This document shows positions 1-64,000 of a DNA stretch of 64,000 nucleotides, piece by piece. The position numbers were made by a program, and so were the translations under genes. How positions within the stretch are numbered: the stretch's first letter is position 1; each line of letters opens with the position of its first letter. The DNA is taken from the NCBI GenBank assembly GCA_963715865.1, contig OY970280.1:160001-224000 (forward strand), given 5' to 3'. Below the pieces are notes generated by a model. That model made no database searches and had not been told where the DNA came from. It was given only the letters and a program-made list of their open reading frames with translations. The stretch is from Candidatus Bathyarchaeota archaeon (lineage in GTDB: Archaea; Thermoproteota; Bathyarchaeia; Bathyarchaeales; Bathycorpusculaceae).

Positions 1-460
1 AGGTGTTTCATATTCAGAGATTAGACAGGCTTTTGAAAGAGTTAGAGAAAAGTGCGGCTGCCAAGTAGTGGGCTTCGGAGATATGACTACCAAAGAACTA
101 TCAGAAGACAGCGGGTTGACAATTGAACTCGCAAAACTTGCTAAGCAAAGAGAGTATACCGAACCTTTTCGCATAAAAGAAGGGCAAGAAGAAACGGTTT
201 TTGATGCAATCCGGAAAGAACATTTAAGCTGCATTAAGGGTGGAAAGTACTATCATTTGGTTGGGAATCATGACAAAGCAAAGGCAACAATCATTCTAAA
301 AAATTTATATGCTCAAGAGCTTGACGAATTGGTAACTATTGGGGTTGGAGATCAGTTGAACGATTTGGGGATGCTGCAAGTCGTTGACAAGCCTTTTCTG
401 GTTAGAGGAAACAAGTTATTGTTGGTGTGGGAAAATATTCTAAAGACTGTCCTTCGCTGA
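1..460 (+). CDS. mpgP: Mannosyl-3-phosphoglycerate phosphatase-like HAD IIB hydrolase, 5' part outside window
   Basis: Frame is open from base 2 (GVSYSEIRQAFERV...VGFGDMT); motifs GGKYYHL, HDKAKA, GVGDQLNDLGML. Confidence 0.7.
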   Translation, partial: GVSYSEIRQAFERVREKCGCQVVGFGDMTTKELSEDSGLTIELAKLAKQREYTEPFRIKEGQEETVFDAIRKEHLSCIKGGKYYHLVGNHDKAKATIILKNLYAQELDELVTIGVGDQLNDLGMLQVVDKPFLVRGNKLLLVWENILKTVLR

Positions 461-617
461 AATTTTTGTGGTTGGAGGATATAGTTCAGATTGTGTCCCT
501 GTAAATTCATTTTTTGCATTCGATGGCAACAGCATTTCTTTTGGAGGTCGTTTTGCAAAACGTTAGTAACGGCTTGCCATTGACATATTCGTTCATGGAA
601 AATATTGTTGATGGACT

Positions 618-920
618 CTATTTTATGAGCAAGGTTACTTGCCCAACTGCAGGGGAGCATATTTTTCTGATGCCTCTTTTTCCTCGTGCGTAGGTTACAT
701 TGAGCAGTTTTAGTTCTTCGAGAAGTTTTACTTGTTCGCTTATGTAGGCCTCGCTTAGCCCCAACCGTTTGCCAATTGTTGAAACATCTAAAGGTTCTTG
801 CCAGAGTAACTGCAACATTCTCATGGTTGTTGAGGTTAGTGCTTCAGCAACTCTGAGGGCTTCTTCACCGGAAACAACAATTTCCTTTTTTGACTGGGAG
901 TTTTCTTCTTTTGCAAGCAT
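618..920 (-). CDS. Small ArsR-like HTH transcriptional regulator (paralog of 27357..27647)
   Basis: wHTH pattern STIGKRLGLSEAYISEQVKLLEELKLL, GKRGIRKIC. Confidence 0.75.
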   Translation of the reverse strand: MLAKEENSQSKKEIVVSGEEALRVAEALTSTTMRMLQLLWQEPLDVSTIGKRLGLSEAYISEQVKLLEELKLLNVTYARGKRGIRKICSPAVGQVTLLIK

Positions 921-1584
921 ACAATCTTTTTCCAGTTATACTAATTCCTAATAGAGATACTAACCAAGTTTATCTATATATTCTGTTTGTCTAACCAGTG
1001 AGTTGTCGGCTAATTCTAAGTCATCCATCACGTCTATTCCATGTCTCCTTTGGCAGTACTCTAAGCTTCCACGACAAAGTCTGATAGAGCCCCACAGAAC
1101 CATAATCGACTAGAGCCAAATCGAACAGCTCCAACTAACGTAGCTAACAACCGCGCTTAAGCAACAAATACTTAGAGAAATCCGCGAAAATCAACCCGAA
1201 AAAAGTATGAATTCACGCCTGGGCAAAAGTAGCCCAGGAGAGACCTGTGCATATGCTCACATATACCATTTTTTTGACCAGCTAACTTATCTGATAGAAT
1301 CTGCCGAAGGATTGCAACGTCTATTTCGGGGGTTCTCTTGATCGCAACTATCTAACAAGCAGTGTTGTTTTGTCGGATAGCCGACATTATTGCTGGTTCC
1401 TCTTGTTCTGGAAATCAATTAAAACAATCGGAACCATAAAATGAAATTATTATGAAAACCGCTCAAGCGTCTTTATGTTTGCTTAGACAGATTGATTAAG
1501 GACTTTGGAGAATTAGAAAACAAGCTTCAAAGAAGTTGCAGCGAAAGGTAGGCGGTTGATCTGGTTCCCAGTATTGAGCTCGTT

Positions 1585-3108
1585 GTGGCGGCGTTCCTGC
1601 TTATGGCTTTCTTAGCTGCGGTTCTATCTAATAGGCTTAGGATACCGTACACTCTGGTTTTGGTCTTAGCAGGGGTTGTAATCACCGTGGTAGCGTCTTC
1701 GCTTACCATGCAAGGAGGATCTTTCCAGAACCTGATTTCTCAATTGAGATCAATCTGCGCTCAGCTTCTCCAAGGTGGCGGAGGGGGTCTTTTCGTGGGC
1801 TTCGTTGTTCCCCCATTAATATTCGAAGCCATGATTCACCTTCGCGCCAGTGATCTTAGGGCTGTAATCAAGCCTTCGTTAGCCCTAGCAACCGTAGGCG
1901 TCTTGATAGCGACTTCTGTTGGGGGGCTTCTCTTGTGGAAGGGCGTCGGTCTTTCGCCGTACGTTTCTTTTCTTTTCGCCGCGCTGATTGCCCCCACAGA
2001 CGCGGTTACGGTTTTGGAGGTTTTTCGACGGGTCAAGGTTCCTTCAAAACTATCTACGCTGCTCGACACCGAAGCGGCGTTCAACGACGCCACAGGCATC
2101 GTCCTCTTCACAATAATCCTTTCAACTATCGGTCTTCAAAAGGTCGTGGTAACGCAAACAATACTTAATTTCGGGTTCACCCTTGGCGCAGGCGTCTTAA
2201 TCGGATTGGCAGTCGCGTTCCTAGGCGAAGTGCTCTCAAGCTTGATAGAGGACAGAGTGGCCGAAACCATCTTGGCGGTCGCGGTGGTGTACGGGTCGTA
2301 CGCTTTAGCAACAGGAATAGGCGCCTCAGGGCTAATAGCGGTCGCCGTGGCAGGGTTGTACTTTGGCAACTTCACGATGCGGTCCGCAATGAAACCAGCT
2401 TCCAGAGAAGCCGTGACGAGCTTCTGGGAGATAGCAGCTTTCCTCGGCAACTCGATAGCGTTTCTAATCCTCGGTTTCGAGACAAACATTATCACTCTTT
2501 CGCAATCAGTTCTGATCATTGTGGTCGCCTACGCCGCAGTAACCATAGCCAGAGCCGCCACGGTGTACCCAATACTCGCTGTGTTCAACAAATTCGGCGA
2601 AAAAATATCCGCGGTCTGGCGCAACGTGGCCATGCTTGGCGGAGTCCGAGGTGCCTTGTCCATAGCGCTAGTGGCCACGATAACTGCTTCCGCAGTCATT
2701 TCTCAGGGAGATATCAACACCATAGACACAATGGTGCTGGGTGTAGCCTTTATCTCAATCGTGTTCCAGGTGCCTTTGCTGTTCCGTTACGTAAGGAAAA
2801 AAATACCGCAAACCGACACCTTGCCAGAAACAGAAATTGACGAACAATTCGAGTTAATATCCTCGCACATGGAAGAATTGAGAAAACTAAAATCAGAAGG
2901 CAAAATATCTAATGAAGAATTCACAAAAAGAATAGAAGAAAACAAAAAGAAACTTGACGAGTTAATCGCAACCTCGCCTGTTACGGTCGAAACAAGAAAA
3001 ATTGTCCTCGCAAGAGCCTCCGCGTTATACGCTTCTTTCCCAAAAATGCCCAAGCGCAAAACCAAAGACAAAAACAAAGAAGCAAAAACTAAAACAGTAG
3101 ACGACTAG
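1585..3108 (+). CDS. nhaP: CPA1 (NhaP-type) Na+(K+)/H+ antiporter with charged C-terminal tail
   Basis: PPLIFEA, IAPTDAV, EAAFNDATGIV, GGVRGALSIAL; ~12 TM segments. Confidence 0.92.
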   Translation: MAAFLLMAFLAAVLSNRLRIPYTLVLVLAGVVITVVASSLTMQGGSFQNLISQLRSICAQLLQGGGGGLFVGFVVPPLIFEAMIHLRASDLRAVIKPSLALATVGVLIATSVGGLLLWKGVGLSPYVSFLFAALIAPTDAVTVLEVFRRVKVPSKLSTLLDTEAAFNDATGIVLFTIILSTIGLQKVVVTQTILNFGFTLGAGVLIGLAVAFLGEVLSSLIEDRVAETILAVAVVYGSYALATGIGASGLIAVAVAGLYFGNFTMRSAMKPASREAVTSFWEIAAFLGNSIAFLILGFETNIITLSQSVLIIVVAYAAVTIARAATVYPILAVFNKFGEKISAVWRNVAMLGGVRGALSIALVATITASAVISQGDINTIDTMVLGVAFISIVFQVPLLFRYVRKKIPQTDTLPETEIDEQFELISSHMEELRKLKSEGKISNEEFTKRIEENKKKLDELIATSPVTVETRKIVLARASALYASFPKMPKRKTKDKNKEAKTKTVDD

Positions 3109-3539
3109 CTGCACTATCCATTTCGGCGCTACAAAATGCCTATAGCAGATGACATTTTAGACAAGTTGAAAACTCAAAAATAAAAAGAAGGTATGTGCGT
3201 CCGCTTGCTCGTTTGTGATTGCTGGTCTACAACGGCAAATCATTAAAAAACCATTTAGCTTGTAATGGGTGCTCCTAAAATGGTGTAATCTGGTTTTAAA
3301 TCCGCCTTGCAAATTTCTATTATGGATTTTTTCGATAAGCAGATTTTTGGCATTACTTGGCGATGGCAAGCTCAAGGTTCTCTGCCCAACTGCTGGAATA
3401 GATGGATTTTAGCAGAATGGAATTAAGTCGCATCTTAAGCGTCTGATATCCCCAAGGCTTGGTGATAAAAAAGAAAAAGTCATCAAACGGAAAAGGAAGG
3501 CATGCATGCGCGTTAAAATTGGCCGATCAAAGAAGCTTT

Positions 3540-4049
3540 CTATTTTTTCTGTTTCTTTCTCTTTCGTCTGAGTTTGTCAACAATGTCAGCTTGTTCGGTA
3601 GGGAAATAGTATGGCACGGTACCATAGGAACTAGGAGAGACTCCTCGTGATTTCCTTTTTAGTTTTCTTTTACCTCTCCTCTTCGCAATACGTTCTTTGA
3701 TTTTCACTGTCAATGCGTTTGAAATCAGCTGATTCAATTTTTCCACGAGTTTCTCAGCATCTTCTTTGCGTTCAAGCGGAATGACAATATTCCGATGATG
3801 AGGGAGGCTTACATTGATTTTTCCGGTCTCGTCCATATGCACAGAATCTATGTCGCTTACGCGAATGTGCAACGGAACAAATATGCCAAATATCCTGCCA
3901 ATCGTTTCTTTGAGAACTGGTTTATTTTCTAGTGCTTCTTCGATTTCGTTCTTGAAACTTCCTTTCAAGTCTATTTTGAGTAGATCATTGTAGAGTCTAA
4001 TTGTGAAATGGGGATTCTCAACTTCCAGAACTATGATTGTTCTAGGCAT
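3540..4049 (-). CDS. Hypothetical protein with basic C-terminus (duplicate of 53395..53904)
   Basis: 169 aa ORF; near-identical second copy supports coding status. Confidence 0.75.
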   Translation of the reverse strand: MPRTIIVLEVENPHFTIRLYNDLLKIDLKGSFKNEIEEALENKPVLKETIGRIFGIFVPLHIRVSDIDSVHMDETGKINVSLPHHRNIVIPLERKEDAEKLVEKLNQLISNALTVKIKERIAKRRGKRKLKRKSRGVSPSSYGTVPYYFPTEQADIVDKLRRKRKKQKK

Positions 4050-4320
4050 TCTATGTCCTACCTATTAAGCGTGCTAACAGATGGACATTGAAGATTTTAT
4101 ACTTACCTTCTCGTGTTGCGTCAACCAAACTAAACTTCTTTAAAAATCGTTAGGGGTCGTCTGAGTTAAGACAAATACAGTGTTGGAAGTACGCAGCTCT
4201 TGCCTTGTTTAGCAAGAGGCAATTCACTTAGGTAGTTTCAGCGGAGTCACGCTTTTCAGCTTGCTTTATGACGCTGACTAGCTTTCAAAAACTAGCACAG
4301 CCAGAAAACCTTGATTGGAC

Positions 4321-5010
4321 TTAATAGTATTGCTTCAATGGGTTTCGTGGGTCCGTCGCCAACTTTACAGACGACGGGACCACAACGCTGGGCCAATCCG
4401 CTTCGAGTCTGCGTTCCTCGACTTCGTCAACATTGACGCGGTGTATGTGAAGAGCATATTCCATCGCTTGGTCCTGCGGGTTCTCAAGTTGAAGCATCTG
4501 CTTAAGGCTTAAGTGTTCAAAGACTCGCCTAATCGGGCGCATTGAGTTGCCATGGCACGAGATAGCCACATTACCCGTCTTCTGTTGAAGCCACCTTTCA
4601 AGCTGCACGACAAAGGGCAAAGTGCGGCTCTCAACCATTTTCATGCTTTCACCTTCAGGGGGCGGAAAATCGTAACCGCGGTGAACTTTGGCAAACCACT
4701 CGGGTTTTTCGGCTGCAATCTCGATCTTGCTTTTGCCCTGCAACGTACCATAACAACGTTCTATCAGGCGGTCGTCCATGAAAACAGGAACGTTAAGGTG
4801 CGGTTTTAGGACAATTTCAAGGGTTCTTTTGGCTCTCAAAAGGTGTGATGTAAATGCGTAGTCAATTTTTTCTTGTTCCAGCTGTTGAGCAATCTCCTGC
4901 GCCTGTAAGACTCCTTTTGGAGTAAGGTCTGGGTCGCGCCAGCCTGAGAATATTTGGTGGCTGTTATCGGTAGTCTCAGCGTGTCTAAAGACGAACAGAT
5001 TACAGATCAT
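4321..5010 (-). CDS. gpmA: Cofactor-dependent phosphoglycerate mutase (histidine phosphatase family)
   Basis: FRHAET, FSGWRDPDLT, LIERCYG, PPEGES, CHGNSMR. Confidence 0.85.
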   Translation of the reverse strand: MICNLFVFRHAETTDNSHQIFSGWRDPDLTPKGVLQAQEIAQQLEQEKIDYAFTSHLLRAKRTLEIVLKPHLNVPVFMDDRLIERCYGTLQGKSKIEIAAEKPEWFAKVHRGYDFPPPEGESMKMVESRTLPFVVQLERWLQQKTGNVAISCHGNSMRPIRRVFEHLSLKQMLQLENPQDQAMEYALHIHRVNVDEVEERRLEADWPSVVVPSSVKLATDPRNPLKQYY

Positions 5011-5041
5011 AATCTATTTTCACCAAAAAAATGTTCAGCCC

Positions 5042-6418
5042 TCAGGAAGACGCAAATTCTCTCAACTCTTTTATTTTATGTATCTCTATTGAGTTGCTGG
5101 CATGTTCCATTGTGGTTCTCATAGCCTCAGTGAACAAGACAGTTTCTTCATCATCCAATAGTTGCATTTCATGAAGTTGGTTTGCAACTGCAGATATTCG
5201 GTCTTTTTCTTCGCGGTAGTTTATCAGAACGGGGTACACGCCGAACGTGAGTTCCAGTTGTTTTTTGACTTTGATTTCAGGAGTGACAGCAATTATCGGC
5301 TGTGCAATCTTGAAGCGAGCTATCATTCGGGCCGTGTAGCCTGATCGCGTCAAAGGGATAACTTTGTGAACCGGCATACTTTGACATATTCTCTGGATTG
5401 CCCTGCTCACCGTGTCAGAAATGTTGATAAACGGAGTTTCTTCAACGTTGCTCTTGACGGCTTTCTCTGTTTCATTCGCTATACGAGTCATCATCTCAAC
5501 GGCATCCACAGGATACTGACCAACCGCTGTTTCTCCAGAAAGCATAACAGCGTCTGACCCGTCTAGTATAGCGTTTGCAATATCGCTGACTTCAGCCCTG
5601 GTTGGACTTGGTTGATGAATCATCGATTCAAGCATCTCTGTCGCAGTGACAACAAGCTTACCCTTCTGATTGCATAATTTGATGAGGGATTTCTGAACCA
5701 AAGGCACTCTTTCAGGTTCGATTTCAACGCCCAAGTCGCCTCTTGCAACCATTAATCCACTAGCGGCTTCTAAAATCCCTTCGACGTTTTGAACACCCTC
5801 AAAGTTCTCAATCTTTGCGATTATTCCGCCTGCAAAACCATTGGTCTGAGACAAGTTTTTCACGTCTTCTGCATTCCTTGTGAATGAAAGCGCAACGTAT
5901 TCGACGTCATGTTTTTCTGCAAACCTTATGATCTCCAAGTCCTTCTCAGGGAAAGTTGGAACTGAAAGATGCTTATTGGGAATGTTAACGCCTTTTCCAT
6001 CTTCTATTACGCCGCTGTCCAAGGTCAGAAGCCGAAGTTTTTGATCTTTCTTTTCAATTACTCGTGTTCTAATCTTTCCATTATCGATATATACTTCGTC
6101 ATCAACCTCCATTTCGTCATAGAAATCGTGATTGAAACAGACTTCTTCTCCGTCGAAGCCTACTTCCAAAATGTCTCCTTTACTGAAGACCTTTCGTTGA
6201 GATGCCCTGATTCTAATTTCTGGTCCTTTGATGTCAATTATTATGGGGATATCCGCAATTTCCCGTACTGTTTCTATAACCGACTGGTATTGAGCGAGAT
6301 TTCCATAAGCGGTATTTATTCTTGCGCCGTTCATGCCCGCTTGGAACATTTTTTCAATCGTTTGCTTTGAAGAGCTGGCGGGACCCACAGTGCATATTAT
6401 CTTTGTTTTCTTCAACAA
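5042..6418 (-). CDS. pyk: Pyruvate kinase
   Basis: KTKIICTVGPAS, DIKGPEIR, IAKIEN, MVARGDLGVE, ATEMLESM, PTRAEVSD, MLSGETA. Confidence 0.97.
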   Translation of the reverse strand: MLKKTKIICTVGPASSSKQTIEKMFQAGMNGARINTAYGNLAQYQSVIETVREIADIPIIIDIKGPEIRIRASQRKVFSKGDILEVGFDGEEVCFNHDFYDEMEVDDEVYIDNGKIRTRVIEKKDQKLRLLTLDSGVIEDGKGVNIPNKHLSVPTFPEKDLEIIRFAEKHDVEYVALSFTRNAEDVKNLSQTNGFAGGIIAKIENFEGVQNVEGILEAASGLMVARGDLGVEIEPERVPLVQKSLIKLCNQKGKLVVTATEMLESMIHQPSPTRAEVSDIANAILDGSDAVMLSGETAVGQYPVDAVEMMTRIANETEKAVKSNVEETPFINISDTVSRAIQRICQSMPVHKVIPLTRSGYTARMIARFKIAQPIIAVTPEIKVKKQLELTFGVYPVLINYREEKDRISAVANQLHEMQLLDDEETVLFTEAMRTTMEHASNSIEIHKIKELREFASS

Positions 6419-6722
6419 AACGTCTCCTCGCGCATTCTAAAATACGACACATTCCAAGTTAAGGTTAACGGCTAGTAATTCAGGCTGGAAATTGGAAATT
6501 TGGTTACGGCTTTTTTCAGAGAGAATTAATTAAAAAGAGAAAATTTCATTGTAACAGGAATTGACGAAACCATCGGGCTATATGACAGCACGTTATAGAA
6601 CCTCCGTGAACCACAGGTTGCTATTGACGAAACTATCGCTTCAGTGAAGAACGACAAGACGCATTTTTGAGAAATTCGGCAAATTTATTTATTCAATTAG
6701 CCATCATAATAACCTGAGAACA

Positions 6723-7148
6723 ATGCCCAAAGTAAAAGATTTTATGACCAAGGGTGTGCTAACCATTGACAAAGACAAAACCATCGTCGAAGCCGCAGAA
6801 CTTATGGCCCAAAAAGAAGTCGGGGACATATTGGTCTTGGACGGCGAAATACCCCGAGGAATAGTCACCGAAAGAGACTTCGTAAGACGCGTAGTAGCCA
6901 AAAGAAAACCACTAGACACCAAAATTTCAGACATAATGACCAAACCCCTCATAACCATCGGCCCAGAAGCCTCACTAAACGTGGCAGCCAGAAGAATGGT
7001 TAACAACAAAATAAGAAGACTTCCCGTCATGAAACAACACAAACTCATCGGAATAATAGCTGTTTCCGACTTCGCAAAACACCTCAGCAAAAAAACGCTC
7101 TCCGAAAGCGTACTCGAAGCCATATGGCGCTATCCCACATCCCAATAA
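6723..7148 (+). CDS. Stand-alone CBS-pair protein
   Basis: VKDFMTK, GIVTERD, IRRLPV, IGII; paralog of 15349..15780. Confidence 0.92.
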   Translation: MPKVKDFMTKGVLTIDKDKTIVEAAELMAQKEVGDILVLDGEIPRGIVTERDFVRRVVAKRKPLDTKISDIMTKPLITIGPEASLNVAARRMVNNKIRRLPVMKQHKLIGIIAVSDFAKHLSKKTLSESVLEAIWRYPTSQ

Positions 7149-7301
7149 CTCGTTCAGTTTAGCGAATGCCTCGGCCTTACATAAATCGAAAGCGACTTTT
7201 CTTTTAGGAAAACGGGGATTCTAAAAGGTCACCTTGCGCGCTAAATGAAGATGATGGCGTATTCATAAGAACTAAATAAGTAAGATGCGTAAGAATTTGT
7301 T

Positions 7302-8339
7302 GTGCGAACATTTAGAGATTTCATAGATATCCTTGCGTATACGCCGTATTATATTGTCAAGGCTATTTGGATTCAGCTTTCAGTGCTAGCATCCATGTTT
7401 GTTTTCGGAGCCCTAATTTTCATGCGGTATCAAGGTCTCGACCCTTTGACGGCTCTTCTCGGCGCTGTCTCAACGATTACCACAATCGGAATCTATGCGC
7501 CCAATATTATTACGATGCCTGTGCTTGAAAAAGTACTTCTAATAGTAGGCATCATAGTAAGCGTAGGATCAGCAGCTTCTCTTCTTCAAGCGACGTTTAC
7601 TGCTGCCATGAAAAGAGAACTACTCTCCCAAGCTCTCGCAACAAGGAAGATAAACAGAATGAAGAATCACGTAATCGTAGTCGGCTACAAATTCCTAGGC
7701 AAATACGTCGCCGAAGGCTTAAAGTCAATAGGTTCCGAGTTTGTAGTCATAGCAAAAGATAACGATCAACTTGAAACGCTCAGAAAAGAAGGCGTAGAAG
7801 CAGTAGGCGGACCAACGACACATATCTACGAAACCCTGAAAAAAGCCGGCGTAGAGAGAGCTTCCCATTTGATATCCACTTTCGATGACGACGGAGACAA
7901 CATGCTTACCATCTTAACCGCAAAGAAGCTTAACAAAAACATTCATGCTGTGTCAATAATCAACGATAAGGAACTATTAGAAAGCGCCAAAGCCGCTGGA
8001 GCAGATACTGTGGCACCAATTTACGACATGATAGGGAAAATGCTTGCATCTTCGACAATTTCGAATGAAGTAGCAGGCATAGTTCTGTCTGAGAAACTAA
8101 AATCTAAATACGTTGTTGGATTCGAAATAACTTCCCCTGGCCTAAAATACGGGGACATAGATAGAGGCGACCCAATATTACTAGTTTACAGAAATAATGA
8201 AATAATTCATAACTTGACCGCAGACTTTGAACTCCAAAAAGGAGACTTCGTCTACGTGCTTGCCGATAACCAGTCTGCGGCATCTTTCAAAAAGAGACTG
8301 GACTTACTATCCTCAAGAAACAAGAATTCAAATCAATAG
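7302..8339 (+). CDS. MthK-like 2TM ion channel with RCK (TrkA-N/C) domain
   Basis: Two TM helices around pore TITTIGIY, then NHVIVVGY, DDDGDNMLTILTAKKLN, AGADTV. Confidence 0.85.
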   Translation: MRTFRDFIDILAYTPYYIVKAIWIQLSVLASMFVFGALIFMRYQGLDPLTALLGAVSTITTIGIYAPNIITMPVLEKVLLIVGIIVSVGSAASLLQATFTAAMKRELLSQALATRKINRMKNHVIVVGYKFLGKYVAEGLKSIGSEFVVIAKDNDQLETLRKEGVEAVGGPTTHIYETLKKAGVERASHLISTFDDDGDNMLTILTAKKLNKNIHAVSIINDKELLESAKAAGADTVAPIYDMIGKMLASSTISNEVAGIVLSEKLKSKYVVGFEITSPGLKYGDIDRGDPILLVYRNNEIIHNLTADFELQKGDFVYVLADNQSAASFKKRLDLLSSRNKNSNQ

Positions 8340-8474
8340 ATTAATATTCTTTAAGTGTGACTCAGTTGGTTGGCTATTCTATTTGGTCTTTCATTGTTTG
8401 ACTATAGGTTACCCTAATTTTTGTTGAATCTAATCCTACAATAAGTTAATCCAACCGAAAAATAATATTCTATC

Positions 8475-8834
8475 TTGAGTCACTGCAAAGAGTTGAAAAG
8501 TATTCTTGCAAGAGTAGCGTCTTGGGAGTTCAAACCTGACCAGAGAAAGAGCGGTTTTGAGTTGTTAGAAAATTCTGTTTTAGAACTTGTTCAGGGAACG
8601 GAAGGTTTCAGAGGAAGCTTTATTTTGCTCTCACGCGACGATGCGAATTTAGACATCATTTGGAAGAGCGAAAAGTTGGAAAAGTCTTTTGCCGATGGAG
8701 TTTCCAAAATAGCTACCCAAAAACTTGCACCGTTCGTAACAGATCCACCAAAAGCCGCGCATCACATGAACTCAAACAATAATCGCAGCCAAATGCGTTT
8801 GACCGAAGACCATAAGCTGCTTTGCGAAAACTAA
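8475..8834 (+). CDS. Probable ABM (antibiotic biosynthesis monooxygenase)-like ferredoxin-fold protein, possibly degenerate
   Basis: ARVASWEFKPDQR...EGFRGSFILLS...IWKS pattern. Confidence 0.5.
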   Translation: MSHCKELKSILARVASWEFKPDQRKSGFELLENSVLELVQGTEGFRGSFILLSRDDANLDIIWKSEKLEKSFADGVSKIATQKLAPFVTDPPKAAHHMNSNNNRSQMRLTEDHKLLCEN

Positions 8835-8880
8835 TTATCGGTGAGTGCAGCATTTCCTCCTAAAGAGGAGTTGCATTTTT

Positions 8881-10653
8881 ATGTCTGTTAAAGATCCTGT
8901 TTGTGGAATGCCTTTAGACCCATCTAAAACTCAGTTTACCACGAATTTTTTGTCTAGGCAATATTATTTTGACAGCGAGTACTGCATGAGCAGCTTCATT
9001 GAAGGCGCCAAAATTGCTTACTTCTCCATGGAAATCGGCATAAACACTGACATGCCTACCTACAGCGGAGGACTAGGCGTTCTGGCCGGTGACGTGATTA
9101 GATCAAGTGCAGATTTGAGAATTCCGTTAGTTGCAGTGACCTTAATCAGCAAGAAAGGTTATCTCAAGCAAAAAATAACGCCTGATGGATGGCAAATTGA
9201 ATATCCTGAAGTATGGGATCCCTCGAAGTTCATGAAACTATTGCCAGAAACTGCGACCATCAAAATTGCTGGACGAGATGTCAGAATCGGCGTCTGGGTC
9301 TATGAGCAAGAGAGCCTAACGGGCGGAACCATTCCTGTGCTATTCCTTACAACCGATGTTGAAGGGAACACCCAAGAGGATAGGGAAATTACTGATTTTC
9401 TTTACGGCGGCGACGAAAAATACAGATTAAAGCAAGAAATAGTCTTGGGAATAGGCGGCTTACGCGTCCTTGAGGCGTTAAAAATTAATGTTAAGAAATA
9501 TCACATGAACGAAGGTCATTCCAGTCTCCTTACCCTTGAGCTGTTAAAGAACAACGATTTGGACGCTGACAGAGTAAAAAACCGGTGTGTTTTCACTACC
9601 CACACTCCGGTTGCTGCTGCGTTTGACAAATTCTCATACGACCTGCTTTCGGAAGTTCTTGAAACCGAAGTTCCCGAGGAAGTCTTGAAAGAGTTTGGCG
9701 GATCTGACAGATTGAACATGACGCTTCTTGCTCTGAACCTGAGCAAGTACACTAATGGTGTGACCGACGCGCATATGGAATACTCCAGGAAACTTTTTCC
9801 AGGATATCACATACAAGAAATAACTAACGGCGTTCATTCCTACACCTGGACATGCGCATACTTTAGGAAACTATTCGACAAGTATATTCCCCGGTGGGCC
9901 AATGAACCTGAGCTTCTCGTAAGAGTTGACACCATTCCCGATGAGGAGTTATGGGAAGCCCACGTGAAAGCGAAGCAAGATTTACTCGACTTTGTTCACA
10001 CTCGCTCGGGGCTCCAGATGGATATCGACGTTTTAACGTTAGGCTTTGCCAGAAGAGCCACAGAGTACAAACGAGCTACAATGATCTTTTCAGATCTGGA
10101 AAAACTTAAAGAAGTTAAGAGCCAGGACAAGATTCAACTTATTTTCGCTGGAAAGGCGCATCCAAAGGACGAGATGGGAAAAAGCCTCATCAAAGACATT
10201 TACGAGTTTATTGATCGTTTGAAAGGTGAAATCGAAATTGTGTATCTTGAAAATTACAATATGGAAATGGCTGGAAAATTGACTTCGGGCGTTGATGTTT
10301 GGTTGAATACGCCCTTGCCGCCGTATGAGGCTTCTGGAACAAGCGGGATGAAGGCGGCGCACAATGGTGTAGTCAACTTTAGCGTTTTAGATGGGTGGTG
10401 GATAGAGGGCTGCGTGGAAGGTCTCACGGGTTGGGCTATAGGTCCGTCGCCTAATCAATGGCTTAATGAACAAGAAACAAGAAAAAGAGAACTAGCTGAT
10501 CTCTACAATAAGCTGGAGTACCTCATTATCCCAAAATTTTATCAACAAAGGGATAGCTGGATAGGTATGATGAGAAACTCTATAGGAAAAATCGCATATT
10601 ACTTCAATACGCATCGCATGATGCGAAGATACACAACGGACGCCTATCTCTGA
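8881..10653 (+). CDS. glgP: Alpha-glucan (glycogen) phosphorylase with N-terminal YHS domain
   Basis: YFSMEIG, YSGGLGVLAGD, HMNEGH, ITNGVH, FAGKAHP, EASGTSGMKA; N-terminus KDPVCGM...YYFDSEYC; ATG at 8881. Confidence 0.95.
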   Translation: MSVKDPVCGMPLDPSKTQFTTNFLSRQYYFDSEYCMSSFIEGAKIAYFSMEIGINTDMPTYSGGLGVLAGDVIRSSADLRIPLVAVTLISKKGYLKQKITPDGWQIEYPEVWDPSKFMKLLPETATIKIAGRDVRIGVWVYEQESLTGGTIPVLFLTTDVEGNTQEDREITDFLYGGDEKYRLKQEIVLGIGGLRVLEALKINVKKYHMNEGHSSLLTLELLKNNDLDADRVKNRCVFTTHTPVAAAFDKFSYDLLSEVLETEVPEEVLKEFGGSDRLNMTLLALNLSKYTNGVTDAHMEYSRKLFPGYHIQEITNGVHSYTWTCAYFRKLFDKYIPRWANEPELLVRVDTIPDEELWEAHVKAKQDLLDFVHTRSGLQMDIDVLTLGFARRATEYKRATMIFSDLEKLKEVKSQDKIQLIFAGKAHPKDEMGKSLIKDIYEFIDRLKGEIEIVYLENYNMEMAGKLTSGVDVWLNTPLPPYEASGTSGMKAAHNGVVNFSVLDGWWIEGCVEGLTGWAIGPSPNQWLNEQETRKRELADLYNKLEYLIIPKFYQQRDSWIGMMRNSIGKIAYYFNTHRMMRRYTTDAYL

Positions 10654-10705
10654 CACAGCCTTGAAGAATAAAGGGTTCCTGAATTTGTGAGAAGCGGACT
10701 AAGGC

Positions 10706-13153
10706 ATGGACCAAAATTCTTTAACTACAGAAGAGGCAAAAAAAGCCGATATTGATGAATTACTAAAGAAGCTAGCAGCGAATCAGAAGGGTCTTTCTTC
10801 CTCAGAAGCGGAAGAACGACTTCAGCAATACGGCCCTAATGAAATTCAGGAGAAAAAAGTTAACCCGCTACTTAAGTTTCTTCGCTATTTTTGGGGTCCA
10901 ATTCCATGGATGATTGAGGCAGCAGTGATAATGTCCGCGGTCATCCAACGATGGCCTGATTTTGCAATAATCTTAACTCTACTAATGGTAAACGCCATAG
11001 TAGGGTCCTGGCAGGAACACAAAGCAGGAAACGCCATAGAACTGCTAAAGCAAAGACTAGCCCTAAAAGCGCGAGTTCTGCGAGACGGCAAATGGCAGGA
11101 AATGCCTGCTGGGGGACTTGTGCCAGGCGACATTGTTCGACTGCGTTTAGGAGACATCATTCCCGCTGACGTAAAACTAATTGACGGAGACTACCTCTTA
11201 ACTGACGAATCCGCGCTAACCGGCGAATCTCTACCTGTAGAGAAACATCTCTCCGACATAGGGTATGCAAGCTCTATCGTCAAACAAGGCGAAATGAATG
11301 CACTCGTCGTCAACACCGCCGCCAGAACCTTTTTCGGCAAAACCGCCAAACTCGTAGAGCAAGCCCAAACCCCAAGTCACTTCCAAAAAGCCATCGGCAA
11401 AATAGGCGATTACCTGATTTTCCTAGCGATAGGACTCGTAATAGTAATCGTTCTAGTATCGATTTTTCGCGGTCAAAACGTCTTAGACATCATTCAGTTT
11501 GCATTGATCTTAACTGTTGCAGGTATACCTGCAGCACTTCCCGCGGTCCTGTCAGTCACTATGGCCATAGGCGCCATAGCCCTAGCAAAAAAGGAAGCCA
11601 TAGTTAGCAAATTAGTTGCAATTGAAGAAATGGCAAGCATGGATGTGCTGTGCTCAGACAAAACTGGCACTATCACCAAAAATGCGCTCACTATGGGAGG
11701 AACCAAACCTTATGCCAAATTCTCAGAAAATGACGTACTACTGTTCAGCGCGCTCGCTTCAAGAGAAGAAGACCAAGATCCCATCGACAAAGCAATTTTA
11801 ACCAAAACCAAAAGCACACCCGCTATTGCCGCTAAAATTGAACATATCAAAGTAACCAGTTTTAAACCCTTCGATCCGGTCGTAAAAAGAACAGAGGCAA
11901 CAGTACAAGGAGAAGATGGAAGCCAGTTTAAAGTAACTAAAGGAGCCCCTCAAGCGATTCTGGTCCTTGTCGAAGACAAGAAAACAATCAACGATAAATT
12001 GACAGAAGATGTTAATGAATTCGCTAAAAAAGGGTACCGTGCGCTGGGAGTGGCTCGAACTAATAAGGAGAACAAGTGGCAATTTGCGGGTTTAATCGCT
12101 TTGTTTGATCCGCCAAGGGAAGATTCAGCCCAAACAATAAAGACCGCTCAATCGATGGGTGTCAGCGTGAAAATGGTCACCGGTGACCACATAGCTATTG
12201 CCAAAGAAATTTCGAGCCAGGTAAACCTTGGAAACGATATTGTATTGCCCGCTGCTTTTTTGGATAGGCCTGACAGTCAGGCTCAACGCGTGGTTGAAGA
12301 GGCTGAAGGTTTTGCGGAAGTCTTCCCTGAGCATAAGTACCGCATTGTTGAGCTTCTCCAAGAAAAAGGGCATGTTGTGGGAATGACGGGAGATGGGGTT
12401 AATGATGCGCCTGCTTTGAAGAAAGCTAACGCTGGTATTGCTGTTGAGGGTGCGACCGACGCTGCAAAGTCTGCAGCGGATTTAGTTCTGACCAAGCCTG
12501 GTCTTTCTGTTATTATCGATGCGATTAAGGAGAGTCGCAAGATTTTCCAGCGAATGACGAATTACTGCACGTACCGCATCGCTGAAACAATAAGGGTGCT
12601 GCTTTTCATGACTGCATCAATCGTCATTTTCCAGTTTTACCCTGTTACTGCTTTGATGCTTGTTTTGTTGGCGCTTCTAAATGACCTGCCGATTATGACT
12701 ATAGCATATGACAACGTGAAATACTCGGATAAACCTGAGAAATGGGACATGCGGACTTTGTTGGGAATAGCGACGTTTCTTGGGGTAATCGGGGTTTTCT
12801 CGTCCTTTGGAATTCTCTATATAGGACTGAATGTGTTGAAGTTAAACCCGCTAGTGCTCCAATCTTTCATATACCTCAAACTTTCAGTCGCAGGGCACTT
12901 GACTGTGTTTGTCGCAAGGACTAAAGGTCACTTTTGGTCAGTAAAACCTGCAAAGCCTCTTCTCTTTGCAGTCATAGCTACTCAACTTACCGCTACAATA
13001 ATTACTGTATACGGCATTCTGCTTCCCGCAATGGGCTGGGGACTAGCCGCTCTCGTGTGGGGTTATGCTCTGTCACTTTTCGTAATAACAGACTTTGCAA
13101 AAGTGCGCCTATACAAACTACTAAACCACACAGGTATTGTATTCCATAGGTGA
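10706..13153 (+). CDS. Plasma-membrane-type H+-exporting P-type ATPase (P3A, Pma1-like)
   Basis: FWGPIPWMIE, DESALTGES, CSDKTGT, DPPR, MTGDGVNDAPALK, LALLNDLPIMTIAYD. Confidence 0.93.
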   Translation: MDQNSLTTEEAKKADIDELLKKLAANQKGLSSSEAEERLQQYGPNEIQEKKVNPLLKFLRYFWGPIPWMIEAAVIMSAVIQRWPDFAIILTLLMVNAIVGSWQEHKAGNAIELLKQRLALKARVLRDGKWQEMPAGGLVPGDIVRLRLGDIIPADVKLIDGDYLLTDESALTGESLPVEKHLSDIGYASSIVKQGEMNALVVNTAARTFFGKTAKLVEQAQTPSHFQKAIGKIGDYLIFLAIGLVIVIVLVSIFRGQNVLDIIQFALILTVAGIPAALPAVLSVTMAIGAIALAKKEAIVSKLVAIEEMASMDVLCSDKTGTITKNALTMGGTKPYAKFSENDVLLFSALASREEDQDPIDKAILTKTKSTPAIAAKIEHIKVTSFKPFDPVVKRTEATVQGEDGSQFKVTKGAPQAILVLVEDKKTINDKLTEDVNEFAKKGYRALGVARTNKENKWQFAGLIALFDPPREDSAQTIKTAQSMGVSVKMVTGDHIAIAKEISSQVNLGNDIVLPAAFLDRPDSQAQRVVEEAEGFAEVFPEHKYRIVELLQEKGHVVGMTGDGVNDAPALKKANAGIAVEGATDAAKSAADLVLTKPGLSVIIDAIKESRKIFQRMTNYCTYRIAETIRVLLFMTASIVIFQFYPVTALMLVLLALLNDLPIMTIAYDNVKYSDKPEKWDMRTLLGIATFLGVIGVFSSFGILYIGLNVLKLNPLVLQSFIYLKLSVAGHLTVFVARTKGHFWSVKPAKPLLFAVIATQLTATIITVYGILLPAMGWGLAALVWGYALSLFVITDFAKVRLYKLLNHTGIVFHR

Positions 13154-13237
13154 TGCGGCTCATTCCAGGCAGGCAGTCCAATAGCTTGCGTTAAAAATAA
13201 GGTGGAAAATTAAGGATCATGTGGTTCCGATGCTCTC

Positions 13238-13345
13238 AGCGCGCTGCCTTGTCCCGATATCATGTGTTGAAGTAGGTTGGTGAGACTGCTTTGTCTCTTC
13301 TTCCAATGTTCTATGCGCGCATAGTTGTTCCAAACCACGGCACGA
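13238..13345 (-). mobile_element. 3' end remnant of the IS family seen at 63400..63910
   Basis: Minus strand reads NIGRRDKAVSPTYFNT* then gggacaaggcagcgcgct; compare ENLERPDKTVSPTYFNT* then gggacaagccagcgcgct at 63835..63908. Confidence 0.8.
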
Positions 13346-13436
13346 AACATTTACCTCTTTTTCTGAGAGCCACTATTGAATTCTTCGATTCAAACCTGAG
13401 AGATAGCGTTTGCTGGGCCATCAATGCGGAATTGGA

Positions 13437-14766
13437 CTAACATTTGCCGTTAACGCTGTTTATCAGTTTGGTCATTTCCCTCTTGAGTTCGTCGAGTCTT
13501 TTCTGATCTCTTGCTTCTATCGATAAACGAAGCATTGGGGACGTGTTTGATGCTCTAACAAGTGCCCATGAATCTGGAAAAATGATTTTAACGCCGTCGA
13601 TGGTATTTGTGTTTTCGTATGTCTCTATTGCTTTTTCCTTTATCCTGTTTATAACCTGAAACTTCGTTTCATCAGAGCACTCAATCTCGAATCTTTTAAA
13701 AAGTCTTGTCGGCAATTTTTTTACAACTTTTGACAATTTCTGTCCTAACCTTGAGACTATTTCGGTCATGTATATGCTGTTTATGATTGCATCGTCGAAC
13801 CAGAAGAATTTTGGAACGCATATGTGCCCAGATTTTTCAACACCTAAGACCGCATTGTGTTTCTTGGTCTCCTGCACCAAAAACGTGTGCCCAACCGGTA
13901 TCCGAAACACCTTTTCCCCATATCTCTTAACCTCATCCTCTATGATATCTGAACATTCTATGTTAGCGACGACAGGGCCCCTCTGAGTTTTCATTATATC
14001 CCTAAGGAAAATGATTGCACTTTGCTCGGTCATGATGACTTTGCCTGTGTCATCAACGAAAATGGCTCTGTCACCATCGCCGTCAAACGCTATTCCGAGA
14101 TCTGCTTTCTCTGTCACAACCTTCTTGCAGAGAGCGGTCAAGGCTTCCGGTTTAGGTTCAGGGTCTCTGTTCGAGAACGTTGGGTCGGGCCAATCAAAAA
14201 GGAAAGCGGCTTTGACACCGATTTTCTCGAGTATCTTCGGAACCAGTAGGCATGCGGCTCCGTTTCCGAAGTCAACGACCACGCTTATTCTCTCTGGTTT
14301 TATTCTTTCAGCCACGAAATTAGCGTATTCTGTGTCCATTCCCTCAAGCTTCTTTGATGATCCGATGCCTGTTTTGAAATTTCCTGAGGAGCTGATCTCC
14401 CCCAGTTTTTTGTTCTCGTCTTCAAAGAAGCCGACTCCGTCTTGATGGAAGAATTTGACGCCGTTCCACTCCGCTGGCAGATGAGAAGCGGTTACGTAGG
14501 CAGTTGCATCGTTTCTCATTTTCCAGGTTGTAAAGACGCAGAGACTAGGCAGGACAGGTTCCGACGAGAATGGCGTTTGACCCTGTCTTTTTCAATCCTG
14601 AAACGAATGCTTCCTCAAGTTGGGTTCCATGCTCTCTGAAGTCTCTTCCAATTGTGAATGTGCCGGGGCAACAAGTTCCGGCTGCTTCACCGATTCTCGT
14701 CATAATCTCTTCGTTTAAGTCTTTACCATAAACGCCTCGTATGTCGTAAGCTCTAAAGATGCTCAT
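13437..14766 (-). pseudogene. Phosphoglucomutase/phosphomannomutase, frameshifted near 14550
   Basis: FRAYDIRG...GTCPA* (14545..14766) continues in another frame as PSLCVFTTWKMRNDATAYVTASHLP, with FDGDGDR and GVEKSGH. Confidence 0.85.
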
Positions 14767-15054
14767 CTTCTATCACAACGCTTCTATTTGTACAAATATG
14801 ACCCTCTCTATTAAAGACCCTTTACTCATTAGTTATGCTTTCACGCACGTTTCCTGGACAAATCTTTCAGAAGCAACGAAAAGAAACTTGGCACACGTAT
14901 CTGAAGGATAAACTAAAATACCTAATCACTTAATTTCTAGTTAGTCCAGACCTCACAGGATAGATGTGCGCGCACCTGTTCAATTGGGCTACAGCCTTCG
15001 TCATTTTGATGCTTGGACGAGTATAGGACGAATGATTGAAATGGAAAAATGCGA

Positions 15055-15310
15055 AACTATCATTCAGAAAGTTGTGGTTTTGGTGCATCAAGGACGGAAG
15101 GGTGATTCAGATTTTATACCCTAAAACAGCATGCTGAAATCCTTGCTAAGGTTCTGGGCAAACCAGTCAAATACGTGGTTGACCTTTTCGAAGAAAAAGC
15201 AAAAGATACAATCAAAGAATTGAAGAGCGGAGAAGCCCTCGTTTTAGAAAATGTTAGAGCGCATGATGCTGAAACTGAAGAAGGAACGCCTGAAGAACAA
15301 ACAAAAAAAG
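15055..15310 (+). pseudogene. pgk: Phosphoglycerate kinase (archaeal type), N-terminal fragment
   Basis: KVVVLVHQGRKGDSDFIP, 1-nt frameshift at ~15120, then KQHAEILAKVLGKPVKYV...LENVR. Confidence 0.85.
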
Positions 15311-15348
15311 AACCCGTGGGTAATAGCGTCGCGCTAAAAACCTAGCCA

Positions 15349-15780
15349 TCACAATGTAATATTGGGGGGGTAGCGGCCCATGGCTTCCAGTATTTCTTCG
15401 GAGATTGTCTTTTTTCCAAGATTTCGCACAAAATCGGCAGCAACGACTATCCCCACTAATCTGTTCTGCTTCAATACAGGAAGTCTTCTAATTTTATTGC
15501 TTGACATTAGCCTAGCTGCCTCCTTAAGCGAAGCATCAGGACCAACTGTAATAAGAGACTTAGACATTACCTCCGAGATCTTGGTGTCCAGCGGCATTTT
15601 CTTCGCCACAACCCTTCGGACAATATCTCTTTCAGTAACTATTCCAATGGGCACTTCACCATCCATGATCACCAAGCAAGCCACTCGGTTAGAGCTCATA
15701 AGCTCTGCCGCTTCAAAAACGCTATTATAAACACAGATTGAAACGACATTTTTTGTCATGATGTCTTTGACTGTCGGCAT
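15349..15780 (-). CDS. Stand-alone CBS-pair protein lying between the two pgk fragments
   Basis: VKDIMTK, GIVTERD, IRRLPV; close paralog of 6723..7148. Confidence 0.92.
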   Translation of the reverse strand: MPTVKDIMTKNVVSICVYNSVFEAAELMSSNRVACLVIMDGEVPIGIVTERDIVRRVVAKKMPLDTKISEVMSKSLITVGPDASLKEAARLMSSNKIRRLPVLKQNRLVGIVVAADFVRNLGKKTISEEILEAMGRYPPNITL

Positions 15781-15849
15781 AATCTCTCCTAAGAAAAACG
15801 CGCCTAAATAAGAATTTCGGAGTCAAATTTATAACTTCAGGTAAATGAA

Positions 15850-16279
15850 TGGACAAGGAATCGCTGCACCCAGATTTAGAAAGAGAACTTAAACGTAGAA
15901 GTCAATGGAAAGAGAAAATAGAATTCCGTTCATGAACTTCCAGCAGATTTTCCTATATTTGATATTGGAACAGAAGCGGTTGAGGATTATGCCCAGATAA
16001 TAGGGATCGCGGAGTCAATTGCCGTGAGCGAGGTCAATGGGAGTTTTTGAAAACAGCGAATTCATCTTCGGAACGAAAAGAATTTTTGAAGAAATCGCGA
16101 ATTTGAAAGCCTTTTCCCTAGCCAGAGATGACCACACAACAGCAGCATGGCATTAGCTTAAGCTAGCAGACAAGATTTCCTACGTCAGCACTGGTGGCGG
16201 TGCGTTAACGGAGTTCATGATGGGCAAACAGTTACCTAGTGTTACAGCATTAGAGAAGGCAACTGCCAGAGAAACCTAG
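15850..16279 (+). pseudogene. pgk: Phosphoglycerate kinase C-terminal fragment with frameshifts and a stop
   Basis: [46 protein letters not shown] at 16277..16279. Confidence 0.85.
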
Positions 16280-16339
16280 CAATACCATTGTTCACTTTTT
16301 TCTCTGGTTACTCAAATGGAATTGTTTCAAAGTTTTCTC

Positions 16340-17248
16340 CTAATCCGGGAACTCCCTCATCAAGATCTTGATCTGGTCAGCTATTTCTAAAGCTTTTTTG
16401 AGGGGTCGTTGCCAAAGATTTCTTCCAAATACCATGCCCGTTGCTCCGGCTTCTAAAGAGATTCTGACCTTTTCTAAGAGTTCGTCGTCTCCCATTTCTT
16501 CTCCCCCAGATATTAGCGTCATCGTTTTTCCTGCGGACTTTATTACTTTTTCAAGGGCTTCCATTTCGTTAAGTTGGAGCGTGTCGTACGGTTTAGGATA
16601 CTGTCGGATTCTCTGTTTGTCGTATTTGGGAATGTTTATTTTAACCATGTCAGCGCCCAGTTCGTTGGCTACTCGTGCTGCATAGTCAACAGCGTAAAGG
16701 CTATCTTTACCTCCCTTGGCTTCTATCGCCTCGCCCCTTGGATAGGCCCAAACAATAAGGGGCACACCAAACCTTTGGCTATCCTCTCTAATTTTGGCGA
16801 ATTGAATGAAATCTTTATCTTGAGCCGGCGAGCCCACAAACAAAGTATATCCAACGGCGTCAGCGCCCAGTCGGACTGCATCCTCTACTGAGGCGGTTTG
16901 AGGTGAAAAGGCATTAGTATCTGGAGGGATTGATGTTTTTCCATTCAGTTTAAGAATCAAGGGAATTTCGCCAGTGAATTCCTCCATGTATTTTTCAGCC
17001 AGGCCAATGTGAAGGACTATGGCTGAAAAACCTCCTTCTTTTGCCAATCTCAACTGGTAGGCAGGATCAACGCTTTCTGGATTTGCAAAGAAATCTCTCG
17101 GGCCATGCTCCAATCCATGATCAATTGGCAGAATAAGCGCCATTCCGTTACCCACTCCATGCTCATACAAGATTCGATGAAGCCGGGTTCTCTTACCCAA
17201 ACTAAGGTTCAAATCTTTAAGCAAGGGCCTTTTAACTTGAATCACCAT
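16340..17248 (-). CDS. fba: Class I (DhnA/archaeal-type) fructose-bisphosphate aldolase
   Basis: LPIDHGLEHGP, LKLNGKT, AVRLGADAVGYT, WAYPRG, ELGADMVK, FGRNLWQ. Confidence 0.92.
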   Translation of the reverse strand: MVIQVKRPLLKDLNLSLGKRTRLHRILYEHGVGNGMALILPIDHGLEHGPRDFFANPESVDPAYQLRLAKEGGFSAIVLHIGLAEKYMEEFTGEIPLILKLNGKTSIPPDTNAFSPQTASVEDAVRLGADAVGYTLFVGSPAQDKDFIQFAKIREDSQRFGVPLIVWAYPRGEAIEAKGGKDSLYAVDYAARVANELGADMVKINIPKYDKQRIRQYPKPYDTLQLNEMEALEKVIKSAGKTMTLISGGEEMGDDELLEKVRISLEAGATGMVFGRNLWQRPLKKALEIADQIKILMREFPD

Positions 17249-17404
17249 CTCTACCGACTATATTGTACGCGTCTTTGTGCTATAAATCTGACCCTTTAGT
17301 TCTAAAAAATCGCCTGTATATTGAGATTGAATACAATAGTGTGGATGCTCCAATGTGGTTCATATAGGCAACGAAGTCATACTGGGTGGTCTAAAAAGCC
17401 CGTT

Positions 17405-18367
17405 CTATGTCGCTAATATTTTTGCCAGGTCTAGGATGCTCAAATCTATAGGTTTTTCTGTCTTGCAGGATTCCTCGAGTGCCATGCTCGTTATTTTGCC
17501 ATTCCGCAATACAACCGCCCTGCTTTTTTGTCGTTCACATATTAGTTCAACCGCTTTGTCCGCGAATAGGCAAGCCAGAAGCCTGCTTCTCGCCGATGGG
17601 CTTCCGCCTCTCTGGGTGTAGCCTATAACGCTAAGCCTAACTTCCGCATCCGTGGCTTTCTCGATTTCAGTCGCAAGTTGACGGGTGTCTCCGATTCCTT
17701 CAGCCGCGACAATAATGGCTGACTTTTTTCCTCTTTCTTTAGTTTCTATAATTGTTTTGAAAATTCTTTCATTCTCGTATTTTACCTCTGGAATCAGAAT
17801 CATTTCTGCTCCAACTGTGACTCCCACAGCTAGCGCAAGGAATCCTCTTGTTCGTCCCATGACTTCAACTATGAAGATTCTTTCGAGGGAGACAGCTGTA
17901 TCTCGGATCTTGTCGATTTCGTTTACTGCCGTATTTACTGCGGTGTCAAATCCTATAGTTTCGTCCGTTCCGAAAACGTCGTTGTCGATTGACGCTGGAA
18001 CCCCTATGATTAATGTATCGGTTTTTTTGCGAAGTTCTAGAGCTCCTTGGAAGGAGCCGTTACCACCAATAACAATAAGGCCATCGACATTGTTTAATGC
18101 AAGAGTTTCGGCAGCTTTCTTGATTGCTTCATCCTTTTTGAATTCTGGGCATCTTGACGTATGAAGGATGGTTCCGCCCAAGTGTAATATTCCACCAACG
18201 GAGCGGGGAGTCAACCGTCTAAACGAGTCTGTTAGTAAGCCTTCCCAACCCCTTTCAAAGCCTAAAACTTCGAAGTTTTTTGAGTAGGCAATTCGGACAA
18301 CGCCTCGAATAGCTGCGTTCATGCCTGGCGCGTCTCCGCCACTTGTAACAACGCCTATAATCTTCAA
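17405..18367 (-). CDS. pfkA: Bacterial-type PfkA 6-phosphofructokinase, predicted ATP-dependent
   Basis: TSGGDAPGMNAAIR, GGTILHTSR, GGNGS, PASIDND, EVMGR, QRGG. Confidence 0.95.
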   Translation of the reverse strand: MKIIGVVTSGGDAPGMNAAIRGVVRIAYSKNFEVLGFERGWEGLLTDSFRRLTPRSVGGILHLGGTILHTSRCPEFKKDEAIKKAAETLALNNVDGLIVIGGNGSFQGALELRKKTDTLIIGVPASIDNDVFGTDETIGFDTAVNTAVNEIDKIRDTAVSLERIFIVEVMGRTRGFLALAVGVTVGAEMILIPEVKYENERIFKTIIETKERGKKSAIIVAAEGIGDTRQLATEIEKATDAEVRLSVIGYTQRGGSPSARSRLLACLFADKAVELICERQKSRAVVLRNGKITSMALEESCKTEKPIDLSILDLAKILAT

Positions 18368-18488
18368 CCATCATTCCCTCAATTCTACAAAACGCATAGA
18401 AATGTTTTAGCTTTTCTCTTCACCTTTTGAAAAGACGTACTACCTTCGCATGAACTACATGCCTTTCTGCATCATGCTGAACCTCGTT

Positions 18489-19853
18489 TCAGGAATTCCA
18501 TTTTGTATAGGCGAAGTAGACAGGCCAAGCTTGCTTGACAAGATCCTCATCAAAAATTCTGTCTCCGCGAACGCCAACCTTCGCAGGAGACGGGCTTTTG
18601 TGTTTAATTCCCCCTGCAAGAAGTGATTTATAAATATCTAGTGTTTGTTCTGCAACCTTTCTCCAAGTAAAATATTCTAACACTCGTTTGCGACCGTTTT
18701 CGCCCCACATTTTTGCTCTCTGTGGATCCTTAAGCACTTCTTTTATTCCCCAAGCTATGTCGACAGGATCTTCACCATTAACGTGAACTCCATTTTGATC
18801 CGGGCCTGAGGAAATGACTTGCTCACGAAAACCAACTACTCCATGGGCACCAACAACGATTGGCTTTGCCATTGACATAGCCTCTAGGCTAACTATGCCG
18901 AACGGTTCGTAGACTGATGGAAAAATGCCGATGTCAGCAGCGGCATAATGCAGTATCCTTTCGTCTTCGGGTACAAACTCAAAACGACAAGTAACGTTCT
19001 CCTTAATTCCAAGCCGGGTTGCCATCTCGATTATGTCTCTCTGCTCTTCGCCCTTGCCTAAGATGACAAGTTTCGTTTTCGGGTAATCCTTTAGAACCAT
19101 CGAGATAGCTTGCACGAGGGTTCTGACGCTCTTGACCCAGGTGAGTCTGCCAACAAATAAGAGTAGATTCCAGTCTCTGGGAACACCATATCTTTCTCTT
19201 ATTCCATCAACTGCGTCTTTTTTGCAATTTTGTGGATTATACCGTTCTGGGTCTACACCGTTCCAGACGACGCTTATTTTTGATTCGGTCCATCCGTGGC
19301 GAACAAGATCATCTCTCATTGCATTGCTCACTGTGATTATTCGGTCTGCCAATTGCGCTGTGGCTCGCTCAAGATGGGAAACCACTTCAGAGCCCCCTCC
19401 TCCGCTTCTGCCCCACTCAGTGCTGTGAACATGAAAAACTACGGGGATTTTTGTTTCGTTCTTGGTTATGATGCCTGCGATACTGCTTAGCCAATCATGA
19501 ACACAGACAATGTCGAACTTGTGCCCTTCTTTCCTGATCAAATCGTTGATGAACTTCGTTGCGCTTAAGATGTTGTAAATGAAAATGTCGCTAAAGAACC
19601 GGATGTTTGTTCCCCACTTTAGCAAATCGTTGGTAACGAACATTGGAAATACGTTGCTTGCATCAGCAATCATTGGACGATGAACTTCCACTCCTTTCAA
19701 AGTCTCTGATGTTCGGAGATTTCCCGGGTTAAGAGTGAAAACGGAGACATCGTGGCCTAACTCAACAAACTGGCGAGTTATGTATTCCGCATATGTGCCC
19801 AAACCACCCACGAGCTGGGGTGGATACTCCAATACAAAAAAGCCGATCCTCAA
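18489..19853 (-). CDS. GT4 glycosyltransferase (glycogen synthase-like)
   Basis: EYPPQLVGGLG, HDW, HSTEWGRSGG, FVGRL, YEPFGIVSLEAM. Confidence 0.9.
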   Translation of the reverse strand: MRIGFFVLEYPPQLVGGLGTYAEYITRQFVELGHDVSVFTLNPGNLRTSETLKGVEVHRPMIADASNVFPMFVTNDLLKWGTNIRFFSDIFIYNILSATKFINDLIRKEGHKFDIVCVHDWLSSIAGIITKNETKIPVVFHVHSTEWGRSGGGGSEVVSHLERATAQLADRIITVSNAMRDDLVRHGWTESKISVVWNGVDPERYNPQNCKKDAVDGIRERYGVPRDWNLLLFVGRLTWVKSVRTLVQAISMVLKDYPKTKLVILGKGEEQRDIIEMATRLGIKENVTCRFEFVPEDERILHYAAADIGIFPSVYEPFGIVSLEAMSMAKPIVVGAHGVVGFREQVISSGPDQNGVHVNGEDPVDIAWGIKEVLKDPQRAKMWGENGRKRVLEYFTWRKVAEQTLDIYKSLLAGGIKHKSPSPAKVGVRGDRIFDEDLVKQAWPVYFAYTKWNS

Positions 19854-20095
19854 CCAACTTCACCTCTCAAATCTGTTATATCTAACACGAAGACAGATTT
19901 TACTCTTGCTTCAGCAGCGTATACCAATGTTAACGTGAAAGCATAATCAATCTTCTCCACTCTGAGTTGGTCTGCAACCTCGCGTGCCTGTGAAAGCCCT
20001 TTTAAAGTAAGGTCTGGGTTGCACCATCCCGACAATATTCCACAGCTATTATCAGTTGATTCGGCATGCCTGAACACAAACAGCTTACAAATCAT
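19850..20095 (-). pseudogene. Truncated paralog of gpmA (about the first 54 codons)
   Basis: MICKLFVFRHAESTDN...KIDYAFT matches 4321..5010, then diverges. Confidence 0.85.
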
Positions 20096-20147
20096 CGTGT
20101 TTCCTTCCTAACAATCTGTAGAGGATGAGCTCGCATGTCGCGTTGGG

Positions 20148-21161
20148 TTAAACAACGTTCTGTGGGTTTCCCGAAATGAAAGCAGCTATGTTTTGCACAG
20201 TTGTTTCGAGTATTCTTTCAAGCGCCTCTTGGCTGTAAAAAGCTATGTGCGGCGTGAAAACAACGTTATCTTTATCCAGGAGAACGTGTTCCCTAACAAA
20301 ACTGGTCAAGACCTCAAGGTTTTTCGGCTCATGCAGTAGCTGTTTTTCCTCTTTGATGAGTTCCTCCCCCTCCACGACGTCGAGTCCTGCGCCGGCCAGT
20401 ATCTTCTTGTCGAGAGCCTCGATCAACGCTTCAGTGTCCACGATGCTTCCCCTTGAAGTGTTTATCAGAATGGCGCCTTTCTTTACAAGCTTGAATGTAT
20501 CTTTGTTCATAAGATGATGCGTGGCTTTAATGTAGGGCACATGCAGCGTAATTACGTCTGATCTAGCTAAAAGGTCCTCCAGCGAAACATATTCAAACCC
20601 CAAGACCTCAGACAGGAGTCTGTTTTGACGAATGTCATAGGCTACAACGTTCATGCCAAAACCTTTTGCAATCCTGATGACGTGCAAGCCGATTTGACCA
20701 GTTCCGATGACGCCTATGGTTTTTCCTTTCAAGTCGAACCCCTTTAATCCCTCTATTGAGAAGTCATGTTCAAAGCGTCTAATGCAGGCCTTACAGATGT
20801 TTCTTGACAAGGACAAAATCAAAGCAAAAGTGTGCTCGGCAACAGTGTTCTCCCCGTAGGAAGGAACGTTGCAGACGGTGAGCCCCCTTTTTTTGCATGC
20901 TTCTATGTCAATATGGTCAAATCCAGCAGATCTTGTAACTACCAATTTTAGTCCGGGAATTTCCTGAATGGTTTGTCCATCAACCTTGGAATAAACGAAA
21001 ACTGAAACCGCATCAAAATCCTTGATTTGTTGAGCATTTTCTGAGTTGAGTGCTTCTTTTGAGAATTTTAAGAAGTAACCTTTCAGCTTATTTTCTAAAT
21101 ACTTTTCTTCCCAGTCGTCAACCTCGAAAAACGCTATTCTCATTGTTCCATCACCTAACAT
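20148..21161 (-). CDS. D-2-hydroxyacid dehydrogenase, D-lactate dehydrogenase-like
   Basis: RSAGFDHID, NVPSYG, VAEH, GVIGTGQIG, ITLHVP, INTSRG, TPHIAFYS. Confidence 0.9.
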   Translation of the reverse strand: MLGDGTMRIAFFEVDDWEEKYLENKLKGYFLKFSKEALNSENAQQIKDFDAVSVFVYSKVDGQTIQEIPGLKLVVTRSAGFDHIDIEACKKRGLTVCNVPSYGENTVAEHTFALILSLSRNICKACIRRFEHDFSIEGLKGFDLKGKTIGVIGTGQIGLHVIRIAKGFGMNVVAYDIRQNRLLSEVLGFEYVSLEDLLARSDVITLHVPYIKATHHLMNKDTFKLVKKGAILINTSRGSIVDTEALIEALDKKILAGAGLDVVEGEELIKEEKQLLHEPKNLEVLTSFVREHVLLDKDNVVFTPHIAFYSQEALERILETTVQNIAAFISGNPQNVV

Positions 21162-21245
21162 GGATTATCCTTTGAAGGTATTATAGCATAATGACTTTAA
21201 AGATATCATTGCGCAGACGCGAGATATGAACCCATTTTCAATTTG

Positions 21246-21533
21246 TCAGGAAGAAATCTGCTGTGTAGATTTCGTTAATTCAGTGATGCGATTTTGAACT
21301 GTTTTGAAAAGCTCTTTCCTCAAGTTTTCATCTTGTGACCCTGCTTTAATCTGGTCAATTCTCTTGGCTAGTTCTTCATCGCCAACAGTCTCTTTGAGCC
21401 ATTTTTGAAAATCTTGACGCTGAAAATGAAACGTTACGGATTGAATGGGTATTATTTGGAGTTTTTCGGCGAACTCAACAGTGCTACTTGCAGTTATTCC
21501 AGTGTATTTTCCGTGTTCTGTGAAAAAATCCAA
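21246..21533 (-). CDS. DUF5752-like protein, 5'-shortened relative to 42896..43255
   Basis: FFTEHGKYTG, SVTFHFQRQDFQKWL, GDEELA. Confidence 0.7.
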   Translation of the reverse strand: MDFFTEHGKYTGITASSTVEFAEKLQIIPIQSVTFHFQRQDFQKWLKETVGDEELAKRIDQIKAGSQDENLRKELFKTVQNRITELTKSTQQISS

Positions 21534-21580
21534 CCTAGCGATGTTTCCTTATATTTTCGATCAGCAACTCAGATGAGGTT

Positions 21581-22976
21581 CTAGGCAGTCTCTTTTTTCT
21601 TTCCCATTTCGCGTGGGTGCTTGCCCGCTCGCCAGTGTGACTCTATTTCCTCCAACGTGTGACCTTTAGTTTCAGGCACCAACCGATAGCAGAATATCCA
21701 AGCTAAAATCCCTATTGCGGCATAGAACCAGAAAGTTCCAGACTTGCCGATGACCTGAATCAACGTTAGAAATGTTAAGGCGATTATCAGGTTCGAACCC
21801 CAGTTTGCTTCACTCGCTATGCTCATCGCTAAGCCGCGAACCTTCAGCGGATATATTTCCGAGATGAGAAGCCAGAAGACAGGCCCCAAACCTAAGGCAA
21901 ACGAAGCCACATACAGCATAAGTCCCACAGTGGCAAGGCTCCCAAGCAGGCTAGACAGACTTGACAAGTAGAAGGCAAAACCAAGCAAGAATAGACTTGA
22001 AATCATACCTGCCAAGCCTATCAACAACAGAGGTCTTCGTCCTATACGGTCCAGCAGAAGTATTGCTACGATTGTAAATGCAACGTTTACGACACCGACT
22101 AGCAAAGTCGAAGATGGCAGAAGATGCGGATGAGATACCAGCGAACTGGAAGATTTTGGGTGCATAATAAATAACGGTGTTGATACCTGTTACCTGCTGG
22201 AAGATTGCTAAACTCACGCCAATCATTAAAGCTGGCTTAACTAGTGGACTAAACAGTTCAGCTCTTCCAGCTTTTTGCTCTTTCAAACTCTTCTGAATGT
22301 CGCCAAGTTCCTCTTCAACGTCCGTTTTACCTCTAATACGCTTCAACACTGTACGAGCTTTGTCGCTCTCATTATGATTCACAAGCCATCTGGGAGTATC
22401 CGGCAAGAAAAGCATCCCCAACCCCAATATTGCCGCGGGAACCACTGCTAAGCCTAGCATGTACCTCCATCCTTGAACATCAGCGAGACCAAAGTCAACT
22501 AAGTATGAAACAACGATGCCGATGGTGATGGCGAGTTGGTTCAGCGAAACCAGTGACCCGCGCATTTTGGGAGGCGCCACTTCAGATATGTAAAGCGGAG
22601 TAGTCTCCGAAGCTATGCCTATGGCGATTCCCACTACAATTCGACCTATTATCAGCAGACCAACGTTGGGTGTCAGTGCTGTGCCGATTGCTCCCAAAGC
22701 GAATATCACTGCAGCTGAGATTATCATTTTGCGGCGACCAACATGGTCTGCAAGGTCACCGCCAATGGCAGCTCCTATAACGGCTCCTATCAGAACGGCG
22801 CTGATAACGATTCCAATATACAGGCTTGAGAGTGCAAACTTTTGTTGTATAAACAGAATAGCGCCTGAAATCACGCCAGTGTCATAACCAAAGAGTAAAC
22901 CGCCGAGGGCTGAAATTACTGCCACTACATAGACAAAGCGGTTGCCACCTTGGTTCATGGAGAATGTGTTTGTCAA
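21581..22976 (-). pseudogene. MFS sugar porter, frameshifted near 22110
   Basis: GGLLFGYDTGVISGA, DHVGRR, PETPRWL-like PDTPRWL, QQVTGINTVIYY; second frame LLDRIGRRPLL, VPETKG. Confidence 0.88.
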
Positions 22977-22991
22977 GGTGTTTACCCCCTG

Positions 22992-24842
22992 TTAAACTGT
23001 CTCTTCGTTATTCTCTAAGTCTTTTATTGCTAAAACTAAAAAAGCATGAGACCAAGCTAGTGGAATAGCGGAGACTGGTGAGCCATTAGTTTTATCTATT
23101 TGCTCCGAAAGCAGTCCCAGCTCAGTAGAGTGGTCAAGTGCCCAATGGATGAGTTGTTTTACTTTGCCTAAATCTCCTAACTTTTCGTAATACAAAGCAA
23201 GCCAGAGGGTCGTAAGAATCCACGGGTTGCCTCCATAGTACTGGTCTAGCGGGTACCTTCCTATTCCACCAACCTTGTAGCTGAATGCTGCTTCTATTGC
23301 AGTAGCAGTTTTCCTCATTCTTTCATCACTTGCAGGCAAAACTTCAAACGGGTAAACCAAGCTAAGCAGGCTAGCATCAAGATTTTGATTTCGGGGAGCA
23401 ACAGTTGTGATGAAATGGTTCAAGTCTGCATCCCAAGCGAGCTTGAGCAATGATCCCTTAATGCTTTCAGCAGCTTCGTCCCATTTTTCGCTTAAAGCGT
23501 TTTGGTCAACTATCTTGGCGATATTGGCGGCTGTTTTGAGGCCGCTGTAGATGGCAGCGTTTGAATAGGTATGTCCCCCGAATTTTTCTTCCCACAGCCC
23601 AACAGACTCGACGAGACCATTAGCCTTAGCCACTTCTTCTTGCAGAAAATCAGCTGCTCTCCTAATCATGTGCCAAATGGATTGAATAAACCGATAATCA
23701 CTTGTCAACTCGTAATGTTTACCCATGCCCCATAGAACAGTCGCAGTTTCATCAATCTGGGAACTCCAACATGGGCCTTTCAATCTTGCTCCAATGTAAT
23801 AACGCTGGTACAATCCTCCTTCTGGCTCTTGCGCTTTGGCGCACCATTTGTAAAAGCGTTTTGCTTCCTCATGGAAACCACATTTGTCAAAAGCATAGGC
23901 AACATAAGTTGCGTCTCTAGGCCAACAGAAGCGGTATTCAGGCTCCATACAAGGCGCTGCAATTATACCCCCTTGCCTTTCAGATGTCAATAGTTTAAGT
24001 GTCAGTAAGGATCTTTTGGCTATTCCTGAAAGTGCTTCTTGCGCAGAGCTTAATTTGAAGGTTGCTATCCATTTTTTCCAGAAATCTTCGATCTTGCTGA
24101 TTTGTTCATCAAGAGGTTCTTTTCTGCATTTTTCTAGTTCTTCCAAAACTTCTTTCTCAGTTGGCCCCAAGGCCATTATAACCGTCAAAGTCTTCGTGTC
24201 TTTGCTTTTGATGTTACCTACATCCCAGCATAGACATGAGTTCACGTCTCTTGATCCGTCATACAGCGTTAGAGAGCCACCTGACAATATCGAGTCGTAG
24301 ACATCACTGAAAGCATCCGATCCTTCGCCATGAACTCCACACTGATGGCCGGTTGACCGCACCGTGCCACCATACGCGAAGTAGACATCTCGCTTGTAAT
24401 GAACAATCGCGTCGCGACCCTGCAAGTAATATGCTGCATCATCAATTGGTGACTCGAAAATTGCTAAATCATTGTAGTAAAAGAACCTCACGAAAACATC
24501 GTTTAAACCCATATTTTGGAACACAATTCTTCGTAATAACACGTCAGAGTCAGGCAACACGGCGTCGGTAGCGGTTATGTTCAAGTCTGGATTTTGGTGT
24601 CTGAAAAAAGTGCAAATAACGTTAGCGTCAGGCACATACTCCTGCTTCTTTTCCCACTCAGCATCGGTGAGCCAGCCAAACCTACCTTCGCCCCTGTAAG
24701 AATAAAACACGCCAGGCAAAGAACCCAAGATGTGCTGGGGATAATCTATTGTAGGTCAAAACAAATATCGAAGTTCCCCGTGTTTGCCTATGGTGGCAAG
24801 TATGCGGTTGTTACCAAGCGGGGCTTGCTCGGGTACATCCAT
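22992..24842 (-). pseudogene. GH15 glucoamylase-like hydrolase with one in-frame TGA at 24756..24758
   Basis: ATG at 24842: MDVPEQAPLGNNRILATIGKHGELRYLF*PTIDYPQH in frame with the 578 aa ORF (YRFCWPRD, GLWEE, LAWSHA). Confidence 0.85.
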
Positions 24843-25189
24843 GCTTAACAGCCTTCACCTTCGAACTCACAGAGCTCACAAGAGCTATCCATGTTCATGA
24901 TTATGGCCCACTCCCTTTCTATCAGTTCAAAACGAGACAACAGTAACTGCGAAAACAGTCTAATAAGATTTTGCCAGAATCTAGAAGACGCTGACGATTG
25001 TTTTTCCAACCACGACTCCTGTGGCCTGAATCTTGTTTAGCTTCTGCTTTACAGGTCTCCGGAAATCTATCTATTCTATATCAGAAATCCTTTTACTCAA
25101 ACAGATATGAAGTTAAGCAGTTGCTTAAAAAGACTGATAGAAGTTTCTTCTAGTCACGGGTTAAAGTCGAATTGGCTTTCTTCGGCGCT

Positions 25190-25474
25190 TTAGTCTTGCT
25201 TGGGTCTGACAATGCTCTTCAATTCTTCAATAGAATTGCCTAAGGAAACCACATCCCCGACCGCCTTTATTATACTGACTGGCAGAAGAACTACCATATG
25301 ACCTAACAGAGGTTTCTTAAATCCAAACCGTTCTGTTGCTTCACTATTTAGCTTCACTTGAAGATGCGTGATTTGCCAATTCTTGATTTCGAATTCGGCT
25401 CCTTCCACTTCGCCCAAAGTGAAAGCACCCGCACCGATTACCTTTTTTCCATTCAATTCGCTAACACTTGTCAA
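25190..25474 (-). CDS. PRC-barrel domain protein
   Basis: SELNGKKVI...LGEVEG...IKAVGDVV pattern. Confidence 0.8.
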   Translation of the reverse strand: MTSVSELNGKKVIGAGAFTLGEVEGAEFEIKNWQITHLQVKLNSEATERFGFKKPLLGHMVVLLPVSIIKAVGDVVSLGNSIEELKSIVRPKQD

Positions 25475-25829
25475 AAAATCACCAAGTTAAACTATTAATT
25501 TGTTTGAAATATAAACTTTTCTTGTATTGTGCTGAGTTGAATAGATGAGTTTAGAAGCCATAATTGGTTTTCTCTTTTGAATTAGGCTTTAAATTTTCTT
25601 TTTCTCCATCTTTATGGAACCAACCTGTAGAATACCTCCTTTCGCTGGATAAAGCCCATTTCGCGTTAAATTCACCACCCACTGTTGCAAATGCGTTCAT
25701 TACTATCTTTTTTTAATGTGTCCATTCAAACAAACTTTGAAACTAAATTAACCTCACGTCCGGTAACCTAAATGTGATTTTTAGTTACTTGTTTGAGCTC
25801 CGCTGAGTTTTTAAGAGAAGAAAACAATA

Positions 25830-26246
25830 ATGTTATTCATGCAAAAAGGCTATGTTTTTCTGTGCAATGGTGCTTCGATGACTGAGTGCATGAGAAATAA
25901 ACGCTTTAGCTGTTCCGGCACACAAGTTAAAGTAGCTCAAGAATTAGAAATAAACGCTGTCATTTTTTTGCTCAATAATGAAACAGATACTCTTCTGGGT
26001 CCATTCACCGTTGTTCAAGGGCCTGAAGATTTGGAGAAGGGAACATGGTACAGTAGCGTGGACGAGCGTAGCTTTTCAGAAAACATAAAAATAGAATGGG
26101 AAAGATTACATGAACTCAAAAACGCAACCGACAAAATACCCTTCTTGAAAGACACCAAAGATTGCACCCTGTCTGATCTCCAGACTCAGGAACTACTCTC
26201 AACACTAAAGGACACTCCTTTATACGCTGAATCAAAATCTGAGTAG
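25830..26246 (+). CDS. DCD/EVE-like (PUA-like) domain protein
   Basis: GYVFLCN...TEC...RF...IFLLN...LLGPF resembles the DCD consensus; recognised by eye. Confidence 0.55.
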   Translation: MLFMQKGYVFLCNGASMTECMRNKRFSCSGTQVKVAQELEINAVIFLLNNETDTLLGPFTVVQGPEDLEKGTWYSSVDERSFSENIKIEWERLHELKNATDKIPFLKDTKDCTLSDLQTQELLSTLKDTPLYAESKSE

Positions 26247-26506
26247 AAAAAAAGAAGAGTCTCTTCTGATGGAGACTCACGCGGGGGCGAACCAAATATG
26301 TTATACTTCAGCTACGCTTCATCCATTGCCCCGATTGCCTTAGGTTTTGGTTCCTATCCCCAGCTAGACGGTACAAGTTACTCAACCACACGGACATTAA
26401 GTTTCATCACTAAGAGAAGCTCAAAGTTGTTGAGAAAAAGCACTATAATAGAAAATTTTTCTGAAAAACATTTAACCAATGATGCTTGAGTTACGAATCG
26501 CAGGCC

Positions 26507-26659
26507 TTACCAATTAGCGTGGGCTTTTCTGTAGGGACCTCGTGTTCTGAGCCGAGCCTTCTTTCTTTTTTCCTCTTTATTTAGAGCTTCGTCTTCCTCT
26601 TCGTTTTCCTTTTGCTCCTCAGTAGAGGCATCTGATTCAGTTTTGTTTTGCTCTTTCAA
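26507..26659 (-). CDS. Small 50 aa protein, acidic N-half and basic tail (RLRTRGPYRKA)
   Basis: TTG start after GGAGG RBS, 19 nt downstream of 26678 ORF; not in supplied ORF track. Confidence 0.55.
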   Translation of the reverse strand: MKEQNKTESDASTEEQKENEEEDEALNKEEKRKKARLRTRGPYRKAHANW

Positions 26660-26677
26660 GTCTTAATCCTCCATCAG

Positions 26678-27070
26678 TTAAACATGGGCAAGCAACTTTT
26701 TGATCTCTTTCTTATCTTCAAGAAACTTTCCATATTCACTGTAGTTTCTAAATGCTCTCAAAAATATAATCCTCATTTGCTTGTCAACACAATAAACTAT
26801 GTGCACGTCTTCTTTTTTCGCTCTGAAAATAAGATTTCCATCTAAACTTTCTTCAAATTTGTGCAGTTCATAAAAGTCAATGTTGGAACAGTCTAGAACA
26901 TCGTTAACTATCGATTCAGCCTCTTTTTCATCTTTTAGGTCCTTGAAGAAGTGCTTGGAAATTACAGCCTCTTTGATAAATGGTCTAATAGACATGAAAT
27001 GGCTGTGGCAGTTCACACAGTGATCCTTTTTCAGTTCACATGGATTTTGCAGATTTCTATAGACTCTCAA
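26678..27070 (-). CDS. Hypothetical protein with Cys-rich N-terminus and RelE/ParE-like C-terminal pattern
   Basis: CVNC motif; IFRAKKEDVHIVYCVDKQMRIIFLRAF. Confidence 0.55.
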   Translation of the reverse strand: MRVYRNLQNPCELKKDHCVNCHSHFMSIRPFIKEAVISKHFFKDLKDEKEAESIVNDVLDCSNIDFYELHKFEESLDGNLIFRAKKEDVHIVYCVDKQMRIIFLRAFRNYSEYGKFLEDKKEIKKLLAHV

Positions 27071-27356
27071 GAAAATCTATTATTGAAAATGTTGCCTAAA
27101 ACATTAACTTTGCTCCCTGAACTTCAAGCTAAAGATATAGTTTTCTGAAGGTCAGTTTGTTATATAGTGGTTAGTCAGTATTTTGTAAATTTCATCTAAT
27201 TTTTTGGAGATTTTAAAAAACTTAGGTCTTTGTTAACGATGCTATTAGTCAGCAATTGAAACAGAAAACCCTGAAATTCGTGATAAATATAGTTAATTAT
27301 CATAAGTATTGCTAAAAAAAAATTAATATAGCCAGCAGTCCGCATCTATAACTAAT

Positions 27357-27647
27357 GTGAAACATTTGTCAGCGAAAGAAATGGTTGTTTCTGGCGAAGA
27401 GGCCTTGAAAATAGCAGAAGCTATTAACTCAACAACTATGAGAATGCTTCAGCTGCTTGGAAGCGAACGTTTGGATGTTACAACTATCTCAAAGAGGCTC
27501 GGCTTGAGTGAGGCCTACATAAGTGAACAGGTTCGTCTTCTTGAAGACCTAAAACTGATTAACGTCACGTATGAGCGCGGCAAACGAGGCATCAGGAAGA
27601 TTTGCGAATCAGCGGTTGAGAAAGTCACATTGGTTATCAAAGGCTAA
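27357..27647 (+). CDS. Small ArsR-like HTH regulator (paralog of 618..920)
   Basis: TISKRLGLSEAYISEQVRLLEDLKLI, GKRGIRKIC. Confidence 0.78.
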   Translation: MKHLSAKEMVVSGEEALKIAEAINSTTMRMLQLLGSERLDVTTISKRLGLSEAYISEQVRLLEDLKLINVTYERGKRGIRKICESAVEKVTLVIKG

Positions 27648-28283
27648 CATTTTTCGCTGACTGCCTTAAAAAAGTTGAGAAGTTGTAGCTTTCCCTATGC
27701 AGTCGAAAAACAGCGTAAATGGTTTTGTTTGAAGTTGTACGCTTTAGAAACAGGTTGTTTCAAAAGTAAAACTGCTATAAAAATTCAGAAAGTTAGGAAT
27801 AATCACCTGATTATCTCATTTTTTTTTCTTCTTGCTTGATTTCTTTTTCTTTGCCATACGTTCACTCTCTCATTTGACAATATATATAGGTAATTACTTA
27901 TAAATTGTTTGACAAATCATGAAAGTCGGCTCAGGAAGTAAAATTCAAAAAAACATTAAGGATGTTTTTAAACTTTGATAAAAAATAATTATTGAATAAT
28001 GCGAAAATCAGTATTATGTATTCATCGGTGGGGTTTCTATAGTTTACACCCACAGGTAACATCTTCAGCCCTCTTTCTAGCAAACAAGGAGGCAATGTGC
28101 AATGGTCACTCTTTCAGAAATATTTAGCGAAATTGCCTTGACTGCAGTATCGGTGAAAAGCTGAAAGTTAACACTTCGTACCGGAGAGAAAGAAAGATAA
28201 ATGGGGGCTAACAAGCCAGCCTTTACTGTTTTCCCTCCTATCACGCTTTTCTGGGCGTTTACAAAAAATTTTGGGGTACTTTT

Positions 28284-28403
28284 TTATTTTTTGAATCTTG
28301 CCGGAAGCCCTGCTTGCTTTTTCTGTTTCTTTTTGAGGGCTTTTTCTCGCTGTGCTTTCTTGTGTAGCTCAAGACTTTCAGCTTTAGTTAACTTTTTTGA
28401 CAA
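28284..28403 (-). CDS. 39 aa Lys-rich small protein
   Basis: TTG start: (M)SKKLTKAESLELHKKAQREKALKKKQKKQAGLPARFKK*. Confidence 0.4.
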   Translation of the reverse strand: MSKKLTKAESLELHKKAQREKALKKKQKKQAGLPARFKK

Positions 28404-28497
28404 TACCAATCGACCCAACAGAATATAGCATTTATAATATATTTATAGTTTTTTATCTATACATATAGTAAGCGCGCGTGATCTTTTAAAAGCTCGT

Positions 28498-28672
28498 TTT
28501 CCCCGTGATGAAACATCACAAACTGATCGGAATAATAGTTGTTTCCGACTTCGCAAAACACCTCACCAAAAAACACTCACCGAAACCGTACTCGAAGCTT
28601 GTCTGGCGCTACCCCACACCCCAATAACTCGCTCAGTTTAGCAATCCTTTGGACTTGCATAAATCGAAAGCG
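28498..28672 (+). pseudogene. Degenerate copy of the 3' end and 3' UTR of the CBS gene at 7020..7195
   Basis: Direct nucleotide similarity (gtttccgacttcgcaaaacacctca...ccaataactcg...aaatcgaaagcg) with indels. Confidence 0.85.
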
Positions 28673-28745
28673 GGCTCTCAGAGTCTTCTTATTTTGATGT
28701 TAACCATTCTTCTGGCTCTACTATATTGTTTAGTAAGACTTAATA

Positions 28746-29377
28746 ATGTGCTCGTTGTCGCATATACTAAAGTCACAACAGCCTGGAGCGAAAAAAACCT
28801 TAACTAACCAACAAAAATCACAACCCCCTCAAAAAAGCATAAAAAAAATACGCGCAATCAAAATAATCACCATTGTCCTTGCTTTAAGCGTTTGCTTAAC
28901 CTGCGGGCTACTATCAAACACTCAGGGCCTAAATCATGGATGACCAAAGGCGCATATGCAACATATGAAGGGCAAGCAAGCATTTTATCGACTACAGTCA
29001 CCTTCAACGCAAAAATAGAAATAACCGACATCAACCAAACTCATGCACAAATCCAAACATACATAAACATGTCATCACCGTACGGTTCAACTGAAAACAG
29101 TACCACCGTCTGGGTTAATTTATCAAACATGACCTTCCAACCAGAAGGCTTAACCCTAAACAACACATACAACACGCAAATCTCAACAACAAACATCGGA
29201 ACCCGAAGTTGCACAGTTTACGAATATACAAGCCAAGAAATCAGCGCAACATACTACATAGATAACACAATACAATGGCCAATCAAGATGACGATAACTC
29301 CTCCAGTCCTTGATGGACAATCTTACAGCATGGACCTAAACTTGGTAGAATCAAACATATCTGGATTAGAAACATAA
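28746..29377 (+). pseudogene. Membrane-anchored exported Thr-rich protein, probably frameshifted near 28900
   Basis: Basic stretch plus hydrophobic anchor (IITIVLALSVCL) is in a different frame from the WMTKGAYATYEG body. Confidence 0.5.
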
Positions 29378-29856
29378 GCACTTTTGCAAGTAACCGTTTT
29401 TTGACTAAATTTTTTCCTCAGCATTTGTATTATCAAATTTTTTTCAGGCTCTTGAAATGTAATCTATTATTACTCTTCATCTTGAATATTCATAGAATCA
29501 TACTTGTATGTCTTGAATCATGTATACGCCTAAACCCGACCTGTTTTTTCCAAATTTATGCAGATCTATCAGAGTCTATGAGATAGGTGAGAGAGTAGGA
29601 GTTCAATCAGCGTACAAACGGATTAACCTCCGAATCAGCTCAAAATGATTCTGGATTATGCTGACGAAATAGGAATTTTACGACCACAAATAATGGCTTT
29701 TCGAAAACTTGGTGTATTATTTTTCCGAATGCTCTTCTTGGCGGAGTGCCCCATTTTCCCTTGTATAATTTGCAGTTTCGTTTCCAGTCTTTCCCTGAAA
29801 AACATATGTAGCACTTTTCCGACTGAAGGCTTTTGTATCTCTATTAACATTAACAT

Positions 29857-30228
29857 ATGGTTGAACTCTGCGGAGAGAACTTGATGAATCTATCCAAGAT
29901 TGAGGATGCTGCTACTCTGATTAAAGTACTGCGCGAAATGGGGATGAGTTATCAGGAAACCGTGAGCTTGTTGAGCACGTCCCTGAATGAAGCAAAGGGA
30001 GCTAAGAAACTGTTTAGAGGAGAAAACAAAGGACCCATTTCACCACTGATCAAGTTAGGAATAACCGTTTTTTTGGTTCCAGTGCCAGTTATTAGCGAGA
30101 GTCTTGGAATCATATTGATGTCCGCTGGAGTGTTTCAATCCAAGGTTAAAGGACCGCCGATTCAAATCGAGGATGTGTACGAAACGTGTCAACAAATTAC
30201 CAAAGAACTAGGAAAAATGAAACTCTAG
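29857..30228 (+). CDS. Hypothetical protein with a hydrophobic hairpin
   Basis: 123 aa ORF; LGITVFLVPVPVISESLGIILMSAG. Confidence 0.6.
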   Translation: MVELCGENLMNLSKIEDAATLIKVLREMGMSYQETVSLLSTSLNEAKGAKKLFRGENKGPISPLIKLGITVFLVPVPVISESLGIILMSAGVFQSKVKGPPIQIEDVYETCQQITKELGKMKL

Positions 30229-30305
30229 TTTGGCGTGAACGCATCAGAATTGTTAAGTGAAAGTTTTTAAGTGCTGGCAATTAAGAATTTTTAGGGTGAT
30301 AAGAA

Positions 30306-30464
30306 ATGTCCAGTGAAATGGAGAAAATTAAGAAAAGACTTGATGAACTTGAAGCACACATAAAGAAACACAGTTCCGAAGAGGTACATTCAGACAAGAA
30401 AAGGCTTGACGATTTAGAGTCTCGATTGAAGGCTTTAGAAGAAAAAGCCAAAAAGAAACTGTAA
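30306..30464 (+). CDS. 52 aa coiled-coil small protein
   Basis: MSSEMEKIKKRLDELE...RLDDLESRLKALEEKAKKKL*; TATA-like tttttaag and GGTG RBS upstream. Confidence 0.6.
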   Translation: MSSEMEKIKKRLDELEAHIKKHSSEEVHSDKKRLDDLESRLKALEEKAKKKL

Positions 30465-30585
30465 CTTTATTAACGCAGCTTGCTTTCTGTCTCTCAAGTC
30501 CTCTTTTTCTTTCAGTGGCTCTCCCCTGCGCTGATCTGTCGTCTCAGCACTCGCCTTTTAAAGCGTTTTAGCTACAAACTTCTCT

Positions 30586-30699
30586 ATGCTCGACTTATCC
30601 AGACCTTGCGATGCTTGCGGCAAAATGATTGGCGGCGGCTTCAAGCACTGCCCCAAATGCCAAATCTACTTCTGCTTTCATAATGAAAGAGTTCCATGA
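30586..30699 (+). CDS. 37 aa Cys-rich zinc-finger-like peptide, possibly truncated
   Basis: MLDLSRPCDACGKMIGGGFKHCPKCQIYFCFH; ttttaaag upstream. Confidence 0.5.
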   Translation: MLDLSRPCDACGKMIGGGFKHCPKCQIYFCFHNERVP

Positions 30700-30991
30700 C
30701 AAATTACAGATAATACCGATATTCTCTCAGGTACGTGGTGATTTTGGCAGATACCCTTCCGTCAAGCTAGAGAATCCGCAAGACTTCGAATTCATTCAGT
30801 TTAAGCAGGCAATACTTTGGCTAAAAAAAGCCTTGAATGACTCCTAACCATTAACCGTTATCCTACTGTGCTGAAATGTAGTTTCAACCCTTCCTTTTTT
30901 TGACCCTTTTAATTCTATGGGTATACAAAAAGAAAGTTTGATTAGAACTCAGCAATTCTATGTTACTCATGATAAAGAGTGGCTATTGGGT

Positions 30992-31333
30992 ATGAGAAAA
31001 CGTAAAATACTATTTGTTTGTGGATGCAACGTTGACAGGAGCCCCACTGCTGAAGACCTCTTTAAGAAAGCGGAAAACCTCGAAGTCAAATCTGCCGGTG
31101 TTTCATATGGCGCTACGGTTCCGCTAACGCGGGAGTTGGTTGAGTGGGCAGACGAAATCTACGTGATGGAATTCAAGCATCAGCAAGCCGTACTCAAAAT
31201 GGTTCCTTCCGCATGGAAAAAAGTTGAATCTCTCGAAATCCCCGACATATACTACAGAGATCAACCTGAATTAAGGCAGTTAATTGTCGAGAAGATGAAA
31301 CCTTACATTAGTTGTTCCGCCCGAATGCCCTAA
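30992..31333 (+). CDS. Low-molecular-weight protein-tyrosine phosphatase family protein
   Basis: ILFVCGCNVDRSPTAE (CX5RS), WADEIYVME, LEIPD. Confidence 0.85.
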   Translation: MRKRKILFVCGCNVDRSPTAEDLFKKAENLEVKSAGVSYGATVPLTRELVEWADEIYVMEFKHQQAVLKMVPSAWKKVESLEIPDIYYRDQPELRQLIVEKMKPYISCSARMP

Positions 31334-31441
31334 GAGTACTTTACGGTTTTTAATTGTAGTAGCTTAGCCAAGTTTTTATGGGTGATAAATCTTAAATCTG
31401 CACAGCATGAAATAGACTGACTGGGAATAGAGAGCTAAATT

Positions 31442-31654
31442 ATGCAAAAGAATAAAGTGTCACATAATGCGGCACTTGCTTCAATAATCTTCTGGGTGAT
31501 AAGTCTATTCGTTCTCGGAATCTTTTGTGAATTTATCGGGATTGTGTTAGGAGTCTATGCTGTGGCGAAAAGCAAAGACAAATGGGGCTACGTAGGTCTC
31601 ACACTTGGAATCATAGGAGCCGTCTTTAGCATTATTGGACTATTACTGCCATGA
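31442..31654 (+). CDS. Small two-TM membrane protein
   Basis: 70 aa, two Gly-rich hydrophobic helices. Confidence 0.6.
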   Translation: MQKNKVSHNAALASIIFWVISLFVLGIFCEFIGIVLGVYAVAKSKDKWGYVGLTLGIIGAVFSIIGLLLP

Positions 31655-31682
31655 TAAAGATTAATTTTATTTTTATCTCTCA

Positions 31683-31730
31683 ATTTGAACCCTCATGACA
31701 GCGGAGATGTCTCCCGCAAACCCCTTTTTT
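31683..31730. repeat. Dispersed ~48 bp repeat, copy 1
   Basis: atttgaaccctcatgacagcggagatgtctcccgcaaacccctttttt. Confidence 0.85.
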
Positions 31731-31831
31731 CTTCTTTGGAGGTTCAAAGGGAACCATAGAAACTCGCGTGCTACTCATGTAGTATTGCAACTCTAAAAGT
31801 TATTAAACAAAGATTAACATCACAAATTGTT

Positions 31832-32263
31832 ATGAAACCAAACGAAGGCAGACTTCAAACTGCAGAGCACATTCTTGCAAGGACGTTGGAACGAAGGTTT
31901 TCGGACGCAAAATTCATCATTGCTAAGTTTGAAGAGAACTCTGGATATATGGAAATTGCAACCAAAGAGGACTTGCGGAAAATCAACAGAGCATTACTGC
32001 AGGATGACGTGAACGCACTAATAAAGAAGAATCTTTTGGTTAGCAAACACATCCTGACGAGGGAAGATGCCGAAAAAGAATTTGATTTGACAAGGTTGCC
32101 GTCTTCCGTGAGAAAAGTCAGAATCGTAGAAATCGAGGGTTTTGACAAAACACCATGCAAGGATCCGCATGTCGAAAACACAGGCGAGATTGGCTATTTT
32201 GCAATTCTTACGGTGGAAAGGGTTGGGAAAGACCGTTACAGATTTGTTTTCGAAGTAAGATAA
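31832..32263 (+). CDS. AlaX-like free-standing tRNA editing domain
   Basis: QTAEH (HxxxH variant), VRIVEIEGFDKTPCKDPHVENTGEIG. Confidence 0.8.
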   Translation: MKPNEGRLQTAEHILARTLERRFSDAKFIIAKFEENSGYMEIATKEDLRKINRALLQDDVNALIKKNLLVSKHILTREDAEKEFDLTRLPSSVRKVRIVEIEGFDKTPCKDPHVENTGEIGYFAILTVERVGKDRYRFVFEVR

Positions 32264-32355
32264 GAAAAAGTTTCTAAATTCACTTAGTTTTTAATTTTTT
32301 CGATTAGCGGCGTATACTATCATCCTTTTTTCTCAAGCTGGATTATAATCTCGTT

Positions 32356-32868
32356 CTAGATTATGTAACATTTCAAAACTCTTTGGAGGTTCTTGGGAGT
32401 TTCCATTAATTGCCTTAGCATTTTCAGGACCTCAGGTTGAAGTCGGCAAATATCCTGCAGATTTATCAAGCCAATCAAGCGGTTGTCATTGATAACAGGA
32501 AGGTTCTTTATTTTTTTCTCAAACATAATGCGTGCAGCCTCCTCCAAATCCACGCTGGGTCCAATAGTCACCAAAGGGCTTGACATTATTTCCTTCAATT
32601 TTGTCTCCACAGAGTTCTTATCCTCTACAACTATACGTTTCAGGATATCTCTCTCAGTAAGGATTCCTATTGCCTTTCCTTCGGCGGTTACAATTACTGC
32701 ACTCACGCCTTCTTGAGCCATAATTTCTGCAGCTTTCTTAGCGGATACATTCTCGTCAAGAGTAATGACTTCCCTGGTCATAACATCTTCAGCTTTCATG
32801 GGAATTACGAATTTTTCTTCCGCCCCATTTTCAGATTCATCCTCAGACACGAAATCACCATGACTCAA
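32356..32868 (-). CDS. Stand-alone CBS-pair protein
   Basis: AEDVMTR, GILTERD, IKNLPV. Confidence 0.9.
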   Translation of the reverse strand: MSHGDFVSEDESENGAEEKFVIPMKAEDVMTREVITLDENVSAKKAAEIMAQEGVSAVIVTAEGKAIGILTERDILKRIVVEDKNSVETKLKEIMSSPLVTIGPSVDLEEAARIMFEKKIKNLPVINDNRLIGLINLQDICRLQPEVLKMLRQLMETPKNLQRVLKCYII

Positions 32869-32980
32869 GCTGTTGACGGTTCTAGAATAAAAAACATCTC
32901 ATGTTATCGCTTCTTTTTTAGTCCTCGCTTCCCTTATCAAACTCACAACATCCCCGCACGTGGGCTAGTAATTTTTCCTT

Positions 32981-33030
32981 ATCGAACCCTCAGTCAGGTG
33001 GAGATGTCACCCGCAACTCCTCCTTTTTTT
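32981..33030. repeat. Dispersed ~48 bp repeat, copy 2
   Basis: atcgaaccctcagtcaggtggagatgtcacccgcaactcctccttttttt. Confidence 0.8.
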
Positions 33031-33327
33031 GATGATTTGGTGTGTCTTGAAGAGCATGCACACAATTACTAATTGCTTTTTTCCACCAAGAGTTTAATCG
33101 CTGTTGAAATCACAAAGAATCAATCTATTGAGGCCTAACTTGTCTGCAAGTATTGGAATACCTGTGCCTCTAAGTATGTCCCCTTTTGAAACAACTCGGA
33201 AAAAGATCGATAGATATGGCGCGAATTAGGGAAAATGCTCGATCACAGGCTTGGAAAATCAGCATTCCTTTGATGTGAATAACATATAAATAAAATCACA
33301 ACATGTTATTATTGGGGGTATTCTATC

Positions 33328-34842
33328 TTGCAGTCCAATCGGTTAATAGCCTACAACATCTTGGAGAAGAACATAATTAGGAATGGTTTTTGCACAGGTT
33401 GCGGAGCATGTGAAGCTGCCTGTCCAATGTCTGCTTTACATGTCGAAGATGAACAAGTAAAGCGACTTTACGATTGTTCAGAGAGCTTGGATCTCTGCAC
33501 GGTATGTTACGAAATCTGTCCACACTCAGAATTTTTGTTGCTGAGAAGCCTAGAAGCCGTTTCTGAAGCTCCTCTAAGAAGCGAAGCGTTAGGCTATTTT
33601 AGAAAAATCTTGCTTGCACAATCAAATGATCCAAAGATCAGGGAAAAGAGCCATGACGGTGCCGTTGTCACATCATTGCTCATGTTCGGATTAAATAACA
33701 AAATGTTTGATAGCGCGATAGTTTCTCCAACAGAGGATGCAAATCCTCTTAAACCCATACCTTCTGTCGTTTCGGTACCAGACGACATCTTCTCTTCAAT
33801 AGGCAGCAAGTTCTTTCCATCAGCCGTCGTTAAGGCTTATGGAGATGCGGTGCTTAGATTTGGGAAGAAAGAGATCGCTACGGTTGGAGTCCCATGCCAT
33901 ATTCTCGGTCTTCGCAAAATAGATGCATGGAAACACAAAATTAGCGGAAAATCAAAAATATCTATCGGGCTTTTCTGCTTCGGAACCTTTTCGTCGACCG
34001 GACTGTTTAGATATTTGACAGAAACTTACAAGGTGGCTCCTTCAGAAATCAGAAAAATGTACCTTTCTCACGATTTTATGGTGGAAACAGAGAAAGGCGT
34101 TATTGAAATCCCATTGTCAAGAATAATGCAGTATGTTCTGCCTAGTTGTAGAACATGCATTGATTTAACTTCCGAAGTCGCGGATATATCTATTGGGAGT
34201 GCATATCCGCTGAAGGACTGGTCTGTCGTGATAATTCGCACCAAATCGGGGGAGGACTTCTTTTTCGATGCCGTAGAAAAAGGCGTGATCAACACCAGGA
34301 GTATTGAACAGGAGCCGAAGGTATTCGAACGTGTCATCATAGCTGCGCTCAATAAGAGAACCGCGGGATTCGTGGAGGCGAGCAAGCTAGAAGAAGCCAA
34401 CAGTTTTACTCCGGTACGATTGCTGAGGGAGACAGACGAACTTGCTGGTGTAAAAGTGGAAGATATAATGACAAGGAGAATTAGGACGGTGCCAAGTGAC
34501 ATGACTGTCAGTCAACTCTTGGATTTAATGGCAGCTGAGACACATATCGGCTATCCAGTTGTCAATGAAAATGGTGAACTATCAGGCATAGTAACAATCG
34601 AGGAAGCGTCTAAAGTAGACAAAACTAACAGGTGGAAGACCTCCGTCGGAAGCATTGCGAGGCAGAATGTGGATGTTTGCTTTCCGGGAGAAACAGCATT
34701 GGATGCCTTCAAGAAAATGACCGCTCAAGAAACTGGAAGAGTGCTTGTTTTGGATCCTGCGGACCCGAAACAATTGATTGGAATAATTAGCAAGAGAGAC
34801 CTGATGCATGTATTGATAGAGCGAGCATGCAAAAAACGCTGA
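33328..34842 (+). CDS. FrhB/FdhB-family protein with N-terminal 2x[4Fe-4S] ferredoxin and C-terminal CBS pair
   Basis: CTGCGACEAACP, CTVCYEICP, DGAVVTSLL, VGVPCH, IGLFC, CRTCID..ADISIGS; CBS: VEDIMTR, GIVT, GIISKRD. Confidence 0.88.
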   Translation: MQSNRLIAYNILEKNIIRNGFCTGCGACEAACPMSALHVEDEQVKRLYDCSESLDLCTVCYEICPHSEFLLLRSLEAVSEAPLRSEALGYFRKILLAQSNDPKIREKSHDGAVVTSLLMFGLNNKMFDSAIVSPTEDANPLKPIPSVVSVPDDIFSSIGSKFFPSAVVKAYGDAVLRFGKKEIATVGVPCHILGLRKIDAWKHKISGKSKISIGLFCFGTFSSTGLFRYLTETYKVAPSEIRKMYLSHDFMVETEKGVIEIPLSRIMQYVLPSCRTCIDLTSEVADISIGSAYPLKDWSVVIIRTKSGEDFFFDAVEKGVINTRSIEQEPKVFERVIIAALNKRTAGFVEASKLEEANSFTPVRLLRETDELAGVKVEDIMTRRIRTVPSDMTVSQLLDLMAAETHIGYPVVNENGELSGIVTIEEASKVDKTNRWKTSVGSIARQNVDVCFPGETALDAFKKMTAQETGRVLVLDPADPKQLIGIISKRDLMHVLIERACKKR

Positions 34843-35068
34843 GATAACGCCCGGGGAATATAAGTAGCATAGAACACAAGTTTGTCAGTCATTTTTCATT
34901 TGATAAAACCAATCACAGCGATAGAATAAGGAACAATTCTTTCTTGCTATTCTATCGATAGTGCTGTAAATTTGCGATTTCAATGGGAACAAAACCTTTA
35001 GAAAACGCAAATGACAACTGCCACGAAAATTTCTTTGAGTACTTGGGTGTTGAGTTGGTGATGTTGAA

Positions 35069-35131
35069 GTGGACCAGAGGGGATTTGAACCCTCACCACA
35101 GTGGAGATGCACCCGCAAACCCCTCTTTTTT
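35069..35131. repeat. Dispersed repeat copy 3, fused to the reverse complement of a tRNA-Ala-like 3' end
   Basis: gtggaccagaggggatttgaaccctc; reverse complement gagggttcaaatcccctctggtccac (T arm plus acceptor strand); then ggagatgcacccgcaaacccctctttttt. Confidence 0.8.
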
Positions 35132-35274
35132 CTTTTTTAATAGTTACTGAAAAAGAGCAAAAAGAGATAATGAAATGGCCTACTTTAGATTTATGCTATC
35201 ATTGGACGCTGCAAACGTGCCGGTCTCGTTAAAAAAATGTTAAATATTTTGACGAGAAAGAGAATGTGTTGATT

Positions 35275-35643
35275 ATGCCCTGCAGAAATAAACATGAAGA
35301 GTTTGGTAGATTCCTAGCTAAAAAGGGCGTTCTTCTTCCTGATGGACGATATGGCTAAGTTCACACCTTCATGGATCGAGGTACTGAAACGTTTGGTGGG
35401 AAGCATCGCGAGTATGACCCATATCACAAAGAAAAAGGGCTACGGCAATGGCTTAATGGGAAGTACAATGTCATTGGGCAAGACCTTGCAACAGATTGGT
35501 TACGTGCGGGTCTTGGACATATTTGCCTTGACGAAGTCGAAAGTTATCTGAAAAAGAGCTATTCGTGGGAAGAGGTGTTCGATTCTGCCTATCGATCAAT
35601 GGCTCAAAGAAGGTGGAAGAAGAAACACTTCGTGCCGAAGTAA
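35275..35643 (+). pseudogene. Small His-rich hypothetical protein with in-frame TAA at 35356..35358
   Basis: MPCRNKHEEF...YG*VHTFMDRG...KHREYDPYH, same frame. Confidence 0.55.
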
Positions 35644-36400
35644 ATAAGCGCATGAGAAAAGTACGAGGAATACGAGAAGAACAAAAGAGATAACGAGAAA
35701 GAGAAGCGGCATGCTCATGTTAACTCGTATTCTTTGCGCGCATTTTCCATAACCCTTCTAAAAGCGGCGATCCTGCTCGCGTATGCTTCAATCACATACG
35801 CACCGGGTCTATTATTCAATCCTGTTCACCTCGATGGGGCTCAATTTTCACTCGCCGACAAAGGGTACTCATGTCCTCTTAAGGGCAGGCTCCATTAACG
35901 CTTTGTTAAGAGCAACTTAACTAATTGTTAAGAAAAAGGTATAGGGCGGTAGGTACTTTTTTTACGGCGGGCTTCCCGGGAACCGGCGATACATAGCCCG
36001 TCTGACAAATTTGACAAAGTTCCCAAAATTCCGCCTACTGCAGCATAAAAACCGATCCAATACCCAAAAACAGCCATAGCTGCAATTCCTTTGAATACTG
36101 CAGGTAAACCGCTTGCAGCGTAAAATGATCGACCAAAAAATAAGCCTGCGAAGATGCCAGTTAAGATGGTACTAAGAACGCCTCCAAATAAACTGTGGCG
36201 AACCTCGCGCGCTTATGCAACAGGCTGGCGTGCTCAGCGTTAGATATCACTAAACACACTGTCAACATGCTTTAATGTTTTTTCTGACAACAAGAGCGAT
36301 TATGACTTTCCGTTTCGATATTTCGCGACATTACCATTATGGCGGAGTTGGCTTTAATAGGTTCCTTTCGCATCTGCGATGTACTCAAGAGGTCTCTTAA

Positions 36401-37042
36401 ACGTTCGCAATTGGCCACTTTGCCTTGGGATACATAACGGGAAAAGGCTCTTCAAAACTTGCCAAAGTCAAAGTGAACCTGCCGCTACTGTTTGCAGCTT
36501 CAGTTCTTCCAGACGTTGATCTGCTAATGCGTTTCCTTATGCACCGGGGACCTACACACTCATTAATCACTATAACCGTGCTAATGATTCCGTTTTTTAT
36601 CGTTTATCGCAAACAAGCCATCCCGTATTACGCGGCTTTGCTTTCTCACATTCTCATAGGCGATTTTTTCACCGGAGGAGTCCAGCTGTTCTGGCCTCTG
36701 TCTCAAGCCCGGTTCGGAGCTCTAAACATTGACGTAACTAGCCTAACTAACGTCATTGCGGAGCTTGTCCTTTTCTTTTTAACGTTGCCGATCATGTACA
36801 AGCTGGGCGATCTGCAGACTCTTTTGAAGCCGCACAACAAGAACTGGGTTCTAATAATCCCGTTAGGCGCGGTTCTCGGACCTTTGCTCGCGGTTGGTCG
36901 AGGCCAAGAATCTACTCTTCCAACCCTACTTGCGGTTCCAAGCCTGTTCTATATAGGTCTGTTTGCTTATTCCATGTTTGTTGAACTTAGAGCTGAGCAC
37001 AATCAGGACGCAGACAAGCTACAACCTAGCAATACCTCTTAA
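36401..37042 (+). CDS. Membrane metal-dependent hydrolase (YdjM-like); start codon appears to be ACG or mutated
   Basis: In-frame (acg)FAIGHFALGY, LPDVD, HRGPTHS, SHILIGD. Confidence 0.8.
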   Translation, partial: TFAIGHFALGYITGKGSSKLAKVKVNLPLLFAASVLPDVDLLMRFLMHRGPTHSLITITVLMIPFFIVYRKQAIPYYAALLSHILIGDFFTGGVQLFWPLSQARFGALNIDVTSLTNVIAELVLFFLTLPIMYKLGDLQTLLKPHNKNWVLIIPLGAVLGPLLAVGRGQESTLPTLLAVPSLFYIGLFAYSMFVELRAEHNQDADKLQPSNTS

Positions 37043-37082
37043 TGCGTATTCCCCAGTTTTGCAACTCCAGACGGCTATTGTA

Positions 37083-37115
37083 GTTTTCGACATAATCCAA
37101 GAACTCTTCTTTCAT
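37083..37115 (-). pseudogene. Stub of a HEPN/DUF86 toxin gene
   Basis: ATGA overlap with the MNT stop; MKEEFLDYVE resembles DUF86 N-termini, then similarity is lost. Confidence 0.55.
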
Positions 37116-37420
37116 ATTTGTACAACTTCTTCCAAGACATGCTTTCCAATTCTTGGTTTAAGAGTATGTTTTTCCACTAAATCTACCTTGGTTCCCAAAA
37201 CATCACTCAGGTAATTTTCCACTCTGATGAAATCAAGCAGGCTTAAGTTTGCTGTTTCTTCAAACTCCACCAAGATGTCAAGGTCACTTTGTTTTTTCTG
37301 TTCGCCTCTAACGTAGGAACCAAAAACGCCTATTTCTTTAACTTTGTATTTTTTACTCAACTCATCCCTGTGCTTGGCTATAGCGTTTTTTATCTCATCT
37401 AAAGTTTTCATGTTGCTCAC
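37112..37420 (-). CDS. Minimal nucleotidyltransferase (MNT antitoxin)
   Basis: IGVFGSYVRGEQKKQSDLDILVEF, KVDLV. Confidence 0.92.
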   Translation of the reverse strand: MSNMKTLDEIKNAIAKHRDELSKKYKVKEIGVFGSYVRGEQKKQSDLDILVEFEETANLSLLDFIRVENYLSDVLGTKVDLVEKHTLKPRIGKHVLEEVVQI

Positions 37421-37475
37421 TTCTAAATTGGCAGTTTAAAAGTTAAGCTTTGTCATTTAAGGTTCTGAAAGATTT

Positions 37476-37501
37476 TGGTGGGGTGGCCGAGATTTAAACC
37501 C
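37476..37501 (-). other. tRNA 3'-end remnant (att-like; Pro/Trp-like acceptor, identity uncertain)
   Basis: Minus strand gggtttaaatctcggccaccccacca: T loop, T stem, acceptor strand, CCA; no 5' half nearby. Confidence 0.6.
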
Positions 37502-37588
37502 AAACGGGTTCAAGCCGCGTTTTCAGAAAAGCGAATTTCCCTTCTAAATTATATACAGAAGGAGGTATGGCAGAAACCGCGGAACTGG

Positions 37589-37623
37589 AGATCCTTGAAC
37601 CCAAAAGGGTTCAAAACCTTATT
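37589..37623. repeat. 35 bp exact inverted copy of 59231..59265 with an internal hairpin
   Basis: agatccttgaacccaaaagggttcaaaaccttatt; arms ttgaaccc/gggttcaa. Confidence 0.9.
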
Positions 37624-38275
37624 CAAATGAAAAGGATAATCTTCTCGTCTCAAATAGGAGCGGGCGGAAAAGAAGACTGACAACTCTGCTAATAAAATGT
37701 TAAGAATTATCCTCCAAAAGCGGGTCCGATGGGATGCGCTTAAAGTATTAAGCGAATCCTAAACGCATCCAATTTTGAGATACATCGAACGGTTATTCTG
37801 TGCCACCAACTCAGATTAAAATTTGGTTTTCGTGGTCCTCGTTTATGTGCCATGCTATAATGCCGCACTCCGCAACTTTTGGATGAAGGGGGCGAACAAG
37901 AGAAGGAGCTTAAGAGCAAGTGCTCGCCTAAATTTCAGCGCAGAAGATATAGCATCGCACTTAAAAAACTACAGATAATACAATTTTGATGTTGAGAGAT
38001 ATTTTTTTAGAAACCGACTTTGTACCATCCTTCGCTGACTCGTAGAAGAAAGTGAGGTGCATATGAAAGTTCCAACGTGAGCTTCAGAGAATTGATCAAG
38101 AAGCAATGAAAGAAAAGAGGTCGCGAAGTGAAGGGATAGAACTTCATTTTGGGACCATTTTTCTTTAACACAGTGAATCCGATTGAACTAAGCAGAGGAA
38201 ATTAGATTCTCAATAATTGTAGCCAACCAGCAAAGACGACCGCAATTGATCCATTAGAAAATAGAGATCCAAGGA

Positions 38276-38773
38276 TTATTTGGGAACTGTATATAACTTG
38301 TTTCGAGCCATCATTATAGTCTTGCTTGCTCTCTTTTCCCATGAAGACACAAGAATTAACCTTATTACATAAGCTGTAAAAGTAGCGGAAATAACAAAGG
38401 TAATTAAACTATTACCTAAAACAACTGAATTATAATAGAACACAAAAAAAGAGCAAACGAGAAATACTGCCAAACCCAAAAACAAGGCATAGTACATTTT
38501 CCTTAATCCAAGTCCTTTGAATTCAATCTTTTCTGCCAATATTCTTAGTTGTTGTTTAGTATACCAATATCCACCAATTAATCCAAATGTCAAGCCTAAA
38601 AACATACCCAAAACAGACATTTGTATTAAAAATGGGTTAATAGCATTAAATATCGGAATATCAATAAGCAGAAATGCCGTCCCTAAAAAGATTAGGGAAA
38701 TTAGGATTAAGCCGATAAGAGTTGCATCAAACAGTCTTATCGCCACTGTAATCCATCTCCTAAGAAGGCGCAA
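38276..38773 (-). CDS. Hypothetical four-TM membrane protein
   Basis: 165 aa hydrophobic ORF overlapping the upstream gene. Confidence 0.65.
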   Translation of the reverse strand: MRLLRRWITVAIRLFDATLIGLILISLIFLGTAFLLIDIPIFNAINPFLIQMSVLGMFLGLTFGLIGGYWYTKQQLRILAEKIEFKGLGLRKMYYALFLGLAVFLVCSFFVFYYNSVVLGNSLITFVISATFTAYVIRLILVSSWEKRASKTIMMARNKLYTVPK

Positions 38774-39698
38774 TATGCTCTATGAGCGTCATGTCCATAT
38801 TCGTACTCATTCCGTAGTTCAGTGTTGCCGATTGCATCGAAACCGTTTCTTGCATGCTTGATTTTATCTGCCGCATTGTTCCATATTCAATGTACATTTG
38901 GGAGTTCATATCTAAGCTAATTGTGATATTGGCTGGTGTAAAGTTGCTTAAGCTGCCCATTGGCGAGTTGTAGTTCATCTTTAGATTGTTACTAGTTATG
39001 TCGATTCTAAATACCTTGAATGTTCCTGCGGGAACCGTAAGGTCTTGTATGCCTTTGAAGGTCATCGTTAAGTCTCCGGTTATCCCAATGCTTGAATTGC
39101 CACTGGGAAAGGGAACCTCAACTGAGTCTCCAACTTTGACCTCTGGCTTGCTTAATAGTTGTGCAAGATAAGAGGTACTTGTAACGCCATCGTTAGGTAT
39201 CTCTTGTTGTGTACTTCCAAGGTTAAGCAGATACGCTGAATACCCTGTCTTATTCATCTTTTCAGTTAATGAGATGCTTAACGGTTTGCTGTTCGTGCTC
39301 AAAGTCATTGTGTGGTTTAAAGTATAGTATTCACCGTCGAAACCAGTTACTTCGATTGTTTGCTGCATGTTTATACTTGTATTATTTGGAAATTGAGAAG
39401 TTATCCCTGTTGGCAAAGCCGAATTACCATATTGAAAAGAACTGGTCATTGTAGCATCATAAACCATCTTCTCTCCAACGGTATAGTTGACGTTAAGTGG
39501 TATTGAAGCGGCTCCCTGCGGAATCAGCAGAGTGACCGCAAGTATCAAAATTGCAATAATTGCAAATATCATAAAGTAGATTTTTCTTCCAGATAATCGA
39601 CGTTTCGGAGCCGATGATGTCTTTTCCTGTCCTATTGATGAAGGTGATTCCCAAGAACCTTCAGACAATTTAACTTTGAAGTTTTTCATATCACTCAC
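38760..39698 (-). CDS. Single-pass membrane-anchored Ser/Thr-rich exported protein
   Basis: N-terminal TM, then YTVGEKMVYD and LTVPAGTFKVFRI beta-rich domain. Confidence 0.75.
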   Translation of the reverse strand: MSDMKNFKVKLSEGSWESPSSIGQEKTSSAPKRRLSGRKIYFMIFAIIAILILAVTLLIPQGAASIPLNVNYTVGEKMVYDATMTSSFQYGNSALPTGITSQFPNNTSINMQQTIEVTGFDGEYYTLNHTMTLSTNSKPLSISLTEKMNKTGYSAYLLNLGSTQQEIPNDGVTSTSYLAQLLSKPEVKVGDSVEVPFPSGNSSIGITGDLTMTFKGIQDLTVPAGTFKVFRIDITSNNLKMNYNSPMGSLSNFTPANITISLDMNSQMYIEYGTMRQIKSSMQETVSMQSATLNYGMSTNMDMTLIEHIAPS

Positions 39699-39735
39699 CG
39701 CTAATTCTATAGTAGCCTACAGCTTTTAGCTCTAA

Positions 39736-39766
39736 TCATAGAACACTTTGTTCTACTGATAGAACG
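39736..39766. promoter_or_regulatory. Putative operator, copy 1 (TAGAAC-N5-GTTCTA plus extra TAGAAC)
   Basis: tcatagaacactttgttctactgatagaacg, just upstream of the TATA-like box of 39698(-). Confidence 0.75.
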
Positions 39767-39769
39767 GAC

Positions 39770-40279
39770 TTAAGGTTGTGGTTTTTCCACAGCTATCTTT
39801 TTTTTGCTGCTGTCATTCTGAGTTTTCTTGCGAAGCCACATACCTTCGCTAAGAAACAGCACCATCGCAATGGCGGTAGGTCCCATCAAGTAAAAAAGAT
39901 ACAACCCTGGAGTTTGGCCGTTTTGAAATAATGGAATGACAATTGCTAATACTTCCACGATGAGTATGCCGATGAAAAAGAATGCGTAGAAGATTAGCCT
40001 GGGAACGAGTGTTTTTCCCACCCACAAATGGCCACTGATGTTTATTTTTTCCTTAACTGTATATTCGCCATATTCATTCTTGGCGATTAAACCCAGCGAC
40101 TCCAGTTTTTGAAGATGCCAATAAGCAACGCTTGGGCTACTAAGATTTGCAAGCCGCATGGTTTCACGTGGACCTAGCGGTTTACCTTCCTTCACCATAC
40201 ACGAATATACGTTTAGGGTTGTACCTTCAAGTTCTTCTCCGTTTGTCAATTTATGGCTCCTCTTTGATGAAAGCTTCAA
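39770..40279 (-). CDS. Membrane-tethered winged-HTH transcription regulator
   Basis: LGPRETMRLANLSSPSVAYWHLQKLESLGLI, followed by two C-terminal TM helices. Confidence 0.8.
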   Translation of the reverse strand: MKLSSKRSHKLTNGEELEGTTLNVYSCMVKEGKPLGPRETMRLANLSSPSVAYWHLQKLESLGLIAKNEYGEYTVKEKINISGHLWVGKTLVPRLIFYAFFFIGILIVEVLAIVIPLFQNGQTPGLYLFYLMGPTAIAMVLFLSEGMWLRKKTQNDSSKKKIAVEKPQP

Positions 40280-41453
40280 TACCGTTTGGGGAGAGCTGGA
40301 ATGTTTGGTTGCCTGAGAGAACAGCGTTGTATATGTATCCGTTGGGCGTAATTTGTAGTTGCACTGTGTTCAGCCATGTGGCAGTTGCAAGAGTGTTGTA
40401 ATAAACTCCATTGACTGGCATGTTATTAATGAAACTGGTTATTGATCCATACAGAGATATACTCCCGTTTTCAAGAGAAGCGAGTGTGCTGTTTGTGCCC
40501 TCAGCGTTATTGTAAGACTGCATGCCCGTGAATGCGATAAGTTTAGATTGATGCGGTTCCCAAATGTAGCTAAACCCGGTTCCGCCAGACCATCTAAGTG
40601 TTGGACCGTTGGAGTTATACATGTGCCAATCAGGAAATGAGGTTACTGGACCGATACTGGCATTCATATTCTGGTAGATTGGAGTGCCTGAGGCTAGTAC
40701 TTGGTCTACGAGTGTATTGCTTGCTAGAACCATCGGTTGCGGGGTACCAGGTTGTACTCTGCCTGTTACATCTACCCATGCACCGTTAATGTAAATTTGC
40801 GTCTCGGACATTTTGGTAGGGTCATAAGATTCGCCTATCGGAACGCCCTCTATCCAGGTGCCTTCACTGGTTGCGTTTTCAGGCAAATCAGGAATAGACG
40901 ACAAGGTTCTATGCTGCGGAGTCATTATTTGAAAGACGTTGTCAGGGTAGTTCTTTCCTGGAATCCAGGTTGTGTTTACCCATTTGTTGTCCAGCCATAC
41001 TCCGTCTATAACGCCGCCAAAACTAACGCCTGGATCTTTAGCGTAGCCTCGGTTGAAGGATTCTCCACCTAATGCTGAATTGACTATGTTTATGTTTTGG
41101 GCAGCTGCAAAACCCATCTCATGCATTTTAGCGCTTAAATCCGATAGATTGGTTACATTAGCTATAACCAAGTAAGTGACGTTTGTGAATGGAATAAATT
41201 CGGTAACGTTCATCGACGAGTAGTTGCCAGTTATAGGGTCTTCAACCCATTTTTGTACCGTCTGGTTTTGAGACCACTCAATAACTGTCAAATTAGCGTA
41301 TAAGATATTAATGCTAAAGTCTGCTTTCGGTCCTTCACTGACGTGCGGGTAAGGTTTAACGTCCAAAGGCACTATGAGCATTGGCGCGGCAAATGCTGTT
41401 CCGCTTAACAAGGCTAATACAGCAACGGCGATAAGTTTGTACTTAAAGTCCAT
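40251..41453 (-). CDS. Secreted Asn/Thr-rich protein
   Basis: Signal peptide MDFKYKLIAVAVLALLSGTAFAAP; many NxS/T sequons. Confidence 0.8.
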   Translation of the reverse strand: MDFKYKLIAVAVLALLSGTAFAAPMLIVPLDVKPYPHVSEGPKADFSINILYANLTVIEWSQNQTVQKWVEDPITGNYSSMNVTEFIPFTNVTYLVIANVTNLSDLSAKMHEMGFAAAQNINIVNSALGGESFNRGYAKDPGVSFGGVIDGVWLDNKWVNTTWIPGKNYPDNVFQIMTPQHRTLSSIPDLPENATSEGTWIEGVPIGESYDPTKMSETQIYINGAWVDVTGRVQPGTPQPMVLASNTLVDQVLASGTPIYQNMNASIGPVTSFPDWHMYNSNGPTLRWSGGTGFSYIWEPHQSKLIAFTGMQSYNNAEGTNSTLASLENGSISLYGSITSFINNMPVNGVYYNTLATATWLNTVQLQITPNGYIYNAVLSGNQTFQLSPNGIEAFIKEEP

Positions 41454-41499
41454 ATGTTGTCACTGCAAATATTGTTTTGTTGGTGCTTATTAGCTCTGG

Positions 41500-41530
41500 T
41501 CATAGAACGTTTTGTTCTATAGATAGAACG
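41500..41530. promoter_or_regulatory. Putative operator, copy 2
   Basis: tcatagaacgttttgttctatagatagaacg, same spacing to the TATA-like box of 41453(-). Confidence 0.75.
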
Positions 41531-41808
41531 CTTGATAATTAAAGCAAGAATTGTCAATAATGGAAATTAAAAGGTGCCATGCTAAGGTTCTAACTAATCC
41601 TTTTCTGTTTTACCCCAGCTTTCCCTGGCAAAGGTTGTCATTGCCCCGTGCCAGCCAACATAAGCTTGACCTCTTCAACCTCTGCTAAAGTCTACTTGAG
41701 AAGTTGCTGGTTATACTTCAAACGACCAATCTTATCGCTTTGGCTACGCTTCTTTTTGATGTTTTAAGCGGTTTTTTGACACAAAATGTAACTGGTTCAA
41801 GCCGCAGT

Positions 41809-42618
41809 CTACCTGCAATGGTTTTTCAGAGACGGCCAATCCGTTTTCTTAACAACAAGCTTGCCCTTCTGATTGCACAGTTTGATTAGGGATTTCTGGA
41901 CTAAAGGCACTTTTTCAGGTTCAATTTCAACTGCCAAATCGCCCCTTGCAACCATTAGTCCGCTAGCGGCATCTAAAATCTCTTCGACGTTTTGGACACC
42001 CTCAGAGTTCTCTATCTTGGCGATTATTCCACCTCCAAAACTATTGGTCTGAGACAAGTTTTTCAAGTCTCTTGCGTTTCGTGCGAAGGAAAGGGCAACG
42101 TATTCGATGTCTTGTTTTTTTGCAAACTTGATGATCTCCAAGTCTTTCTCTGTGAAAGTTGGAACGGAAAGATGCTTGTTAGGAATGTTAACTCCTTTTC
42201 CGTCTTCTATGACGCCGCCGTCCAAGGTTAGAAGCCGAAGTTTTCGATCTTTCTTTTCAACTACCCGTGTTCTAATTTTTCCATTGTCAATGTATACTTC
42301 GTCTTCAACATCCATTTCATCATAGAAATCATGATTGAAGCTGACTTCACCGTCGAAGCCTATTTCCAAAATGTCTCCTTTACTGAAGACCTTTTGTTGA
42401 GTTGCCCTGATTCTGATTTCTGGTCCTTTGATGTCAATTATTATTGGGATATCCGCAACTTCTCGCACTGTCTCTATAACAGATTGATATTGAGCGAGAT
42501 TTCCATAAGCGGTGTTTATCCTTACGCCGTTCATGCCCGCTTGGAACATTTTTTCAATCACTTGCTTTGAAGAGCTAGCTGGACCCACAGTGCATATGAT
42601 CTTTGTTTTCTTCAACAA
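41809..42618 (-). pseudogene. pyk: Truncated second pyruvate kinase (C-terminal ~200 aa missing)
   Basis: Nearly identical to 5042..6418 up to GKLVV (~41852), then unrelated; upstream cacattccaagttaaggttaacggc is shared. Confidence 0.9.
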
Positions 42619-42895
42619 AACATCTTCTCGTTGCCTCTATGATACGGCACATTCCAAGTTAAGGTTAACGGCGAGTTTTTGCGCTGCGCGCGAACTCGTA
42701 CTTTAAGAAACAGTTAGAGTAAACACTTCAAGGTTCTTAAATGGAAAGAATATTGCCAAATTCATACCCGCCATTCTCGTTGTGAGTTAATCTATCCTGC
42801 CTGATTCACTTTGAAAATGTAGCAGTGCCCTCACACTCACAACTTGTTATAAGGCTCTACGCCTATCGTTTTCTATTTCAGGTCGTGCCCATATT

Positions 42896-43255
42896 TTGTC
42901 CAAGACAGCCACAACTAAAAAGCAGCCTACAGAAAAACAAAAAAACCTAAACCTGCTCAATACTGTTACATTTGAAAATGGCTTTCATTTTTTCACAGAA
43001 CTCGGTAAATTCACTGGAATTACGGCAACTAGCACTGTAGAGTTTGCCGAAAAACTCCAAACAGCACCCATTCAATCCGTAACATTCCATTTTCAGCGTC
43101 AAGACTTTCAAAAATGGCTCAAAAACACAATTGGCGATGAAGAACTAGCTACAAGAATTAACCAAATTAAAGCAGGGTTCCAAGATGAAAATTTGAGGAA
43201 CGCGCTTTCTACAACGGTTCAAAATCGCATTGCCGAATTACAGCAACATCCCTAA
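42896..43255 (+). CDS. DUF5752-like protein
   Basis: GFHFFTELGKFTG, SVTFHFQRQDFQKWL. Confidence 0.75.
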   Translation: MSKTATTKKQPTEKQKNLNLLNTVTFENGFHFFTELGKFTGITATSTVEFAEKLQTAPIQSVTFHFQRQDFQKWLKNTIGDEELATRINQIKAGFQDENLRNALSTTVQNRIAELQQHP

Positions 43256-43331
43256 ACATTCTTCTGGATATCAAAAAAACAACATGCCCTTTCCCTTGAA
43301 AGTCAGATGCAATATATTCAACATTAGGTAA

Positions 43332-44336
43332 GTGGAAAAGATGAAAATAGCGTTTTTCGAAGTAGAAGACTGGGAGGAAGAATACCTCAAAAAGAAGCTG
43401 AACGGTCACGTGCTTAAGTTCTCAACTGAAAAACTAAGTTTGGAAAAAACCTCAGAAATAAAAGATTTTGATGCTGTTTCAGTCTTCATCTACTCTAAAA
43501 TAGACGCGCAAATCATTCGTGAAATTCCAGATTTGAAATTAATAACCACAAGGTCCACCGGCTTTGACCATATCGATATAGAAACATGCAAGAAACAGGG
43601 GATCATAATCTGCAATGTTCCTTCATACGGGGAGAACACTGTTGCTGAGCACACGTTTGCTTTGATTTTGTCTTTGTCGAGAAACATGTGCAAGGCATGC
43701 ATTAGACGTTTTGAACAAGATTTCTCAATAGAGGGGTTAGAGGGGTTCGACTTAAAAGGAAAAACCATAGGTGTCATCGGAACAGGTCAAATCGGCTTGC
43801 ACGTCATAAGGATTGCAAAAGGCTTCGGCATGAACGTTGTAGCATATGACGTCCGCCCAAACAAACTCCTATCTGAGGTCTTAGGTTTTGAATATGTTAC
43901 GCTGGAGGACCTTTTAGCTATATCAGACGTAATTACGCTACACGTACCCTACATGAAAGCCACTCATCACCTCATGAACAAAGATACATTCAAACTTGTA
44001 AAGAAAGGCGCCATTCTGATAAACACTGCAAGAGGCAGCATCGTAGACACAGAAGCATTAATCGATGCCCTTGACAAGAAAATTTTGTCCGGCGCTGGAC
44101 TCGACGTCTTTGAAGGTGAAGAAGTTATAAAAGAGGAAAAACAACTTTTATACGACCCTAAAAATCTCGAAGTCTTAACCAGCCTAGTTAAGGATCACAT
44201 TCTGCTAAGCAAAAACAACGTCGTTTTTACTCCTCACATAGCTTTCTACAGCAAAGAAGCCCTAGAAAGAATACTTGAAACAACGGTAGAAAACATAGTT
44301 GCCTTCGTTTCGGGGAACCCACAGAATGTTGTTTGA
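43332..44336 (+). CDS. D-2-hydroxyacid dehydrogenase, D-LDH-like (paralog of 20148..21161)
   Basis: RSTGFDHID, GVIGTGQIG, INTARG, TPHIAFYS. Confidence 0.9.
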   Translation: MEKMKIAFFEVEDWEEEYLKKKLNGHVLKFSTEKLSLEKTSEIKDFDAVSVFIYSKIDAQIIREIPDLKLITTRSTGFDHIDIETCKKQGIIICNVPSYGENTVAEHTFALILSLSRNMCKACIRRFEQDFSIEGLEGFDLKGKTIGVIGTGQIGLHVIRIAKGFGMNVVAYDVRPNKLLSEVLGFEYVTLEDLLAISDVITLHVPYMKATHHLMNKDTFKLVKKGAILINTARGSIVDTEALIDALDKKILSGAGLDVFEGEEVIKEEKQLLYDPKNLEVLTSLVKDHILLSKNNVVFTPHIAFYSKEALERILETTVENIVAFVSGNPQNVV

Positions 44337-44467
44337 CCGTTTTAGAGTGACCAGCGCCTGTCCTCCATTGATTCAAGGAAAAAATGGTTATGAATAGCAT
44401 GCGGTTTGTCTAATCCCAAAATTCAAGTTAGAACCATTAGCTCATGTAAGTATGTCTCAACACATGT

Positions 44468-45040
44468 GTGGTAAATAAAATGGAACACGAAAATCACAAT
44501 ATGCATTCTGGAATGGAACATAAAATGCCTGACCAAACCATGCAGGGAATGAAACATGGATCCTCAGGACATATGATGCACACTGGAATGTTCAAAAAAA
44601 GATTTTTTATTTGCCTCGCGCTTACTATTCCAGTTCTGCTTTTTTCAGAAACCATTCAAACATGGTTTCATTTCACAATTACCACACCCTATCAAACGTG
44701 CATTCTTCTAGTTTTAGCCACAATCATTTACGTCTATGGCGGTTGGCCCTTCTTAAAAGGGCTAACGGAAGAACTGAGAAAGCTTCAGCCGGGAATGATG
44801 ACGCTTATAGGCACGGCAATATCGGTGGCTTTTTTCTTTTCAGCGGCAACCGTGTTTTTCCCTGTTGGAAACGACTTCTTCTGGGAACTCGCAACCCTAA
44901 TTGATGTAATGCCCACAGAGCGACAAATGAAACATATGCTTAAGAAGACAGGTTTTGGAAGAATACATGTAACGGATAAGCCTATACTTTACCTTTGTGT
45001 ATCTACCAAGCTTAAGGGTATGATAATTAAAGTTAGTTAG
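44468..45040 (+). pseudogene. N-terminal fragment of a CopB-type (P1B-3) Cu ATPase fused to an unrelated tail
   Basis: His/Met-rich N-terminus, GGWPFLKG, PGMMTLI, FFWELATLIDVM; stops before the catalytic domains. Confidence 0.85.
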
Positions 45041-46353
45041 GTAGCGGGCTTTATCTTTTGCTCTCTAAGTTCTTCAGCAGTGTACTCTCTAATTATGCCA
45101 TGGATGCCCTTGCTTATTATCCACGTAAAGACATAGGATAATACAAAAACTGTAACGAGAACTACTGGTATAGCAAGCAATTGCAGCCCAAGTTGATGCA
45201 CGGCTTGCATTCCACCACCAAATAATAGACCATTTGGTAGACCAGAGCCGCCTCCAAAAGAAGCGTATGAATACTGCGAAAAGAACGCAACCATAATAAA
45301 ACCAAATATACCACCAAGAAAGTGACCTGGAAAAAGACCAACTGGATCAGTAAACCATTTGGCTCTTTGAAATAATTTCTCGCCTAAAATGAATACAATT
45401 GAGCCTAATATTCCAAGAATTACTGCGCTACCTGGACCAACGTAACCGGCGACAGGAGTAATCACGATTAAACCGATGAGTATACCGTTTGCAGCATACA
45501 TTATACTAGGCATTTTTCTTATTTCAAGGTACTTGAAAAACATGGTAAATAAGAAGCCAGTTGAAGCAGCCAAGAAAGTGATCAAAACCACAATGTAGGA
45601 TTGGATATTTAGCGCTAATGTGCTTCCTGGATTGAAACCAAACCAGCCGAGCCAAAGCAGAAGAATTGACAAGGCTATCCATGGCGTGTTTGGCTTAGGC
45701 AGCACTTGTGGGCTTTCACGGAATCCTTTCTTTTTTTCCTCTTGCCAAACTCTTAAAACAATGGCTAAGCCTGCTGCCCCTGCAGCTCCATGAACAACCA
45801 ATCCGCCTGCAAAATCTCTTACGCCCATCACGTAGAGCCATCCTTGCGGGTTCCATATCCAAGCAGCTGGCAATGCCCAAATGAGGATGAAGTAGGGAAT
45901 TGAATAAAGAAAGAAAGCTTCCAGCTTCATTTTTCTTAAAAAAATTACGCCAACTAACGCAAGGGTTACTGTAGCGAAAGCTGTTTCAAAGAAAAAATAA
46001 GAAGGAAGAGTAACTAGATTGTCAAAATATTTAGGACCCATTGACCACCAAACTTGCGTAAATATATCCGCAGAATTGCTTTGGAAACCACCCATGAACG
46101 GGAAATTATAGAGTGGATTGCCCATTAAGCCCCCGCCGATTGTGGGTGCAAAGGCAACGCTAAAGCCGAGAAATGCCATGAAAAAGAAGCCTGAGCATGA
46201 TATCATAATGTTCTTCATTAAGGCTCTATTGGAACCTTTGCCAAGTTCTCCTCTCTCCAGTATTCCAACTGAAATGGTCATTAGGAAAACAAGGACGCCG
46301 CATATCAAAACCCAAAGGTTATTGAAGAGATTTTCTGCTGGAAGAGAAGACAT
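45037..46353 (-). CDS. amt: Ammonium transporter (Amt)
   Basis: FFETAFA, DFAGGLVVH, WLGWFGFNPGS, DPVGLFPGH (twin His). Confidence 0.93.
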   Translation of the reverse strand: MSSLPAENLFNNLWVLICGVLVFLMTISVGILERGELGKGSNRALMKNIMISCSGFFFMAFLGFSVAFAPTIGGGLMGNPLYNFPFMGGFQSNSADIFTQVWWSMGPKYFDNLVTLPSYFFFETAFATVTLALVGVIFLRKMKLEAFFLYSIPYFILIWALPAAWIWNPQGWLYVMGVRDFAGGLVVHGAAGAAGLAIVLRVWQEEKKKGFRESPQVLPKPNTPWIALSILLLWLGWFGFNPGSTLALNIQSYIVVLITFLAASTGFLFTMFFKYLEIRKMPSIMYAANGILIGLIVITPVAGYVGPGSAVILGILGSIVFILGEKLFQRAKWFTDPVGLFPGHFLGGIFGFIMVAFFSQYSYASFGGGSGLPNGLLFGGGMQAVHQLGLQLLAIPVVLVTVFVLSYVFTWIISKGIHGIIREYTAEELREQKIKPAT

Positions 46354-46384
46354 ATCGACATCACTCCACTAAGCTAATCAGGTA

Positions 46385-47533
46385 CTATAGTAGTACCATT
46401 GCAAAATGATTGATTAACGGCATAAGCACTGGAGCACCGCCACTTGCTAAAATAACTATTTGCGCTGGAGCTATTGAAGGAAAAACGTGTGCGCTCAACT
46501 CTATAAGCCAAGCAGTGAACACAAACGGTCCAGTTAAGGTTGGCAGATTGAAACGTCCTGTTATTGTTCCCATGAAAGCCGTCACTATAGTCGAGAAAGC
46601 CGTGGCGAAAAGCATGACTAAGAAGTTAATTGGTGCGCCATTGAAGGGACTTATTGGCCAGAGGAATCCAACAAAGACCCCCATGACGGCCAAGGCTGTT
46701 AAGGTTCCGTTAAAACCGTACAGCCCAATTAGGACAGAGGATCTATCAGCTTTGAAAGCAATCGCGGCTAAGGTTGCAGAAAGAGTACCTATGAATGCTG
46801 TGATTCCAGCAAAGTATATTGGATATTGCACTGGGAACCCATAAGGGTTTAATGGAATAGTGGCGACAGTTAATCCAATGAAAATTAAAACTCCTGTCTT
46901 CCAGTTTTCCTGAAAGAATACTTGAGCGATGCCTGTAAAGACCAATTTTACAAAGCCACCCGCTGTGAATTCACTTAATCGCAGGGGCTCTTTTTTCTCT
47001 GTGTCTTGAGGATTTTTAAGTAATGTGCTTCTTTGTTTTGGCGCAGGCGGAGGTCCAGCCAACTTCATGTTGGAAAACTTGTGAGCTGCAAACAGGAAAA
47101 TCCAAGTTGTTAGTACAAATGCTGAAGTTTCAACAGGAAGGCCAAAAATTTTAGTGAACCAAATTAACGAGGCAGTAATAAAACCAGTTATAAGAGCGCC
47201 TATAACGGCTGCGGTTGTTGCTGATCTTCCTTTCTCAAGGAATGTATCGCCTAAGGCAATAGCCGTTAAAACCGAGTTAAACCCAAATATTCCATAAGTT
47301 AGCGCATTGTCAGGCGAAGACAAAGAAACTGGAACCAACTCTATGCCTAGAGCTAAACCAACCAAACTACCTGCTATTGACCCAATGACAGCAAAGGCAG
47401 CCGCCCTTTTTGAGTTAATAGCAAGAGCAATTACAAAGATAATTCCAACTAAAGGTGAACCCATAAAGAAAACTTGCGCAACTCCATTAAGAATAAAATT
47501 TATGGTTCCTGAAATTGGATCCAAAAAAATCAC
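46385..47533 (-). CDS. UT-family urea transporter
   Basis: Duplicated motif GVAQVFF...GIFGFNSVL / GIAQVFF...GLYGFNGTL. Confidence 0.9.
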
Positions 47534-47560
47534 TCACTAGAAAAAATTGTGGCAAGCAAG

Positions 47561-47604
47561 TTTATAGTTTTGTTGTTGTCTTTGCACAACAACATAGTTT
47601 TAAA
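47561..47604. promoter_or_regulatory. Divergent promoter with a perfect 9-6-9 palindrome between two TATA boxes
   Basis: tttatag(47561)...tgttgttgt-ctttgc-acaacaaca (47571..47594)...ttttaaa(47598). Confidence 0.7.
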
Positions 47605-47653
47605 CCTCTTTCTGAAAATTTGTCTAGTGCTGTTTTTAAATAGGGTGAAAAAA

Positions 47654-47977
47654 ATGAAGTTAGTAGCGCGTGAAGTAGAAAAAATGATGATTTTCACTGC
47701 TGCACAAATGGCTGAGAGAAGACGTAAAGACGGGCTAAAACTGAATTATCCTGAATCGGTTGCAATCATAGCTGATTTTGTTCAAGAAGGAGCTAGAAGA
47801 GGCGTAATGGTAGCTAAAATAGCCAAAGATGCTAGGCATGTTTTGACGATGGATGACGTGATGCCCAACGTAGCGGATATGATAACTTTGGTGCAGGTAG
47901 AGGCAACATTTCCAGACGGAACCAAACTAGTAAGCGTACATAACCCAATCCAACCAAAGGAGGAAGACAAAAAATGA
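47654..47977 (+). CDS. ureA: Urease gamma subunit
   Basis: [38 protein letters not shown]; RBS agggtga. Confidence 0.97.
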
Positions 47978-48351
47978 CCCCAAACACAGTAGGCCAAATA
48001 ACCCTTGGACAAGGAGACATAGAGGCATTCCAAAATAGAAAATCAATTAAATTGAAAGTAAAAAATACTGGTGACAGGGGAATCCAAGTAGGTTCGCACT
48101 TCCACTTTTTTGAGGCGAACAGGGCATTAGAATTCGAGAGAGAAAAGGCATATGGCATGAAACTCGCCATTCCATCAGGCACGAGCGTAAGATTTGAACC
48201 AGGCCAAGAAAAAGAAGTCACGCTTGTCGAATACGGAGGCAAAAAATACGTTCATGGATTCAACAACCTCGTCGACGGTAGCGTACGGACCATATACCGA
48301 AAAGATATGGCACTTAGAAAAGCCAAGGAACTAAAATTCAAAGGAGCGTGA
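47974..48351 (+). CDS. ureB: Urease beta subunit
   Basis: [28 protein letters not shown]. Confidence 0.97.
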
Positions 48352-50072
48352 AAAAAATGAAAATTCCAAGAAAACAATATTTAGACTTGTATGGCCCCAC
48401 AAAAGGCGATAAAATCCAATTAGCAGACACAAACTTGGTCATTGAAGTAGAAAAGGATTGTACGTCTTTCGGCGATGAGTTGGTCTTCGGCGGTGGAAAG
48501 AGCGCTAGACAAGGAATGGGTTTATCGGATGGCACCACACAGGCAGATGGAGCTCTTGACCATGTTATCACCAACGTTGTAGTGTTGGATGCAATATTGG
48601 GTGTTGTAAAAGCTGACATAGGCATTAGAAACGGGATTATCGCTGGAATTGGAAAGTCTGGAAATCCAAACACGATGGATAACGTCACTGAAAACTTGGT
48701 GGTAAGTAACTCCACCGAAATAACCGCTGGAGAAGGACTGATAGCTACCGCTGGCTTCTTTGATACACATGTACACATGATATCTCCACAGCAAGTATTC
48801 CATGCCATAGGAAACGGCATTACAACATACGTTGGTGGAGGCACAGGACCTGCCGACGGAACAAACGCGACCACCTGCACACCAGGACCTTGGAACATGA
48901 GAAAAATGATTGAAGCAATTGAAGGATTACCCATCAACTGGCTAATCTTGGGTAAAGCTAACGATAGCAGAAAAGAAACGTTAGTTGAAGAACTTGCCGC
49001 AGGCGCTGGAGGATTTAAAATGCATGAAGACTGGGGCGCGACTAGGGCATCTTTGGACACCGGTTTAAGTGTTGCAGACGAATATGACGTTCAAATAGCG
49101 ATACACACGGATTCACTCAACGAGGGAGGCTATGTTGACGATACTATAGACGCGATAGATGGAAGGACTGTACACACCTATCATACAGAAGGCGCAGGAG
49201 GAGGACATGCTCCAGATATAATGAAAATAGCTGGAGAACCAAACGCATTACCATCCTCAACAAACCCAACAAGACCATACACCGTCAATACCATAGATGA
49301 ACATCTCGACATGGTCATGGTAACCCACCACCTTAACCCAAAAGTTCCAGAAGACGTCGCCTTTGCCGAATCAAGAATCAGAGCCGAAACCATAGCCGCG
49401 GAAGATGTATTCCATGATTGGGGCATTCTTAGCATGTATTCAGCTGATAGCCAAGCAATGGGCAGAACAGGAGAAGTTTCAACCAGATGCTGGCAGACTG
49501 CACACAAAATGAAAGCACAGTTTGGCAAACTACCTGAAGACGCCCCCGGAAATGACAACTTTAGAGTTTTGAGATACTTAGCCAAGCTTAACATAAATCC
49601 AGCAATAACCAACGGCGTTTCCGATTACGTAGGCAGTCTTGAAAAAGGAAAAATGGCTGACATAGTACTATGGGACCCAAGATTCTTTGGGGCAAAGCCA
49701 AACATAGTTTTCAAGGGAGGCTTCATAGCCTACGCAATGATGGGCGACCCCAATGCTTCAGTTCCACCAGTCGAGCCGATATTTTTCAGACCAATGTTTG
49801 GGGGATTCGGTTTAGCAAGATTGACAACATCGGCACTATTCACATCAAAATTAGCAATTGAAAATGGCATCAAAGAGAAATACGGCATACAACGCCAAGT
49901 TCTACCGGTACACAACGTCAGAAACTTAGGCAAACAGCACATGATACGGAATAGCACACTCGGCGAAATAAAGATTGATCCTGAAACCTACAAGGTCACT
50001 TTCAACGGTAAGATGGTAACGTGTGAACCTGCAAAGGAATTGCCATTAACTCAGCTCTATCATCTAGTATAG
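48348..50072 (+). CDS. ureC: Urease alpha (catalytic) subunit
   Basis: [46 protein letters not shown]. Confidence 0.98.
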
Positions 50073-50109
50073 ATGCTGAGTCTTCCATCCTTTTTTTGGA
50101 GCGCTTGAT

Positions 50110-50442
50110 TTGATTAGACATTTTACATTAATTTCTAATGTGAAAAACGGAGAGGTAATTGACCCCAAAAAAGTTAAGCATGGAGAAGTTACCGCTCTTA
50201 AAATTTCAAATCTTTCCGGTTGGATTGATCAACAAACCCATTTAAATTTAGATTTTCCCAAACATCTGATGCGAGAAGTGTACATAGCAGAGAACTTAGA
50301 CATCGGCAGCAAGGTAATACTTGAGGACGAAAGGTTTATGACAGCTCTTGTGAATCCTCTAGCATACAAGCATTTTGGCTTTGTTGATGAAGCCGAAAGA
50401 GCAGAACAGCTTAAAGAAGCTATTTTGAATAAAGGTAAATAA
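50110..50442 (+). CDS. Uncharacterised protein inside the urease operon (orfX)
   Basis: 110 aa ORF filling the gap between ureC and ureE; no recognised motif. Confidence 0.65.
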   Translation: MIRHFTLISNVKNGEVIDPKKVKHGEVTALKISNLSGWIDQQTHLNLDFPKHLMREVYIAENLDIGSKVILEDERFMTALVNPLAYKHFGFVDEAERAEQLKEAILNKGK

Positions 50443-50457
50443 AAAGAGACGGCTATT

Positions 50458-50937
50458 ATGATTCTTTTCGAAAAATTAGCAAGTCAAATCAACGTCGAAA
50501 AGACTAAAGAAGTCACAACTAATAGGCAAGATGCAATGAGAGGTAGAGTAAGAACTAAGTTAAGCGACGGAGAAGACCTAATAATTAATTTACCGAGAGG
50601 CCAATCTATAGGGCAAGGTGACATTTTCGGGCCTTCAGAAAAAGGAGACTATTATAAAATATTGATCGAACCTGAACTTGTAATAAAGGTGACTTTAGAC
50701 GAAACACAAAGCAATAATCTTCTAGAAAAAGCAGTAAAATTAGGTTACAATTTAGGTAATCGGCATCTTGAGGTTTTGATAGAAGATGACGCTGTATTTG
50801 TTCCAGTTACGATAGGAGAAGTAAAGGTCAGGAAAATACTGGAATCCATGAAGTTGCCAATTAGCTTCGAATCGGTTCAAAAGGTAATATCAACATCGTC
50901 AGCAGGATATCATCCAGGAGAACTGGAAGAGGAATAA
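50458..50937 (+). CDS. ureE: Urease accessory protein UreE
   Basis: RGRVRTKLSDGEDLII.LPRG, LGYNLGNRHL; no poly-His tail. Confidence 0.9.
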   Translation: MILFEKLASQINVEKTKEVTTNRQDAMRGRVRTKLSDGEDLIINLPRGQSIGQGDIFGPSEKGDYYKILIEPELVIKVTLDETQSNNLLEKAVKLGYNLGNRHLEVLIEDDAVFVPVTIGEVKVRKILESMKLPISFESVQKVISTSSAGYHPGELEEE

Positions 50938-50939
50938 TT

Positions 50940-51608
50940 TTGACTGAAAACGAGAAAATTTTAAATCTACTAAGAATGTCTGATTCATTTTTCCCGATGG
51001 GCTCATTCACCATGTCACAAGGCATGGAACAGATAATAAATGACAATTTGTTACCTAAAGAAAAAGTTGCCAAAACTATAAACATTTACATGGATAAGGT
51101 TTGGAAAACATTCGACCTTGGCATTTTCTACAAAGCGCTAGAAGCAGTCGAAAAGGGAGATATTGAATTACTAAAAAAAATCGATAAAATTTGTTATTGT
51201 TCTAAAGTTACTGAAGAAAATAGGTCAGCCATCGTTAAGATGGGAAGAGGCATGATGAACGCGACGGAATTTAATGATGATTCGATAGGAAAAGCCTACA
51301 AAGACCTAATCAAGGCTGATGCGGCTTATGGAACATACCCAGTTGTTTTAGCGCTTGCTTCAATTCAGTTTAGCTATAAAGATTTAGGTGGTTTATCGCT
51401 TTTGTACGTTAACCTGATGGAAGTCACTGCTTCTTTAGTGAGAATGGGCATAATCGATTACATAGAAGCCCAAAAGATTCTGAGTAACGCTGTAACATCA
51501 ATTCAGGTAAAGCCTCTAAAGTTAACTGATTTACACCAATCTTTTCCATTAGCTGACATCGCCTCGATGAGGCACGAGTTAAGTCCGAGCAGAATGTTCA
51601 TGAGTTAA
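50940..51608 (+). CDS. ureF: Urease accessory protein UreF
   Basis: SDSFFPMGSFTMSQGMEQ, DIASMRHE, RMFMS. Confidence 0.92.
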   Translation: MTENEKILNLLRMSDSFFPMGSFTMSQGMEQIINDNLLPKEKVAKTINIYMDKVWKTFDLGIFYKALEAVEKGDIELLKKIDKICYCSKVTEENRSAIVKMGRGMMNATEFNDDSIGKAYKDLIKADAAYGTYPVVLALASIQFSYKDLGGLSLLYVNLMEVTASLVRMGIIDYIEAQKILSNAVTSIQVKPLKLTDLHQSFPLADIASMRHELSPSRMFMS

Positions 51609-51624
51609 AAAAGGAGACTATGAA

Positions 51625-52269
51625 ATGAGTAGAACCGTTAGAATTGGAATAGGCGGCGCAATAGGCTGCGGAAAAACCCAACTAATTGAGAAACTAGTCC
51701 CAAAGCTAGTTGAGCAAGGCTTCAAGGTTGGAGCAATATCAAACGATGTTTACTCCAAAGAAGACGCTCGACGACTTGCAGCAAGACTTGGCAAAAACAT
51801 AGATCCAAATCTCATTGTAGGAATAGAAACAGGAGGATGCCCACATACTGCCGTGAGAGATGACCCTTCAATGAACATTGACGCAGCCGAGCATCTGGAG
51901 AAAGAAAATCCAGGCTTAGATCTCATCTTAATAGAATCTGGCGGAGACAACATAACCCTAACTTTTAGTCCAAAATTGGCAGACTTCTTCATCTATATGG
52001 TAGACGTTGCGGGAGGAGACAAAACGATAAGGAAAGGGGGGTTAGGAATTAAAAAAGCCGATTTATTATTGATCAACAAAATAGACTTGGCTCCTTACGT
52101 TGAATCTACGATCCTAGAATCAGGCGTGAAGACAGCCAACCTTGACCTTATGATGCAAGATGCAAAGAAACTAAGAGGCGACAAACCCACTGTCTTGCTG
52201 TCTCTAAAAGATGGGACAGGAGTAGATGAAGTGGTAAAAATAATAAGAGAAAAGGCGCTGTTCAAATGA
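51625..52269 (+). CDS. ureG: Urease accessory GTPase UreG
   Basis: GGAIGCGKT, ETGGCPH, ESGGDN, NKIDL. Confidence 0.96.
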   Translation: MSRTVRIGIGGAIGCGKTQLIEKLVPKLVEQGFKVGAISNDVYSKEDARRLAARLGKNIDPNLIVGIETGGCPHTAVRDDPSMNIDAAEHLEKENPGLDLILIESGGDNITLTFSPKLADFFIYMVDVAGGDKTIRKGGLGIKKADLLLINKIDLAPYVESTILESGVKTANLDLMMQDAKKLRGDKPTVLLSLKDGTGVDEVVKIIREKALFK

Positions 52270-53174
52270 CTCAGGACGTCGTTCAAGACTTGATTCAAGA
52301 TTTAAGCGGTTTACCATCAGCTTTCGCGGATTATGAAGCAGAACAAACAAGACTTGCCGTTGGGTCTCCAGGCAAAAATGCTGTTGCTGACTTGACATTC
52401 ACGAAATTTGGCGATAAAACATATCTTACTGATATTTATAATGAACTCCCAGCAAAAATTCTCAGAGAACTCTATTATGATCCCTACCTGCCGGGTTTGC
52501 CATACATTCTTTTCATGAATCCAACCGGTGGAATAGTGCAAGGAGACCGTTATTTTTACAAAATACAATTAAAAGAAGGCGCAGAAGCATTCATCACCGA
52601 TACAACGGCCACAAAAGTATACAAAATGGATTTGAACTATGCCAGCAAACAAGTAGACGTTTATCTTGGAAAAAACAGTCGATTGGAGTTTCTGCCAAGG
52701 GAAACTATGGTATTTGTTGATTCCAGATGGTATCAAAGAGTAACGTTTCATGTTAACGATGGGTCAAAACTTTTGTATTGTGAAATATTCTGTCCTGGTA
52801 GAGTAGCCAGGGGAGAATTTTGGGACTTTGAAATTTATTCTTCAAAGGTAGTTATTCAAGAGGACAAAAAGCTCATGCTTAATGAAAGCACAACGTTCAC
52901 AAAGCAGGACAAAGATTTACTCGACGTTATATTCGGTGATAACAAGTTTTACCTGAAAGCATACTGGTACTCCGACAACGCTGTTAACACCAAGAAAGAA
53001 ATTGATTTTCGAAATACTTATGGCGGGGCTACACAAATGGCCAATAATAGGGGTCTCATCATTAAGGCGCTTTCAAACGATTTAAATGACCTACAGCAAC
53101 TTCAAGGTGAAATCTGGAAAATTTTCCGAAAAACCGAGACAGGGATGGAAGTTCCCTTACTTCGGATGTATTGA
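52266..53174 (+). CDS. ureD: Urease accessory protein UreD
   Basis: MNPTGGIVQGD, TATKVYKM, PGRVARGE. Confidence 0.93.
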   Translation: MTQDVVQDLIQDLSGLPSAFADYEAEQTRLAVGSPGKNAVADLTFTKFGDKTYLTDIYNELPAKILRELYYDPYLPGLPYILFMNPTGGIVQGDRYFYKIQLKEGAEAFITDTTATKVYKMDLNYASKQVDVYLGKNSRLEFLPRETMVFVDSRWYQRVTFHVNDGSKLLYCEIFCPGRVARGEFWDFEIYSSKVVIQEDKKLMLNESTTFTKQDKDLLDVIFGDNKFYLKAYWYSDNAVNTKKEIDFRNTYGGATQMANNRGLIIKALSNDLNDLQQLQGEIWKIFRKTETGMEVPLLRMY

Positions 53175-53394
53175 TTTTCGTTTGCATGCGGCTGACGACG
53201 CCAATACATTAATTAGAAATTAATTAAAAAAGCTAAAGATAGGAAAACTACACTTTGAAACTGGTGTACCAATTCCGTCAATCCAAAACTGGAGCGCTAT
53301 TCTAAGATTATTATAAGTATTATTACCGTAACAGCTCTGAACCCTATATATGTTAAAAAAATAAATTCAAAGAAAGAGACTATTTTGCTTTAGC

Positions 53395-53904
53395 CTAATT
53401 TTTTCTGTTTTTTCTCTTTCGTCTAAGCTTGTCAACGATGTCAGCTTGTTCGGTAGGGAAGTAGTATGGCACCGTTCCATAGGAACTTGGAGAGACTCTT
53501 CTTGATTTCCTTTTTAGCTTCCTTTTAGCTCGCTTTGCCGCAATACTTTCTTTGATTTTCACTGTCAGAGCGTTTGAAATCAGCTGATTCATTTTTTCCA
53601 CGAGTTTCTCAGCATCTTCTTTACATTCAAGCGGAATGACAATATTCCGGTGATGAGGGAGGCTTACAGTAATTTTTCCGGTCTCGTCTAAATGTACCGA
53701 ATCTATGTCGCTTACGCGAATGTGCAACGGAACAAATATGCCAAGCATCCTACCGATTGTTTCTTTGAGAACTGGTTTATTTTCTAGTGCTTCTTCGATT
53801 TCGTTCTTGAAACTTCCTTTCAAGTCAATTTTTAGGAGATCATCGTAGAGCCTAATTGTGAAATGGGGATTGTCAACTTCCAAAACTATAGTCGTTCTAG
53901 GCAT
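53395..53904 (-). CDS. Hypothetical protein, duplicate of 3540..4049
   Basis: Near-identical 169 aa sequence; upstream promoter region also conserved. Confidence 0.75.
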   Translation of the reverse strand: MPRTTIVLEVDNPHFTIRLYDDLLKIDLKGSFKNEIEEALENKPVLKETIGRMLGIFVPLHIRVSDIDSVHLDETGKITVSLPHHRNIVIPLECKEDAEKLVEKMNQLISNALTVKIKESIAAKRAKRKLKRKSRRVSPSSYGTVPYYFPTEQADIVDKLRRKRKNRKN

Positions 53905-54001
53905 TCTATGTCCCTACCTATTAAACATGCTAACAGATGAACATTGAACATTTTATACTTAGCGTGTAAGGCTCTTGCTTTTTGTAGCCAACGGCATTCC
54001 T

Positions 54002-54238
54002 TTAGTGACTTTGCCGATGAGCTATATGGTTGCCAATGACAGCGCAAAAACGAGTATCATCACTACCGCTATACCGAAAGCGTCTATTTTCACCAGCTTT
54101 CAATTTTGCAATGGTCCCCAACGCAGTCATGGCTCCCCAAACCATCCGATTGTTCTTACTTGAAAGAAAAGCGATAAATGTGCCAACATATTGAGCGATA
54201 AGTTCTGTCTTCCTTGATTGTCCCTTATGTTGTTTCAT
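54002..54238 (-). pseudogene. Probable fragment of a HEAT-repeat-like protein
   Basis: LSSKNNRMVWGAMTALGTIA helical motif flanked by unrelated sequence. Confidence 0.35.
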
Positions 54239-54533
54239 TCTATGTTCTCTTAGCTGTTCAGGGTTTTGAAATTCGGCTTTGCAAATTGTTCTATATGAAG
54301 ACTTGTTGTCTCAGGTAAGCAACCACAAATGTGCTATATTTTAAAAAGTTCTAAAGGTCAACCTTGAATGTTTAACAAAACTAAAATTCCTTATTGGCTA
54401 ATTCGGTTAGCTTTTGCCTCTTTCCATCGGTAGATCACAAAATTCATCATAGAATTACCTTCAGAACCTGAGAAGCATTCATAAACGTAATGCGATAAAG
54501 CGGTAGTTGCAGTTCGTCTTATTTGAATAAAGC

Positions 54534-54881
54534 TCATGTGTTCTCTCTAAAGGTGTAATCGCAATTTGTGCATCTTAGGAATTGGGTGGATGATTCATCG
54601 GCGCCTCTTGTTTGCACTTGCCAGGCGTAAGCGTTGTTGTTTCCACACCTTGGGCACGCGATCTGAATGGTCGGCAAAACACTTAACTGATTTTCTTTGC
54701 TAATCACTGAAACCAACTGCTTGGGGCTATGCTCTATGGTTTTGCCGTTAATTTTTAAACTTCTATTTGTTTCTTTTGTTTTTTGTCCGCATTTACTGCA
54801 TGCGAGCACAAGCATTGCTTGTTCTCCTGACTTGACCTTTTTAGGTACAAGACGGGAACCGCATTTTATACAGAAATCCAT
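54534..54881 (-). CDS. tfs: Transcription factor S (TFS/RpoM family)
   Basis: FCIKCGSRL...CSKCG; CPRCGNN, QVQTRGADE, CTNC. Confidence 0.92.
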   Translation of the reverse strand: MDFCIKCGSRLVPKKVKSGEQAMLVLACSKCGQKTKETNRSLKINGKTIEHSPKQLVSVISKENQLSVLPTIQIACPRCGNNNAYAWQVQTRGADESSTQFLRCTNCDYTFRENT

Positions 54882-55273
54882 TAAACCAACTCCTTTTCCA
54901 GCATAAGACATATTGAAAAATAAATAGTCATGTGATTGCGTTAGCGCTATAACAGGAAAATTTTCTTGATGTGCTCAAGCAGAAATAGAAGGTTGATGGC
55001 ACGCCTGCTTGGTCGCGCCATGATTAAGGGTTGAACGCTTGTTTTTCGAGAGGTTGTAAAGCGTGTATGTGAACCCCTAACCGTTTGAATATCAACAAGC
55101 ATGACATAAATAATTTTTCCCAAATCAAGCGGCTATCAACTTCAGCTCATCTTGCATAAGTAAATTACAAATTAACGGCTTGCGATTGAATTATTAAGAG
55201 GCGCAAATCAATCTCTTGCTGGATATCTAAGTCATTATATTCTTTTCTCGCTACAGTTAACAGTTCCATTGCC

Positions 55274-55555
55274 ATGAAAAATTTTGAGGTTGTCAGAGTT
55301 CTCAGGAACATATCGATCTTGTTGGAAATGGATGACGTTCCTTTTAAGCCAAGAGCCTATGAGAAAGCAGCCATATCAATCTCGGCATTGGAAGAAGATG
55401 TCGAAGAAATCTACATGAAAAGCTGCGTTGAAGGGTTTCTGATACAGCAACTTTCAAAGGTTGATTTGAAAGAATTGATATTGAAAGTTAAAGCGAATTA
55501 TAACAAGTACAGAAGCCTCGAAGCTTATGCCGCGCTTGTCACTTGGAAAGGATAG
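55274..55555 (+). pseudogene. N-terminal fragment of family X DNA polymerase
   Basis: MKNFEVVRVLRNISILLEMDDVPFKPRAYEKAA...LEEDVEE, then unrelated. Confidence 0.75.
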
Positions 55556-55890
55556 GAAGTTCGTTATCGAGTTTTCAGGCTCCTTTTGCTAAGATTGAGT
55601 GGGGGAGATTATTTTGAAGATTGAGGATACTTCTTGACTTTACGCAGTTCTGTGTAGTAAAGAATGAACAAATCTTGATAAAATCGACTCTAAGGCTAAT
55701 CTGAAGACACCCAAGAAACTTATGAATGACAAACTGAATTGAAACGCCCAAGCTTCAAAAGTTGTTTGCTTGGTTAAATAGGTCTATCCGAAACTCAGAA
55801 AGTCTATTCCAGGATTCTTGTGGTTGAAACGGTACAATCACACATGCTTAATAGCATTTTGAAATAATACCACTTGAAGGTACGAACCAA

Positions 55891-56100
55891 ATGAAAGCAA
55901 CCGGTTTAACTGAAAAACAGAGTATCGAACTATGCGACAACGTAGGAAAGATGCTTGTAACGGAACTTGAAGCCGACGTCGTTAAAAACAAGGTCAAAAA
56001 ACTGGTCTTAGACTATGTTAAGAAGAACAAAATAGACGACGACCCTGCGGATCTATCCAACAAGCTTACTTATTCAGTAAAAGTATCCCTAAAGAAATAA
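55891..56100 (+). CDS. Small hypothetical protein
   Basis: 69 aa ORF with protein-like composition. Confidence 0.55.
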   Translation: MKATGLTEKQSIELCDNVGKMLVTELEADVVKNKVKKLVLDYVKKNKIDDDPADLSNKLTYSVKVSLKK

Positions 56101-56146
56101 AACGCGCTTCTTCCATCGAGTTTTAAGTTGATGTTCCTTTAGGTAG

Positions 56147-56325
56147 GTAACTTTCCATATCGAGAAGACTTTGAAAGATGGGCAAGAGATACACTTGGAG
56201 ACCCTGTCTTGGCTTTCAGGTTAAGCATCAGAGGAAGAACCACTTTGAGAGGAGAAGCCTTAAGAGAGTTTATTATCAAGCAAGTAAGAGCTCGATTTGA
56301 CGAGTTCAAGGTTAATATTCCTTAA
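56147..56325 (+). pseudogene. Third DUF5752-like remnant
   Basis: VTFH, frameshift, then EDFERWARDTLGDPVLAFRL...LRGEALREFI. Confidence 0.6.
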
Positions 56326-56350
56326 CTGATTATTATCTTGATAGAGCTTA

Positions 56351-57607
56351 ATGAGAACTGATATTTTTAGAGAGCAAATGGAAACTCTCTCAGAGCAGCG
56401 ATCTTTTGCTGAAGATTTTGTTCTGCCTGACTATCAAAGGCTTAGTGTTAAGAATATTTTGCCTCAAATTGGAGCAATTTTTGGTATAGGCTCTCTTGGC
56501 TCACTCAGTTTTCCTAGTGATTATTTTGGTGATTTTCAAGACATCGAGAAGGTTGTTTTGCTTATTTTCGATGGGTTGGGGTTCAACCGTTTTCTGCATC
56601 ATATAGAAAGCCATAATGGAACTTTCCTAGAGTTGGCTGAGAAAGGTATTCTTAAGCCTTTGACCACAGTTTTTCCCTCAACTACTTCAACTGTTTTAGC
56701 AAGCATTTTCACCGGTCTATCGCCTGCTCAACATCAAATAATAGGCTATCACATGTTCTCTAAAAAATACGGCTTGGTTTTCGATACTTTAGATATGAGG
56801 CCAGTTTACGGTTACAGTGGCCAAGTTGAATTAGCTAAAGACTACTCAAACAGCGTCAAGCCTTGGCTACCTATTTTAGAGCAAAATGGCGTAAAAACGT
56901 TAGTTGCAACTAAAGCATCTATTGCAGGAAGCGGCTTGTCTCAGGTTATACATAAAGACCTAAAGTTGATACCCTACCTGTTGGGCTCTGACATGTTCAT
57001 GCAATCAAGCAAAGCACTTGAAAAGCAAGGTCCAACTTTGCTTATTATGTACTATAGTGGCGTTGATACTCTTGCGCATAGATATGGACCATACTCAGAA
57101 GAGGTAACTTTTGAATTAACCTCAATAGAACACAATCTAAGGAACTTTGTTAGCAATCTCTCGGAGAAGACAAAGAAGGAAACGTTGATGCTCTTGGCGG
57201 CAGATCATGGAGTAGCGGAAACACGAAAAACGTACTTTCTAAAGGATGTTCATGAAGTGATGGCGCGACTGATGCTGCCTCCGGTTGGGGATAGTAGAGC
57301 AACTTTTCTGTTCTCAAAGCCCTATCAAAGAGATGCGCTCAGTGAAGCTTTCCGAAAGAACGTTGAAGGTTTCAAACTTTTCTCTTCTAATGAATTAATC
57401 GATAAGGATGCTTTCGGACAACCAACAAATCCCGAAGGGCTAAACGAAAAGGTTGGAGACTTTACGGCTTTAGGCATTAAGCACAACGCTTTGCAGTATC
57501 CTTTCTTTGAAGATGATAGAGTTCATCCACAGTTAGGCACGCATGGAGGCATGACAAGCGAAGAAATGATCATTCCCTTTTTATCGGTTAGACTTTCCAA
57601 GCTCTGA
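56351..57607 (+). CDS. Alkaline phosphatase superfamily protein (nucleotide pyrophosphatase/phosphodiesterase-like)
   Basis: IFDGLG, TVFPSTT, DTLAH, ADHG, GTHGG. Confidence 0.88.
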   Translation: MRTDIFREQMETLSEQRSFAEDFVLPDYQRLSVKNILPQIGAIFGIGSLGSLSFPSDYFGDFQDIEKVVLLIFDGLGFNRFLHHIESHNGTFLELAEKGILKPLTTVFPSTTSTVLASIFTGLSPAQHQIIGYHMFSKKYGLVFDTLDMRPVYGYSGQVELAKDYSNSVKPWLPILEQNGVKTLVATKASIAGSGLSQVIHKDLKLIPYLLGSDMFMQSSKALEKQGPTLLIMYYSGVDTLAHRYGPYSEEVTFELTSIEHNLRNFVSNLSEKTKKETLMLLAADHGVAETRKTYFLKDVHEVMARLMLPPVGDSRATFLFSKPYQRDALSEAFRKNVEGFKLFSSNELIDKDAFGQPTNPEGLNEKVGDFTALGIKHNALQYPFFEDDRVHPQLGTHGGMTSEEMIIPFLSVRLSKL

Positions 57608-57684
57608 CTTAAGCCAGATTAAATCAGCAGTCCATGCAGGCCTTCCGGCATGAGCGTTTTTTGCGGTAATTGCATTTAAGCTTT

Positions 57685-57890
57685 TCAGACTGGTTTTCTG
57701 GTTACTATTTCTCTCTGTTGCGGCTCCAGACAGGGCAAACCTAAAGCAGAGAAGACGCTTTCCTCCGTCTCTCCAGCCATTGCAACACAATCTTTTATCA
57801 GTCCTGTACTGCACTTTAGCGTCTACCTTTTTGATAGTGCGTAGCCTGCAAGCCACATGTTATGATCTGCTGATCCCGATGCGTATTAGC
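57685..57890 (-). pseudogene. C-terminal (thumb) remnant of family X DNA polymerase
   Basis: SGSADHNMWLAGYA...GL...AGETEESVFSALGLPCLEPQQRE* with an internal stop. Confidence 0.7.
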
Positions 57891-57932
57891 TCTTGAATGC
57901 TAAACGTTTGCGTTAAGGGAACGGATTTTTGA

Positions 57933-58283
57933 TTAAAATGGGGTGATTCTGGAACATACCCTTTGTATACCTAAACCCCCAACCGCAGCGATAATTTTTC
58001 CTTTGCTACTTGCTTCTCGTACCATTTCCACCAGGTCTCGATGAACCCGCATACGATCAGGTGCTTGATCGCCGGGAATAATCAGTGCATCGTAATCACC
58101 CAAATTCACCTCATAAGGTGAAACCTCCGAGGTAAATGGCACGCCGTGTTTGCCGATGAACTCCTTCTTCACTTTGGGCGCAACGATGTCCATCTTGTAG
58201 CCTTCTTCTTGAAATCGATAGTACGGGTAAATGAATTCTGAATCTTCTACGCCGTTTTCTACCAAAATCAACATTTTTTTCAT
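57933..58283 (-). pseudogene. Truncated PfpI/DJ-1 family protein
   Basis: MKKMLILVENGVEDSEFIYP, YDALIIPG, APDRMR; breaks at IIAA before the catalytic Cys. Confidence 0.8.
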
Positions 58284-58431
58284 TTGTTCCACCAAATTAA
58301 CAAGAACTTTGCCGATTTCCGCGATAAGGGCTTGTTGGATCCGATTCGGGTCACAAACAGCAACTGGCATAGCATGAAAGGTAGGGATAAATCAGATGTG
58401 GTTCATAATTTATCCTTGTAAGGTTTAGGTT

Positions 58432-59118
58432 ATGACTGCGAAGATCATTGAGGATCCAGCTTACAGAGACCGCGTATCTGTATTTCGGGACAGGTTTCAG
58501 GCTGGCAAGCTTTTGGCCGACAAACTCCGAGAATACACTGGTAACGGAAATGTAATCGTCTTGGCTGTGCCTGCCGGTGGAGTTCCAGTGGGCTATACGG
58601 TTGCGAAGGAACTCGCTGTCCCGATGGATGTGATGGTGGTTAGGAAGGTTCAAATTCCATGGAACACTGAAGCCGGATTCGGCGCAATAACGTGGGATGG
58701 CAAAATTGTCCTAAACGAAGGCCTGGTTGAGCAGTTAGACCTGACAGAAGAAGAGATGGAGACGTCAATCTTGAGGACCAAGAGAAATATTCAAGAGAGG
58801 CTTGGAAAGTTCAGGGGAGACAAACCCATGCCCCACTTAACGGACAAGGTTGTCGTACTCGTTGACGACGGGTTGGCCTCGGGCTTTACTATGCTGGCTG
58901 CCGCGAGATCTGTGAGGGAGAGAGCACCTAAAAAAATAATCGTCGCTGTGCCCACAGCTTCCTTAGGCGCTATCGAACTGCTCGCACCCGAAGTAGATGA
59001 GATCGTGTGCCTCAACATAAGAAGCGGGCCATCATTCGCTGTCGCAAACGCCTACGTGAACTGGTACGACTTAACGGATGAAGATGTCCTAAAGATGCTG
59101 TTAGAAAAGCATAGGTAA
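58432..59118 (+). CDS. Type I phosphoribosyltransferase-like protein
   Basis: FRDRFQAG, LAVPAGG, VVLVDDGLASG, VAVP. Confidence 0.88.
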   Translation: MTAKIIEDPAYRDRVSVFRDRFQAGKLLADKLREYTGNGNVIVLAVPAGGVPVGYTVAKELAVPMDVMVVRKVQIPWNTEAGFGAITWDGKIVLNEGLVEQLDLTEEEMETSILRTKRNIQERLGKFRGDKPMPHLTDKVVVLVDDGLASGFTMLAAARSVRERAPKKIIVAVPTASLGAIELLAPEVDEIVCLNIRSGPSFAVANAYVNWYDLTDEDVLKMLLEKHR

Positions 59119-59142
59119 AGACTAAATTTTCAAGTTTAGGCG

Positions 59143-59182
59143 AGGGTTCATACCCGTTTCGGGTAAGCCCGGTCCGGTCCAC
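59143..59182 (+). other. Degenerate att-like remnant: hairpin plus tRNA-Ala-like 3' end
   Basis: acccg-tttc-gggt hairpin followed by aagcccggtccggtccac. Confidence 0.45.
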
Positions 59183-59230
59183 ACTACACTCGCTGAATTT
59201 GAAGCTTGAGAGAAAAGACCACTTGGCAAA

Positions 59231-59265
59231 AATAAGGTTTTGAACCCTTTTGGGTTCAAGGATCT
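59231..59265. repeat. 35 bp exact inverted copy of 37589..37623
   Basis: aataaggttttgaacccttttgggttcaaggatct. Confidence 0.9.
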
Positions 59266-59345
59266 ATGGGATTTGACCCCCAAAATGGGGTAGGAACCTA
59301 CATCTGAAAAATTGTCCACTTTCAAGAAAACAATGGAAAAAGCTG

Positions 59346-59621
59346 GTGCTTTCGGGGCTTTGGACCAGCATGTGCTTTGCGTATACTGCTCTGCATGCTC
59401 TGAAAGAGGGTTACGAAGTTTACGGATTAATTGATGCTGCGGGAGACTCCACTGTGGATGCGCACAAGTACGGAGTCGAGAGAATGCTGCAGGTAGGAGT
59501 CATACCGATTACTCTTGAGTCGCTCGTTTCGGAATGGATGCATGACTGGAACAATCCAAAAGCAGGCGAACTTGTCAGGGAAGTCTATTCAAAGTACGGC
59601 GCAATGATTGGTCTCCAATGA
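59346..59621 (+). pseudogene. C-terminal fragment of a YcaC-like isochorismatase-family hydrolase
   Basis: LSGLWTSMC, GYEVYGLIDAAG, AHKYGVERM, SEWMHDW; N-terminus absent. Confidence 0.75.
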
Positions 59622-60096
59622 TGACCCATGATTCGGTTGCGGAAAACAGGCCTACGTTGTTTAGATTCAAATCTTTCTCAATATTGCATCTCAAGTCCAT
59701 ATCAAGGAATCAAAGCCCAAATTACAACACTATTGAACGCGTTAATATCTCAGGTTACTCACTGATGAAGACCTCAAAAACTCCACATTTCTATGTCTTC
59801 CCAAAAAAGATTGAAAGGAAGGGCCAGTCGTGTCCGAGGGACCAACACTTCTGAATTTAAGTTCACCGTCAAAAAGGCGTCGAATGCTATTTTGGGCCAC
59901 TCCAGAACTGAATGAGTACTATTTCCTCAAACATTCCCTTTTTTGTAATTTGACTTGGGGCCGGTTCTGAACCAAACCTTGAAACAAGCCATAGTCAAAG
60001 AACCCAAAAAACCCCCAAACGGTACAGTTACCTTTTGCGGTCAAAGTTGAATCTTAGAAAATCGGCGCAGCGGGAAAAAGGGAGGCTTGGCGCGAG

Positions 60097-61545
60097 TCAG
60101 AGTTTGAGTCCGGTTGCTACGCGCTTGCCAAACTCTTGGTCAGCTTTTGTAAGGTTTGCCACCATGCGCTGCTGAATCGGCTTGTCCGCCTTGCCCAGAG
60201 AATCAACAATGTTATCAACCAAATGGTCCTGGTCCACTTTGCTCAGAGAACGATAACGTTCACCCGCCTGCTCAAAATCGTTAGTTAGACTTATCCTCCG
60301 ACGCGTCATATCCCCTTCCATGTGCCCTTTAGCCGCGACTATGGCCTGTGCTTCTCTCGGCATTCCGCCGGCCAGAGTGTTGGGTTCATAGTTAACGGTT
60401 CCTCCACCATATGGCGCATACTGCATTGCCCCATCCCGCTGATTGTTGCTAACAGGTATCTGCGGCTGATTAACTGGAAGATGCAAATAATTGGCGCCCA
60501 GTCGGTGCCGCTGGGTATCCGCATAAGAGAAGATCCTGCCCTGCAACAGCTTATCGGCTGAAAAATCGATTCCAGGAACAATAGCGGCGGGACAGAAGGC
60601 AGCCTGCTCCACTTCAGCAAAGTAGTTCTCAGGATTGCGGTCAAGCACCATCATGCCCACTGGCATCAACGGGAACTTATCCTCAGGCCAAGTCTTCGCA
60701 GCATCAAGCGGGTCAAAGGTCTGCTTTAACTCATCAGCCATCTCCATAATCTGAACATGCAATTCAAATTCCACAGTCTTACCAGAGGCTATAGTCTCGT
60801 AAAGGTCCCGGGTCGCGATGTCCGGATCCTCCCCCGCAAGGCGAGTAGCCTCATGGCGGTCAATGGTTTCAATCCCCGCCTTGGGCTTCCAATGATACTT
60901 AACATATACAGTCTTGCCTTCCGCGTTCACCCACTCGTAAGTGTTTACGCCAAATCCTTCCATTTTTCTAAAACTTCTGACGGTTCCTCTGTCCGAAAAG
61001 AGCCAAGTGATCATGTGGGTCGATTCGGGGGATAGTGAGATGAAATCCCAAAAACGACTGTTTGCCGACGAGCTTGTGGGAATGTTCGTGTCGGGGGCCG
61101 GCTTAAAGGCATGTACCATATCTGGGAATTTGATGGCGTCACGGATGAAGAAGACTGGCAGATTGTTTCCGACCAGATCATAGTTCCCGTCTTCGGTGTA
61201 GAATTTTACTGCAAACCCTCTGGGATCGCGGGCTGTGTCGGCAGATCCTCTTGCACCGACAACAGTAGAGAAACGCACAAAAACAGGCGTCTTCTTCTTG
61301 GGGTCTTGAAGGAATTTCGCGCAAGTATACTTTGCCATGCTCTTGAAAACTTGGAAGTAGCCATGGGCACCGGCGCCCTTGGCGTGAACCACGCGCTCGG
61401 GGATGCGTTCGCGGTCGAAGTGAGCGAGTTTCTCAATCAGGTGTACATCTTGCAACAATACGGGTCCGCGTTCACCAACGGTAAGGGAATTCTGGTTGTC
61501 GGAGACTGGGACTCCTTGGTTTGTTGTAAGGTGTTTTTCTTTCAT
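60097..61545 (-). CDS. katA: Monofunctional small-subunit heme catalase
   Basis: FDRERIPERVVHAKG, RFSTV, RDPRGFAVKFYT, VGNN, QGRIFSYADTQRHRLG. Confidence 0.96.
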   Translation of the reverse strand: MKEKHLTTNQGVPVSDNQNSLTVGERGPVLLQDVHLIEKLAHFDRERIPERVVHAKGAGAHGYFQVFKSMAKYTCAKFLQDPKKKTPVFVRFSTVVGARGSADTARDPRGFAVKFYTEDGNYDLVGNNLPVFFIRDAIKFPDMVHAFKPAPDTNIPTSSSANSRFWDFISLSPESTHMITWLFSDRGTVRSFRKMEGFGVNTYEWVNAEGKTVYVKYHWKPKAGIETIDRHEATRLAGEDPDIATRDLYETIASGKTVEFELHVQIMEMADELKQTFDPLDAAKTWPEDKFPLMPVGMMVLDRNPENYFAEVEQAAFCPAAIVPGIDFSADKLLQGRIFSYADTQRHRLGANYLHLPVNQPQIPVSNNQRDGAMQYAPYGGGTVNYEPNTLAGGMPREAQAIVAAKGHMEGDMTRRRISLTNDFEQAGERYRSLSKVDQDHLVDNIVDSLGKADKPIQQRMVANLTKADQEFGKRVATGLKL

Positions 61546-61606
61546 AACTCGAAAATCTCCTTTTCCTGAATACAGTGTTTTTGTCCAAAGGTTTATTTAA
61601 GAATTG

Positions 61607-61620
61607 TTATTATCTAATAA
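61607..61620. promoter_or_regulatory. Candidate PerR/Fur box
   Basis: ttatta-tc-taataa palindrome between divergent catalase and Fur genes. Confidence 0.4.
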
Positions 61621-61625
61621 TCTGC

Positions 61626-62129
61626 ATGAATGCCTATCAGAAGTCCGATGCTGCGGCGATCGAGGCTTTGCGCAATAAGGGATACAAGGCAACCCCGCAG
61701 AGGATTGCGATTTGCCGAATTGCGCTTCACAGTCGAGAGCATCCCTCCGCCCTGAGCATCTACGATGAAGTCAAGAAAGTGCATCCAACGGTGAGCCTTG
61801 CGACAGTGTACAAGACCCTTCAGGTACTCAGAGATTTAGATTTGGTCCAAGAACTGAATTTCCCTATAGGGCAGGCGAGATTTGATTCCTACATGAAACC
61901 TCACATAAACCTGATTTGCCTGCAATGCGGTAACATAACAGACTTAGACGATCTAACCACAAGAGAAATAGCAAACAGAGTTGCCGCCGCCACCAAATTC
62001 AAGCCGAATGGACAGCGCATAGACGTATATGGAATTTGCCAAAAATGCAGCACCACCCAACTTGAGCCGCCCAATGCTTTGCATCGAGCTAAAAAGACAT
62101 TAAGAATGCAAGAAATGAGCAAAATTTGA
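61626..62129 (+). CDS. Fur/PerR family regulator
   Basis: TPQRIAI, HPSA, SLATVYKTL, HINLICLQCG, CQKC. Confidence 0.9.
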   Translation: MNAYQKSDAAAIEALRNKGYKATPQRIAICRIALHSREHPSALSIYDEVKKVHPTVSLATVYKTLQVLRDLDLVQELNFPIGQARFDSYMKPHINLICLQCGNITDLDDLTTREIANRVAAATKFKPNGQRIDVYGICQKCSTTQLEPPNALHRAKKTLRMQEMSKI

Positions 62130-62416
62130 GCATAAGTAAGGCCGCTTAGGTTAGAACCCACGTTTGAACCCACGGTGTTAACCATTCAGAGAAGAGTTAT
62201 GACCATTTTAGACCAATTGCCGGACTCTAAGGGTGGTTCTTACCCGACAAGAGACTCCAAAGCAAGCGGAAAATCCCTTTGGCAACTACAAACTATTAGT
62301 CTTGCGTTTAACAACCACTCGAGTCTTGAAACAAAAATGACTTTGTTATTGTCTCGCTACAGCCACATATATTTAAGAAAGCTTGAACCCGCTTATAGAG
62401 TGTTTAGGTGTAAGTC

Positions 62417-62602
62417 ATGAGCAAAAAAGAGCCTCATCAGCCTCACACGTTGGGAGCGCCGTCATCTCAAGAGATACCAGTGAGTGGAATATCACCAAGC
62501 CATATTCCTTGTCCAGACTGCGGCAAAACCTTCAAGACCAACTCGGAGATGGAGAGACACAGAGATACAACGCACCATGAAACAAAAGGACACGAGCTCT
62601 AA
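62417..62602 (+). CDS. Small C2H2 zinc-finger protein
   Basis: CPDCGKTFKTNSEMERHRDTTH. Confidence 0.7.
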   Translation: MSKKEPHQPHTLGAPSSQEIPVSGISPSHIPCPDCGKTFKTNSEMERHRDTTHHETKGHEL

Positions 62603-62837
62603 TCACTAGGTTCAAACCCCACAGAATTTGCTATGTCGAATGAATGCGAGCCACTGAGAACCACATTAAACTCTACTCCAGAGAACTTGGACGTAACTCT
62701 TTGATACGAGACCCCGCTTCTCAAAATAGGCTTTTCAATTTAGGGGCAAACTAGCGCGCCCGACCGTCATGCTAGTTTCAAGAGTGCATGGTCGGCAAAT
62801 CAATCTCGCATACTCGTTTCCGACTATAATTTTTTGC

Positions 62838-62983
62838 GAGGGGTAACTTTTCTTGTCTTTTTTACCCCTCAAACTATTATTTGTTAATTTATGAGGGGTA
62901 ACTTTTCATATGTTTTTTTACCCCTAATAGTATTATTTTAATTAATTTACAGGGGGTAAGTTTTCTATTGTTTCTTACTCCTC
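62838..62983. repeat. Three tandem ~56 bp units, each a 9 bp inverted repeat around a 15-16 nt spacer
   Basis: gaggggtaa...ttacccctc at 62838, 62893 and 62951, with AT-rich linkers. Confidence 0.88.
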
Positions 62984-63330
62984 ATACCATTACCTAACCA
63001 TTATAATTCTTCAATTACCTACCATACCTTCTACTTAACACCCAAACTTTAGGGATAGGTCGTTTTTGTGTGTGTGTGTGGGACTAAATTTTAGTCTTTC
63101 TCTCTCTCTGTTACTGACGACTACTGACGACTACGACTAAACTCAAACTCTAACCTAACCACTACCCCCTTCTCTCTCACACCCACCCCTCCGCACAACA
63201 CACCACACACCGCACCCGCATGCGTGAATAATGTCAGTCATTGTCTCCCTGTCTGTCAGTCTGTCTCAGTCTGTCAATCAGTTACACAACAAACAAAACA
63301 CATAACACACCAAACCGCACAAAAAAGGAA
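62984..63330. repeat. Strand-biased low-complexity non-coding tract
   Basis: (tg)n, (ct)n, actgacgact x2, (ac/cac)n and tgtcag-like micro-repeats; no ORF. Confidence 0.7.
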
Positions 63331-63399
63331 GATGATAGTACTGTTACCTCCTCGGTTTTGAACTTAATCTCGTTCCATCATCTTCTGCATTTTTCTCAG

Positions 63400-63910
63400 C
63401 CTTGAACCAAGGTCTTTTTGGAGCTCGATTATTTTTGCTTCTGCCAACCAGAACGAGCAGAAACACTCACTGAACATGCTTGAGAAGACGAAGCTGATTC
63501 TCAAACAGTCTGCGGCCAGATTGAGAAGCGTGATAGCTGACAGCCAATACAGCGACAGCAAACTAAGAAACGCAGTCGACAAAACAGTAATTCCATACCG
63601 GGCAAACCAGAAGCGAGACGTTGAAGGCTTGCTGAGGGTGGATAAGAAGTTTCGAACCTACGGGCCAGAAGACCCGAAAAGAAAGTATCATAAGAGGCCG
63701 CGTATAGAAGCGGTCTACAGCTTCCTAAAGACACAGTACAGCATGACCACGAACAAAGTCAGAGGCTTAGGAAACGTTGCATGCTACGCGTTGTACAGTA
63801 TGCTGTGCTTGGTTCTGAACAGAGAAGCAGCAGAAAACCTTGAAAGACCAGACAAAACCGTCTCACCAACCTACTTCAACACATAATAAAGGGACAAGCC
63901 AGCGCGCTAG
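63400..63910 (+). mobile_element. 5'-truncated IS4/IS5-like DDE transposase with right end
   Basis: ORF 63476..63886: VIADSQYS, VIPY, YHKRPRIEAVYSFLK, KVRG; right end is shared with the 13238 remnant. Confidence 0.85.
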
Positions 63911-64000
63911 AAGGTAATTTGAAATTCACGGAGAGCAGACTATTGCAGCTTTCACAGTAGGGCGTGCTTTTAGCTTATTTTCTTATTCGAAAAATTTTTC

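Follow-up and report, generated by a model that had tools for sequence, protein, structure and literature searches.

Three direct repeats that lie between genes in the 64-kb stretch of archaeal DNA analyzed here (the window) are probably attR-type junctions left behind by tyrosine-integrase elements that were stacked at a tRNA end and have lost their integrases. They would thus delimit a patchwork island built from acquired genes and represent neither a new RNA nor an integron, and the mobile elements behind the junctions would be relatives of tailed archaeal viruses. All three copies are found on the + strand (31683-31737, 32980-33034 and 35083-35137). A 23-nt degenerate pattern matches the 64 kb only at these copies, with 0.05 matches predicted from shuffles. 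In agreement with the original prediction, made from the letters of the window, the copies share one orientation, are intergenic and bracket two gene units, [AlaX-like + CBS] and [FrhB-CBS] (units a and b). Each copy has a two-part anatomy, namely a decayed piece of an antisense tRNA 3' end and a conserved motif of ~35 bp in which GTGGAGATRTCNCCCGC is followed by a short stretch of A/T and then by runs of C and T.

In copy 3, an antisense tRNA-Ala(TGC)-type 3' end spans 35060..35100 (+) and can be divided into 3' flank (35060-35069), discriminator and acceptor (35070-35077), 3' T stem (35078-35082), T loop (35083-35089), 5' T stem (35090-35094) and a spacer to 35100. It is followed by the element arm (35101..35131, +) with the motif GTGGAGATG-CACCCGC, from which one base is deleted, the tail AAACCCCTC and T6. 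That this copy starts as an antisense tRNA-Ala T arm and acceptor had been proposed before; its best alignment is to the host tRNA-Ala(TGC), and the match extends into the native 3' flank of that gene. In copies 1 and 2, the tRNA piece is reduced to the T-loop and 5' T-stem part. The remnant of copy 1 (31683..31700, +) comprises the antisense T loop ATTTGAA (31683-31689), the antisense 5' T-stem strand CCCTC and a 6-nt spacer, lacks the acceptor and 3' T-stem part and adjoins an arm (31701..31730, +) made up of motif GCGGAGATGTCTCCCGC (31701-31717), tail AAACCCC and T6. Copy 2 retains a partial antisense T loop TCGAA, CCCTC and a 6-nt spacer (32982..32997, +), with motif GTGGAGATGTCACCCGC (32998-33014), tail AACTCCTCC and T7 in its arm (32998..33030, +).

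Unit a carries an AlaX-like gene with a tRNA_SAD domain (143 aa; 31832..32263, +) and a gene for a CBS-pair protein (170 aa; 32356..32868, -), and the cargo of unit b is an FrhB/FdhB-CBS fusion gene (504 aa; 33328..34842, +). These cargo genes resemble housekeeping genes and have no viral or plasmid hallmarks; a PHROGs search with the neighboring small ORFs gave no diagnostic match. The left cores of both units are truncated and stop at the T loop. Unit b has the arm motif at its left and a full Ala-type core at its right.

A genome-wide search identified ~27 copies of the motif in the 2.35-Mb genome of the host archaeon, an organism found in peat metagenomes, so the window copies are not the only ones. 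In about 14 of these, the motif is joined with unvarying spacing to the antisense 3' end of a tRNA (Ala, Cys, Leu or Arg/Gly-like), and the matches extend into the native 3' flanks. Several of these fused copies are located downstream of the intact cognate tRNA gene and in the same orientation, specifically at +1.6 kb from tRNA-Cys, at +5.5 kb from tRNA-Leu(TAG) and at +0.9, +8.8 and +9.5 kb from tRNA-Ala(TGC). A direct repeat of the 3' part of the target lies downstream, again in the same orientation, of all three of these tRNAs and of tRNA-Leu(CAG) in the relative G238. Searches for the motif were positive in 22 of 41 relatives and in several families (control matches: 0). Of 12 families sampled across the order, at least 9 have it (reversed control: 0 matches), and it is fused to a tRNA end in 43 of the 301 genomes of the order. 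Other genomes contain same-orientation arrays of 2-5 copies with unrelated cargo. The arm is kept across elements with differing cores, including several tRNAs, an intergenic site and the 5' end of a polymerase gene.

In three complete elements, the motif lies at the integrase-distal end, 7-10 nt away from the att core. Two are tailed proviruses of the host. Provirus 1 (1680088-1719921) is bounded on both sides by the 14-bp core ATAATTACTTATCC, with the motif 10 nt inward of the right-hand copy, and provirus 2 (563805-599891) has the core ATCTTCCATTTAGA, from which the motif is 7 nt inward. The integrases of the two are homologous tyrosine recombinases, and in both proviruses, as well as in the G238 element, the integrase is encoded at the end opposite the motif and beside the intact target. 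The latter element was predicted beforehand and then confirmed: a tRNA was expected beside an integrase encoded 22 kb from a motif copy, and a 23.5-kb element was found at tRNA-Leu(CAG), with 72 nt separating the 3' end of the integrase gene from the tRNA gene and with a 35-nt repeat of the tRNA 3' end, containing one mismatch, 7 nt from the motif. In elements of this kind, a small Zn-ribbon protein is encoded directly inside the motif. Further, an IMG/VR contig encoding an HK97-type capsid protein and having genes in common with each of the two proviruses starts 12 nt before a motif copy. From these complete elements and the viral contig with the motif near its end, we therefore infer that the window repeats are attR-type junctions. 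Co-occurrence of motif and integrase is uninformative in this respect, because 219 of the 301 genomes contain the integrase family, frequently in more than one copy.

The idea of a recombination site tied to cassette accretion at tRNAs was essentially right, the site being an att-type junction of integrase-driven elements. A tyrosine integrase, for which a search had been suggested, is encoded in proviruses 1 and 2 and in the G238 element; beside the window units, no integrase remnant was detected (28-38 kb searched). As the window also contains no intact tRNA gene, its three copies, with no complete element in place, were assigned to the family by sequence and architecture and are best described as putative members.

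The anatomy, the family and the position at the ends of intact elements being observed, we hypothesize that the right part of each repeat (~35 bp) would be the arm of the element itself, 5-10 bp from the recombination core and opposite the integrase. The left part would be duplicated target, reaching from the T arm to the tRNA 3' end plus a few flank bases and running antisense on the + strand. Elements would have been stacked by successive integrations at one tRNA end (tandem accretion), and subsequent decay and deletion would have removed the integrases and most element genes, leaving short integrase-less units such as [AlaX + CBS] and [FrhB-CBS] that start with the arm motif and end with the next T loop. 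As copies 1 and 2 have no acceptor part, an extra deletion or a secondary-site event has to be assumed for them. Strand exchange likely takes place in the T loop. The near-palindrome GGNGAT-ATCNCC may bind a protein, either the integrase (through its arm domain) or an accessory factor, and/or belong to the control region of the terminal operon of the element, and the T run might act as a DNA bend or as a stop for read-in transcription.

T runs are an archaeal termination signal and every copy ends in one of 5-8 T, features that would also suit a structured small RNA or a dedicated + strand terminator consisting of a 5' antisense tRNA end, a hairpin and a U tract. An outer hairpin is possible in copy 3, where the pairing gaggggatttg/caaacccctc noted originally is indeed present, but it occurs only there and is unconserved. 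RNAalifold analysis of 41 copies yielded -0.18 kcal/mol with four invariant pairs and no compensatory changes, the variable positions of the palindrome show no covariation, and for all three window copies neither strand folds better than shuffles (z-scores of -1.0 to +1.2). No hairpin terminator was flagged, the orientation of the repeats is independent of that of the adjoining genes, and the T stem in the tRNA parts is disrupted by decay mutations. We thus consider an RNA or terminator very improbable. Nothing in Rfam matches the repeat, in line with the original remark that it was not recognized as a described family (Rfam 15 at the gathering threshold; three window copies and six other loci).

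Read on the minus strand, a leader precedes the T arm and the 3' strand of the acceptor, as might be expected for the 3' half of a split or permuted tRNA gene, and a multicopy, intergenic repeat could also be a transposable MITE/REP-like sequence. Neither ARAGORN nor the Rfam tRNA model calls a tRNA at any copy, though, and full-length cognate Ala, Cys and Leu genes exist elsewhere in the genome. An identical leader in front of differing tRNA identities would, moreover, defeat specific pairing of halves. Against a MITE/REP-like sequence, and against the non-autonomous element originally suggested, the copies lack terminal inverted repeats and target duplications and occur singly, in one orientation per array and with no inverted partner. 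Both readings are largely refuted and have a close to negligible probability.

Three other functions were considered and rejected. The variable positions of the motif resemble codon wobble (AGDIS on one strand, GDVTR on the other), but frames are broken within a few codons, a start codon is absent and the lengths of tail and spacer are not constant (differences of 1-2 nt). A role as terminator of the integrase gene when the element is excised does not hold generally: the integrase frame of provirus 1 would run through the motif without a stop, and the integrase of provirus 2 ends ~175 nt before the core. An ORB-like origin box was discarded by reasoning only, given the opposite polarity of the G run relative to the dyad and no clustering around an orc gene.

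It had also been proposed to follow the flanked genes in relatives, where they proved not to be syntenic. In the closest species (G001), synteny is confined to the part rightwards of window position 38776 and the repeats are absent there. Relatives share at most 66% identity with the FrhB-CBS fusion of unit b and lack the flanking motif. Among other metagenome strains, the sequence left of 32998 varies and the interior to the right is 99.4-100% identical. Specifically, a contig from run X1 is 100% identical to window positions 32998-34145 with a different tRNA fragment at its left, a contig from run X2 (99.4% identical) has a third, different left neighbor, and the contigs of X2 and X3 end at 35089, within the T loop.

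These differing left neighbors and T-loop ends would also agree with integrase-less units that are still mobilized in trans by integrases encoded elsewhere. Such active cassettes, functional analogues of integron cassettes or cis-mobilizable elements, would be excised between neighboring T-loop cores and reinserted at other cores, with the arm motif serving as a handle. This reading overlaps with that of integration scars, the sole difference being whether the units are alive or dead, and it gains from the recurrence of same-orientation arrays in other genomes and from the wide distribution of the integrase family. However, the circular junction that had been suggested as a check was not seen: joints that 'go back 2095' are due to reads cross-mapped from other copies, because the linker CGTCTACA belongs to a copy near 1740327. 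Contigs from mixed metagenomes cannot distinguish site-specific movement from homologous exchange at the 19-nt motif. The strain-variant break coincides with the outer edge of the motif (32998), not with the T loop, and fits homologous exchange between motif copies and site-specific exchange equally well. Scans of JGI metagenomes yielded no close relatives of the cassette and no FrhB-CBS protein above 69% identity, and a metagenome scan with an exact 30-mer of copy 2 returned 0 matches. In addition, the tRNA parts have decayed, and half of the presumed core is missing from copies 1 and 2. Ongoing mobilization is therefore rather unlikely. It is similarly doubtful that Bathyarchaeia have a living cassette system with the arm motif as its handle, served in trans by virus-type integrases at tRNA T-loop cores; if true, proviruses would drive integron-like shuffling of host-type metabolic and translation-related genes across an archaeal order.

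Stacked integration scars have counterparts in the tandem accretion and cis-mobilizable elements (CIMEs) reviewed for tRNA and tmRNA genes (PMC5704250) and in Dehalococcoides genomic islands that are linked to ssrA (PMC3146451). In those systems, as here, site-specific integration into the 3' end of a small RNA gene leaves a direct repeat each time, and older, decayed elements lose the integrase and keep their att sites as new ones stack, resulting in att-bounded arrays of cargo. In contrast, the present case is archaeal (Bathyarchaeia) and involves tailed proviruses instead of conjugative elements, an arm motif of ~35 bp is conserved across differing cores and an order, and the left cores of the window units are degraded. 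No description of such a conserved arm motif was found in the literature searched. The mechanism is expected and the host group is new, with no new principle involved. A tRNA T-arm class of integration sites was reportedly defined by Williams in 2002; here, too, the duplicated block reaches from the T arm to the 3' end, and the core is probably the symmetric T stem-loop, whose loop would be the overlap region, with the putative crossover position derived from breakpoints.

The integron likeness raised originally stands as a loose analogy, in that same-orientation repeats bound short units with unrelated cargo and no recombinase inside. Unlike integrons, the array has no IntI or other integrase in or beside it, no R''/L''/L'/R' architecture or attC boxes with GTTRRRY ends and no conserved pairing or folded-strand structure; its genes occur in either orientation with their own promoters, not as co-oriented promoterless cassettes, and the repeats hold pieces of target genes. 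SSV-type 'suicidal' integrases of hyperthermophilic archaea, in which attP lies inside the integrase gene and splits it upon integration (PMC7253208), likewise belong to archaeal, tRNA-targeting elements that leave trapped integrase-less islands (gene capture), but the motif described here is non-coding and the integrase remains whole at the other end.

One widespread family of integrative elements and proviruses in Bathyarchaeia can be recognized by the ~35-bp arm motif at the integrase-distal ends. The motif allows base-level mapping of element borders and old scars in metagenome-assembled genomes, where provirus borders are usually guessed. Extra housekeeping-type genes (AlaX, CBS proteins, FrhB-CBS, TBP and an SSB-like protein) sit in accreted, strain-variable islands, a location relevant to metabolic reconstructions and gene flow in uncultured archaea. 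The FrhB-CBS gene of unit b is such an extra, divergent paralogue with a second genome copy at ~902.9 kb, and gene content at the tRNA-Ala(TGC) hotspot differs between two genomes (G000 and G015). Within the window, further antisense tRNA-3'-end scars with other junction types (37478..37745, +) have the same orientation as the three repeats and are part of the same accretion zone; 141 nt of this region are 96% identical to a locus at ~886 kb.

The three window repeats, each a decayed antisense tRNA 3' end joined to a conserved arm motif of about 35 bp, all lie on the forward strand (copy 1, 31683-31737; copy 2, 32980-33034; copy 3, 35083-35137). A degenerate 23-mer matched these three sites only, against 0.05 matches expected from shuffles, and the three same-orientation copies of the original prediction are therefore real. 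The bracketed genes also match their first description, namely an AlaX-like tRNA_SAD protein gene (31832-32263, +), a CBS-pair protein gene (32356-32868, -) and an FrhB/FdhB-CBS fusion gene (33328-34842, +). ARAGORN called no tRNA in the window and no Rfam match was found at the three copies.

The host genome is a single contig of 2.35 Mb with 42.8% GC and intron-containing tRNAs, and the window stretch is present in metagenomes of peat, wetland and freshwater sediment. Genome-wide searching identified about 27 motif copies consisting of the core GTGGNGATRTCNCCCGC, a short A/T stretch, a C run and 5-8 T. About 14 of these ~27 are joined at a constant distance to an antisense tRNA 3' end (10 nt between T loop and core), with tRNA identity varying among copies (Ala, Cys, Leu and Arg/Gly-like) and similarity continuing beyond the tRNA into the native flank 3' of the cognate gene. 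Fused copies are found downstream of the intact tRNA, in the same orientation, at 1.6 kb for tRNA-Cys, at 0.9, 8.8 and 9.5 kb for tRNA-Ala(TGC) and at 5.5 kb for tRNA-Leu(TAG). The rest of the ~27 carry non-tRNA sequence where the tRNA piece would be. The motif also exists beyond this genome: its 19-mer version is present in 22 of 41 relatives and in at least 9 of the 12 sampled families of the order (reversed control, 0 matches). Of 301 genomes from the order, 43 carry the fused form, with a span that is almost always 35 or 36 nt.

Intact elements carry the same motif at one end. Provirus 1 (39.8 kb) is bounded by a 14-bp core, ATAATTACTTATCC, at 1680088 and 1719908, with the motif 10 nt inside the right-hand core and the T run facing the provirus interior. 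Provirus 2 (563805-599891, ~36 kb), located via a motif copy 36 kb from an integrase homologue, has the 14-bp repeat ATCTTCCATTTAGA at 563805 and 599878, and its motif lies 7 nt inward of the right core. The provirus sits in a Y-family DNA polymerase (Dpo4/DinB-like) gene, targeting its 5' end within the first codons; at the junction, the 5' end and upstream region of this gene have been replaced. The related genome G238 has an integrase of the same family and, 22 kb away, a motif copy joined to a tRNA-like end. An intact tRNA was predicted on the opposite strand just past this integrase and was confirmed as tRNA-Leu(CAG), which lies 72 nt beyond the 3' end of the integrase gene. The final 35 nt of this tRNA (6 flank bases included) are repeated, with a single mismatch, at a distance of 7 nt from the motif. 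The IMG/VR viral contig L084 encodes an HK97-type capsid protein as well as genes common to both proviruses. The two proviruses and L084 share the order core, 7-10 nt, motif, T run, 50-95 nt and small ORF, the core of L084 being off-contig as the contig starts 12 nt before the motif. The small ORF encodes a Cys-rich protein of 50-78 aa (two of the three contain CxxC pairs) and is followed by larger genes in the same direction. Based on both proviruses, the G238 element and L084, the motif is therefore an element-borne arm beside the recombination core, at the integrase-distal end, and the tRNA-like part of the repeat is the duplicated target. Reading the repeat as a recombination site for tRNA-targeted accretion was thus essentially right, while the integron reading was not. 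The mechanism is already known; what sets this case apart is that the arm motif is conserved order-wide and that, in Bathyarchaeia, host-type genes are stacked in units lacking an integrase.

A small-protein family is encoded directly after a motif copy and T run at 235132-235335 (-), 709439-709672 (+) and 726055-726504 (-) of the host genome. Its members have 67-77 aa, with one 149-aa form, and an N-terminus containing ADRVKRKLPSLL; two members tested had no Pfam match. These proteins may be regulators or accessory factors carried by the elements.

A structured RNA or terminator, also proposed originally, is not supported. The 41-copy alignment has no consensus structure (RNAalifold -0.18 kcal/mol, 0 compensatory changes), the predicted folds of the three window copies are no more stable than those of shuffled sequences, whichever strand is taken, and no hairpin terminator was called. 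The two variable positions of the near-palindrome GGNGAT/ATCNCC do not covary. Coding was rejected as well, frames across the motif being short and without starts, with spacer and tail lengths differing by single bases. A tRNA half was likewise rejected, the sites being called by neither the Rfam tRNA model nor ARAGORN. The near-palindromic form of the motif, with uninformative central flanks, together with its fixed distance to the core and its conservation across elements with unrelated cores, points to a putative binding site for a dimeric protein common to the family, which could be the arm-binding domain of the integrase or a small accessory factor. This putative site may also serve as an operator region for the terminal operon, and the phased A/T run could act by bending DNA or by halting transcription that comes in from the chromosome.

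On the forward strand, each window motif opens a unit extending rightwards to the next T loop. The FrhB-CBS unit ends at copy 3, where the Ala(TGC)-type core is complete and has its flank. The left cores of the AlaX + CBS and FrhB-CBS units (copies 1 and 2) break off at the T loop, which requires later deletions or secondary-site events. No integrase remnant was detected at 28-38 kb of the window. FrhB-CBS is an extra paralogue with a second genome copy at 902.9 kb; its best relatives elsewhere share 56-67% identity over the full protein (a match to a partial contig reaches 69%), and the motif flanks none of the 13 genus homologues retrieved. A second, longer AlaX-type gene (235 aa; 478612-479319, -, of the host genome) is the immediate neighbour of the motif copy linked to tRNA-Cys; the presence of AlaX paralogues beside two separate repeat copies may be coincidence or recurrent cargo.

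Mobility was assessed by comparing contigs from four metagenomes with the region. In one metagenome a contig is 100% identical to 32998-34145 with a different, complete tRNA fragment as its left neighbour, and in a second a contig is 99.4% identical over 32998-35089 with yet another left neighbour; contigs of this second metagenome and of a third stop at 35089, within the T loop. The same interior thus has at least three left junctions, which shows recent exchange at motif or T-loop boundaries. This exchange could be either site-specific or homologous recombination between copies of the motif. These contigs contained no circular junction, apparent ones being cross-mapping from other copies, and ongoing trans-mobilisation of the units seems unlikely.

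The surrounding ~24.7-38.7 kb of the window has low coding density, mainly small ORFs and several scars. It looks like one strain-specific accretion island because synteny with G001, the closest species in the set, begins only at 38776 and continues rightwards, a part in which G001 has no motif. Large flanking genes are patchy within the genus, and cargo at the tRNA-Ala(TGC) hotspot differs between species, comprising a TBP, an SSB-like protein, a glycosyltransferase and a CBS protein in the host genome and two ~1000-aa PQQ-repeat proteins and a DDE transposase in G015. The array presents the same picture as bacterial tandem accretion with decay to cis-mobilizable elements (PMC5704250). A 410-bp segment at 29824-30232, containing a 123-aa ORF without family match, is 90% identical to a segment directly inside the motif copy at ~647 kb, suggesting that the DNA upstream of the three repeats includes shared sequence of element origin.

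More scars, with other junction types in the same orientation, are found at 37.45-37.75 kb. These scars (37478-37745, and 37590-37625 on the minus strand), like one at 59236-59300 (+), belong to other tRNA-3'-end scar families, in which the T arm is joined to a short inverted self-copy, e.g. GGTTTTGAACCC-TTTT-GGGTTCAA, or to GGGTTCAAGCCGC. Their recurrence at ~886, 1732.5 and 1736.7 kb of the genome suggests at least two further element families, each with its own arm beside a T-arm core. Lastly, window positions 48504-48805 (-) match the Rfam family 5_ureB_sRNA (50.6 bits, gathering score 40), which was described from bacteria and is unexpected in an archaeon; the match may merely reflect conserved urease coding sequence.

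What the first reader, a model, noticed from the sequence alone, without database searches (positions are those of the whole stretch)
45037..53174. Complete urea-utilisation island in a probable anaerobic, Bathyarchaeia-like archaeon
ureABC-X-EFGD with all Ni ligands intact is transcribed divergently from a UT-family urea channel and Amt. Archaeal ureases are best known from ammonia oxidisers, haloarchaea and some Sulfolobales. The EFGD order matches Bacillus, Staphylococcus and Yersinia. It is fully intact amid decayed neighbours, implying current selection; no Ni transporter was seen in the window.
Basis: partly seen in the sequence, partly recalled or inferred. Interest (0 to 1): 0.8.

Follow-up and report, generated by a model that had tools for sequence, protein, structure and literature searches.

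The report
Urease module in peat Bathyarchaeia genome
An anaerobic peat archaeon of the class Bathyarchaeia carries an intact gene set for taking up urea and splitting it into ammonia; the enzyme is ordinary, but it is rare in this group, is closest to the ureases of ammonia-oxidising archaea, and includes one conserved small gene of unknown function.

Summary
Window 45037-53174 holds amt and a UT-family urea channel on the minus strand. They diverge from ureA-ureB-ureC-X-ureE-ureF-ureG-ureD on the plus strand. All nickel and catalytic residues of UreC are present, and so are the UreG and UreE motifs.

The host is a complete 2.35 Mb Bathyarchaeia genome. It has acetyl-CoA synthase but no terminal oxidase and no amoA. 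A NiCoT permease and a CbiM gene lie elsewhere in the genome.

The 8.1 kb block is a discrete module. DNA homology to congeners starts and stops at its ends, and the flanks differ. It occurs in about 6 of 41 species of the genus and 11 of 401 sampled Bathyarchaeia. All ten genes are under purifying selection (dN/dS 0.03-0.20). Near-identical pieces occur in peat and soil RNA libraries.

Two further results:
- UreC forms one supported clade with the ureases of ammonia-oxidising archaea.
- ORF-X belongs to a small unannotated family. All eight distant members examined lie inside urease clusters, between ureC and ureE or ureF.

The most likely role is urea-nitrogen scavenging; acid buffering is the main rival. 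This is a new member of a known kind, of moderate interest.

The parts
45037..46353 (-). amt, ammonium transporter (438 aa), downstream of the UT gene in the same transcription direction
   Evidence: PF00909 at 213 bits. It is below the TIGR00836 cut-off. It is conserved at 82-95% aa in L004-L007. dN/dS is 0.07-0.12.
46385..47533 (-). UT-family urea channel (382 aa), two homologous halves joined by a Pro/Lys-rich linker
   Evidence: PF03253 at 186 bits. It matches solved urea transporters at E 1e-28 to 1e-31. It is below the Yut equivalog cut-off. It is collinear with the UTs of AOA and other Bathyarchaeia.
47534..47653 (.). Divergent control region with two TATA-like boxes and the palindrome GTTGTTGT-N6-ACAACAAC at 47572-47593
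   Evidence: Sequence. In an alignment of eight congeners the arms change but stay complementary, and the adjacent CATAGTTTTAAAC is conserved. A regulatory role is inferred.
47654..47977 (+). ureA, urease gamma subunit (107 aa); corrected start
   Evidence: PF00547 at 136 bits. Relatives have stop codons upstream of MKL.
47974..48351 (+). ureB, urease beta subunit (125 aa)
   Evidence: PF00699 at 146 bits. dN/dS is 0.04.
48348..50072 (+). ureC, urease alpha (catalytic) subunit (574 aa)
   Evidence: TIGR01792 at 893 bits, over the cut-off of 680. The best solved match is 4z42 at E 6e-236. All Ni and catalytic residues are invariant.
50110..50442 (+). ORF-X (110 aa, TTG start), member of an unannotated family linked to urease clusters
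   Evidence: No Pfam, NCBIfam or PDB match. Invariant residues are K21, H24, S36, D40, H44, N46, D48 and H52, with a near-invariant N-terminal MIRH. dN/dS is 0.10-0.20. Eight of eight distant relatives lie in urease clusters.
50458..50937 (+). ureE, nickel metallochaperone (159 aa), GNRH motif present, no His-rich tail
   Evidence: UreE_N and UreE_C. Sequence.
50940..51608 (+). ureF (222 aa)
   Evidence: PF01730 at 62.5 bits.
51625..52269 (+). ureG, GTPase (214 aa) with P-loop GCGKT, CPH and NKID motifs
   Evidence: TIGR00101 at 216.9 bits, over the cut-off of 204.2. Sequence.
52266..53174 (+). ureD (302 aa)
   Evidence: PF01774 at 145 bits.

Best explanation
This is a functional nickel-urease module of an obligately anaerobic peat Bathyarchaeia archaeon. 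Proposed mechanism: two back-to-back promoters share a palindromic operator. One drives UT-amt, which takes up urea and ammonium. The other drives ureABC-X-EFGD. UreD, UreF, UreG and UreE, probably helped by X, load nickel into apo-urease. The nickel is imported by the NiCoT or CbiM systems encoded elsewhere. Urease then hydrolyses cytoplasmic urea to two NH3 and CO2, and the ammonia is assimilated by glutamine synthetase. The module is an accessory trait that is kept or exchanged as one block within the genus. It shares ancestry with the urease clusters of ammonia-oxidising archaea. Shown: gene content, catalytic residues, purifying selection, the module's borders, its phylogenetic position, and its presence in RNA libraries. 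Inferred: enzyme activity, co-regulation, the role in nitrogen assimilation, and any role of X.
For: The gene set is complete and every defining residue is present. dN/dS is 0.03-0.20 for all ten genes against four congeners. The same ten-gene layout occurs in L004-L007, G028, G009, G021, G001 and G062, and homology stops at window positions 45029-45047 and 53172-53178. In four metatranscriptome libraries, contigs 90-100% identical cover ureB, ureC, ureG, ureD, amt and UT. One 191-nt contig has no differences, and 11 contigs in run X27 are at least 99% alike. The genome has NicO and CbiM, glutamine synthetase and ACS. It has no terminal oxidase and no amoA (positive control). Pairing amt with the urea channel under a shared control region fits joint nitrogen scavenging (inference). 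The island's GC content equals that of its flanks.
Against: No activity or protein data exist. DNA carry-over cannot be excluded for the contigs from RNA libraries, and those runs were chosen by their ureC content. No PII/glnK gene or known nitrogen-regulator box is in the module. The window also encodes a P-type H+-ATPase and a Na+/H+ exchanger, which is compatible with a role in pH homeostasis instead. Published genomic work treats Bathyarchaeota as urea producers (PMC7110647), and the genome has one arginase/agmatinase-family gene, so the substrate could be internal.
Confidence: 0.78

Rival explanations
1. The module serves mainly in acid tolerance. Urea enters through UT, cytoplasmic ammonia consumes protons, and Amt lets NH3/NH4+ leave. 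This would work together with the H+-ATPase and cation/proton exchangers in acidic peat, as in Yersinia and Helicobacter.
For: The best DNA holder is a peat metagenome. The window encodes a P-type H+-ATPase, a Na+/H+ exchanger and a TrkA-N protein. The best solved match of UreC is the Yersinia enterocolitica enzyme. An earlier first-reader note (e1-5475193) proposed this reading.
Against: The margin over the Sporosarcina and Klebsiella enzymes is small. The UT is not a UreI-type acid-gated channel. Its nearest relatives are in AOA, where urease supplies substrate. Only about 6 of 41 congeners from similar habitats carry the module. Nothing in the sequence shows acid regulation.
Confidence: 0.15
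2. The module recycles internally produced urea, from arginine or agmatine catabolism, rather than external urea.
For: One arginase/agmatinase-family gene is present in the genome. Bathyarchaeota are reported to express urea-producing genes (PMC7110647).
Against: A dedicated urea channel is the gene most constantly linked to ureABC across Bathyarchaeia and AOA clusters. This argues for exchange of urea with the outside. Most congeners have no urease at all.
Confidence: 0.05
3. The placement is an artefact: the contig is chimeric at the island borders, or the module is inactive.
For: Homology to relatives stops exactly at the borders. Several neighbouring genes are truncated or duplicated. Junction reads were not examined.
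Against: The same module lies in at least five genomes of the same genus on long contigs. Both flanks are paralogues, 87-91% identical, of genes elsewhere in the same window. GC content is the same as in the flanks. All ten reading frames are open and under purifying selection.
Confidence: 0.02

Closest known systems
Urease clusters of deep-branching ammonia-oxidising archaea (amoA-positive genomes G402 and G424, and the MAG 'Nitrosopumilales archaeon AHI_AL_Thaum02')
   Same: A UT-family urea channel lies next to ureABC. A homologue of ORF-X (about 40% identity) precedes ureE-F-G-D. UreC falls in the same supported clade, 97/95.
   Different: The AOA clusters carry a thermosome-type chaperonin gene between ureC and X. 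They have no adjacent amt, and all genes run in one direction. Their hosts are aerobic ammonia oxidisers that use urea as an energy substrate, whereas this host has no amoA and no oxidase.
Bacterial three-subunit Ni-ureases with solved structures (Yersinia enterocolitica 4Z42, Sporosarcina pasteurii, Klebsiella aerogenes)
   Same: Gamma, beta and alpha subunits, identical metal-binding and catalytic residues, and the accessory order E-F-G-D. E-values are 1e-210 to 6e-236.
   Different: Identity is only about 57-61% to the nearest bacterial UreC sequences found. An extra gene X is present. UreE has no His-rich tail. The bacterial sequences fall outside the archaeal clade.
Actinobacillus pleuropneumoniae ureABC-ureX-ureEFGD (an unassigned ORF between ureC and ureE)
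   Same: An unassigned gene sits in the same position. This lead comes from note e1-5475202, and ureX is named in PMC3275570.
   Different: Homology between the two X genes could not be tested, because no sequence of the Actinobacillus gene was available. Context was examined for 8 of the 60 relatives found in 1.84 billion representatives, besides the Bathyarchaeia and AOA copies. Those 8 lie on metagenomic contigs of 38-73% GC.
Bacterial Yut / mammalian UT-A/UT-B urea channels
   Same: Pfam UT family, with two homologous five-helix halves.
   Different: The score is below the Yut equivalog cut-off. There is a long linker between the halves. Sequence profiles pair its N-half with the canonical C-half and its C-half with the canonical N-half, and this is unresolved.

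Membership tests
Nickel-dependent urease (UreABC, EC 3.5.1.5) | Gamma, beta and alpha subunits that score above the curated family cut-offs | tested here: met
   PF00547 at 136 bits, PF00699 at 146 bits and PF00449 at 166 bits. TIGR01792 at 893 bits against a cut-off of 680.
Nickel-dependent urease (UreABC, EC 3.5.1.5) | Binuclear Ni site (HxH, carbamylated Lys, two His, Asp) plus the catalytic His and Arg | tested here: met
   H141, H143, K224, H226, H253, H279, H327, R343 and D367 are invariant in alignment A2 and align to 4z42.
Nickel-dependent urease (UreABC, EC 3.5.1.5) | Maturation proteins UreD, UreE, UreF and UreG with the GTPase and metal motifs | tested here: met
   Pfam hits. UreG is over the TIGR00101 cut-off. 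P-loop, CPH and NKID are present in UreG, and GNRH in UreE.
Nickel-dependent urease (UreABC, EC 3.5.1.5) | Urea hydrolysis activity that depends on nickel | not testable with these tools
   This needs expression and an assay.
UT urea transporter family (PF03253) | Score above the Pfam cut-off and a two-repeat architecture | tested here: met
   186 bits against a cut-off of 25. Each half alone scores 94-104 bits.
Yut-type bacterial urea transporter (TIGR03441 equivalog) | Score above the equivalog cut-off | tested here: not met
   163 bits against a cut-off of 274.6.
Amt/AmtB ammonium transporter | Score above the family cut-off | tested here: met
   PF00909 at 213 bits against a cut-off of 23.2. 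The narrower TIGR00836 cut-off is not reached: 224.5 against 343.3.
Mobile genomic island | Integrase or transposase, tRNA target, terminal repeats, or deviating base composition | tested here: not met
   There is no tRNA in the window and no mobility gene in the flanks of the window or of L004-L007. No terminal repeats were found. GC is 0.411 against 0.412 and 0.432 in the flanks. Only the sharp, shared borders and the varying context are island-like.
AOA-type archaeal urease cluster | UreC in the Bathyarchaeia+AOA clade, an adjacent UT, and the X gene before ureE | tested here: met
   The clade has 97/95 support. UT and X homologues are present in G402, G424, L009 and G047.
AOA-type archaeal urease cluster | Thermosome-type chaperonin gene between ureC and X | tested here: not met
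   Only 37 nt separate ureC and X here. The chaperonin is present in L137, L138 and L152.
UreE (test of whether X is a divergent copy) | Profile similarity of X to UreE | tested here: not met
   hhalign probability is 0.2%.

The most novel reading that the evidence does not exclude
ORF-X is an unrecognised component of urease maturation, probably a nickel- or UreE-associated factor. It was ancestral to the archaeal (Bathyarchaeia plus AOA) urease cluster and is also present in some high-GC, probably bacterial, clusters. A linked reading is that the urease of ammonia-oxidising archaea, which published reconstructions say was acquired at the origin of that group, came from the same gene pool as the Bathyarchaeia module.
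Probability: 0.4. Interest if true: 0.65.

Novelty: new member of a known kind. Interest (0 to 1): 0.5.

Why it matters
[quoted passage not shown] Published genomic work treats them as urea producers. An intact, selected and probably expressed module for urea uptake and hydrolysis in some peat species means that part of the group can consume urea nitrogen without oxygen. That matters for nitrogen budgets of nitrogen-poor peatlands.

The clade shared with AOA ureases, together with the shared UT and X genes, gives a concrete comparison set for asking where AOA obtained their urease.

ORF-X is a cheap experimental target. The urease maturation pathway is a textbook system, and a conserved extra gene that is often translationally coupled to ureE has gone unannotated.

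Tried and rejected
ORF-X:
- Pfam and NCBIfam gave no hit.
- A profile search of PDB sequences gave no hit.
- The AlphaFold2 model (pLDDT 80.8) gave nothing significant: Foldseek on PDB found no match at E 0.001 or better, VIA-align wide reached at most Z 2.7, and the ESM Atlas reached at most TM 0.35.
- The ESM Atlas feature search found nothing.
- A search for longer, fused forms found none, which is weak evidence.
- Complex prediction of UreA+UreB+UreC with X returned no verdict, with a score of 0.00. This is not evidence either way.
- X as a divergent UreE was rejected by hhalign.

UT half-swap. Pfam, NCBIfam and PDB matches pair the N-half with the canonical C-half. However, BLAST of the halves against rhizobial UTs favours their C-half for both of our halves, and a tree of the halves is unresolved. 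I do not claim a permutation.

Mobility signatures. None were found.

DNA and RNA runs. The first run search listed no holder on record as RNA. Parts of the module without cover are not evidence of silence.

Literature. Searches for Bathyarchaeia or Bathyarchaeota with urease returned only incidental mentions. The library lacks most subscription journals, so a prior description cannot be excluded.

Empty site. I could not define an empty insertion site in congeners without urease, because the flanks are multi-copy paralogues.
Full report
**What is there.** ORF listing and Pfam/NCBIfam scans confirm ten genes at 45037-53174. On the minus strand are a UT-family urea channel (46385-47533) followed by an Amt ammonium transporter (45037-46353). 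On the plus strand are ureA, ureB, ureC, an unassigned 110-aa ORF (X, 50110-50442), ureE, ureF, ureG and ureD.

UreC scores 893 bits on TIGR01792 (cut-off 680). It aligns end to end with solved ureases, the best being 4z42 at E 6e-236. In a 42-sequence alignment the residues H141, H143, K224, H226, H253, H279, H327, R343 and D367 are invariant. They are the metal ligands and catalytic residues of the Klebsiella enzyme shifted by 7; that numbering is from my own knowledge.

UreG has the P-loop, CPH and NKID motifs. UreE has GNRH but no His-rich tail.

One correction to the coordinates: ureA begins at ATG 47654, because relatives carry stop codons upstream of MKL. The divergent intergenic region is therefore 120 bp.

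**Host.** The window is bases 160001-224000 of a single-contig genome of 2,354,843 bp, 97.9% complete, with an archaeal 16S rRNA gene.
- Proteins unrelated to urease (P-type H+-ATPase, catalase) have cluster mates at 90% identity or more that NCBI names Candidatus Bathyarchaeia archaeon.
- A genome of the same genus (G062) is the record named Candidatus Bathyarchaeota MFD02416.bin.1.252.
- The genome encodes CdhC/acetyl-CoA synthase.
- It has no haem-copper oxidase, no cytochrome bd oxidase and no archaeal amoA. The amoA search does find the gene in four AOA genomes.
- It has one NicO permease, one CbiM gene, glutamine synthetase and one arginase-family gene.

Nickel uptake is encoded, but not in the window.

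**Module and distribution.** A 20-kb DNA query against 40 congeners shows homology of 74-87% that begins at window 45046-45081 and ends at 53172-53178 in G028, G009, G021 and G062. In G001 the module runs into a contig end. The flanks match unrelated places.

BLAST against the named loci L004-L007 gives the same borders, 45029-45068 and 53172-53178. The ten-gene order is identical in those loci. Their flanking genes all differ:
- L004: an MIP channel and a cbb3-type oxidase.
- L006: a truncated NicO.
- L007: a CLC channel and an MFS transporter.

No integrase, tRNA, terminal repeat or GC deviation marks the block.

| Sample | Genomes with UreC |
|---|---|
| Genus | about 6 of 41 |
| Class Bathyarchaeia | 11 of 401 genomes, 6 of 131 genera; three have ureC split in two frames |
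| Phylum | 38 of 401, almost all in three groups of families |

The genome also holds a 186-bp relic of ureC, 81% identical, at about 672.6 kb. This points to repeated gain and loss.

**Selection and expression.** Nei-Gojobori estimates against four congeners give dN/dS of 0.03-0.20 for every gene, and 0.10-0.20 for X. All ten are therefore maintained coding genes. dS is mosaic along the block: UT is closest to L004, and amt is closest to L006. This indicates recombination among species.

The best DNA holder of the module is a peat metagenome. In four libraries labelled metatranscriptomic, from four studies, contigs 90-100% identical lie on ureB, ureC, ureG, ureD, amt and UT. One 191-nt contig has no differences, and 11 contigs in run X27 are at least 99% alike. 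This is compatible with expression in situ. DNA carry-over and the choice of runs by ureC limit its weight.

**Neighbours.** The pyruvate kinase at 41809-42618 is a truncated copy: residues 1-262, 87% identical to the intact gene at 5042-6418. The 2-hydroxyacid dehydrogenase at 43332-44336 and the 169-aa ORF at 53395-53904 are paralogues of genes at 20148-21161 and 3540-4049. The module therefore sits in a rearranged, duplicated region. 'Decayed neighbours' is only partly right, and some split genes may be assembly errors.

**Phylogeny.** I built a careful IQ-TREE of 47 UreC sequences. It places all eight Bathyarchaeia and all fifteen AOA sequences on one side of a branch with 97/95 support. 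On the other side are the nearest bacterial sequences found, three high-GC contigs that carry X, and a long-branched sequence from another archaeal family of the phylum.

Within the archaeal clade Bathyarchaeia are not monophyletic. This genus branches first under midpoint rooting, then G047. Two other Bathyarchaeia families group with the deep AOA lineages.

The root is not inferred, so direction cannot be read. Bacterial sampling was limited to the best matches of this query. Published reconstructions place acquisition of the urease set and a UT transporter at the AOA ancestor (PMC7554672; PMC7603488).

**ORF-X.** X has no Pfam, NCBIfam or PDB-sequence match. Its confident model (pLDDT 80.8) has no significant structural neighbour. 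It has 84 near relatives, all unnamed or called 'hypothetical protein'. It has only 60 relatives among 1.84 billion cluster representatives.

Invariant residues are K21, H24, S36, D40, H44, N46, D48 and H52. The N-terminal MIRH is nearly invariant.

I examined eight distant members, and all eight lie inside urease clusters. They sit after ureC, or after ureC plus a chaperonin, and before ureE or ureF. In four of them X overlaps the ureE start by 4-14 nt.

X is present in G047 and in the amoA-positive genomes G402 and G424. It was not found in the other 35 urease-positive genomes of the phylum sample. Some carriers have 60-73% GC and bacterial-type neighbours.

X is thus a conserved urease-cluster gene. 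A role in nickel delivery together with UreE is an inference from position and conserved His/Asp residues. Homology to the ureX gene of Actinobacillus pleuropneumoniae (PMC3275570) could not be tested.

**Function.** The most economical reading is urea-nitrogen scavenging. Urea and ammonium uptake genes and the urease genes share one control region, and glutamine synthetase is present. The conserved palindrome at 47572-47593, whose arms co-vary among congeners, is a candidate operator. Acid buffering in peat is a live alternative. The two roles are not exclusive.

**Verdict.** This is a standard nickel urease system in a lineage where I found no published description. It is rare within that lineage and is clearly maintained. 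The added value lies in the clade shared with AOA ureases and in the unannotated X family. I rate it a new member of a known kind, with an interest of about 0.5.

Noticed in passing
window:48504-48805 (-): Rfam 5_ureB_sRNA (RF02514) matches antisense to the 5' part of ureC, at 50.6 bits against a gathering score of 40. The Helicobacter sRNA is antisense to the homologous coding region. The hit is therefore most likely conservation of the coding sequence, not evidence of an sRNA here.
   Followed up: no
L002:1516-1701 (G000:C1 about 672.6 kb): A 186-bp relic of ureC (residues 79-149, 81% nt identity to the resident gene) lies far from the module. A 42-bp repeat that also occurs at window 37472-37513 is nearby. 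This suggests an earlier or second urease locus that was lost.
   Followed up: partly
window:46385-47533 (-): Pfam maps the UT N-half (residues 1-170) to profile positions 161-291 and the C-half to positions 2-139. The NCBIfam and PDB matches are consistent with this for the N-half. That suggests the two repeats may be in swapped order relative to canonical UTs. BLAST of the halves and a tree of the halves did not settle it.
   Followed up: partly
window:47572-47593: The palindrome GTTGTTGT-N6-ACAACAAC lies between the divergent promoters. In eight congeners the arms differ but remain complementary, and the adjacent CATAGTTTTAAAC is conserved.
   Followed up: partly
L004:14828-19608: In a congener (uncultured archaeon MFD02416.bin.1.263, 984-kb contig) ureD is followed directly by an MIP channel and by genes with FixO and cytochrome cbb3 subunit III domains. 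Some species of this genus may respire oxygen at low tension. The window's own genome has no COX1 hit.
   Followed up: no
L006:2862-3440: In the closest relative (fen_992) a truncated NicO nickel permease (profile positions 109-285 only) lies about 290 bp from the amt end of the module.
   Followed up: no
window:45037-53174 versus L004 and L006: dS is mosaic along the module. UT is much more diverged from L006 (dS 0.72) than its neighbours are (0.21-0.25), while amt is far more diverged from L004 (1.56) than UT is (0.47). This indicates recombination between species within the block.
   Followed up: partly
L137:8626-10176, L138:8793-10349, L152:3383-4918: The AOA urease clusters that carry X have a thermosome-type chaperonin (Cpn60_TCP1, about 515 aa) between ureC and X. 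The Bathyarchaeia module lacks it.
   Followed up: partly
window:41809-44336, 53395-53904, 3540-6418, 20148-21161: Both flanks of the module are paralogous copies of genes elsewhere in the window: a truncated pyruvate kinase, a 2-hydroxyacid dehydrogenase and a 169-aa ORF. Parts of the downstream flank (window 56158-57645) recur at G000:C1 870-875 kb.
   Followed up: partly
G000:C1:1191554-1192675: A second glutamine synthetase copy next to the intact one is split over three frames. It is either a pseudogene or the result of indel errors in the assembly. This matters for judging 'decayed' genes in this genome.
   Followed up: no
window:60097-62129: A catalase (626 bits) lies next to a divergently oriented Fur-family regulator, in a genome without terminal oxidases. 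This is probably an oxidative-stress unit.
   Followed up: no
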